Shown: in pieces, positions 1 through 35,386 of the stretch
How the letters are laid out: each line of letters begins with the position of its first letter
Numbering within the stretch: the stretch's first letter is position 1
NCBI GenBank assembly: GCA_965644295.1
Contig: CBFFRP010000265.1
Coordinates: 1-35,386 of the forward strand
DNA: 35,386 nucleotides
Source: Paraphysomonas bandaiensis
Lineage: Eukaryota > Protista > Chrysophyceae
Direction of reading: 5' to 3'
Position numbers and translations under genes: made by a program
Notes under the pieces: generated by a model
What the model was told of the DNA's origin: nothing
The model's input: only the letters and a program-made list of their open reading frames with translations
The model's database searches: none

Positions 1-2
1 AT

Positions 3-287
3 GCGGGAAGTCGCCGTGTCTTACCTACGCAGGAAAATAGTGGCGCGCCAGATAATTCGGGAACGGGAATTGCGGACATTGAAAATAGAACTACCGGGGA
101 CCTTCCTTGTAGTAGTACGGCGTTGTCTCTAGTGCCCAGGATACAGAATAACGATGGCGCCAACCACGTAGAGCAGGATAGCAGTAGTAGTGGTAATAAT
201 CTGGAACGATCTGCTCCTCCTGAACCACTTTCAGCCCGAACACGAGTTATTGTAGTCGCCCCCTATGAAGGAGTTGAAACCGCATAG
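3..287 (+). other. 3' end of an ORF running in from outside the window (low-complexity C-terminus ...PPEPLSARTRVIVVAPYEGVETA*); host gene or retroelement pol tail
   Basis: Frame +3 is open from the window start to TAG at 285-287 and the sequence is GC-richer than the DNA that follows. No recognisable domain in the visible part. Confidence 0.4.
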
Positions 288-940
288 AGAATAGATGTGA
301 TGTTAGCGTATGTAGTTTTTACGTCATCCCAATATCCCAATCAAGTGAGGGTATTTAAGATCTTGATCGGTAGTGTACTCAAGGTGGAACGAATGTGAGG
401 AGAGTATATTGTTTTATGTGTAAGGTGTTGCCGTGTGTTCTTTTTTTATTTGTGCCTTTTAATTGATGCTAACATGAGTGACTATACTGTATTAATTATT
501 CCCGAGATAGCCACCTTCCATGACTTTTGTGAAAGCCAATTCTGCACAGACAGAAAGATTGTGTTGAGAAGACAAAGTTTCAACATACATAACTTTGTTA
601 ATGGTTAATGGGCTCCTGCCCATATCGATACCCCTTTCTTCTTCAGTCCGCAAGTATGAGAAATAAGATATAAATCAAGTTAATAGTGTACCATATACTC
701 CCTCACATTGGAAAGGGATACTATATAATTGAAGCAGAAAAGATTCCAACCTACTACTACAAAACAAAAATCTTGTATAAACATTATTTGTTATTATAAT
801 CAAAAGATACAAAAACATTAAAGACGACTCTGCAAAATATTAACTACAAAATATAAATGTAAATCATGAGAAAGGACTCAAACCACGTATATACTGTACG
901 CCACACACTTTATGCGACTTGACCTCACGTCGAGCGCAAT

Positions 941-1983
941 TTAGCAGTTTTCCGATTCATTAACTTTGCACTGCTTTGCTAGATCAGGATCAGTCTCGAT
1001 ATACACATGCACGTGAAAGAGTTGAATGCTCTTCTCTCCAGCATTGTCATCGTAGTTCCACCTTTTAACATGGGGCATATGGCGGTCTAGCCACCCCTCC
1101 ATATAATCGCATATTTCAGAGTGAGTCATATCGTCCCTACACCAGAGTGTGTAATGCTTTACTCCGGGTGGAGTATTGTCTACATACAGAGACGTTACAC
1201 TGTGCAACACAGGAAACAAAGCAACACTTACATGGAAACATATTGGGCTCCAGCGCCGTGTGTCGGCGATACAGAGTGGTATACAACACTAGTCTTTCTC
1301 TGCTGTCGCACAGTCTATCTAGCCTATCCATATGATTAAATTTTGCTTCCTGGCACTCAGGAGAACGCTCCCAGTAGTCGATAGGCAACACCCCACGAGG
1401 TTTCCGCTTCTTCGGTGAGGTGGAGGGTAACACTGCATTCGCAGGCAAAGGAACAACTTTGCTGCACTGAATTTCACTATCTGAAGACTCAGAACGCCCT
1501 CGAGAGTTGGAGCGAGAAACACATCGTCGCGGTGACGAATTAGAAGTTACGCTCTCACAATAAAATGATTCCGAATCACTTTCAGTTATTTCTGTAACTG
1601 CATCATTCTCATATCTACAAAACAGAACAAGATTATCAATTTGTATGACAGTAAAAAACAGCAGTCATACATACCTGTAATTTTCATCACTCTGATTGCG
1701 TACGACGCGTCGTGACCTGTCCTCATACCAAGAACCATGTCGCCTATATACAACACATATATAATAAGATACACTTTCATTATAAGTATACAGTATATGC
1801 AATCTAACCCAGTGTCTCGGTCGGGGAATGAGAAAGAGATAGGGGACGATGACTATGTCTATGGCAATCGCAACAGCTCAGGATGATACAGTATTGAACA
1901 ACATACACATACATCTTTAATTACCTGGATTTATAAGCTCTTTTCTCGTGATAATCTTCTCTATTACGTTTCTTATACTCCAT
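941..1983 (-). CDS. DUF3605 / HIT-like family protein (spliced)
   Basis: Removing the GT-AG intron at 1231-1180 joins two ORFs into LEPNMFP-Y-NTPPGVKHYTLWC...EKSIQLFHVHVYIE, resembling the DUF3605 N-x-[WF]-PY...H-x-x-x-W and S-x-x-x-x-H-x-HV motifs. Exon 1614-1232 is in frame, and there is another intron at 1674-1615. The phasing of the 5'-most exons (ATG at 1983) is uncertain. Confidence 0.6.
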
Positions 1984-2511
1984 TATGATATGAGAGTGTT
2001 ACTTAGTGATATCAATTGACGTAACCAACTATTTTAATCACACACTTTAAAGCTTCTGGAATGTATGTATAATGAATTCAGTTCTATATAATTCTCTCAT
2101 ATATAGATGACTATATTGACTGTATTTTTTGTAAAGAACAATATATACTTTCTCAGCTATTAATTAAAGTGTATCTTGAATAGTCAAACTGAATTTTTGT
2201 TAGTATAATTTTTTATACAGATTTTCATATATATATATTTTGTTTTTGGAAGTCAACTAATCATATATAATTAGAGTTGTTTGATTGGATAATATGTACA
2301 TCGTCAGTGACTTCAGGTGAGACCTAGATACGGTCGAATGCGCACTTAATGGTACTTATAATTAACAGTGATGGTACCCATAAGTCTAGTTGATATTGAC
2401 ATACATAACTTCACTATATATGCATATTCTATATATATAATTACACGTGTGTATCCATCCATCCATACATCACAATATACTTCTATTAAACTAACCTATA
2501 AAAAAAAAAGT

Positions 2512-4010
2512 ATGGGTCAATTGCAATCAAATCACTTCGATTATGAAACTTATCTTGCTAAAGAAGATGAGAAAGTTCTAAGAACTTTACCATTATCAAC
2601 CCATCATATACATATATTTCATATGATATATAACACTATTAACACTGATAATTATCAATATATAACAATACATCAATGTATTGAATATTTTCATATAAAC
2701 AACACTTTAATCAATCAATCAATATTCAAAGTATTCAATATTGATGATAATGAACAATTATCTTTCTGTGAATTCGGTATATATCTATACATACATATAT
2801 ATATAGAACTAACCCTCTTATTATTACAGCTAGCACAATCTGGCATTTTCTAAGTATCAGTAATGATCATTTAGGTGGAATGATCTATGATTTATATGAT
2901 ATAGAGGGTAATGGACGTATGGAGCCCTCTACAGTCATCTATATGTTAAACTGCATACATGGCTGTATTAACGAACTGCAAGATAATACTATACAAAAAA
3001 CAGTTCATGATATAAGTCGTTCACGTGTAAGATATACACGATATCAATTCATTGGACTGACTAATACATGTACCACTGTACTTGCACCTATAGTGTCCCT
3101 TCATACCCATTTACGTTCAGTTATTGGAGGTTTGAAGTTCTGGCGATCGCTTGAGGCACGTCGTTCATCTGAGAATGATGGACATTTTCTCACAGCACGA
3201 TTTACTGTTGAATTGAGAGAGCAACTAGAGATGCGTGCAATGCATTCGAAACTAGTGAGGCATCTCTCCAAGATTGTTGAGGATGAAGTAAGTGGACGTT
3301 CTATTCGATCTAACCGCTATAGTCCAAAGAAGGTTGAGTTAACAACAGGAAATAAAGGATTGTACTGCACTAGAGGCAAAAGAGCTTTGTGTTGTACACC
3401 GGAAGAGCGCCGCCGTGCTCCTCCTGGTCCTTCCCGTAGCAGTAATCGTCGAAAATATGCCACGAACGATAACGAGTTATATAAGAATGGTCTTTTCAAA
3501 AGTGGACCAAAGCATGCCAAGACTAGAGTTCGCATTCAACAATTGGATAATGCTATTCCAACCGATCAATCCGCATTGTTTGCGACTTCCAATGCGGTTC
3601 GAACTCCCGCCCGAAGTGAAGTGGGAAAAACAATTGCGTATGGCGCAACAAGGATATTTCAATGGTTTTCCAATGGTGGGGATGCGCGAGTTTATTCTTT
3701 AACTAGCAGTGGGACTGCTGTCGGTACCGCAAGCAATAGTTCACAGAGTGGTCTAGAAGCTGTTCAACGTACTCATGATATTGACGAGGTGGACAAACTA
3801 TCGGAATGTAGTGTTGAAAGTGCATTTTCATTTGACCAAGAAGACGGTGGAGAAAGAGACTTTTACGCCCATGCATATGGGAGAGGTTTCATGTCTATGG
3901 ATAATATTCAAACTGATGATAGTGAGTCCACTGATTCACCAGGTGTGGTCTTCTCAGATTGTACACTGAAGTGCTTTAACACTTTAGACAGTGTTGACAA
4001 TGAAAACTAG
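2512..4010 (+). CDS. N-myristoylated EF-hand protein (calcineurin-B/NCS-like N-terminus) with a long disordered tail
   Basis: Exons 2512-2776 and 2830-4010 (53-nt GT-AG intron). Starts MGQLQS (MGxxxS). EF-loop-like segments FNIDDNEQLSFCEF and YDIEGNGRMEPST. Confidence 0.75.
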
Positions 4011-4330
4011 GTTGTTTTGCTTTGTACCAAATTGATGTTCTAACGTGTAGATACAATATAGTTGTCGTAATAAGTGTCGTATGCATATCTTACAGTGGCA
4101 AGTTTAGTCTTAACTGCATGCAGACTTACTCCATTTCAGCGAATCATCAATTAATTAATATTATTAATTAATCTATATCTATTCATCCATGTTTAGTCGA
4201 AACACGTTTTTGAGCTTTTATTAAGTGGTGCACATCTCACATCACCACTGTGAATATATAAGCACACTACAACAGCCCAACAGTACTTTTACGATGATGT
4301 TGGAAGTTATAAGCAATGCTGTAACATAAT

Positions 4331-4443
4331 TCAGGGATAGAGAACAATATATTGAAATGTTAGATAGATTTTCGCCAATAGTATTGATGGAGTTTTTAAC
4401 CGGCCCAACAATACTATTGTAATATATTGTTACCTATCCCTGA
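4331..4443. repeat. Nested inverted repeat (fold-back/MITE-like relic)
   Basis: tcagggatagagaacaatatatt (4331) pairs with aatatattgttacctatccctga (ends 4443). Inner caatagtattgatgg pairs with ccaacaatactattg. A further copy of cctatccctgacata lies at ~4567-4581. Confidence 0.6.
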
Positions 4444-4794
4444 CATATTGACAGTCTTATGATTTAGCAATAGGCGTTAAAAATCTGCACCAATGTAGTG
4501 GCTATTTGAATGCTAGACAGACAATTTAGACCTCTATCCATAACTAATCAGCACAGACTCTATTATCCTATCCCTGACATAAATGATTCCAAGTATATGC
4601 GTAAATTGTAGAGATCAAATATCACCTAATCTACTACTATTTAATTAGCAAATTTCTAAGGAAAATTAGTAACATGTTAAGTTTAAGTAGCTATCTACTT
4701 TAAGTTAGTAGGTATTAATGGCCATTATAATGGACCATTAATGGTTATCAGGCCCTGATATGGTTATCAACACTTTATTTCGGGATCTATTTTT

Positions 4795-4927
4795 CAACCT
4801 AGTCAAATTGGTTGAATTATCTAGTCACACCGAAACTGGTTTAAAAATCTAGTCAAGTAGTTGAAAAGCCTAGTCATTTAATAATTCAGTTTACAATGAC
4901 TAGGTTGACTAGGTTGCTAGGTTGACT
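4795..4927. repeat. Small element with ctagtca/tgactag subterminal repeats in opposite orientations
   Basis: Four ctagtca motifs on the left (first in caacctagtcaa, 4795-4806), mirrored by tandem tgactaggt units on the right (ttgactaggttg, 4905-4916). Confidence 0.6.
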
Positions 4928-5063
4928 CGGTGTTTTATACTCTAGCCATATATTAATGATATTGCAAACATTGTACACGTGCAATACATCACATTTCATC
5001 TTCGCAATCAAACGAAAATTGGACGTCTCTCGTTACAACAGCCTCCTATATTTCATGATTTTC

Positions 5064-7169
5064 GGCCCCCTAATATGCGAGTATACTTCTCTATGATTTA
5101 TAATAAGGTTATAAAACTTGACTGGTTCGAATAATTCATTATTATTACTAGTAGAACGTTTTATATGTCTTCATGAAAAATAGCTACGTGAAAACAGGTG
5201 CTAAGAGATGAATTCACTTTATAAACTTTATATCAGTCAAGAGAAGTAATGCTGCTTTACATCATTCAATAGAAGTGACGCTGCTGCTTCTTCTGCAGCT
5301 TTCTTTCGGCTCATTGGAGGACTTTGATGCCTATGTGCTGTACCATTCAATTCAATAGATGCAACACAGACAAAGGACCCATTCTCAATTTCAATTTCGA
5401 ATTCAGGCTCCACACCGATGTAACGTTTAGTCAGTAACTCCAATAACTCACACTTAGGATGCTTCTGTGTAGCACTGCTGCCTCTTTCTGGTGATGCGTT
5501 ACTTGATTCTCTTCTAACAGATTCAACCACCTCTTTAACATCATTCAATAGAAGTGCTGCTGCTGCTTCCTCTGCAGCTTTCTTTCGACTCATTGCAGGG
5601 CCTCGATGCCTATATGCTGTGCCATTCAATTCCATAGATGCAACACAGACAAAGGCCCCATTCTCATTCTCAATTTCGAATTCAGGCTCCACGCGTGTGA
5701 AATGTTTAGCCAGTAACTCCAATAACTCACATTTAGGGTGTTTTTGTGTACCATTGCTGCAATTCTGAGATGAAAGGGACACTTGTTGTAGTTGTCGTCC
5801 GAGAGATTCAATTTCGCCTTCAACATCGTTCAATAGAAGTGACGCTGCTGCTTCCTCTGAAGCTTTCTTTCGACTCATTGGAGGGCCTCGATGCCTATAT
5901 GCTGTACCATTCAATTCCATAGATGCAACACAGACAAAGGCCCCATTCTCATTCTCAATTTCGAATTCTGGCTCCACACCAGTACAATTTTTAGCCAGTA
6001 ACTCCAATAACTCACTTTTGGGGTGTTTTTGTGCACCATTGACGCCATTTTCAGATAAACGGGACTCATGTCGTAGTTGTTGTCCAAGCGATTCAACTTC
6101 GTCTTTGACATCATTCAATAGAAGTGCTGCTGCTGCTTCTTCTGCAGCTTTCTTTCTACTCATTGGAGGGCCTCGATGCCTATAAGCTGTACCATTCAAT
6201 TCCATAGATGCAACACAGACAAAGGCCCCATTCTCATTCTCAATTTCGAATTCAGGCTCCACGCGTGTGAAATTTTTAGCCAGTAACTCCAATAACTCAC
6301 TTTTGGAGTGTTTTTGTGTACCATTGACGCCATTTTCAGATAAACGGGACTCATGTCGTAGTTGTTGTCCAAGCGATTCAACTTCGTCTTTGACATCATT
6401 CAATAGAAGTGCTGCTGCTGCTTCTTCTGCAGCTTTCTTTCTACTCATTGCAGGGCCTCGATGCCTATAAGCTGTACCATTCAATTCCATAGATGCGACA
6501 CAGACAAAGGCCCCATTCTCATTCTCAATTTCGAATTCAGGCTCCACATCAGTGAAATGTTTAGCCAGTAACTCGAATAACTCACACTTAGGATGCTTCT
6601 GTGTAGCGCTGCTAGTAGCTTCAGGTGATGCGTTACTTGATTCTCTTCTAACAGATTCAACCACCTCTTTAACATCATTCAATAGAAGTGCTGCTGCTGC
6701 TTCCTCTGCAGCTTTCTTTCTACTCATTGGAGGACTTTGATGCCTGTATTCAGTGTCGTTTAGTTGTATGGAGGCAGTGCAGACAAAGGCCCCATTATTG
6801 GCATTCGCAATCTCGAATACAGGCTCCACATCAGTGAAATGTTTAGCCAGTAACTCGAAGATCTCACATTTAGGATGTTTAGATACTTGCATTGTGTAGT
6901 TTGTTTAGTTTCTTTATGGTTGTGATTCGGCTGGAATTGTGAGATCGCTGCACTTGAGATTCTTCACGAGTGTCCAGCTGCTGGATTCGTTCAGAGCTAG
7001 ATTGTCCTGGTTTTGGACGAGGGTCTCCATCTGAGATTATGGGACAGGGTTTTGGTACACTTGAAATCCCCTGAATTTGGGAAAAGCCTACGTTTTTTTG
7101 CCTTACGTAACATTTATATCAAGAAATATGCTATTTTCATTTGTCAGTTCCCTAAAAAAGAGGGTATTT
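5064..7169 (-). repeat. Left arm of long inverted duplication
   Basis: Reverse complement matches 11392-13217, from aaataccctc upstream of the gene to tcgcatattagggggcc downstream of it. Confidence 0.95.
5237..6892 (-). CDS. Tandem dsRNA-binding-domain-only protein, copy A (6 dsRBDs, intronless)
   Basis: Six 93-95 aa units HPK[CS]ELLELL...PEFEI...FVCVASMELNG...G...SRKKAAEEAAAALLL, matching the alpha-beta-beta-beta-alpha dsRBD consensus (PKSxLxE helix 1, KKxAExxAA helix 2). Confidence 0.9.
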   Translation of the reverse strand: MQVSKHPKCEIFELLAKHFTDVEPVFEIANANNGAFVCTASIQLNDTEYRHQSPPMSRKKAAEEAAAALLLNDVKEVVESVRRESSNASPEATSSATQKHPKCELFELLAKHFTDVEPEFEIENENGAFVCVASMELNGTAYRHRGPAMSRKKAAEEAAAALLLNDVKDEVESLGQQLRHESRLSENGVNGTQKHSKSELLELLAKNFTRVEPEFEIENENGAFVCVASMELNGTAYRHRGPPMSRKKAAEEAAAALLLNDVKDEVESLGQQLRHESRLSENGVNGAQKHPKSELLELLAKNCTGVEPEFEIENENGAFVCVASMELNGTAYRHRGPPMSRKKASEEAAASLLLNDVEGEIESLGRQLQQVSLSSQNCSNGTQKHPKCELLELLAKHFTRVEPEFEIENENGAFVCVASMELNGTAYRHRGPAMSRKKAAEEAAAALLLNDVKEVVESVRRESSNASPERGSSATQKHPKCELLELLTKRYIGVEPEFEIEIENGSFVCVASIELNGTAHRHQSPPMSRKKAAEEAAASLLLNDVKQHYFS

Positions 7170-7484
7170 GTTTGTCCTGATTATAACACGGAAAGGTCAT
7201 ACCACGTACAGAGTGTATTTATGTACAGGAGTAGATGTTGTACTGTTGTTGTTGTACTGCGACTCATATACATCTATATATACTACTCCTGTACATTCAT
7301 ATCAGCAGCCATATGTACATATGTACTCATATACTGTATGTACTCATGCATACATACTCACTCTAGACATACTCGCTGTTATATATGCATCCATCCATAT
7401 ATATACACATGCCATTAAATCCACTTCCTCTCTACCATCTTCCTATAATAAAATGCCACTCCCTTATCATCTCATATCAATCTA

Positions 7485-9270
7485 ATGCTCTCCTATCTCT
7501 TCTACATTACAATCTTCTATCTACCTATAGCTATATGCATACCTATCAAATCTAATGATGTTATCACTATATCAGCATTAGATCACACTATATGGGATTC
7601 AACAGCTATTATAACATTCTATCAAGATGATGAAGATGCTGTACAATGTCAATTTACGAATATTGCTATTGATTTTTCGACTATATATTTTATTGTATCA
7701 GATCCCATGAAAAGACAACAAGCAGCTCATGATATATTCAATTGTTGTGTAAATATTATTAAACATGATGAAATAGATGAAAGGAAATGTAAAAATTCTG
7801 TACGAAGTCAATTATGTAGTTGTTTTTATCCATTTAAATATGTTCCATCTGTCATATCACCAGAAAATGCGAAGAAGAAGTTTATGCCATTGCATGGAAA
7901 GACATGGTTGATGCATCACTGGAGTGAATGGCATCACATTGACCACTACACAATGAAAGTATTGGAGTTGCAAAACCTTTTATATAATGCAAAACATGTA
8001 AAAGATATGTGGTTCAGTGAGTTGCCTGCACCAGAGAGCATTGATCAATTACTTAGTATGGATTATGATGGAACACCCAGTGGTGATAGTTTCGAGACAA
8101 TGTTTTCAGAGATGCTGTACACAGTATTGGGTCGAAAACCTCATTATTTTGTCAATAAGAATGGTGCTGGGAAGCATTTGCGTCATCTCTACTTCGCCTC
8201 AGATGCATCCCTGAAACCCTTGCGCCGTGTGCTACCTCTATGTGAATATGTAGAGCTTGAGGAAAGTACATTAGGAGAGGACCTCTTGAGTTTAGGTGCT
8301 AAGATTGGTATCAAACACAACGCTGGTGAATATATGTCCAATTTGCTTGGTATTGGGAATTCCACTCTCCGAAAATTATTGCTAGAAGATCGCGACGGTG
8401 TGTTTCCTGTGGCGAACACCTTGGCAGAAGTGTGCTTGGAAGTACGCATCATGCGGATTATAAAATTGAACCAGGCGATGCCTCTACATAACTGTGGTCG
8501 TGGTGCATGTCAACCATACTTTTTGGATCATGCATATATGTCTCCTGTATATAAGAACAACATTCCTTGCCCGTATGAATCCAGTGCGGAGAGTGTGAAG
8601 TATGGTTTCAGGAAGTATTTAGAAGCTTATCACAGCAAATTATACGAAAGCGTGCAGTGTGTCAGTAATTTAACTGCATCTGCTAGTGTTAAGGTTGCAA
8701 TTTTACAACGGTTTGAGGGGTCTGGTACACGTAGCTTTGTAAACCTAGATCGGATGTTGCTTTCTATATACCAAATTACTTCCCAGGAATCCATTGAGAT
8801 TATGTTCATCAGTAGTAAAACTCCAGCTCATATACAAGCACTGAAGTTTTGCAGTTTTCATATCCTTATAGCACCTCATTCATCCCAACTGTCGAATTTG
8901 ATTTTCACACCGGCAGGGGTTTCAATTATTGAACTGCAGAATGAAAAACTGATTGAAGATACATTTTTATGGTTAGGAGAGCGCATGAACCTTCACTACC
9001 AGAGATTGAAGCAAGGTGAGTAACATGTTACACTATTTAGTGGTAGTTATATATATTGCAGTTGGTATATGGTTTTGTGTGTATAGTGGTATAGGTTGTG
9101 GAGATTATCAATTTTTCTATGCAGGTAATATCGCAGTCAGTGGTGAAAACAATGTACCCGATTCTGTTACCCACCCGAAGATGGCAAACCAGTTAGTACA
9201 TATTAGTAATTTTGAGAAAGCATTAGATAACGCCTTGCAAAACCTTCGTGAAAATGGTTTCGTGGCTTAA
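7485..9270 (+). CDS. Secreted/Golgi glycosyltransferase family 61-like (DUF563-type) protein
   Basis: Exons 7485-9015 and 9125-9270. Hydrophobic N-terminus. C-terminal RSFVN...Q...ILIAPHSSQLSNLIFTPAGVSIIEL resembles the GT61 HGAxLxNxxF...xxEL motif. Confidence 0.75.
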
Positions 9271-9510
9271 GCTTCGCTCAATTCATTTTATTGCTCATAT
9301 TCTTCAACCCTAAAGTGAAGTTGTACAGTAATATATCATTACTAAAAATAATATTTTACGTCATTTTTTACTTGATATTTCCATTATATTGTATAAGCAA
9401 TCACGATCATTTTGTACTGACTTATATTGCTAGTCAAGAGTGTTAGATCATCCCGCGATAAACCGAGGCATAGTCTGTAAACGGGCTTCATGTTTGGATG
9501 GTATAATTAT

Positions 9511-9630
9511 ATTTAACCACAGGCAGTAAGGAGTAAGGAGGCTATATATCGTCCCAGGTAATAACGAGGGCGAGAAGCCCGAGTTTTAAAGTTTAGACAA
9601 GAGGCGATACTCCTTATCCATAGGTTAAAT
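9511..9630. mobile_element. Short palindromic non-autonomous element candidate
   Basis: Ends atttaacc / ggttaaat, inner taaggag / ctcctta, and a central GC-rich hairpin gggc-gagaa-gccc. Confidence 0.45.
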
Positions 9631-9859
9631 TGTAGCTTATCCTCATCACGTTGAAAAGTTAATATTAGATTGTATAGCTATTTATTATTTGTAGCATGCT
9701 TGCTGTATTAAGAAATAGATGTTCCCTGAGAAATATTAAGAACACAAACGAGAACTCATATAGTTTCAAATCAATGATATTTACACTGTATGCTTAGGAA
9801 GATCAACTCAACACAATAAATCCCATGTTTCTATAACAGCTACAACAAATGTAGTCCTA

Positions 9860-10277
9860 CCTCAGAATAATACTAAGGGAATAGCAACTGCAAAGTGTTG
9901 AAATTCGTACATAACTGTGATGATGAATGTGAACAGTTGTAGGCGCAAGGGATGCTTCTTAATTCCTTAATTAGCATCATCATTGCATTTATATACAGCA
10001 GGCTTAACCTCTGCAAGTGCACCTGATCGTATGATATGAGACACACAATATAAAGAGAAGACCCAAACCCTGAAAGAACTGGGTGCCACTGCTCCTAACC
10101 ACCTATATAGCATCAGATATGGTACTTAAACTCTCCTGCAATATTGTTGAAGTTGTTTCGAAGTCCTGGATATGAAGACTGATCACTTGAACTGACCTCA
10201 TCATGATCTTCTACAGTAGTCGAAGGATGGAATATAGCTTGGAGTGCTAGATGATCTGCTCCTGATAGTTGGCTCAT
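9860..10277 (-). pseudogene. Decayed TTC36-like TPR gene fragment
   Basis: N-terminus MSQLSGADHLALQAIFHP resembles the TTC36 DxAVLQAIFNP motif. The downstream exon-like segment has LAE...AYN (cf. SAYNNRAQ) broken by a stop and a frame change. Confidence 0.45.
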
Positions 10278-10662
10278 GATTGTGGTTTCACTATGATTGT
10301 GTACTCTAATGAATTTACATGCATACATATGACTGTCAATATCATAATTAAGATAGAAGTGAGCTTCTGTTGAACCGAATATTGAAGTGCTGATATGAGC
10401 GCCCTGTTGAGCCCGAATCAGGTCAGAAAAAGCTTTTTTGAGACAATATGGGGATAAGGAATTAATTATCTGAGCGTAGTGCTCAAAGCTTGAATTATAA
10501 TAAATGAATTAAACTATGATCAATATCACTTATCATTCATTGTCATGCTGTCTCAACAGCATCATTGTCAGAGCATCAAAACAAATATTCAAACATAACA
10601 ATAAGCTCATATATACATATCTACATAACACGAGCCTAACTATAGCTTATAAGTATATAGCG

Positions 10663-11192
10663 ATGGGTCCCCTGTGAGTGTTAAGGGATGAGGAGTCCAT
10701 GAAGTGTGGGAACAACTCACTCTATGATCTGCAGTACATCTCGAGATCTTCATATGCTATGAGTGATGGCGCTCATCTTCTTCACTTCTCCACTGAAGCA
10801 TTGAATAAGGGTATTATTTATAGATTTAGTAACAAATATTACTGAACAGCTCGACGGCGGCGTTTTTTGGCAGTAACATCGGCCCATGTTACTGGAAATA
10901 CGAGAATCGTTGCAGTAACACCAGTGACATTAGTGACTACAAGATATTACCATTAAAGTTGTTACTGTGTAATATGCAGACATAAGTATCAATTTTGATG
11001 ATGTGGGAGATGTTAACAATGTTGTTGATGAGGCTAGCCGCTCCCAGTGGAGATCAAGACCAGCCGGAGCCGGTGGTCAAGTTCAGCTCTGCAGCACCAT
11101 TGCTAAAACACATGAAGGAGATGGATTTTGTTGGTGCAGGCAATGAATATATCGATGATTTGAAGAAGTTGTTGCTGTAGATGCAATATGAG
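10663..11192 (+). pseudogene. Unidentified decayed spliced-gene relic
   Basis: Coding-like blocks separated by GT..AG intron-like AT-rich gaps, with in-frame stops (e.g. ...EYIDDLKKLLL*MQYE followed by a GT donor). Confidence 0.3.
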
Positions 11193-11391
11193 GTGGGTAT
11201 ATGCATGATGGCTACACAGTAACGGCTGTATATACTCTACACAGCAGTCGTATATACATGTACATGAGTGTATATGTATATGAATGAGTGTACAACCAGT
11301 ACAGATATTGGGACAAAATACTGTACCTGATATCTAGATATACAACCTTTTTGGGCAAAGAAAAACATAAAAATGTAAAAAAACAAAGGAA

Positions 11392-13217
11392 AAATACCCT
11401 CTTTTTAAGGGAACTGAAAAATGAAAATAGCATATTTCTTATATAAATGTTACGTAAGGCAAAAAAAACGTAGGCTTTTCCCAAATTCAGGGGATTTCAA
11501 GTGTACCAAAACCCTGTCCCATAATCTCAGATGGAGACCCTCGTCCAAAACCAGGACAATCTAGCTCTGAACGAATCCAGCAGCTGGACACTCGTGAAGA
11601 ATCTCAAGTGCAGCGATCTCACAATTCCAGCCGAATCACAACCATAAAGAAACTAAACAAACTACACAATGCAAGTATCTAAACATCCTAAAGGTGAGAT
11701 CTTCGAGTTACTGGCGAAACATTTCACTGATGTGGAGCCTGTATTCGAGATTGCGAATGCCAATAATGGGGCCTTTGTCTGCACTGCCTCCATACAACTA
11801 AACGACACTGAATACAGGCATCAAAGTCCTCCAATGAGTAGAAAGAAAGCTGCAGAGGAAGCAGCAGCAGCACTTCTATTGAATGATGTTAAAGAGGTGG
11901 TTGAATCTGTTAGAAGAGAATCAAGTAACGCATCACCTGAAGCTACTAGCAGCGCTACACAGAAACATCCTAAGTGTGAGTTATTGGAGTTACTGGCTAA
12001 ACATTTCACTGATGTGGAGCCAGAATTCGAAATTGAGAATGAGAATGGGGCCTTTGTCTGTGTTGCATCTATTGAATTGAATGGTACAGCTTATAGGCAT
12101 CGAGGCCCTGCAATGAGTCGAAAGAAAGCTGCAGAGGAAGCAGCAGCAGCACTTCTATTGAATGATGTCAAAGACGAAGTTGAATCGCTTGGACAACAAC
12201 TACGACAGGTGTCCCTTTCACTTCAAAATGGAAGCAATTGTACACAAAAACACCCCAAAAGTGAGTTATTCGAGTTACTGGCTAAAAATTGTACTGGTGT
12301 GGAGCCTGAATTCGAAATTGAGAATGAGAATGGGTCCTTTGTCTGTGTTGCATCTATTGAATTGAATGGTACAGCATATAGGCATCGAGGCCCTGCAATG
12401 AGTCGAAAGAAAGCTGCAGAGGAAGCAGCAGCAGCACTTCTATTGAATGATGTTAAAGAGGTGGTTGAATCTGTTAGAAGAGAATCAAGTAACGCATCAC
12501 CTGAAGCTACTAGCAGCGCTACACAAAAACACCCCAAAAGTGAGTTATTCGAGTTACTGGCTAAACATTTCACACGCGTGGAGCCTGAATTCGAAATTGA
12601 GAATGAGAATGGGTCCTTTGTCTGTGTCGCATCTATTGAATTGAATGGTACAGCATATAGGCATCGAGGCCCTGCAATGAGTCGAAGGAAAGCTGCAGAG
12701 GAAGCAGCAGCAGCACTTCTATTGAATGATGTTAAAGAGGTGGTTGAATCTGTTAGAAGAGAATCAAGTAACGCATCACCAGAAAGAGGCAGCAGTGCTA
12801 CACAAAAACATCCTAAGTGTGAGTTATTGGAGTTACTGGCTAAACGTTGCACCGGCGTGTCGCCAGAATTCGAAATTGAGAATGAGAATGAGTCCTTTGT
12901 CTGTGTCGCATCTATGGAATTGAATGGTACAGCATATAGGCATCGAGGCCCTCCAATGAGTCGAAAGAAAGCTGCAGAAGAAGCAGCAGCAGCACTTCTA
13001 TTGAATGATGTAAAGCAGCATTACTTCTCTTGACTGATATAAAGTTGATAAAGTGAATTCATCTCTTAGCACGTGTGTTCTCGTAGCTATTTTGCACGAA
13101 GACATATAAAACGTTCTACTATTAATAATAATGAATTATTCGAACTTCGTACTAGTCAAGCTTTATTTATAACCTTATCATAAATCATAGAGAAGTATAC
13201 TCGCATATTAGGGGGCC
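11392..13217 (+). repeat. Right arm of long inverted duplication
   Basis: Reverse complement of 5064-7169, one dsRBD unit shorter. Confidence 0.95.
11669..13033 (+). CDS. Tandem dsRNA-binding-domain-only protein, copy B (5 dsRBDs, intronless)
   Basis: Five units of the same consensus as copy A. Same start (MQVSKHPK) and end (VKQHYFS). Confidence 0.9.
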   Translation: MQVSKHPKGEIFELLAKHFTDVEPVFEIANANNGAFVCTASIQLNDTEYRHQSPPMSRKKAAEEAAAALLLNDVKEVVESVRRESSNASPEATSSATQKHPKCELLELLAKHFTDVEPEFEIENENGAFVCVASIELNGTAYRHRGPAMSRKKAAEEAAAALLLNDVKDEVESLGQQLRQVSLSLQNGSNCTQKHPKSELFELLAKNCTGVEPEFEIENENGSFVCVASIELNGTAYRHRGPAMSRKKAAEEAAAALLLNDVKEVVESVRRESSNASPEATSSATQKHPKSELFELLAKHFTRVEPEFEIENENGSFVCVASIELNGTAYRHRGPAMSRRKAAEEAAAALLLNDVKEVVESVRRESSNASPERGSSATQKHPKCELLELLAKRCTGVSPEFEIENENESFVCVASMELNGTAYRHRGPPMSRKKAAEEAAAALLLNDVKQHYFS

Positions 13218-13637
13218 AAAAAAGTGAGAGGTATCGATATGGGCAGAAGTCCATTATCCAAGTTAAATATGCTGACTCTTTGACCTCTCAATTCCTTCAT
13301 AGGGGCCGACTACAAACTACAATAACTCAAGAGGAGCAGATCGTTTCAGATTACAGGCACTATCCTGCTCTATGTGGGTTGGTACCAAGGTATTCTGGGC
13401 ACTAGAGTCAACGCCGTACAAGCAAAGTGTTATTATTATTTTGGTTACATTAGTAGTACACAACGACATCTATTATTTACGAGAGAAACGACACCAATCG
13501 AATTGTTAGATCAATAGTACTATTATTAAATACGAAGACAGTCGTAATGTACGACAGGCTAGTGTGGCTAAGTATACTGTGCAATCACTATTCACTTCAC
13601 TACTAAAAGCTGTAGTTAGACGAGTAGATCGAAGTGT

Positions 13638-16477
13638 CTATTTAATGATCTTGCTGACCACACCGGCGCCAACAGTCTTACCACCTTCGCGAATAGCAAA
13701 CCGAAGTCCGGGGGACATAGCAACTGGACAGATCAGGTTCACTTGGAGTGTAGCATTATCACCGGGAACAACCTGTTACATTCAAGTGAGTGACTGGTAT
13801 CAATTTATTAGTCGTAACATGAACACGTACCATCTCAACCGCTTCAGGAAGGATAACATCTCCTGTAATATCAGATGTGCGGAAGAAAAACTGAGGCCTA
13901 TAGCAATAGCACGTTAAACAAAGAAGAATTCAGAAAAGTAATATGAGTAAAACACACTTCGTCTGGCATCAGTAAAATAGATATCATCCCAACATATCAG
14001 ATAATGAGATTCCTTGAGTTTAATCATCACACGCCATAACAAATGAAACGGCTAAGGTGTATAACGCAAATAATAATTTTAACACGCCAATACCTATAGT
14101 TGCTGAAAAAGGGTGTGTGTCTGCCTCCCTCTTGTTGGGTAAGGACGTAAATCTCAGCCTCAAAATGTGAGTGAGTGGTCACAGTGCCAGGTTGGGCGAC
14201 GATCTATATTTGAAAAATCAATTGTGAAGGGTAGGATCAGTGTGCACACTATACACATATAATACAACATTTACCTGTCCTCTCTTAATATCCTCGCGCT
14301 TTAGACCACGGAGAAGAAGTCCGACGTTATCACCCGCCTGGCCGTAGTCCATGCTCTTCTTGAACATTTCCACGCCTGTTATGCAGACATAAGCGAATGA
14401 AGTAACTGTTCGCAGAGAATATAATAGTAACATGTTCGTGTAAATGTGCATCTAGCCACGGGGCAGAGTCAACCCATATACAAGGGTAACTCTGTACGGA
14501 AGGCAGATACTAAAATATATAATGTTCCTGCACTATCAAGACCCACTCAACTCTAATACATGAGGGATCTCAAGTTTACAGGGTAAAACATATGTAGCAC
14601 GTACAAAACAAAATACTAATATACCTGTCACAGCAGTCTTCTGGGCAGGGACACCAAGTCCTAGAATCTCAATATCAGCTCCCGTCTTGATTGATCCTGT
14701 AGTTGAATGGCATAACAGTTAATCACAAATACTACAACAACTCCGTAGCAAAACATCTTAAAACACAGTATATAACTGGCATCAGTAAATCAATAATCAT
14801 CACAAGGAGTCAGTTAATGAGATTCCTTTACTATAATCATCACTTGCCAGAATAGTACAACCGTTTAACACATAATAAATTTGAAAAAATATGTAGACAG
14901 ATTCCTCAAGACATACACATCTACTCACCTGTTTCAATTCTTCCAGTTGCCACCGTACCACGACCAGATATAGAAAAGATGTCCTCAACAGGCATCAGGA
15001 AAGATTTGTCAACCTCTCTCTGGGGGGTTGGGATAGCATCCTCGACCTAAACAAAAACCACATCATTGATACCAACAAAAAGACCACAAAAATATTATGG
15101 GTATGTGATAAACAGTTATAAATGTGCATCTAGCCACGGGGCAGAGTCAACCCATATACAAGGGTAACTCTGTACGGAAGGCAGATACTAAAATATATAA
15201 TGTTCCTGCACTATCAAGACCCACTCAACTCTAATACATGAGGGATCTCAAGTTTACAGGGTGTAAAAATATATAACATAATCAATTCAGGAATACAATT
15301 TCAGATATTCATACCGCTTTCATGAGATCAATAATGGCTTGTTTGCCGAGTTTCTCATCGCCTCCACTTGCTGCGGCCAGAGCAGATCCCCTATTAATTA
15401 CATTTTAGTTCTGAAATAACGTACGCAACCAATGGATTGCACATTTCGAAATATATATTCAACCAAAACGGACATACACTTTCACAAAATATAATTACAT
15501 GTGCAGTAATATTCATAGCGTAATGCACCCACCTGACGATATGGATATCATCGCCAGGATAGTCGTACTGGCTCAAAAGCTCACGGACTGACAACATATA
15601 ATTCGTTAGAAACAAAATGCAAATATAATAATGTGTCTGTATACTAAAATATAAACCACTAAGCAACTGCTCAAAAAAGAGTACGTTTCATTCCACACAT
15701 ACAGAACACAATCTGTGGTCGGTGAAGAGAGAAGGTTGTTTTCACAGCAGGGCTTTGCTTTAGATACAATTGGGTTCAACATCACCATATTAATACATAT
15801 ATAACATTCGATTATGGTACAAGTATCACCTATACGTTAATAGATTTGTAATAATATCTTACCTTCCATCTCTACTAATTCCAAGAGTTCCTCATCATCC
15901 ACAAGATCTACTTTGTTTAGGAAAACAACTAGAGAAGGAACGCCGACCTGTCTAGCAAGGACGATGTGTTCTCTAGTTTGGGGCATAGGACCATCTTGTG
16001 CCGACACCACAAGAATACCTCCATCCATCTGCAGTTAAGTCAGTACAGAGAATTGATTACTATCATACCAACTACTACACCTGTGCTGCCCCAGTAATCA
16101 TATTCTTCACATAATCAGCATGTCCAGGACAATCCACATGAGCATAATGTCTATTTTCAGTCTCATATTCTACATGAGCTGAATTAATAGTAATTCCACG
16201 TGCTTTTTCTTCGGGGGATTTATCAATATCCTCATATGACATGGCTTTCCCACCACTCATTTCTGATAATACACGTGAAATTCCAGCTGTAAGTGTTGTT
16301 TTTCCATGATCAACATGTCCAATTGTTCCAATATTAACATGTGGTTTATTTCTAACGTAATTACTTAAGCATTTGCTTAAAACTATTAAGGAAATGATTC
16401 GATTAATAAGGGAAAGGAAAAGGAATGAAGTTACCTTGATTTGATGACTTTGATAAACGGAATGCTCTTGCTAGCAT
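13638..16477 (-). CDS. TUFM: Mitochondrial elongation factor Tu (11 exons)
   Basis: Exons 16477-16435, 16382-16081, 16028-15863, 15587-15533, 15390-15315, 15046-14929, 14696-14625, 14375-14275, 14203-14094, 13897-13831, 13772-13638, all with GT-AG introns. Motifs [38 protein letters not shown]. Basic/Ser-rich presequence [12 protein letters not shown]. Confidence 0.96.
13964..14036 (-). ncRNA. Intronic box C/D snoRNA (EF-Tu intron 9)
   Basis: Minus strand: tggcg-t-GTGATGA(C)...aaggaatctcattat-CTGA(D')...GGGATGA(C')...CTGA(D)-tgcca, with a terminal stem. Guide is shared with the intron 6 copy. Confidence 0.85.
14441..14584 (-). ncRNA. Intronic box H/ACA snoRNA (EF-Tu intron 7); 3' pocket fits the 18S site guided by U71/SNORA71 in humans
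   Basis: Hairpin cctgta...tgcagg, H box ACATTA, hairpin gtatctgcc...ggctagatgc, then ACA-ttt. Pockets uuccgu/cccgu fit 18S ACGGG-U-A-ACGG(A/G)G, and aaacuug/ugau fit AUCA-U-U-CAAGUUU (rRNA from memory). Confidence 0.85.
14776..14850 (-). ncRNA. Intronic box C/D snoRNA (EF-Tu intron 6)
   Basis: Minus strand: ctggca-a-GTGATGA(C)...aaggaatctcattaa-CTGA(D')...GTGATGA(C')...CTGA(D)-tgccag. Perfect 6-bp terminal stem and four consensus boxes. Confidence 0.9.
15119..15262 (-). ncRNA. Intronic box H/ACA snoRNA (EF-Tu intron 5), identical to the intron 7 copy
   Basis: 144 bp identical to 14441-14584; same hairpin-H-hairpin-ACA layout. Confidence 0.85.
15629..15787 (-). ncRNA. Candidate intronic box H/ACA snoRNA (EF-Tu intron 3)
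   Basis: Two hairpins (tggtga...tcaccg; tctgtatg...tatacaga) followed by ACA-tta. Both pockets fit neighbouring sites in the LSU segment AGAUACCACAAAAGGUGUUGGUUCA (from memory). H box is not canonical. Confidence 0.6.
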
Positions 16478-16882
16478 TGTAATTTAAAGTATGTTTATAT
16501 ATGATACTCTGAAGGAATATGAGAGCAATGAGATGACTATGTATGTATGTATAGAGAGACTGAGATAGTGACCTTCATACTACAGTGGCATCCATCATAT
16601 GAACGAGTGGACTTGAATACAGTGTGTTTCAATAGGATTCAACACCACACAAAGTTGATGATATATCAAAGAACAACGGGCTACTAGGTAATCCGTAGTA
16701 GAGTATCTTGAAACGACAAAACTGAAATTATAAGACGAGAATAGCAGTTGAGGGGCGGTTTTGTCCCATTATTAATAATAACGGTTTTTTGAATATATTA
16801 TCGGGGGTTTTATATATTTATGTATATATTTCCAGGAAAATCGTTCATATTTGTCTATGTAGATTTCCATACAGTGGTATAT

Positions 16883-17035
16883 AGTCGTATCGGCATCGTT
16901 TGTATATTTTTGTTCAAATATGCCTCTATTATTGAGACAACAATTAGCTGTATACCAGCCGTATTTGTATTGAAGTAATGTGGAGTATTTTTGCTTCAAT
17001 TTATTACCGCAAAATAAGATGCTGGCAGTCGATAC
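16883..17035 (-). repeat. Dispersed repeat, diverged copy of 34376-34529
   Basis: Reverse complement shares blocks cagcatcttatttt, caaaaatact, tacggctgg, ttgtctcaataatagaggcatat and gatgcc-x-atacgact with the second copy. Confidence 0.85.
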
Positions 17036-17416
17036 GGTAACCTCCACAGTCCATGATGTCACTTAACCTTCACATATACATATATATAACCTCACCAACT
17101 CAACACAGTAATATCATACATGTAATTACTATTTCATATCCCTTATAAACTCCTTCTAATCTTCATTAATCAATCTATCATAACCCTCATATAACTGTAT
17201 ATATATAAACCATTCATATCTATATCTATATATCTATATATCCCAATTTATATGACATTTCAGACTATTTAATTGCTATATATCCCAATTTATACAAAAC
17301 TCACATGAAAACCATACATTTTCTATATCAAAATATTAAACAATCCATCAGATGATCCAGTCAGTACCTTCCGAGGTGATTAAACACAATCATTAAGTGT
17401 CCCTATCGTCTCAGAT

Positions 17417-20400
17417 ATGAGTGATAATGACACATCATCACTATCATTAGATCGTAGTATATTTACTATAGAAGATACTTCAGATAACTGCTATCGGGAT
17501 ATTATTCAAGCCTTAAAATCACGTGGATGGAGAACAAACTCTACCACAATGAAACGAATGTCCAAATTCGAGAAGAAACGGTACATTCATCCAATCTTTT
17601 CTTCATTATCTTAATCTTCTACAGGCTAGCAATACTTAAAGGAGAACTTCCAAGTTTTATATGGACAATTCATGAAAAAGATATTCAGTTTAATGAACTT
17701 TTACCTCATCAAATTGTGAATCATTTTGAAGGGATTACATGTTTAACTACCAAGAATGGATTATGTGAATTATTGAGGGATATGAGTTGGATTAATATTG
17801 ATTCCACAGATATATCTCCACGGTGCGTAGCTATATACTAATGTCCTAATAAAGTTTTGTATAATGAATTAGTATATAAATCAGATGCTACAATCTTGGT
17901 GATCCTGTGCAAAAAGTAGAGTTTGCTGAAGATTTTCGAATTTCTGCGGCAGTCAATATATTGTTGCAGGTGGTGTATACCATGAAATAGTTTTAATGTA
18001 ATCTTTTGGTGCTAGTAGTTTTATATTCGTTTCTTTTGGAGCATAACCATTTCTATTATGCTGCATGTATACTGCTGAAACGTACCTTGTCATCATCAAC
18101 TCTAGCCTTTGCGTGGTGTGCCTGACTGACTTATACAGTTTACTCTCCCTGATCATGAAAGTTCCTTTAGTGATGTTTCAACCAATCGTATTGCATCGCT
18201 ATGTTGTTGCGCCCTCTCGCAGTATCTGCATGTCAAATATGGTGGAATGATTGGCTCTGGGTTTTCTGATTCGGATGACCGGAAAGTTGACAAAATTTGC
18301 AACATGTCAGTCTCACAATGGGATGAGATACTGGCAGTGAGCTATGAATTGTCAGAAACTGACATCGACAATAAGGTAATAGGGGAGCATCTTAATTCCC
18401 TACTGGATACAAAAGAGTTAAAAGTAACTCCATATTCAGCACTGAAAGCGTGGGCAATATATTTGTTGCATAAATACGCCATTAGCCACCGCCAACTCTT
18501 CATGGGTGGACACAAAAATATATGGGTCGTAAAAGCCCCTGAGGCATCTAAAGGCGCTAATATTAAACTGTTCTTTCGATTGGGAGACATTTTAGACTGT
18601 GAAAGAGGTATGCGTGGACGCACTGTGCAAAAGTACGTTGAGCGGCCGTTTTTATACCGCGCAATTACTCCTGGCAACGCTTTAGAAAGTTCAACGCCGT
18701 ATTATATGGAGTATCGTACATCGCCCCATGTTAAATTTGACCTACGGGTGTGGGTGTTGGTTACTGGATTTCCTGCAGATGGAGAGCTATCAGCATATGT
18801 GTACAATAAAGTATATGGACGCCGCTGTCCTTATCCATACAAGTACAATGTGGATACTATTGGTGACGTGAACATACATGTCACGAACTACTCCGTTCAG
18901 AAACAGGGCAAGTCTAGTGGACCAGAATGTGGGCAGGATGTCAGCAGGAGGTACGCTTCAGAATGCATATCACCTAGAAGCCAGAGTGCCGCCGCTGGAC
19001 GTCTCCGCAGCACCGTTCAATCTGTGCGCAATAAAACTGTACCACTTGCATCTGGTGGAGATGCAAAGACGCCACACGCGACATCAAATATGACTGGCAA
19101 CGACCTACTTGTATCTCATGAGCAGCTGTTGGAATTACTGGACTGGGTGAGTAAAAATGAAAATAGGCGTAGAGAGTGGCCTACTAGTGGGGAATTACTC
19201 TGGAGTGAACATATATGGCCCAGATTAACTAGCAAGATAATGCATTTGCTTACCAAAACTAGAGAGTCGGTGCAACACAGAAACAATTCTTTTGAATTTC
19301 TTGGTTTTGACATTATGTTAGATGAGAATTTAGAGCCATGGATATTGGAAGTGAATATGTCTCCCGCTATGGCTCACCGGAACCCTCAACACAATGAATT
19401 TATTAGGTGTATGGCTGATAGATTAGTTTCTACTGTGTTTCGTGACGGGATTGATACTGTGGAATACCCACCTGTAACTTGTGATCGTCAAGCTGGTGAT
19501 GAACCAGCAGATGCAAAGTTTTTACCCTGTCGTAGCATTTATAAAGGTAATTGGGAGAAGTTGTATTCCTGTGATGGCATTGGAAACGAGAGTCGGAATG
19601 AAGAAAGCAGTTTTAAATCTGAACGTGTTTTAGTGACTGGAATGGGAATTCTCAGGAAAGACGAGCCCTTGTTGATGGAATATTTCGGATATTGTCAGAA
19701 AGAGGTTGTAGCGACGGCCAATCGTGCATCAGATATAATTACAGCTGAACATGGCACTGTCCGTGTGTCAAGCAGGCCTGAGTGTCTGTCAAGGCGATCC
19801 AACGACTTGAGTAAACCAACAAGTGGACTAAGAACTAGTACTGGAGTTGTAGCTGCTAGACCCAAGTCGGCGTCATCATTGAGGAAATCTTCTTATAATT
19901 ACACGATGAATCAAAGCTGCAAACCGCTTGGGGTGCAACCAAGTAACCCTTCCAATAGTATGCAGTTCGTGTCGCACCTCGACTTTACCTTTGCAGCTGT
20001 AGGAAAGTCTATTTCCAAAGCTGAAATCAAATTTTTGGACAGCTGTAACGAAAAGTTTGCGTGTATTCTTCTTTTGCAGAGGTAGATATACACATAACTG
20101 TATTCAAACTTGAATATTAATGCTTGTGTTCTAGGTGGTGGAGAAGGTATATCATCCGCACGCACCTTTATTATGCACGAGAAAAGTACTGTGCTCGTAT
20201 TGTCCAGTGTGCGTGGCGTTGTTACTGCAGTAAAACCAACCTATGGCTACTACGTCGCCAGAAGGCAGCCATTTTAGTTCAGTGCTGCTGGCGACAAAAA
20301 TCAGCTCGTTTATACCGTGCATTCCTCATCAGAACCAATGCTGCTGTTGCGATTCAGGCTGTAGCAAGGTGCCTTTTGGCTAGACGCTACTGTACGCGTA

Positions 20401-22685
20401 TCAGAAGACACAACGCTGCGCAATTCATTCAGTTTTGGGTACGGGATATTTGGAGAGCATGGAAGCTTAGGGCATGTCGGAAAATTTGTAGGTACGTTAT
20501 ATGATCGTGTGACGCTGTGAGTACTGATTTGTTTCTTGATACTTCCTGTTGCATCTTATGACCCTAATGGTTCGCGTAGAGTTGTGCGAAAATGGTACAG
20601 CGGCAGGAGGTCCTCTGCATGTGCCATTGCCAGGGTGTACCACCGGCATTACATTATGCGCACTACATATGCGGCCATAATCGGAAGGTATAGTACTTAC
20701 GATACTGCTTTCTGTGGTCTGAATGCATTAGTTGGAGCGTACGTGTGTCTTTGTGATACAACTCTGTGCTGTGTGTTTCTGCTGACAACATGTAATTTGT
20801 GTTCAGGCTGATGAGAAGAACGTGCTATAAGTGGCGGTTCCATAGGCGGTACACGAGGCAAAAACTTAGAGCTCTGGCTCAGATGGCCGCTGAAGTTGGG
20901 GCAAAATGGACGGCTCTTGCCGAAGAGAGGGCACGAAAAGAAGAAGAGGAGAAACGTATACAGTTACAGAAAGAGGCCGAACGAGTGGCCAAGGAGGAAG
21001 CTAGAAAATATGAAGAGGAATGCGAGAGAGAAACTTTACGTGACGCTCGGGGTTATGGAAGAATGGACCGTTTGTATTCGCTTTGGAAATCAGTTGTTCT
21101 TGATGGAGATAATAGTGCCCCTGTCTCGCCATTACAAGACGCGGCATCATCAGAGCAACTTGACCACAGGCATTCTCAAGGACATCCAATGATATCGACT
21201 TCTACTGTACAAGATGCTGAACCTGCAGGGTTTTCTCTCGAGCAATTTGTGTCGAAGTATGAGTCAGTATCAGCTGAGGTTACAAAAAAAGCTCATGACA
21301 GTAATTTTTTTCGGATGCTCTCTGATAAATCAGTTCTACCCACTCATCTACTTGAGGACGAAGTTGTTGATAAAGCGCGGCACGAAAATGAATCCTGCCG
21401 CAAAAAGAAATTAGCACACCCGGTTGACTGCAATACCGAGGAAACAGAAAAGGTGAAATCCAATTATATTTCAAAGGGGAAAATATATTACAGTGAGTGG
21501 ATGTTCGAAGATGTCGACGGCACAGTAGCACAATCAAAGCAGAAACGAAGGTCAGGACGGAAGAGCACCAAGCACTGTAGTAAGTGTGAGTCTCATACAT
21601 GTAAGTGCAAAGCATCTAAAGACCTCAGCGTCACCATGGACAAAAAAACCATTAAGAAAAGTGCGAATACCAGTGATACGGACCCCTCCATAAAACGTCC
21701 AGTTGTGACTGAAAGAGATACTGCGACCCCTGAAGTGCCGCCTGATGTAATGAAGCCACTTTCTGAAATATACGAAAATTACGACACTGAGCTTAAGCTC
21801 TTTTTGACTAAAATCAAAGAAAGAAAATTGGAGAAAGAGCGGAAGAAGAGGAAACCCCGTCCGAAATCTGCCTCAGGGGGTCGAGTTGGTCCGAGTAACT
21901 TTGACTACAGTAGTCGGCCCAAGCCGAGGCGATCGGAACAGTCCACTTCGGGGAAAATGTTGGACATTTCCAATCAACCGTTCATAGTCGACCCAAAGAC
22001 AGGCGCTAATATTTATACCAGCGATGCGGAATGTTATGTGAAGTGGTTAGAAGATACTAAACATATGCATATCGAGCAGAAGAATCCAACTCGCGTAGAA
22101 GAAGATAGACAGTCATATTTTGAGTCTCATTTACCCAGAAGGATGCATATGCCCCAGAATACTCACATGGTGGATATCCATCCAGGACGTGAGGATATCT
22201 CAAATTTTTCTCTGCCAGCAACGGACACGGGAAGGTCAAACCAAAAGGACATAGAGATTAGTCAAAAGTGCTACGATATCACAGAAGGTGGGAATGTGAA
22301 AGACGTGGAAGACGAAGGATCTTGGCTGGAGGGGTGGAATGCGGCTGAGGAGAGTGATGCGATATCCGGAGATATACCACGTAAGGCTGAATACGGCAGT
22401 GGTACGTGGAGAGACATTGTAGATGCATACGAAGAGGCCACCTATGACCAAGATGTCTATGAAGCAGCCATGTATGATTTCCATGACATGTGCATGTATG
22501 GCAATGCTCAGAGTACAGCACGACACATGTCATGGATGCCCTCGAATAAGCCCAGGAAAAGTAGTACATCTGGTGGTAAGAGTATATCGTTAAATGGAAA
22601 AAAATCTTCTAGCAGTAAACGGAAGAGCGCCAACCTCCGACCAAGTAGTGCTCGATATTCTAGACCATCGAAAATACTGATATAG
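17417..22685 (+). CDS. Tubulin-tyrosine-ligase-like protein, TTLL3/TTLL8 glycylase-type, with IQ-like motifs and a long charged tail
   Basis: Exons 17417-17580, 17625-17822, 17885-17969, 18139-20081, 20135-20491, 20580-20687, 20807-22685. QIVNHF...LTTKNGL and PRCYNL...EFAEDFRISAA (TTLL3-type), NIWVVK, VQKYVERP, KFDLRVWVLVT, HVTNYSVQK, FEFLGFDIMLDE...WILEVNMSP. Then repeated [ILV]QxxWR motifs. Confidence 0.85.
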
Positions 22686-23519
22686 AATCCTGAACGTAGT
22701 ATGATAGCTGTAATATTATTGTATTTTATATTGTATAGCATCAACAAACTGGTTGATAATTATTCGATACATCATGAGTGGAAGTATGCGTGGACTTTAT
22801 TTTACTTCAGAACACTGCATGTATTATCTGATATATGGTATCAAACGGAGATGTTGAATGTTGAATCTATAGATGTTATTGTAAAGCGATGTATTACTTG
22901 TTTGCAATGAGTCCTTCACTCTTGCGATTTGTGCTAAGTATAATATTGTACTGTACATTCTGTTCTTTATGTTGTGATAGTTAAACATTAAAAAGTTAGC
23001 TTTTTGTAAAAAACTGTTACTTGTATGCATTTATCTATACTCTATACCTATACACTATACAGGCACCAACCACTTTTATCAGAGCTGTGGTATCGAATTG
23101 TCAATCCAATGGAGACATCCATGTCATCGGTAACTGTAGTGATACAAATACTTATGTGATTATTACTTATATTACTATTAAACTACTCATAACAGTGCTA
23201 GAGTATAGAGTCCACAGCCACAGAGTATTGTTCGGAAATTGGGCGGCATTGAAATACGATATAGGGATGAACATGATGTATGTTGTATGTGAGTACCATG
23301 CTTGCAAAATATACATGATAATATCTCACATTCTTAATTCATCTATATCATAGAGAGCATCACCAATATTGAAATATGATTAGTATACAGAATATAGCTT
23401 TTATTCCGCTTTTTATATCGCAAATCAGACCCATGAGCTTCTTATTTTTCTATTGTCTAGCAATACTTACAAAAGATATGACCACAGGACGTAGGGTCAA
23501 GTTGAAGAATCACTATATA

Positions 23520-24485
23520 TTAAATGTTATGATCTGAATAAAACAGTTTCATTGTATTCTCAAGTACAATGTCAGCTAAAACTGTGGGCTCCATTTCCTT
23601 AATTGCTGCCACAACCTCCAAGACTTGCACTATCATGCACGGTTCCGCACGATCTTTGACCATCCAACCAGGTTCATACCTTTCCTTCTTTTTGGTAGGA
23701 AAGTGGGTAGTAACATACTTCATTGAGGCATGCGAATTTTTCATGGCACACCACGGGGCATCCGTTTCAAGCAGCAATCGGTCCACCGGAATCTGTTTCA
23801 CAACAGCTAAATTTTCCTCAGTTTTCAAAGAGCAACCATTTATCCCAATATACAGGCCCATAGAAGTATACGCCACCATTTCCTCTATCGTTCCTGTAAA
23901 ACTGTGAACCACTCCACCTGCGCTGATTTTATCGCGATGCTCAGTGACAAGTGCCAAGAAATCACCATCAGTGTTTCTGTCATGAAAAAACATAGGCAAC
24001 TTAAATTCACTTGCCAATTCGAGCTGTTTTATAAAGCCAATACGCTGCCAATCTTTATCACAAAACTGTAGTCGATCATAATCTAATCCACATTCTCCGA
24101 TAGCGGCCACATGACCAGTGGATAGACCGTCTTGTATAATACTACGCAATTCTGCAACAACAATTTCCTCTCCTCGTTTAAATTCATCACAACGAGTTGG
24201 ATGTACACCCACAGTAATCATTAATTCATTATTATGTTGTATATTACGAACAAATTGTAATGATTTCTTACTTTCATCTATATTCCCTGATGTTATAATA
24301 TAACGTATAACACCCATGGCATGACCTCTAGATAACACCATCTGTATATCCTCTGCATGTTTTTGTTTCTTGTTATATATTCCCATGAACATATCATCGA
24401 ATAAATTCAATCCAATATCTATAAGTTTATTCCCGTATGGTGGGAGTGTAGTGGAGGGGAGTGAGGAGGAAGTAAAGCCTTCCAT
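23520..24485 (-). CDS. TATDN1: TatD family deoxyribonuclease (TATDN1-like)
   Basis: IDIGLNL, TVGVHPT, AIGECGLDYDR, LPMFFH, GVVHSFTG, YIGINGCSLK, LLETDAPWC. Single exon. Confidence 0.92.
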   Translation of the reverse strand: MEGFTSSSLPSTTLPPYGNKLIDIGLNLFDDMFMGIYNKKQKHAEDIQMVLSRGHAMGVIRYIITSGNIDESKKSLQFVRNIQHNNELMITVGVHPTRCDEFKRGEEIVVAELRSIIQDGLSTGHVAAIGECGLDYDRLQFCDKDWQRIGFIKQLELASEFKLPMFFHDRNTDGDFLALVTEHRDKISAGGVVHSFTGTIEEMVAYTSMGLYIGINGCSLKTEENLAVVKQIPVDRLLLETDAPWCAMKNSHASMKYVTTHFPTKKKERYEPGWMVKDRAEPCMIVQVLEVVAAIKEMEPTVLADIVLENTMKLFYSDHNI

Positions 24486-24674
24486 GGTGATGTAACGGTG
24501 TATGAAAGGGTAGGAGATTGAAGGGAAAGTGGAAAGAGTACGAGATTTGATAATAGAGTGTATGGTGAAGTGTAATGGGGGGGTAGATTGAGATTACTGG
24601 AATATGATGGTGTTATATATGAGTGGGTGTGTATATATATGCATACATGCATGTGTTGTATATGTAGGTGTTTA

Positions 24675-24885
24675 CTAGTACACAGGTACACGTATATGTA
24701 CAGAGGTACACTCTGCAGAGTACTATGATACTATACACTGCTGTGTGTCATACATGTACACAGGTACATACCACAGTACTATGATACTATACACTGCTGT
24801 GTCATATATGTACACAGGTACATACCACAGTGCTGTGTCATATCTATAGGTATACACTGGTACAGACCACAGTACTGAGATGTAG
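24675..24885. repeat. Degenerate ~55-60 bp tandem repeat upstream of TatD
   Basis: Recurring gtacacaggtaca...cacagtactatgatactatacactgctgtgt units. Confidence 0.7.
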
Positions 24886-25226
24886 ACTGCTGCTTTTTAG
24901 ATTATTTTCATAGTTTTTATCTACTTTCCTCTATAAATCAGATATTTTCAGAATATTATCACGTATTTCAATAACAGAAGTACAAATAATAGATATTTTC
25001 ACAGAAAGTACGAGCAGCAGATATATTCTAACTTACTGATTGGCTTCCTCTAATTTGGTGCACCTGAATATGTCCGTTCAAGATATAATGAAAGTTTTTC
25101 ATATGACTCCACAAGATTTTTTTTTTGTAATATGAAACGGAAATAATTGTCAGTCATGTTAACTGCTTGGATTACAGATGCATGCATTGCTCATTAGTGC
25201 AGCAACAGAATATAACAACTTGAAAT

Positions 25227-26342
25227 ATGATTGTTACTACAACTATTCTTCTATCACTCTTAGCATCAGCTAATGCAGGATGTGATAATGGATGCAGTGG
25301 GCATGGATCATGCTCCTGTGGTGTTGAATGCGGATGCATATGTTATGATAACTGGGGAATGGGCCTAGCTCACGACACTGGTGACTGCTCTGATCGCATA
25401 TGCCCTTTTGAGCTTGCCTGGGTTGATGCCCCTCTTGAGAACGGTCTTCGCCATAGATATGCTGAGTGTGCAGGCAGAGGAATTTGCAACCGTGGCACAG
25501 GTGAATGCGAGTGCTTCGAAGGATACGAAGGCAAGGGATGCCAACGCACTACCTGCCCTAATGACTGCTCCGGCCATGGAACTTGCGAGTACATTGAGGA
25601 TATGGCCTATGCCGCTGTAGAATATGATTATCGCCATATGGAGTATCTTCAGGATCCTCTCACTTTCACTTATTACGGGTGGGATGCGAAGAAAACCCGT
25701 GGATGTGTATGCGACCCCGAATATGCTGATGTTGACTGCTCCAAGAGAATGTGCCCTTACGGAAATGATGTCCAGGATCGCCGTGAAAATCTTCTCGAAG
25801 ATATTCGGTACCAGACCCAGAGAATCCGCTTCACTGCTGACTCTGCCGGTAATCCTGCCAACCTCCTCTCTCAGACTGGCAACACATTCGCCCTTACTTT
25901 CAAGACTCAACTCAATGAGACCTTTACCACCATCCCAATTGTTTTTGATGCCACTGATATCCTTGGTATGGCCAATGCGATGGAGGCTGCTCTTCTCAAC
26001 TTGCCTAATGGTGTTATCGATGGTGTGCATATCCACACTGGTGTGGATGATTCCACTACCCCCACTGAACTTGTTGTCAATGTGACTTTCACAGGCGATA
26101 GCAATCAGGGACGCCAGCATCTCCTAACTGTCGAGGATTACAAGTGTGACGCAGGATGCTTTCCTAAACTCACCGGAATCCATGTCGAGCCCATGACTGG
26201 AAATAACACTGAAACCTATTTGGCAGATATGAACAGCTTTGAGTGCGGAAGAAGAGGAAAGTGCGACTATAATACTGGCTTATGCGAGTGCTTTGAGGGA
26301 TTTACTGGCCCTGCTTGCGGAACATGCACGTCTCTCATTTAA
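25227..26342 (+). CDS. Tubular mastigoneme protein (Ocm/Sig1-like, EGF-domain, secreted)
   Basis: Signal peptide, CSGHG...DCSDRICP...AWVD, ECAGRGICNRGTGECECFEGYEGKGCQRTTCPNDCSGHGTC, WD...CVCD...DCSKRMCPYGND, C-terminal ECGRRGKCDYNTGLCECFEG: the stramenopile mastigoneme protein architecture. Confidence 0.88.
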   Translation: MIVTTTILLSLLASANAGCDNGCSGHGSCSCGVECGCICYDNWGMGLAHDTGDCSDRICPFELAWVDAPLENGLRHRYAECAGRGICNRGTGECECFEGYEGKGCQRTTCPNDCSGHGTCEYIEDMAYAAVEYDYRHMEYLQDPLTFTYYGWDAKKTRGCVCDPEYADVDCSKRMCPYGNDVQDRRENLLEDIRYQTQRIRFTADSAGNPANLLSQTGNTFALTFKTQLNETFTTIPIVFDATDILGMANAMEAALLNLPNGVIDGVHIHTGVDDSTTPTELVVNVTFTGDSNQGRQHLLTVEDYKCDAGCFPKLTGIHVEPMTGNNTETYLADMNSFECGRRGKCDYNTGLCECFEGFTGPACGTCTSLI

Positions 26343-26575
26343 ACGTCTGATAATTACGTTTGTATTTTGTAAAACTTTGTTATTGGAATATTGATAACTT
26401 AATTAAACTTATCATCATAAATCACGTCGAATAATTGTGTCTTCCAGTGAAGCCGTAAGGCTATATATATTATTATTACTTATTATTATTGCCTACACAA
26501 TTGTGTCTTTCTGCAGAACGCTAATTTCCGACATACAACATAATTTTAACAAATAATGTCGTTCTGTCTTCAGAG

Positions 26576-29192
26576 GTGTCACGCAGGGTGGAACTGAGTC
26601 CACATGCGCCTGGGTGGCGATCTACGATATACCCCTCGCATGGTTTGACCTGGCCCTACCCACATATAGCGAACCAACAGCTCCATCGCCTGCACCACCG
26701 TGTCCTCAGAGAGCCCCTCGTGGCCCCAATCAAGACTCAACACCTACCACAAGCACAGCTTCCTCTACCCCCCTCATTGATTCAATATCTACCATTGCCC
26801 CCGCACCCTCTACTACCTCTCCTGCCACCTCTCTTAAACTCAACATTGCTTTTGCGGACGAGCTCACCAAGATTGCATCTTCCATATACGAGAGGCGCAA
26901 GCATTAGCGGGTCGCATCTCCTCTTTCTGCGCTTCTTCTGGCATGAAAATAGCGATAAACAAAGTGATCTACACTGTATTCTGTATTCCCACATCGTTCC
27001 ACTGTTGGCATATCTCATAGGTCGATGGGATACATCATCCTGCATGACTGGCGCTGGACAGCGCACCCCATCCCTATTTCCACTACTTCACTTGCCAAGA
27101 CGCTTTGGTCGCCTTGTAGAGAAAAGCATGCGTCTCTATGACCATTAACTTACATTTTTCGAGGCTTGTTGCCTAATGCAGAGGTGAGTGCTCGCGGATT
27201 GGAGGTATGTCTTGCACTAAGTGAAGGAGTCAACATCAGAGGTTGTAAGGGGGAGGTCTACACCGAGGTATCTTATGGATTCAAGCTCCCTCCAAAGAGC
27301 ACTGATCCTAGGAGGTGCAGCCCAGACTGCTGCCCGCTTCCTTCTGTCCCAGCCAGGCAATAGAGCCAAGTCCGTTACACCACCGTTTCACTCTAAGCCT
27401 CCGTAAATGGGGTGCAGAAGTGGGACCAACTCTACAACAACCCCCTCCACCTGACCGACCCCCTCGATGAGCACATCTTCACTGATATCACAGATATATG
27501 CTACACCTTGGTGATTTCTCCCCCGACTCCTGTCACGCAATATTCACGGATGGCTCATACAAGCCGGAATTACTTGGGTCACACACTGCCTCACGCATGT
27601 CAGTTTCCATACACGATGGTCTCACTCGGGTGGCGCGGCAATCGTGTGGCTCCCACCGGAGAGCGCTTGGAAATGTGGTTGAGCCAAAATTCTCCGACTA
27701 ACGACTCCTGTGAGGGACATATACCTGGAATAGATCCTTATGCGTAAGAACTTCTAGCAGTTGTCACAGTCTCATACTATTCTCACGTGTTCCTGCCCAC
27801 ATTCCTATCAATACAGACTGTAAGCAAGGCCGTCTGCTTGAGAACTGGGGAGGCACTCTTCATGCGACGACGCGGGCTTGGAAATCGTGCTAAAGGAATC
27901 TTCCTTGAATGCATTGCCACGGCCAAAACGTGCACCAAGAGGACCATTAATTGGGTCCGTTCACACGCCCGATGAATCTCAATGGACGTATGAAGACAAA
28001 GGTATTTGATAGCAGACGCGATTGCAGGGGGTGACTGGTTGGAAGTTGGCCGCATGTTAGGTCGCAACAATTACACTTTTTGTGAAATTGATGTTACCAG
28101 AGTCATGAAGCGTCTCCTCACGTCTGGAATATGGCATTAGCAACTGTCCGGTATACGCCGGCTGACTCATACCCACCCCATGATCACTGATTTCTAATCT
28201 CTTCGCGATCAACGGACGCTAGAGAATTATACTGCGCTCAGTGACCGACTCTATGGTAATATTCAGGATCGTGCACCTGGATACTGGAAGGATAGTGGTG
28301 CCTTACTCCCGCACAAACTGGTCCTCACTGGCCGTGGCATCCAAGGTCAAGGACAGTTCCCAACTAGAGGACAACCCATACTTAATACAGCCCTGGCATG
28401 GGACAAATCCTACAGCAATGGTAGGAGTAGGGCGAAAACAAAGCTGGGACTTGATCTAAACAAAACCAGATGCGTTGATTGTGGCTTTCGGCTTGACTCT
28501 CTTAAACATATGTGTCTGGATTGCCCACACTACTCCATCTCTCAGATACGCGACTCCGCCTTTCAGAGACACAAGCAAGGAGTGTCCTAATTGATCCAAC
28601 TCTCCCACTTTGGAGCTCCGCCATTCTGCTGAAGAAACTCTCTCGTAGAGCCTGGAATACCTTCCTCCCGCAGGTTGAACGATTCTGGACAGGAATCATT
28701 ACCGAAGCTCAAATGGAAAGCGCGTTCGGACCACAGTACCAGTGCTCCCTCAATGCGCGTGGACTACGTACCATTGAAACAGCAATTGTTACCTTCCTTC
28801 AACCGCTCTATACTGCAGCCAAACAAATGATCCAAAATCGGAGTGGGCGTTAGGCTGCTGCCACCCAGAGGGGGCCACATAGACTTCCCCCTAGACCGCG
28901 GGAGCGACGTAGACACACACGACGCCCCCCCAACTCTCGCTCAAAATGCTGTAATATGCGATTTAAATTGAGGAGACCTAAGTCGGCCCCGCCTTCCTCT
29001 TCCGCCACCCCCATCCCAGCAGAGACGCCACGACGTCAACTTTGTCAGCTACTCCTCTGTCCAATCTCGCAGGAGCCCAAACTTACTCCCTCGTCCATGT
29101 ATCTCAGGTTAAGAACACTTGACTCACTAATACAGACTCCTCCTCCTCAGAGTCTCGAGGAGCCCTGTCCTAAGGGGCGTCCTCCTGACTGA
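26576..29192 (+). mobile_element. Decayed 5'-truncated non-LTR retrotransposon with RNase H domain
   Basis: GC-rich intronless block with stops and frameshifts. RNase H motifs in order: IFTDGSY (~27540), A*ELLAV, TDC, WVRSHA, ADAIA (~28020). Then a CxxC...H knuckle (CVDCGFRLDSLKH) and a Pro-rich end ...GRPPD*. Boundaries approximate; no intact RT core visible. Confidence 0.8.
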
Positions 29193-29599
29193 ACCTTCTG
29201 TCCCTAACGGACTGACGTCGTCAGGAGAGAGCCTCTCCCTCACACACAAGAACGGAAGTGGTTGCGTCTTGGTGCTTGCGGCGACGCACAAGCAGCTTCC
29301 GTAGCGTCAAATAGTAGGATATGAGAATTTACACTAGTTAGTTACTGGTAGAGGTCGATCTAGCTTGACTAGTCATCATCTAACTACTTATCTGGTTTCG
29401 ATTCTTGATGCCTACTGCTAATACTATAGTCCTGTCTTTGGGAAATACACGTAACTACTACTCCTCATTGGATTCGATAAAAGTAATGTCGGGAGCTGAA
29501 GACTTCGTAAGTTAATTTGTAATTAAGGTAACATATATTTAACACATAATAGTATATCACAAAATCCTATGTATTATACTGGTCTATTCTCAGCAGTTA

Positions 29600-30208
29600 C
29601 TAGGAGAAATGTTTCAATTTCGTCATCTTTTTAATTGTTTCGTGATCAAAAGTCTCGATAATACCCTGAAAAAAGGTTTGTTAACAATATATATTTACAT
29701 AGTTGGCGTTATACATACATCTGGCATCATTTCGTCCAGTGATATACTAAGCTTCCCGTAGTTATCGGGAATCAAAAGCCCAGCTTCAGCGGCCCTCACA
29801 TCCACCGATGAGTCAGTAAGTATCTGGTGTATAAGCTCCATGACGTCAGATACTATAAATATAATAACATATTGCAATATATATGTTTGAAAATGTACTC
29901 ACAAATAAGTTCATCGACATCATCTGTTCCAGTTAGAAATATAATAAGATCACCATATGCTTGCAATAAAACATGTACATTCCTTATAAAACATTCATTA
30001 AAACTATTAATTATAATAAATTAAATACATACAAGAAAGATACAGCTTGTTTCGTTGCAGCTCGACACCAGTATCCTCTAGTGTGTCGAAACAAGTAGCG
30101 TTCAAAGTATGATCTTCCATCAAGTGTAGATAGAACCTCTGAATCATAGTACTTGGTAAAAAGAACAACTCCAGTAGAGTTAGTAATAACAACACTATGA
30201 ACTGGCAT
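29600..30208 (-). CDS. Longin/sigma-type adaptor small subunit, most like TSPOON/LOLITA of the TSET/TPLATE complex
   Basis: Exons 30208-30033, 29982-29903, 29852-29719, 29665-29600 give MPVHSVVITNSTGVVLFTKYY...YGDLIIFLTGTDDVDELILSD...DNYGKLSISLDEMMPDGIIETFDHETIKKMTKLKHFS. Confidence 0.75.
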
Positions 30209-30676
30209 GTTTATATGTGTGTATGTTGTTTACATGCATATATATATATATATGTGTATATATGAATCTGTCAATGCTTCACACAACTCACTCGACCTAA
30301 TAGCTATATATACAAAATTACCACTTTTCACGAAATACTTTTCATAAAATGTGTATTTTTTTGTGAAAAGTATGTATTTTTGAGGGCTTCTGATATGAAA
30401 TTAATATAAGTGCAGTATGTACTATACTGTAATTTATGCAAATTGTGAAAAGTATCGATTTTAGAGGCATGAGATTGTGCAAATTCCCGATGTCGACTGA
30501 AAATAGGATTTTAGTCATATAAAAATTAAAAATACTTGATTTTCTGATCATGATTTTTCCTCCAAGTAATACGAATTAAATGCAGTCACAATCTTGCATT
30601 CAATCCAGTTGCCACTTTATGCATTAATAAGGTACAAGTCAATCTCCCGTTGACGTGTTATTGAATTCCTAGTGAA

Positions 30677-32607
30677 ATGAATTACGGTGGAAGTGATATT
30701 GGTGCAATTGTTGCAGATATAGGCAGTCATTCCTCTAGAATAGGCTTTGCAGGAGATGACTACCCCAAAGCCTATACATCAACGGTAATTCACATACTCT
30801 ACTACCACTTTAATACAATATCATAACATACGGTATTATATTATACTACAGTGTGTAGGTATTATAAATAATCATACAGAAGATCAAATGGAAGTTGAAG
30901 TGAGTCAAGAGAATTCTAAGAATATTCATTTCAATTTATCAGAATTTCATCCACATATGGAAATTGAACATATTGTACGGGATGGTATCATAACTAACTG
31001 GGATTTACTTGAAGAATTATGGGATCATTCATTAGCCAATCATCTTAAAGTAGATACGAAGGAGACGCCTATTCTCATTGCAGAGAAGTCGTATAATTCA
31101 TCTGATGCCAGACAGAAGTAAGTCACTGTATTGCTATATATATATAGTGTATACACGTATGTATTGTATGGCACTAGTATTAAGAGTAGTGTATGAATCT
31201 AGTGTACATGTGTAGTATATGAATGTATGTGTACATGTATAGTACATGAGTATAGTGTTTACACGTATGTATCATATGGCACTAGTATTAAGAGTAGTGT
31301 ATTAATACAGTATGTGAATCTAGTATATGAAGATATGTGTACATGTATAGCATGTGAATACTTGTGTATGAAGTATAGTATATTAAGAGTAGTGTATGAA
31401 TCTAGTGTACATGTGTAGTATATGAGTATAGTGTATACATGTATGTATAATATGACCCTGGTATTAAGTATAGTATGTGAATATAGTGTGCATATATAGT
31501 CCATAAATACAGTGTATAAAGCTAGTATATGAATCTAGTTATATATATATATACTAATACGTTCTACAGAATGTGTGAGCTTATGTTTGAGAAGTACAAT
31601 ACTCCAGCACTGTTCATATCCAAAGATGCAGTACTATCATGCTATTCGTGTGGTAAAACAACTGGTGTGGCTATTGATTGTGGTGCGAGTGGGACGGTAG
31701 TCACCCCTGTATATGAAGGATGGGCTGAAACTAGTGCCATTAGTCGAGGGGTAGTTGGGGGGAGGTTCATGGATGCTTATCTCTTAAAAATGCTGGGTCG
31801 CCATATGCAGCAACACTATTCACTTCCACAACCAAAGCCTCTATTCCGTCTCAAGAAAGTTGTTGATCCCGTCACAGGAGCATTATCTTGCCAGCCCAAT
31901 AATGCCCTTGAGAATGTTCATCCTAGCTATGACGCGTATATGCATCTGGAAATGGCTCGTGACATGAAAGAATCGGTATGCCGCACCGCTGAGGCGTCAT
32001 CGACCCTCACAGATGGAGATCCACGGTATGCGAATATTCCCCTGCTCCCGCATGTTCTTCCGGACGGCACAGTAGTGGACGTCGGGGCAGAGCGGTTTCT
32101 CCCTCCAGAATTACTCTTTGATCCTTCACAGCTTGATTTGGAGGCACCAGAACTGGTGGCTCTTGGGTTGGCGCCCTCTTGTTCTGGTGGTCTTCCAGGG
32201 AGTACTGATCCAGTGGAAAAGTTAGTGGTGGACTCCATTTTGCGCTGTGATGCTGATAGTCAGGTATGCAGAATGTGTCTATATTCATCTGTTTGTTAGA
32301 TCGTATGTATTTCAATCACGAGACTGCTATACAGGCCACCTTCGCCAACAATTTAATTGTGACGGGCGGAAACTCTGCCTATGATGGCATGCCCGAACGC
32401 ATCCGACAAGAGGTCGATCGAGCCGCCCATAAAAATGCTCCAAATTGGAGGACTAACGTACTTTCCTCAGGAGCTAAGGAACGCCCGATATGTACCTGGA
32501 TAGGGGGTTCTATTATAGCATCTCTTGGGTCTTTACGCGAAATGTGGATGGCGCGCAGTGAATATGATGAACATGGAAGTGCCTTAATCGATAGGAAGTG
32601 CCCGTAG
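30677..32607 (+). CDS. ARP4: Actin-related protein 4 (ACTL6/BAF53-like)
   Basis: Exons 30677-30784, 30852-31117, 31570-32263, 32335-32607. YGGSDIGAIVADIGS...RIGFAGDDYPK, ELMFEKY, WIGGSIIASLGS, C-terminal RKCP. Confidence 0.92.
31140..31500. repeat. Low-complexity minisatellite expanding ARP4 intron 2
   Basis: Recurring tagtattaagagtagtgtatgaatctagtgtacatgtgtagtatatga units. Confidence 0.75.
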
Positions 32608-33187
32608 TTTCACATGAGGATACGACATGCATGTGTATGTAATAAATAGTTAGAGTTTGTGTACACTCTTTTTTGTGGGGTAGCTTCCTTCAATAGGAAG
32701 AATCCATGCTACGTCTCAGACCGGAAACACCTAAAAAGCAAGAATAATATTATCAAGAAATTCTGAGTTCTGAGTGCTTGTTATGTGAATTATGATTTAT
32801 ACGTTCATGTACTCCAAAAATATGAATTAAATTCGGTTGAGTATGTAGTAACTTCAACTATAATTTATCACAGTTGTCCTTGCAATAATTAGATCTTTCG
32901 TCCAACATTTCCAAGGCATGTGAAGCCTGTCGACTGTCGAGCGCAGCTATTCTTATTACCTCAGTGTAGTGCAAAAATATGCATTCTACTATACTTAATT
33001 TGATGTTGCTTCTGAAAGCATATCTCAATTAATTTTTAAAGAGGGTGAAAAACGTATCTATTATCTGGCTTGCGTGGCAATTAATGGAATTACCAATTAA
33101 AGTAATTGGTTAAAATTTAAAATATGATATATGAAATGTGCCGATTAATTAGCTGGCTTAATTAAGTATATAGCATCAGAAGCTGTT

Positions 33188-33413
33188 TTCTCATATTGAA
33201 GACAGCTCTAAGACTTGAACACTCTAGAATAGTAACACTCCAGCTAAATCCCGGCTTGATGAATCTACTAGTCGAAAATGCTCTATTTTACCATATGCTC
33301 CTGATCTCCTCTTCATATAATACCTTCTGAGAACCTGATCGCTTGCTTCGATCCTATAGAGTATGAGCATTCTATAGTGTGTTCCAGTCTTAGATCTGTT
33401 TTCAATATGAGAA
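33188..33413. mobile_element. MITE-like element with ~45 bp imperfect terminal inverted repeats
   Basis: Left ttctcatattgaagacagctctaagacttgaacac versus reverse complement of right ttctcatattgaaaacagatctaagactggaacac. Confidence 0.65.
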
Positions 33414-34181
33414 TATTCAAGACAACGAGAGAGGAGAGGTGGCAGTATACAGCGGTGCTGCAACTTTTGATTAGTTCTTTATTGAAAGCAAGAAAGATGA
33501 AAATGGTAGTGTAACGCCAAAATTAAACTACCACTCCAATTGTTGTTCAGCTATCATTGTTTGGCGAGATCTCAAGTGTTAGGAGTGCGTGTGAGCTATG
33601 GAGAATTTATAGTCTCTATATGTGCACGATACGCTAATTGTTACTGATTCTTTTGCAGCACATAGAAGTAATTAGACATCAATGTATCACATTCATTTAT
33701 ATTCATACCTTGCACTTCCTCTATATGTATGCATATTTCCCTCTATTCCTTTTATTACACTCCTATTACCATGCATGCTATAGCATAATGTACACGTGCT
33801 TGTGTGAGATCCATGTCTTGTCATAAGCACGATCTGCATGTGTATGCGACATAAATATGATGTATACATAGTATAGATACATATTTTATCACCTGATGGT
33901 CCATTTATATTGTTCTGAGACTGTGTGTGGTCGTCATATCTATGTGGAGTGCAGTGGACTCTAACTTCTGTTTTGCATGGTGTTTGGAGTCTTTACTTGT
34001 CAAGAATATCTGTCATCATGGACTTGACTAGTGTACCAAGTATCTACATCCATCTCTTACTAGTTATGGCGCTCTGGCATGCATCTCTGATGTGCGTTAA
34101 GAGCATCACCAACAGAGTCTCCAGCACACCAAAATGAGAATACCGTCCAATCATATGCTTGTACTTGACGTAATACCATAG

Positions 34182-34330
34182 CTGTGGGTGAGAAATCCAA
34201 GTTTTTAGCTGTATACTGTTTTTTGATGATCAAAAAGGGCGCGTTTTTTGCATGGTCGACTTTTTCTCACCCACAGATTGAAAAGTCATGAGAAAAAGTG
34301 ACTTTTTAATATAAAAACAATGACTTTTCA
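34182..34330. repeat. Interleaved inverted repeats abutting the dispersed repeat
   Basis: ctgtgggtgagaaa (34182-34195) / tttctcacccacag (34263-34276), a perfect 14 bp pair. tgaaaagtcat / atgacttttca. actttttctca / tgagaaaaagt. Confidence 0.65.
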
Positions 34331-34375
34331 ATAATAAAATCAATATGTACAACCATCCCCACTTGAAGAGACTGT

Positions 34376-34529
34376 GTATCTGTAGTCAGCATCTTATTTT
34401 TTCGGAAATATATTGAATCAAAAATACTCTACATTACTGCAATACAACTACGGCTGGAATACACATAATTATTGTCTCAATAATAGAGGCATATATGAAC
34501 GAAAATATCCCAAAGATGCCAATACGACT
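34376..34529 (+). repeat. Dispersed repeat, diverged copy of 16883-17035
   Basis: Colinear match to the reverse complement of 16883-17035. Confidence 0.85.
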
Positions 34530-34819
34530 GATTAGAGAGTTCGACATTCAGTAAGTGTTCTAGAAGACTGTTATCTCAACATAATCAATCAAACTATTGT
34601 TTCTAGATGTTATTCTATGCTTCTAAATGTGTGTGCTGCATGTCATCACTTCTTGTTTATATCTAGCTTTGCTAGTACACACATATAGGAGGGTGTCCTT
34701 CTATAGAACTGCTTGAGAATGTAATCCATACACACTCATATAGAAGCAAGTGGTGCGTATGAATTTATTGATCTTCTCATTCTCATACACATACATGCTT
34801 ATTCTTAGATGGTTGCATG

Positions 34820-34972
34820 TTATACATAGTAGCTGCATACAGCTTGAGTAATAGTAAATTTACTGTGACCTAAGCCGGTGTTTTAGTATTAACGTAAATG
34901 TTATAATAAAACACCAGCTTAGGCTATAGTAAATTTACTATTTCTTAATCCAGATGCAGCTACTATATATAA
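34820..34972. repeat. ~150 bp imperfect palindrome (fold-back element / long hairpin)
   Basis: atagtagctgcat...aatagtaaatttactgtgacctaagccggtgtttta pairs with taaaacaccagcttaggctatagtaaatttactatt...atgcagctactat around a short loop. Confidence 0.8.
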
Positions 34973-35386
34973 GAGTCAGAACTCATTTTGCATTACAATT
35001 TAACTAAATAGTGTTTAACTCTGATATGCTTCTATTTAAAGCTACGAAAGCTACTTGTGCAACCACTTTCGCAATATCATTCAAAGCAAACGACGTGAGC
35101 AAGCAGAATGTTTATATACCTGGCACCTGCTGATTCAGGATTTTTGAGTCCTCATTAAAGTGAATAGCTCGGATTCTTGACTTTAGCTCAATACCTTGAG
35201 GTGGGCCCATTCCCGGATGCCTGTTTATTCGTCAAGACACAAGTGACACTTACTAGTGGCCCCACTGGCATTTGGCTAGAAGACATATCTCGGAGTACTT
35301 TTCCCCCAGAACACCACCCTACTGAGGGCTGATTGATGATAACATCAGGCTGATGCGAGCACGTTTATAGGCTCGCAACTACTTGT

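Follow-up and report, generated by a model that had tools for sequence, protein, structure and literature searches.

Two genes in the stretch of Paraphysomonas bandaiensis DNA analyzed here (the window, 35,386 nucleotides) appear to encode nothing but double-stranded RNA (dsRNA)-binding domains (dsRBDs), and the question is whether they are genuine genes and what such arrays may do in the cell. Gene A (5237..6892, reverse strand) is an uninterrupted open reading frame (ORF) of 551 amino acids that consists entirely of six tandem dsRBD units, and gene B (11669..13033, forward strand) is an uninterrupted ORF of 454 amino acids that consists entirely of five such units. In both genes, an in-frame stop lies 4 codons ahead of the ORF start. 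Using Tandem Repeats Finder, we found a period of 285 nucleotides in 5.7 copies for gene A and of 279 nucleotides in 4.8 copies for gene B, with 86% matches in each. The translation gave a unit length of 93-95 amino acids, except for the final unit of either gene, which has 75. The ORF calls, the translation and Tandem Repeats Finder were all in agreement with the coordinates and unit counts of the original prediction, including the difference in unit number between the paralogues.

On the reverse strand, unit A1 (amino acids 5-98; 6599..6880) is a divergent first unit that is near-identical to B1 (dS 0.02). It is followed by A2 (amino acids 99-193; 6314..6598), which carries a 25-amino-acid linker type, and by A3 (amino acids 194-288; 6029..6313), which has no positional counterpart in gene B. 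The core of A4 (amino acids 289-383; 5744..6028) is nearest to B3 (dS 0.07), and that of A5 (amino acids 384-476; 5465..5743), with a 23-amino-acid linker type, is nearest to B4 (dS 0.07). A6 (amino acids 477-551; 5240..5464) is terminal and ends in a 5-amino-acid tail. The forward-strand units of gene B are B1 (amino acids 5-98; 11681..11962), B2 (amino acids 99-193; 11963..12247), B3 (amino acids 194-286; 12248..12526), B4 (amino acids 287-379; 12527..12805) and the terminal B5 (amino acids 380-454; 12806..13030), also with a 5-amino-acid tail.

Pfam assigned whole protein A to the dsrm family (PF00035) with 126.5 bits (E 5.8e-37) and whole protein B with 116.2 bits (E 9.7e-34), against a curated cut-off of 23. 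The family was matched in every unit, and ten single units scored 24.2-33.2 bits in the genome scan (cut-off 23). Dicer_dimer was a secondary match of the array protein, and the Pfam scan of the two proteins found no catalytic domain and no other family beyond dsRBD-type matches. AlphaFold2 predicted a helix-strand-strand-strand-helix arrangement for unit B2 (mean pLDDT 85), and the single-unit model (pLDDT 85; H5-16, E23-29, E32-41, E44-49, H56-90) has the alpha1-beta1-beta2-beta3-alpha2 order of the dsRBD fold. The full-length model repeated this fold five times with confidence (pTM 0.29), with disordered linker ends; the linkers between units are short, in part helical and in part disordered. 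The best solved matches of the single-unit model were all dsRBDs, both by Foldseek (DCL4, Loquacious, RNase III) and by VIA-align (Z 9-11.7, rmsd 1.2-2.0 over 63-76 residues). That the units are dsRBDs, and that the proteins contain nothing else, was thus correctly predicted.

Selection on the two genes was evident from their codons. The 1,005 codons contain no stop and no frameshift, despite a between-unit dS of up to 0.4-0.8. The dN/dS ratio was 0.27 overall and below 0.5 in each sub-region. It reached its minima in helix 2 including the KK motif (0.11) and at the beginning of helix 1 (0.18), the two parts of the canonical RNA-binding face. Because of these low ratios, the proposal that the system is diversifying was not borne out, and positive diversifying selection was rejected as a candidate, none of the sub-regions reaching 0.5. 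Genes A and B are very probably real, selected multi-dsRBD genes.

The units had also been described as nearly identical, which is an overstatement. Among units 2-6, the core DNA identity was 86-97% (mean 92%; dS 0.07-0.4), and it was 80-85% between unit 1 and the other units (dS 0.4-0.8). Positionally matching units of genes A and B were closer to each other than neighbors within one gene, so that the array is older than the gene duplication and is not being continuously homogenized, contrary to the active homogenization that had been envisaged as one option. The unit pattern is that of a recombinant mosaic. In other strains, short-read contigs end within the array. In a tree with other dsRBDs, all 11 units formed one clade (support 96/97), indicating that the array expanded within this lineage.

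It is uncertain from the sequence features whether the units bind dsRNA, because they have no GPxH loop, the third lysine of KKxAK is a glutamate, and the unit pI is 5.1-6.1. In region 1, the helix-1 glutamate (E11) is invariant in 11/11 units and in 23/23 aligned dsRBDs, and the canonical glutamine next to it is replaced by leucine or phenylalanine in a hand alignment to TRBP dsRBD1. In region 2, the units have no GPxH loop, and beta1 and beta2 are connected instead by a short acidic ENENG turn without histidine; in unit 1 the turn is ANANNG, also without histidine. Region 3 reads R-K-K-A-A-E, so that two lysines are kept (K57 in 11/11 units, K56 in 10/11). Bacterial RNase III dsRBDs have the same lysine-to-glutamate variant at the third position and still bind dsRNA. 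None of the 11 units deviates at K3, H4, K6, E11, R47, H48, R55 or K57. Every unit is acidic, its net charge lying between -1 and -4; for the complete proteins, the net charge is -23 and -16.

Such features could also mean that the units resemble type-B domains which have largely lost RNA binding, and that the array is a protein-protein scaffold clustering several silencing enzymes, with a Dicer-like helicase or Dicer_dimer domain or an RNA-dependent RNA polymerase (RdRP) fusion as suggested docking partners. The missing GPxH loop with its short, acidic beta1-beta2 turn, the acidity of all units and the secondary Dicer_dimer match are consistent with this reading, as are the highest VIA-align Z scores, which went to protein-binding dsRBDs: DCL4 dsRBD2 with the DRB4 CTD (11.7), DRB7.2:DRB4 (11.2), Staufen dsRBD5 (10.5) and Loquacious dsRBD3 (10.3). 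However, these scores were equal to, or at most 1.7 above, those of RNA-binding dsRBDs, and Z gaps under 1 count as ties. The best sequence identity among the structural matches (29-31%) was to an RNA-binding dsRBD, that of Aquifex RNase III, and the most constrained and invariant residues lie on the canonical RNA-binding face, not on the outer faces of the helices or in the sheet. We consider a protein-protein scaffold somewhat unlikely.

No close relative of the arrays was found among 1.8 billion representative proteins, and the best protein-library match was a generic dsrm domain (E 8.8e-6, 23-39% identity). A word-indexed protein search with protein B and a single unit gave no match, although the protein B query was swamped by low-complexity words and such blanks are little informative. 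Metagenome contigs, searched with protein and then alignment queries, and viral contigs yielded no relative, and a feature-based atlas search returned only weak dsrm leads (scores of at most 0.83). A viral origin, or a role as viral silencing suppressor, was rejected, as there is no viral relative, the base composition is like that of neighboring genes, and the flanks are cellular. Against solved structures, a single unit matched only DGCR8 (E 0.96), and a profile of the units alone matched no PDB chain or dsRBD at E of 1 or below. A mixed profile (A1) favored the RNA-binding domains 1-2 of TRBP and Loquacious over domain 3; this preference was discarded as evidence because the units-only profile matches nothing, so that it stems from the other sequences in the profile.

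In plants and animals, Dicer is as a rule assisted by dsRBD-only proteins. Like the arrays, the plant DRB proteins (HYL1/DRB1, DRB4, DRB7.2) and animal TRBP, PACT, Loquacious, R2D2 and RDE-4 have dsRBDs without a catalytic domain; the predicted unit fold superposes on domains of these proteins (Z 9.2-11.2, rmsd 1.2-2.4), and the silencing enzymes that they serve are present in this genome too. However, they have two or three mutually divergent dsRBDs and usually a specialized Dicer-binding last domain or tail, whereas the arrays have five or six near-equal units and no distinct tail beyond 5 residues. The sequence likeness goes no further than the generic domain, the array units being acidic and without the GPxH loop. 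Orthology to a named Dicer-partner dsRBD protein was not found with the units-only profile against the PDB or among the library matches, all of which had E of at least 8.8e-6.

Staufen is also a multi-dsRBD protein, with four or five domains of which some bind RNA and others protein, and its dsRBD4 and dsRBD5 were among the structural matches of the unit (Z 10.0-10.5). Its domains are ancient, mutually divergent and specialized, whereas the array units form a single recent clade, and the Pfam scan found no Staufen-specific region in either protein. We know of no dsRBD arrays that are longer or more uniform than genes A and B. Three uncharacterized arrays from environmental assemblies, P0005 (four units) and P0002 and P0003 (five each), are also dsRBD-only and share the domain subtype, in which the beta1-beta2 turn is short and lacks GPxH and helix 2 is of the KKAAE type. 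However, their identity to the units of genes A and B is only 23-44%, and the units within them differ from one another and are for the most part basic. In the tree, the units of each array clustered by lineage, indicating that these arrays and those of genes A and B expanded independently. No silencing gene adjoined P0002, P0005 or P0001, whose neighbors encode MORN and LRR proteins. The expectation that the family has no described counterpart agreed with the diatom RNAi literature and the large protein libraries, in which none was found. No dsRBD-only Dicer helper has been described in diatoms, and knowledge of their silencing machinery is limited (PMC2724275, PMC3145265).

Genome scans detected about 16 dsRBDs, 11 of which belong to genes A and B. 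The only others detected were in an RdRP fusion, a DHX29-type DSRM-like ORF, an RNase III ORF and one weak match. The genome has two Piwi loci, two RdRP loci and a Dicer-like ORF with Helicase_C, Dicer_dimer and two RNase III domains; the Dicer-like ORF has no dsrm match, and about 27 residues remain after its second RNase III domain. The RdRP fusion (G000:C355:111155-119411) joins a helicase, an RdRP and a nucleotidyltransferase, with an N-terminal dsRBD. Outside genes A and B, nothing in the genome matched the array protein except this dsRBD (37-41% identity over a whole unit), which has the short beta1-beta2 loop of the units. Unlike the units, it is single, basic (pI 9.1), keeps KKxAK intact and is joined to enzymes. 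The tree grouping of the units with it was weak (74/78), and a complex prediction for one unit with this dsRBD scored 0.00, an outcome that is neutral as to binding. Genes A and B showed neither synteny with Dicer or RdRP nor any other direct link to them.

The functional role that we infer for the arrays lies in RNA silencing, where they would be multivalent binders of dsRNA or scaffolds. The whole account, in which a selected paralogue pair with a history of duplication has this role by the following mechanism, is held at about even confidence. Proteins A and B would be soluble beads-on-a-string dsRBD chains. Each unit may bind dsRNA weakly via the helix-1 glutamate and the basic residues at the N-termini of helices 1 and 2 (KHPK, RKK), and five or six consecutive units would bind long dsRNA (roughly 60-100 bp) with high avidity. 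Within the siRNA pathway, the array protein could then retain long dsRNA or pass it on, acting between the RdRP fusion and the Dicer-like enzyme.

A more specific and unlikely version is that the array is a length-gauging avidity receptor for long dsRNA serving the RdRP fusion. Its weak, acidic units without region 2 would capture only dsRNA spanning five or six units, and so discriminate between short hairpins of the cell and the products of RdRP or viruses. The number of units, shifted by unequal recombination between or within the inverted copies, would be tunable under selection by RNA viruses or transposons.

Binding might also serve the opposite end. In plants, DRB7.2/DRB4 is reported to sequester dsRNA away from Dicer, and the arrays could likewise cover long dsRNA of endogenous origin, for example transcripts of inverted repeats, and act as a brake on silencing. 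The evidence for dsRNA binding applies here equally, the proteins lack a tail for catalysis or Dicer docking, and DRB7.2 was one of the nearest structural matches. However, nothing separates such a brake from a cofactor that promotes silencing, and the features that make RNA binding doubtful (missing GPxH, acidic units) weigh on it just as much; we regard it as quite unlikely.

If the multivalent binder that we prefer does bind dsRNA, the five and six units and two linker types of genes A and B would form a natural series relating domain number to dsRNA length preference, and the genes would be candidates for the missing RNAi cofactor of the host. If it does not, the locus would hold an unusual whole array of protein-binding dsRBDs. 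Both genes are small and intronless, and are concrete targets for knock-out and biochemistry.

The genes lie in the arms of an inverted duplication. In the left arm (5064..7177, reverse strand), gene A is flanked by about 285 nt on its upstream side and by about 173 nt on its downstream side; in the right arm (11384..13217, forward strand), the corresponding flanks of gene B are about 285 nt and about 184 nt. Arm identity was 99.6-100% at the 5' ends and 91-94% at the 3' ends. The putative promoter and 5'UTR of gene B (11384..11668, forward strand) are identical to their counterpart in gene A (6893..7177, reverse strand), with 100% identity over the proximal 207 nt and the likeness lost past about -285. 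The 3' flank or 3'UTR of gene A (5064..5236, reverse strand) is 94% identical to that of gene B (13034..13217, forward strand). The two genes point outward from a unique 4.2-kb spacer (7178..11383), which is outside the dsRBD genes and contains a GT61-like ORF (7485-9023, forward strand) and a dispersed repeat (about 9500-10460). An Rfam scan of 4000-16500 matched no family. An assembly fold-back artefact was rejected, since the arm boundaries are crossed by independent contigs.

In the account that we prefer, the array would have grown by internal duplication in this lineage and then been copied as an inverted segmental duplication. Unequal recombination may then have altered the unit count, while gene conversion would have homogenized the 5' ends.

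Poly(A) metatranscriptome contigs covered the ORF and 3'UTR, and the RNA depth was zero in flanking intergenic bins that were covered by the DNA runs. One poly(A) RNA contig aligned on the 3' end of gene B carried the letters of copy A at four diagnostic positions. At least one of the two genes is transcribed.

With two arms of about 2 kb, inverted, 90-100% identical and 4.2 kb apart, the 8-kb inverted repeat could instead yield a long hairpin transcript that feeds Dicer, the locus being an siRNA source and its ORFs incidental. However, the genes are divergent, and the RNA contigs were limited to ORF-sized intervals, with zero depth at 11401-11600 (inside the inner boundary of the right arm) and at 11001-11400 (spacer). 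Since both ORFs are also intact and under purifying selection (dN/dS 0.27), a hairpin RNA product is very improbable. Large libraries yielded no close homologue of this lineage-restricted family, and repeats are prone to misassembly, but a young functionless expansion or assembly artefact is extremely improbable given the open reading frames maintained at high dS and low dN/dS, the crossing of the inner and outer arm boundaries by independent assemblies from other organism labels (4 records), and the presence of the sequence in poly(A) RNA. As a separate observation on this genome, at least seven silicon-transporter loci were found.

Translation gave ORF A at 5237-6892 on the minus strand, encoding 551 aa in six units (A1 to A6), and ORF B at 11669-13033 on the plus strand, encoding 454 aa in five units (B1 to B5). 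Each unit of either protein consists of a 70- to 71-aa core and a 23- or 25-aa linker, and a 5-residue tail closes the last unit in both. Tandem Repeats Finder reported a 285-bp period with 5.7 copies for array A (5255-6880) and a 279-bp period with 4.8 copies for array B (11681-13015), both with 86% matches. In the Pfam search, both proteins matched dsrm (E = 5.8e-37 for A and 9.7e-34 for B) and, more weakly, the related family Dicer_dimer, and no catalytic domain was found in either. An in-frame stop lies four codons ahead of each ORF start, and no targeting-peptide extension was seen by eye at the N-terminus, where the first domain opens the protein directly. Coordinates, unit counts and dsrm matches agree with the original prediction of two dsRBD-only arrays of six and five units without a catalytic domain. 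A 209-aa ORF also runs antisense within gene B (12223-12852, minus strand) and is most likely a by-product of the gene's repeat, in which that frame has no stops.

We then analyzed the predicted fold. For unit B2, AlphaFold2 was run on an alignment of 23 sequences and gave a model with a mean pLDDT of 85 and the order helix-strand-strand-strand-helix. Foldseek showed that the top PDB matches of this model were all dsRBDs (DCL4, Loquacious dsRBD1, RNase III, DRB4 and HYL1), and VIA-align superposed it on solved dsRBDs with Z of 9-11.7 and rmsd of 1.2-2.0 over 63-76 residues. The model of full-length B contained five confident domains (pLDDT 80-90) with a pTM of 0.29; helix 2 extends 10-18 residues into the linker in each unit, and the final 10-16 linker residues have pLDDT below 50. 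The model pictures protein B as a string of domain beads whose joints are short and flexible.

Purifying selection was evident across the units. The pooled pN/pS (Nei-Gojobori) of all unit pairs was 0.28, and dN/dS in units 2-6 was 0.27 overall; by region, helix 1 gave 0.18 where it begins and 0.49 for its end together with the next loop, the sheet gave 0.37, and helix 2 including the RKK motif gave 0.11. Since dN/dS exceeded 1 in no region, the earlier description of the system as diversifying is not supported. The residues constant in all 11 units include K3, H4, K6, E11, R47, H48, R55 and K57 (numbered from a unit that includes its two leading residues), positions that in canonical dsRBDs belong to the RNA-binding face. 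The units had also been described as nearly identical at the DNA level, which proved too strong: the cores of units 2-6 are 86-97% identical to one another (mean, 92%), and the core of unit 1 is 80-85% identical to those of the others.

Genes A and B, which are transcribed divergently, each occupy one arm of an inverted duplication, with the left arm (gene A) at 5064 to about 7177 and the right arm (gene B) at about 11384 to 13217. Contigs from records with other organism labels (n=4), which are independent of this assembly, span both the inner and the outer arm boundaries and rule out an assembly fold-back; all short-read contigs break within the arrays. The identity of the two arms changes by degrees along their length. 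It is 100% over the 207 nt 5' of the ATG, with similarity reaching about -285, then 99.3% in unit 1 and its linker, 93.7% in unit 2, 91.2% in the last unit and 94% in the 3' flank; past the arm ends there is no similarity. We read this gradient as a duplication of older date, with recent gene conversion having homogenised its inner (5') ends. A best-match sliding map of B on A showed register jumps at multiples of 279 or 285 bp, which indicates that the units are recombinant mosaics. The dS values of positional counterparts (A1-B1, 0.02; A2-B2, 0.12; A4-B3, 0.07; A5-B4, 0.07; A6-B5, 0.20) were compared with those of neighboring units inside one gene (0.14-0.39). Because the counterparts are closer than in-gene neighbors, the multi-unit array predates the copying of the gene.

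The stretch is present in DNA runs of four organism labels, in marine metagenomes and, with a word share of 0.38-0.50, in four poly(A) metatranscriptome runs that derive from a single sample. When read depth was examined over 7401-13400, the RNA run covered 11601-13200 and the GT61 ORF described below, and had zero depth in 7401-8000, 11001-11600 and 13201-13400, all three of which are covered by the DNA runs. An RNA contig matching 12908-13120 agrees with copy A at the diagnostic positions 13047, 13073, 13077 and 13081, so the 3' end and 3'UTR of copy A are present in poly(A) RNA. No contig distinguishing copy B was found among the RNA contigs listed.

A HMMER search of 1.84 billion representative proteins returned only 12 matches at E<=1e-3 (best, 8.8e-6; identities, 23-39%), all of them generic dsrm proteins, and word-indexed protein searches and contig scans returned nothing. 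The weak matches include other dsRBD-only arrays of eukaryotes from environmental assemblies, P0005 with four units and P0002 and P0003 with five each; these are of the same short-loop subtype as the units of A and B. A further weak match, P0001, is treated below. In a domain tree, all 11 A and B units formed one clade (96/97) and the four units of P0005 another (99/98), indicating that such arrays expanded independently in separate lineages. In published surveys of diatom RNAi genes, the candidates are Dicer-like proteins, Argonautes and RdRPs together with one helicase-dsRBD protein, and no dsRBD-only array is listed (PMC2724275, PMC3145265). In text searches of the literature, we found nothing comparable for six or more tandem dsRBDs. 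Genes A and B are a real, lineage-restricted multi-dsRBD gene pair within the class of dsRBD-only proteins.

The genome (62.6 Mb, 669 contigs) was searched for silencing genes and other dsRBDs, and the counts are lower bounds. Outside the two genes, the array protein matched the genome at one place only, a dsRBD with 37-41% identity at the N-terminus of a plus-strand open frame that runs uninterrupted for 2,752 codons (G000:C355:111155-119411; L005/L006). In Pfam, this frame contains dsrm, DEAD, Helicase_C, RdRP (E = 1e-109) and a poly(A)-polymerase-like nucleotidyltransferase palm, and it combines in one chain the three activities of a yeast-type RdRP complex. The environmental protein P0001, two dsRBDs followed by a helicase start, resembles this fusion. 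The Dicer-like open frame spans 1,695 codons (G000:C377:212683-217767, plus strand; L008); it contains Helicase_C, Dicer_dimer and two RNase III domains and has no dsrm match, with about 27 residues remaining after the second RNase III domain; its first helicase exon is apparently located upstream. There are two Piwi loci, a second RdRP locus besides the fusion, and at least seven silicon-transporter loci, the last of which mark the genome as that of a diatom. Family and profile scans found dsRBDs only in both arrays, the RdRP fusion, an RNase III ORF, an ORF whose DSRM-like domain is of DHX29 type, and a single weak match. A weak dsRBD match at G000:C451:112979-113605 (minus strand) shares a 477-codon frame with an RNase III domain, as a small RNase III-dsRBD protein, and another at G000:C314:86006-86164 (minus strand) has an in-frame TGA.

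The results establish that both proteins consist of arrayed dsRBD folds, that purifying selection acts on them and that at least one copy is transcribed. From the sequence we infer that they may act on dsRNA in silencing; the architecture is interesting, and the function is a proposal. A single unit could bind dsRNA weakly and the array could give avidity for long dsRNA, a mechanism to which we assign about an even chance. Action on dsRNA in silencing is favored by the conserved Glu of helix 1, the basic KHPK that opens this helix, the RHR ending strand 3, the RKK opening helix 2 and the pattern of constraint. The main rival is that the array is a protein scaffold. Several features speak against canonical binding: a short acidic ENENG turn replaces the GPxH loop, Glu takes the place of the third Lys in KKxAK, and all units are acidic (pI 5.1-6.1, compared with 9.1 for the dsRBD of the RdRP fusion). 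The closest structures also include the protein-binding DCL4 dsRBD2, DRB7.2, Staufen dsRBD5 and Loquacious dsRBD3, with VIA-align Z of 10.3-11.7 for these four versus about 10 for RNA-binding domains.

Between the inverted arms lies an intact ORF of 512 aa for a GT61-family glycosyltransferase (7485-9023, plus strand), which poly(A) metatranscriptome contigs cover with zero differences. The spacer also contains a dispersed repeat (9450-10460) without a long ORF, with 693 first-look candidates in the genome at about 82% identity and a word depth of up to thousands in read sets; it is probably a non-autonomous transposable element. Elsewhere in the window, the intergenic DNA at 24693-24831 and 31143-31449 contains AT-rich tandem repeats whose periods are 54, 108, 27 and 13-26 bp.

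Follow-up and report, generated by a model that had tools for sequence, protein, structure and literature searches.

Mosaic dsRBD units in two inverted paralogous genes of Paraphysomonas bandaiensis point to probable concerted evolution without a fast-diversifying contact code

Two neighbouring genes in inverted orientation, both composed solely of Pfam dsrm units, were found in the window, which here means the whole 35,386-nucleotide stretch of Paraphysomonas bandaiensis DNA that was analysed. Recombination among their units is strongly supported. The genes are probably inverted paralogous arrays under concerted evolution. By the same reading, and with the same confidence, the hypervariable patch that follows helix 1 sits in the loop under least constraint in this dsRBD subfamily; its haplotypes are old and specific to their position, and it is no fast-diversifying contact code.

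Gene A (5237-6892, minus strand) is an intact ORF of 551 aa in which an MQVS leader precedes six dsRBD units in tandem (A1-A6). Gene B (11669-13033, plus strand), an intact ORF of 454 aa, is built in the same way from five units (B1-B5). The units are 93-95 aa long, the final unit of either gene ends in a short QHYFS tail, and the open frame is unbroken across 1.4-1.7 kb in both arrays. The unique DNA between the two arms is ~4.8 kb long and includes an intact GT61-like gene. The dsrm profile (PF00035; curated cut-off 23 bits) matched six stretches of gene A (126.5 bits, E 5.8e-37) and five of gene B (116.2 bits, E 9.7e-34), and positions 1-64 of its 66 were covered. The ORFs and the Pfam stretches agree with the six and five units described in the initial annotation. 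Protein identity to A2 is 75-93% for the units and 68-69% for the first units (A1 and B1). DNA identity among units is ~86%, with a core difference of at least 8 nt in every pair.

Several tests detected exchange among the units. The PHI test gave p 0.0002-0.0004 with incompatibility rising with distance, and 194 of the 325 pairs of informative sites were incompatible. The Hudson-Kaplan Rm (four-gamete) was 12 in the 213-nt core, i.e. at least 12 exchange events. In the triplet test, 103 of 912 triplets reached the floor of the permutation; B3, for example, showed 34 P then 36 q, and A3 showed 9 P then 36 q. The nearest neighbour of a unit switches between segments, and identical segments are found across the genes in non-orthologous units (A4/B2, A4/B5 and A5/B3). 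The binary polymorphisms C/S (codon 5), L/F (codon 8), A/S (codon 31), M/I (codon 38) and A/P (codon 51) showed four gametes in most pairs, as expected from the reassortment that had been noted from the sequence.

The mosaics can be followed unit by unit. The linkers run X, Y, Y, Y', X in gene A and X, Y/Y'-hybrid, X, X in gene B, in keeping with the linker order reported before. On the minus strand, the core of A1 (6599-6880, linker X) lies 35-45 of 213 nt from other units, and from nt 164 onward A1 is identical or near-identical to other X-linker units. A2 (6314-6598) carries linker Y. A3 (6029-6313, linker Y) is a mosaic in which helix 1 and the Asn codon are A4-like, nt 41-125 are identical to A5 and the 3' part (nt 159-282) is identical to A2. 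It is followed by A4 (5744-6028, linker Y'), A5 (5465-5743, linker X with ERGSSATQ) and A6 (5240-5464), the terminal unit, whose core has 20 differences in 213 nt from B5, its partner by position. On the plus strand, B1 (11681-11962, linker X) is 2 nt from A1, and the linker of B2 (11963-12247) is A2-like in its 5' half and A4-like in its 3' half. B3 (12248-12526) is the clearest mosaic, being A4-like at 33-34 informative sites and then unit-1-like at 36 consecutive sites (nt 164-287, with 1 difference from A1/B1). B4 (12527-12805, linker X) has the helix 1 of B3 and is A5-like in the remainder, and the terminal unit B5 (12806-13030) has the helix 1 of B2 and strands 2-3 of A4.

The flanks of the two genes were also compared. 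The upstream flank of gene A (6893-7167, minus strand) matches that of gene B (11394-11668, plus strand) in 272 of 276 aligned columns, and the homology stops abruptly beyond. The downstream flank of gene A (5053-5236, minus strand) matches that of gene B (13034-13217, plus strand) in 163 of 195 aligned columns, with indels. The near-identity of the upstream flanks and of A1 and B1 contrasts with the differences between A6 and B5 and with a downstream flank at ~84-92%, and identity between A and B, 99.6% at the 5' end, has dropped to ~91% by the 3' end. This gradient, the PHI and Rm values, the two-parent mosaics and the six versus five units bear out the proposal of segmental gene conversion and unequal crossover, both inside each copy and from one copy to the other. 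A3 looks like a hybrid unit from an unequal crossover between A2 and A4, so gene A most likely gained one unit from a five-unit ancestor.

The patch covers 12 nt (codons 14-17) in each unit. Its tetrapeptides are exactly those first listed. On the minus strand they are HFTD in A1 (6830-6841) and A2 (6548-6559), NFTR in A3 (6263-6274), NCTG in A4 (5978-5989), HFTR in A5 (5693-5704) and RYIG in A6 (5414-5425). On the plus strand they are HFTD in B1 (11720-11731) and B2 (12002-12013), NCTG in B3 (12287-12298), HFTR in B4 (12566-12577) and RCTG in B5 (12845-12856). There are thus six haplotypes in 11 units. Variation is indeed concentrated after helix 1, since the four-codon window from codon 14 holds 7 of the 23 changes of amino-acid state counted over the 71 core codons. 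In a scan permutation, this hotspot gave p ~0.001 with the nine non-first units and p 0.2 with the seven internal units alone. Two tetrapeptides had been taken for crossovers. NFTR is one, as AAT followed by TTC ACA CGC is a true junction of the NCTG and HFTR haplotypes. RCTG (CGT TGC ACC GGC) differs from NCTG (AAT TGT ACT GGT) in the synonymous third position of each residue that the two share (C, T and G), and this rules it out as a crossover at the DNA level. The patch nearest to it is RYIG of A6, 3 nt away. The patch types occur in the same order in both genes, and HFTD, NCTG and HFTR, three of the four positional types, are identical between A and B at 12 of 12 nt; the exception is the terminal RYIG/RCTG pair. 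These identities indicate that the patch types are older than the duplication, and haplotypes that are position-specific and identical between genes are old and stable, without turnover.

Selection was estimated from 11 units of one assembly and, therefore, every statistic rests on a few dozen changes in total. The domain core is under purifying selection (dN/dS ~0.25), most strongly on helix 2, where the near-invariance noted for RKKAAEEAAA was confirmed (4 amino-acid versus 8 synonymous changes). The inter-domain linkers are neutral (dN/dS ~1.0). The patch had a dN/dS of 0.44-0.49 from 4 synonymous and 7 nonsynonymous changes. The nonsynonymous excess is real (Poisson p ~0.0007), and both classes are raised; an MK-like Fisher test of the patch versus the rest of the core gave p 0.50.

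The fold and its RNA-binding features were examined next to the profile matches. A second Pfam match was Dicer_dimer (PF03368, E 1.4e-27). The AF2 model of a unit (pLDDT only 73) has H3-16, E21-27, E30-39, E42-47 and H53-90, i.e. alpha1-beta1-beta2-beta3-alpha2. Its structural matches, many of them dsRBDs, were weak (Foldseek E no better than 0.02; VIA Z at most 5.2), owing to the middling confidence of the model and to helix 2 running into the linker. The ESM Atlas gave scores of 0.83 or lower only, pointing to dsrm and Dicer_dimer clusters, and a sequence search of the PDB with one unit, an 11-unit profile and a three-unit piece found no match even at E 10. Canonical dsRBDs contact RNA through a Glu in the middle of helix 1 (region 1), GPxH (region 2) and KKxAK at the N-terminus of helix 2 (region 3) (PMC11309768). 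The region 1 Glu, E9, is invariant in 11 of 11 units. GPxH is absent, the beta1-beta2 loop being a two-residue N-G turn (EIENENGAF) without His. Region 3 reads KKAAE in all units, with Glu for the third Lys, and the unit pI is 5.1-6.1. The missing GPxH loop, KKAAE in place of KKxAK and the acidic units make dsRNA binding doubtful. The model places the patch where helix 1 ends, in its C-terminal turn or cap, and in the loop that leads on to strand 1, 5-8 residues past the contact Glu. The initial annotation had named helix 1 as a minor-groove contact region; the canonical contact is the Glu that is invariant here, and the patch may lie outside the contact.

Within the same genome, the nearest paralogue is a dsRBD at the N-terminus (residues 23-88) of a giant 2740-aa ORF that also carries DEAD/Helicase_C, RdRP (PF05183) and nucleotidyltransferase domains. 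This dsRBD is 43% identical (BLASTP E 2e-14), has KKEAK in region 3 and a pI of 8.8. Remote relatives are the uncharacterised environmental multi-dsRBD proteins P0001, P0003, P0007 and P0008 from JGI/Logan metagenomes (best E 2e-8). They share the subfamily signature of the units here, combining NPKG-LLEL in helix 1 with TKKAAEQAAA (KKxAE) at helix 2, and their turn between strands 1 and 2 is short and lacks GPxH. They have two to four units per protein, and P0007 runs on into a helicase. Unlike in A and B, their units are far more divergent among themselves, and the loop between helix 1 and strand 1 varies in length, making it an indel-rich spot. Four of the 11 matches from the exhaustive search (P0002, P0005, P0006 and P0010) were repeat proteins with a partial profile match only and were rejected as spurious. 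No close relatives were found in public data. Metagenome scans with peptide patterns and a 38-nt conserved DNA pattern, in data that may leave out records of this genome or a very near one, gave no match, exact-sequence look-ups found nothing on record, and a word-index protein search with gene B, probably swamped by low-complexity words, also gave no match.

The shared states could also come from recurrent mutation along a tree-like history of serial unit duplication without recombination, the history that the initial annotation had set against its own proposal. Some of the 12 four-gamete intervals may be recurrent hits at mutable sites. However, incompatibility in the PHI test grows with distance, and A1, so distant in its core, is near-identical to B3 in its 3' third. 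The PHI result and the long two-parent patterns contradict a tree, and uninterrupted runs such as the 36 consecutive sites exclude recurrent mutation, which makes this history extremely improbable. Another possible explanation is that the mosaics are partly or wholly artefacts of assembly, in which 285-bp repeats (86-95% identical) were mis-joined or two haplotypes were misplaced as an inverted pair. Such tandem repeats are hard to assemble from short reads, and the assembly has 669 contigs. An artefact is still very unlikely, since the frame is open through both arrays, all unit pairs differ by 8 nt or more in the core and the patch order is coherent between the arms. Moreover, the arms enclose unique DNA, and their unit numbers and degrees of flank divergence are not the same, which sets them apart from fold-back artefacts.

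The arrays had been likened to PRDM9 or TALE. On such a reading, recombination would bring the specificity residues behind helix 1 into new combinations, and diversifying selection would favour new RNA targets. The four-codon hotspot in near-identical units, the six haplotypes and the true recombinant NFTR all fit, and the L/F polymorphism at codon 8 adjoins the contact Glu, where canonical dsRBDs touch the minor groove. But the patch dN/dS stays below 1, its synonymous changes are equally enriched, its order is conserved without turnover between the genes, and RCTG is no crossover. It also lies off the canonical contact, in a cap and loop that is rich in indels among remote relatives, and the units are acidic and lack GPxH. 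Adaptive diversification of this kind is, therefore, quite unlikely. Linked synonymous differences would also rise under selection for keeping the patch types apart, so functional specialisation of the positions is possible. A fuller version, in which selection maintains the types against homogenisation, each position prefers a partner or RNA shape of its own and the segments around the patch are reshuffled by conversion, is unlikely. If it were true, the gene pair would act alongside the helicase-RdRP silencing enzyme as a modular dsRBD reader in which position carries the code. A tentative possibility is that the domain is a non-canonical (type-B-like) dsRBD fold with proteins and not dsRNA as its ligands, the arrays being protein scaffolds or decoys for the silencing machinery. 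The Dicer_dimer match, the two-residue turn without GPxH, the Glu in place of the third Lys and the acidity of the units compared to the basic paralogue with KKEAK are consistent with this. On the other side, the mid-helix Glu and the two Lys are invariant, and no part of the unit is conserved as strongly as helix 2. KKxAE is also present in bacterial RNase III dsRBDs, which bind dsRNA.

Our preferred explanation, concerted evolution of inverted paralogous arrays, would start from lineage-specific inverted paralogues whose proteins are only five to six tandem copies of a divergent dsRBD-fold domain. Unequal crossover would have altered the unit number, with a gain in gene A as the likely direction. 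Many short gene-conversion tracts of 20-130 nt would have been copied from unit to unit, within each gene and between the inverted genes, giving the combinatorial mosaics. Purifying selection holds the domain core and the linkers drift neutrally, and conversion would have left the patch haplotypes in the same order, unchanged in nucleotides at three of the four matching positional types. The data show the architecture, the mosaicism and the selection regime directly, and from them we infer the direction of the events, RNA binding and the link to RNAi. The product would be a multivalent dsRBD-fold protein that acts with RNA-silencing machinery. Its putative role is to coat or measure long dsRNA, or to dock on the helicase-RdRP protein that carries the closest paralogue. 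If the units bind dsRNA, five to six evenly spaced copies could sense the length of long dsRNA or coat it; if they do not, the dsRBD fold would have been reused as a protein scaffold. The shuffling mechanism itself is ordinary. The gene pair provides a compact natural case for measuring conversion tract lengths in a protein-coding repeat. It is also a candidate for an accessory factor that serves the unusual, all-in-one helicase-RdRP silencing enzyme of this marine protist.

As a rule, dsRBDs are ancient modules that have diverged from one another. No paper came up in a full-text literature search that combined dsRBDs, tandem repeats and concerted evolution, and a near-identical dsRBD array that still exchanges sequence is apparently new to the literature. 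Staufen (five dsRBDs), TRBP, Loquacious, R2D2 and HYL1/DRB4 likewise consist mostly or only of dsRBD-fold domains on flexible linkers, some of them non-canonical and protein-binding, and are tied to RNA silencing or dsRNA handling. The dsRBDs of Staufen and the Dicer-partner proteins are old and divergent, typically 20-35% identical, in contrast to the near-identical units of A and B, which are still exchanging sequence and lack GPxH.

PRDM9 zinc-finger and TALE arrays resemble A and B in their tandem, near-identical units of a nucleic-acid-binding type, unequal exchange, mosaic units and a few variable adjacent codons. Unlike in those arrays, the variable codons here lack a dN/dS above 1, the surrounding synonymous sites are not homogenised, and the variable-site haplotypes are conserved by position and lie off the canonical contact, with no sign of a one-unit-one-target code. 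Y-chromosome palindromes and inverted duplicated genes also have arms around unique DNA, with non-reciprocal conversion leaving stretches of near-identity, as in the 5' flank and unit 1 of A and B (3 changes in ~560 nt). In A and B, where each arm is a tandem array in its own right, conversion also runs out of register, so that units are shuffled and arms not merely homogenised.

Gene A (5237-6892, minus strand) is an intact open reading frame (ORF) of 551 amino acids, and gene B (11669-13033, plus strand), an ORF of 454 amino acids, is its inverted paralogue. Pfam dsrm (PF00035) matched six stretches in gene A (E 5.8e-37) and five in gene B (E 9.7e-34), and the second Pfam match of these proteins was to Dicer_dimer, a model related to dsrm. 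Tandem Repeats Finder gave periods of 285 nt (5.7 copies) and 279 nt (4.8 copies), each with 86% matches. Both proteins consist of a 4-residue leader followed by units of 93-95 amino acids (A1-A6 and B1-B5), the final unit closing in QHYFS, and each unit comprises a 71-codon domain core and a 23-25-residue linker. Across the 62.5-Mb eukaryotic assembly (669 contigs), only these two arrays and one distant dsRBD were found. The arms are separated by about 4.8 kb of unique DNA, in which the sole clear gene is an intact GT61-like glycosyltransferase ORF (7485-9023, plus strand; 512 amino acids; weak Glyco_transf_61 match, E 4.2e-07). Homology between the arms extends beyond the ORFs, by about 275 nt on the upstream side and about 185 nt on the downstream side. 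The upstream blocks (6893-7167 and 11394-11668) are identical in 272 of 276 aligned columns, and homology ends abruptly beyond them. The inverted duplication thus has its inner edge at this shared block, which may represent the promoter and 5' UTR.

The neighboring ORFs are ordinary eukaryotic ones: a tubulin-tyrosine-ligase-like protein (18247-20085), a TatD DNase (23520-24485), an EGF-repeat protein (25227-26342), and an actin exon (31529-32299). Tandem repeats rich in TA/TG (periods 54, 108, 27, and 13) lie between genes at 24693-24831 and 31143-31449, and the dsRBD cassette is flanked by similar low-complexity DNA of TATATGTACA type. An antisense ORF of 209 amino acids within gene B (12223-12852, minus strand) is most probably not a gene but a side effect of the GCA/GAA-rich repeat.

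The initial annotation described the units as combinatorial mosaics, and all the features that it listed were found, with one detail of its reading failing at the DNA level. The tetrapeptides after helix 1 (codons 14-17, 12 nt; the patch) read exactly as listed, HFTD, HFTD, NFTR, NCTG, HFTR, and RYIG in gene A and HFTD, HFTD, NCTG, HFTR, and RCTG in gene B. The linker classes are ordered X Y Y Y' X in gene A and X, a Y/Y' hybrid, X, X in gene B. The C/S, L/F, A/S, M/I, and A/P polymorphisms reassort independently, with all four gametes in most pairs. The RKKAAEEAAA helix is near-invariant as protein and nonetheless carries eight synonymous changes. NFTR and RCTG had both been proposed as crossovers, and only the former stood. 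The NFTR codons of A3 (AAT / TTC ACA CGC) join the NCTG haplotype to the HFTR haplotype, a genuine junction. RCTG of B5 is spelled CGT TGC ACC GGC and NCTG is spelled AAT TGT ACT GGT; therefore, the Cys, Thr, and Gly codons all differ, and a crossover origin was rejected. The patch closest to RCTG is the other terminal one, RYIG of A6, at 3 nt, and by its codons RCTG is the terminal-unit patch in diverged form. The order of patch types is the same in both genes, and HFTD (units 1 and 2), NCTG (A4/B3), and HFTR (A5/B4) are identical between them at 12 of 12 nt. Judged from these haplotypes, the patch types are older than the gene duplication and have undergone no turnover since.

The 11 units were aligned by codon, and four recombination tests strongly support the proposed segmental exchange. 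With the best window size, the PHI test gave p 0.0002-0.0004 for both the full units and the domain core. Of the 325 informative site pairs in the nine non-first units, 194 were incompatible. The Hudson-Kaplan minimum was 12 exchanges within the 213-nt core. In a 3SEQ-type scan, 103 of 912 triplets reached the permutation floor, and the patterns were very clean. The nearest neighbor of a unit shifts segment by segment: A4 matches B2 exactly over strands 1-2, B5 over strands 2-3, and B3 over the patch, and helix 1 is identical between B2 and B5 and between B3 and B4. In the alignment, B3 and A3 show mosaic structure most clearly. B3 follows A4 at 33-34 informative sites and then unit 1 at 36 consecutive sites (nt 164-287), a stretch with one difference from A1/B1 although the unit 1 core is 38 nt from B3. 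A3 follows A5/B4 at nine sites and then A2 at 36. A tree-like duplication history with recurrent mutation is incapable of yielding such tracts and was rejected; the nucleotide alignment shows recombination instead. The main caveat is that the arrays could be a chimeric assembly of the 285-bp repeat. This is very improbable, given that both reading frames are open, the spacer between the arms is unique, and the patch order is coherent.

Given recombination among the units, a likely history of the arrays can be proposed. A3 lies between A2 and A4, and its 5' end is A4-like and its 3' end A2-identical, with a short A5-identical tract at nt 41-125. This structure is the signature of the hybrid unit left when units 2 and 3 of a five-unit array cross over unequally, and the A5-identical tract would have been superimposed later. 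Since A3 carries this signature, gene A probably gained a unit, and gene B would have retained the earlier count. In B3, sequence from unit 1 would have overwritten the 3' third. Identity between the genes declines along their length, from the upstream flank through A1/B1 (280/282 nt identical), A2/B2 (18 differences), and A6/B5 (20 of 213 core nt differ) to the downstream flanks (about 84-92% identity). As the gradient shows, the 5' ends of the arms have recently undergone conversion with each other. Because the arms are inverted, the exchange must have been either non-crossover conversion or a spacer-flipping crossover.

Variation had also been said to focus just after helix 1. The patch holds 7 of the 23 core amino-acid state changes in the nine non-first units (scan p ~0.001), but the hotspot was not significant in a scan limited to the seven internal units. 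dN/dS was calculated from per-column minimum mutation counts and from pooled Nei-Gojobori pairs, respectively, giving 0.28 and 0.23 for the core outside the patch, 0.49 and 0.44 for the patch, and 1.0 and 1.06 for the linkers; helix 2 gave 0.16. Both genes are under clear purifying selection and are, therefore, real coding genes. Nonsynonymous changes (7 in 9.4 sites, p 0.0007) and synonymous changes (4 in 2.6 sites, Poisson p 0.04) are both enriched in the patch, which therefore is a spot of deeper divergence and not of nonsynonymous excess. An MK-like table of the patch against the rest of the core gave p 0.50.

One unit was modeled with AF2 (pLDDT 73), which predicted a helix at 3-16, strands at 21-27, 30-39, and 42-47, and a second helix at 53-90 that extends into the linker. 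Foldseek and VIA matches were weak, with many dsRBDs among them (HYL1, DCL4, Loquacious, NF90, ADAR2, and RNase III). Canonical dsRBDs contact RNA through a mid-helix-1 Glu, a GPxH motif in the loop between strands 1 and 2, and KKxAK opening helix 2 (PMC11309768). In the units, the Glu (E9) is invariant, strands 1 and 2 are joined by a turn of two residues that lacks GPxH, and the Lys motif is KKAAE. The patch is predicted to span the C-terminal turn of helix 1 together with the loop leading to strand 1, and it lies 5-8 residues past E9. When the units were aligned with seven credible remote relatives, KKxAE and the absence of GPxH were common to the subfamily, and the helix 1-strand 1 loop was the most variable in sequence and length (1-9-residue indels). 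The hotspot is thus most simply explained as a surface loop under relaxed constraint. With a pI of 5.1-6.1 (5.4-5.5 for the whole proteins), the units are acidic, and strong binding to dsRNA therefore cannot be taken for granted.

When the unit profile was searched exhaustively with HMMER against 1.84 billion representative proteins, only 11 hits were returned (best E 2e-8). Four were spurious repeat proteins and were rejected, and the others were unnamed environmental proteins with 1-4 units each. No close relatives were found in metagenome DNA; as the searched data may have excluded this genome and any very near one, the arrays are lineage-specific only in the sense that no relative was seen beyond such genomes. 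The closest paralogue in the genome, 43% identical to A1 (BLASTP E 2e-14), is a dsRBD whose Lys motif is KKEAK and whose pI is 8.8. This domain occupies residues 23-88, at the N-terminus of an uninterrupted 2740-amino-acid ORF on contig C355 of assembly G000 (111191-119410, plus strand; L005:692-8911), which also contains DEAD, Helicase_C, eukaryotic RdRP (PF05183, E 1.5e-109), and poly(A)-polymerase-like nucleotidyltransferase domains. One environmental relative, P0007 (417 amino acids, Logan assembly), has two dsRBD units of the same subfamily, after which a helicase begins (motif I, PTGSGK). Its gene model is apparently truncated and of the same dsRBD-helicase design as the C355 protein. 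We infer that the array genes may have descended from a dsRBD like that of the C355 protein, and that their products might act alongside the RNA-silencing machinery, either binding dsRNA multivalently or serving as a protein-docking scaffold.

A literature search for a dsRBD array of near-identical units found no paper, and such an array appears to be undescribed. The mechanism itself is well known: a tandem domain array, present here as two inverted gene copies, undergoes concerted evolution. The initial annotation had likened the arrays to those of PRDM9 and TALE proteins. Three defining traits of those arrays were considered, one being the placement of the variable codons at contact residues; here, the patch lies 5-8 residues past the canonical contact Glu. 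The likeness is confined to array dynamics: unlike those systems, genes A and B have no nonsynonymous excess at the variable codons, as the patch dN/dS indicates, and no fast turnover of patch types, whose order and haplotypes are kept between the two genes.

Follow-up and report, generated by a model that had tools for sequence, protein, structure and literature searches.

An organellar-type EF-Tu gene as probable host of two intronic snoRNA families in the chrysophyte Paraphysomonas bandaiensis

In the protein-coding host genes of animals and yeast, intronic snoRNAs are processed in a splicing-dependent manner, with one snoRNA per intron. The choice of host gene has been ascribed to broad expression (PMC3511168), and in primates a copy of SNORA58 is found in an intron of MRPL3, a gene in the nucleus that encodes a protein of the mitochondrial ribosome (PMC3511168). 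Our literature search returned no paper linking TUFM with a snoRNA; we also considered human TUFM as the host of SNORA30 and discarded it, since a gene list places SNORA30 beside SRCAP. Outside of animals, fungi and plants the organization of snoRNAs is poorly described, and the EF-Tu locus reported here is a clean example that is backed by relatives.

The window analyzed in this work is a stretch of 35,386 nucleotides from the marine protist P. bandaiensis (assembly GCA_965644295.1, contig CBFFRP010000265.1, positions 1 to 35,386 of the forward strand), and all positions given in Table 1 are counted from its first letter. Our main reading, to which we assign a probability of roughly 0.85, is that a single mitochondrial EF-Tu gene in this window doubles as the host of two sense-strand snoRNA families, which hitch-hike on the gene without regulatory coupling.

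Table 1. The EF-Tu gene and the elements located in its introns (window positions)
Feature	Intron (positions)	Positions	Strand	Remarks
Nuclear gene, organellar-type (mitochondrial) EF-Tu		13638..16477	-	11 exons, 10 GT-AG introns, 414 codons
Box C/D snoRNA, copy B	9 (13898-14093)	13962..14038	-	64 nt upstream of 3' splice site
Box H/ACA snoRNA	7 (14376-14624)	14441..14584	-	fold, orthologues in intron-7 equivalents, covariation
Box C/D snoRNA, copy A	6 (14697-14928)	14775..14851	-	78 nt upstream of 3' splice site
Box H/ACA snoRNA, second copy	5 (15047-15314)	15119..15262	-	100% identity over 144 nt
Conserved element of no assigned class	3 (15588-15862)	15628..15790	-	blocks common to L025 intron 3 only

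The EF-Tu gene and the lengths of its introns

The exon model and its in-frame translation give a reading frame that is uninterrupted over all 414 codons. In an exon-by-exon search, single exons matched the Pfam families GTP_EFTU, EF-Tu domain 2 and EF-Tu domain 3, and single exons matched the solved structures (PDB) of bacterial and of mitochondrial EF-Tu equally well. Ahead of the conserved EF-Tu start the protein has about 25 basic, hydroxylated, acid-free residues, an N-terminal extension that looks like a mitochondrial presequence, and the gene is the only one with an EF-Tu G-domain in the 62.6-Mb assembly. Because of the presequence-like extension and the sole G-domain, we accept the gene as that of mitochondrial EF-Tu, the identity it had also been given from its sequence without database searches, and as the single organellar-type EF-Tu gene of the genome; its product is probably located in the mitochondrion.

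The ten introns measure, in order, 52, 52, 275, 142, 268, 232, 249, 71, 196 and 58 nt. A division into two size classes that had been proposed earlier holds, with introns 1, 2, 8 and 10 at 52-71 nt and introns 3, 5, 6, 7 and 9 at 196-275 nt. Intron 4 (142 nt) had been left out of these classes. It contains no element and has a fold z of 0.16; we considered it as an introner-type element and rejected the idea because it is present as a single copy in the genome.

Elements in the long introns

Introns 6 and 9 contain the two copies of a box C/D snoRNA. Copy A has the boxes C (GUGAUGA), D' (CUGA), C' (UGAUGA) and D (CUGA), and in copy B we find GUGAUGA again, CUGA both internally and at the end, and an internal box that resembles UGAUGA; the terminal stem is 6 bp long in copy A and 5 bp long in copy B. 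The copies are paralogues and are 78% identical. For the D' guide we found a perfect Watson-Crick complement in the LSU rRNA of the same organism, with a length of 13 nt for copy A and 12 nt for copy B, and a single nucleotide separates the end of the antisense element from D' in each of nine copies, which come from seven species-level loci. In the other introns of the gene no rRNA match reaches 11 nt. The two copies have different D-box guides, which also vary among relatives and gave only weak GU-rich or AU-rich rRNA matches. Under the D'+5 rule, the predicted target is the LSU U directly 5' of GAGAUUCC (G000:C545 position 622, minus strand). The nucleotide is a U here and a C in yeast and human; the position is not known to be modified in either of them.

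The Infernal/Rfam check that had been suggested for these introns was run, and its outcome was limited to C/D matches below threshold. No Rfam family was found at threshold for the C/D elements, the best match being SNORD79 (RF00152) with 28.5 bits against a gathering cut-off of 47; SNORD30 (RF00088) reached 23.9 bits against a cut-off of 40. The Rfam search for the H/ACA elements gave no match at E values up to 10. According to the Rfam alignments, SNORD79 and SNORD30 are likewise box C/D snoRNAs with an antisense element that includes GGAAUCUC and pairs with the same LSU stretch. The Rfam consensus alignments place our predicted target 4 nt 5' of the human SNORD79 site and 1 nt 3' of the human SNORD30 site, and with the scores below cut-off and a different target nucleotide we do not include the elements in either family.

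The box H/ACA snoRNA of introns 7 and 5 is composed of a hairpin, a hinge with ACAUUA as the H box, a second hairpin, and ACA followed by 3-4 nt up to the predicted 3' end. Its fold z is -4.9, and none of 200 shuffles had an MFE as good. The identity of the two copies ends 4 nt past ACA, and their flanks are dissimilar. Neither the H/ACA family nor the C/D family has copies elsewhere in the 62.6-Mb assembly.

Two approaches to the H/ACA targets were abandoned. A free-register search that allowed mismatches was of no use, as reversed and shuffled rRNA scored as high just as often, and our first guess at a target for hairpin 2 was dropped after a genome-wide search gave counts at control level; the match that recurred in that search was a dispersed repeat and not an RNA gene. 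The second target search required one common register for all the orthologous guides as well as contiguous pairing. The best candidate sites were SSU U289 for hairpin 1 and SSU U351 for hairpin 2 (positions counted along the SSU gene G000:C653:891-2686), with the runners-up well behind. Shuffles reached these scores in 23 of 200 cases for U289 and in 5 of 200 for U351. In every lineage the U is 12-15 nt away from the H or ACA box, where 14-16 nt would be expected of such a pocket. We regard U289 and U351 as weakly to moderately supported targets, that is, as candidates only. Approximately 15% of the LSU rRNA (model positions ~326-818 and ~1449-1491) is missing from the assembly, and for this reason a better target may exist there.

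The sequence-only reading had counted five snoRNAs in the gene, one on the sense strand of each of introns 3, 5, 6, 7 and 9, and had described them as guides for cytosolic rRNA. We can retain four of the five: the C/D elements of introns 6 and 9 are real by their boxes, stems and rRNA guide, and the H/ACA elements of introns 5 and 7 by their fold, orthologues and covariation, all four on the sense strand, of the class that had been given to them and one to an intron. They represent two families with two copies each rather than five distinct snoRNAs, and a role as guide for cytosolic rRNA is upheld for at least one family through the match of the C/D D' guide to the LSU rRNA. The fifth element, which had been described as an H/ACA snoRNA in intron 3, is not supported as such. 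Its fold z of 0.43 is no better than that of shuffles, it has no canonical H box and no ANANNA motif in the putative hinge, it yields no consensus structure with L025, and it has no Rfam hit. What it does share, and only with intron 3 of L025, is a block of 16 identical nt and two shorter ones, one of them containing ACA; it is present as a single copy in the genome.

Related loci and the history of the introns

We scanned metagenome contigs with a pattern consisting of the C box, a gap, the guide and D', which included no information on EF-Tu, and obtained nine loci. In five of the nine (L017, L019, L021, L022 and L023) the match is inside an EF-Tu gene, between the equivalents of exons 9 and 10; three others are one ORF-internal chance match that was sampled three times, and the ninth, L016, is assigned to neither group. 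The closest relative, L025, came from a protein search with exon 2; its EF-Tu has 90% amino acid identity, and its intron 9 contains the same C/D snoRNA with a variant C box. Otherwise this search returned mostly a flood of EF-Tu fragments about 80% identical. The equivalent of intron 9 in L021 has two tandem C/D copies, and two or more snoRNAs per intron are present in some relatives (L021). The terminal stems of the orthologous C/D elements differ in sequence and keep their pairing.

The H/ACA snoRNA was found in the intron-7 equivalent of every locus that covers it, which amounts to 6-7 loci (L017, L019, L021 with two copies, L022, L023 and L025). The four pocket strands are nearly invariant; all four stems diverge and yet pair. 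In the alignment, which was fitted to the model and therefore leans towards structure, 97% of the cells are paired, compared with 75% in shuffles and about 40% in a control with slid partners, and double changes are found in 25 of the 34 pairs, a figure reached by 0 of 500 shuffles; the effect is nonetheless large. Among the variants in the relatives are a 7-nt H box and AUA or AAA in place of ACA. The association of host and guests persists across loci that are 68-90% identical in the EF-Tu protein, and nine or more environmental relatives share the arrangement. Since the C/D and H/ACA elements are conserved in the introns of relatives, box conservation in orthologous introns, which the sequence-only reading had named as its own test, is present for four of the five elements. 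As far as comparative sequence evidence goes, the relatives settle that these four are real snoRNAs.

Intron 3 has a different history. In the relatives it contains another C/D snoRNA, with two conserved guides (L017, L021 with two copies, L025, L026 with three copies, and L040), of which there is no copy in the EF-Tu gene of this genome. The orthologue here consists of at least 45 tandem copies with a period of 163 bp (G000:C373:332078-339469), and each 163-bp unit resembles a short exon plus a GTAAGT...CAG intron with the snoRNA. This family has moved out of the EF-Tu gene into a tandem array in this genome, and the link between host and guest can therefore be broken. Within the same genome the array family, with its tandem repeats, differs from the two EF-Tu families, which have two copies each and were copied into other introns.

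The comparison of intron positions gives further information on the age of the introns. In the intron-poor genes of L025, L017, L019, L021, L022 and L023, the internal introns are at positions 3, 7 and 9 only, which are those that bear snoRNAs; small 5' introns are also present in L025 and L021. The loci L036/L037 and L038/L039 have introns at positions 2, 3, 4, 5, 7, 9 and 10 in common with our gene, and in these loci we found none of the snoRNA motifs and no covariance-model hit. As they are not outliers by pairwise identity, loss of the snoRNAs in L036/L037 and L038/L039 would be the simpler reading. An origin of introns 4, 5 and 10 within this lineage was also considered, but it is ruled out by the shared positions in L036 and L038, which leaves only introns 6 and 8 as particular to this genome. 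The intron-5 position has no snoRNA in any relative examined, and the H/ACA copy of intron 5 sits in an old intron.

The boundaries of this copy bear on how it was made. Where the identity of the H/ACA copies breaks off, the predicted ends of the RNA are no more than 1-4 nt away, which fits either RNA retroposition or gene conversion between older copies. We consider it possible, and hold it tentatively, that the intron-5 copy derives from RNA-mediated retroposition of the mature H/ACA RNA and not from DNA duplication plus gene conversion. The 100% identity covers exactly 144 nt, from 1-2 nt before the 5' stem to 4 nt past ACA, the sequence downstream of the two copies is unrelated, and the relatives lack a snoRNA at this position, but the intron-5 copy has neither a poly(A) tract nor a target-site duplication, and the 20 nt upstream of the copies are still roughly 80% alike, as fits an older DNA duplication homogenized by gene conversion. 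The C/D pair also speaks against retroposition, given that it retains between introns 6 and 9 some flank similarity, which is typical of, and compatible with, DNA duplication.

Host and guests compared with known systems

In the reading that we prefer, the C/D RNA (~75 nt, introns 9 and 6) would direct, with its D' element, the 2'-O-methylation of one cytosolic LSU uridine, and the two pockets of the H/ACA RNA (~145 nt, introns 7 and 5) would most plausibly target two uridines of the SSU 5' domain. Once the introns are spliced out and debranched, exonucleases would presumably trim them back to the snoRNAs, in the manner known from animals and yeast. Their 3' ends are located 64-78 nt upstream of the 3' splice sites, and this spacing, together with the sense orientation and the single element per intron, appears to agree with splicing-dependent release and trimming. 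The optimum for mammalian intronic C/D snoRNAs is roughly 70-80 nt. Introns 7 and 9, in which the relatives too have these snoRNAs, would be the ancestral sites; introns 5 and 6 would have received their copies later, by duplication inside the gene, so that each transcript yields twice the output. The association with a mitochondrial gene would be a matter of hitch-hiking on a constitutively expressed gene and would be kept by inertia.

Other readings give selection a larger part. We find it unlikely that the locus is an old, selectively maintained package in which EF-Tu transcription, as the sole source of the guides, sets the levels of modification and the snoRNAs protect their introns from loss. 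This layout by itself has the snoRNAs transcribed together with the EF-Tu mRNA, and the sequence-only reading had gone further and coupled mitochondrial translation to rRNA modification. Functional coupling of this type, in which EF-Tu transcription sets guide levels and selection holds host and guides together for the sake of coordinated translation in mitochondria and cytosol, is in our judgment quite improbable. It would agree with the EF-Tu gene being the sole genomic source of both snoRNA families and with an association that is kept over the whole range of EF-Tu identities given above, but L036/L037 and L038/L039 keep the intron positions yet carry none of these snoRNAs, the intron-3 C/D family of the relatives has emigrated to the tandem array, and broad expression suffices to explain host genes according to comparative work (PMC3511168); on these grounds we do not uphold the coupling. 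In a reading without snoRNAs, the conserved elements would serve the EF-Tu pre-mRNA in cis, for splicing or as structures, or the boxes would be matched by chance because the introns are AT-rich. The lack of an Rfam family above threshold might favor this reading, and it may even apply to the intron-3 element, but it is made extremely improbable by the full C/D architecture with its 12-13 nt rRNA complement in nine copies from seven species-level loci, by terminal stems that pair despite their differing sequence, by H/ACA covariation in four helices around constant pocket strands, and by a recurrence in orthologous introns that is not expected of chance matches.

With hitch-hiking as the preferred reading, the EF-Tu gene is a snoRNA host of an ordinary type, though a well-supported one, and it leaves the understanding of such genes unchanged. 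The locus makes visible long-term retention, in guides that kept their places in certain introns of a single host gene, an increase in dosage, in guides that were copied into other introns of the EF-Tu gene, and escape, in one guide that left its host for the array of at least 45 copies. It also provides a prediction, a 2'-O-methylated LSU uridine, that is directly testable.

The snoRNAs of this gene are similar to the intronic snoRNAs of animals and yeast in their sense orientation, in their position in GT-AG introns with one per intron in this genome, and in having a housekeeping translation gene as host; they differ in that the host serves mitochondrial and not cytosolic translation, and in that some relatives have at least two per intron. 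The likeness to SNORA58 in MRPL3 is that of a guide for cytosolic rRNA whose nuclear host gene belongs to the machinery of mitochondrial translation. There it is a recent gain of a single copy, whereas here two families are involved and the association reaches down to 68% EF-Tu identity.

Intron retention and snoRNA layout in related EF-Tu genes

A possible resistance of snoRNA-bearing introns to loss would be consistent with the pattern of intron retention among related EF-Tu loci, a small sample compared without a tree. In six intron-poor loci (L025, L017, L019, L021, L022 and L023) the only internal introns remaining are those at positions 3, 7 and 9, numbered by the gene in this genome, and these are the three that carry snoRNAs, whereas the intron-rich loci L036 and L038 retain 7 or 8 introns but lack these snoRNAs. 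A CCTTA-type microsatellite makes up nearly all of intron 7 in L038 (L038:6344-6932).

The EF-Tu introns of L021 each hold several snoRNAs, with each family present as two tandem copies and an additional repeated C/D-like element in introns 3 and 7. Clustered and one-per-intron layouts therefore coexist within this group.

Features located in the EF-Tu relatives, the window and the organism's own assembly (G000)
Feature	Location	Strand	Details
EF-Tu introns with multiple snoRNAs each	L021:2745-5440	minus	
Weak H/ACA covariance-model match	window:2934-3048	minus	26 bits, rough E 0.001
Dispersed repeat (L027-L030)	G000:C55:10900-11300, C132:252100-252500, C319:24530-24930, C445:88550-88950		
Tandem snoRNA array (L031-L034)	G000:C373:332078-339469	minus	at least 45 units, 163 bp each

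H/ACA searches and rDNA assembly

The weak match to the H/ACA covariance model in the window is probably a false positive, because its fold has no clear ACA tail. The dispersed repeat came to light solely through a partial match to a guessed H/ACA target; it is present in at least 8 copies, with about 91% identity across at least 200 bp, and has no match in Rfam. The rDNA in G000 is split into fragments on contigs C525, C543, C545, C516 and C653, and LSU model positions ~326-818 were not found in this assembly. Contig C525 carries a complete SSU gene with an LSU fragment (model 818-1347) immediately upstream of it; this order stems either from misassembly or from rearrangement of the unit.

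A tandem box C/D snoRNA array

Every unit of the tandem array contains a box C/D snoRNA, whose guides include UUCUACACC and AAGUCA, placed within an apparent short intron with a short exon adjoining. In five related loci the orthologue of this snoRNA lies within intron 3 of the EF-Tu gene, which suggests that the array snoRNA left the EF-Tu gene in the lineage of this genome.
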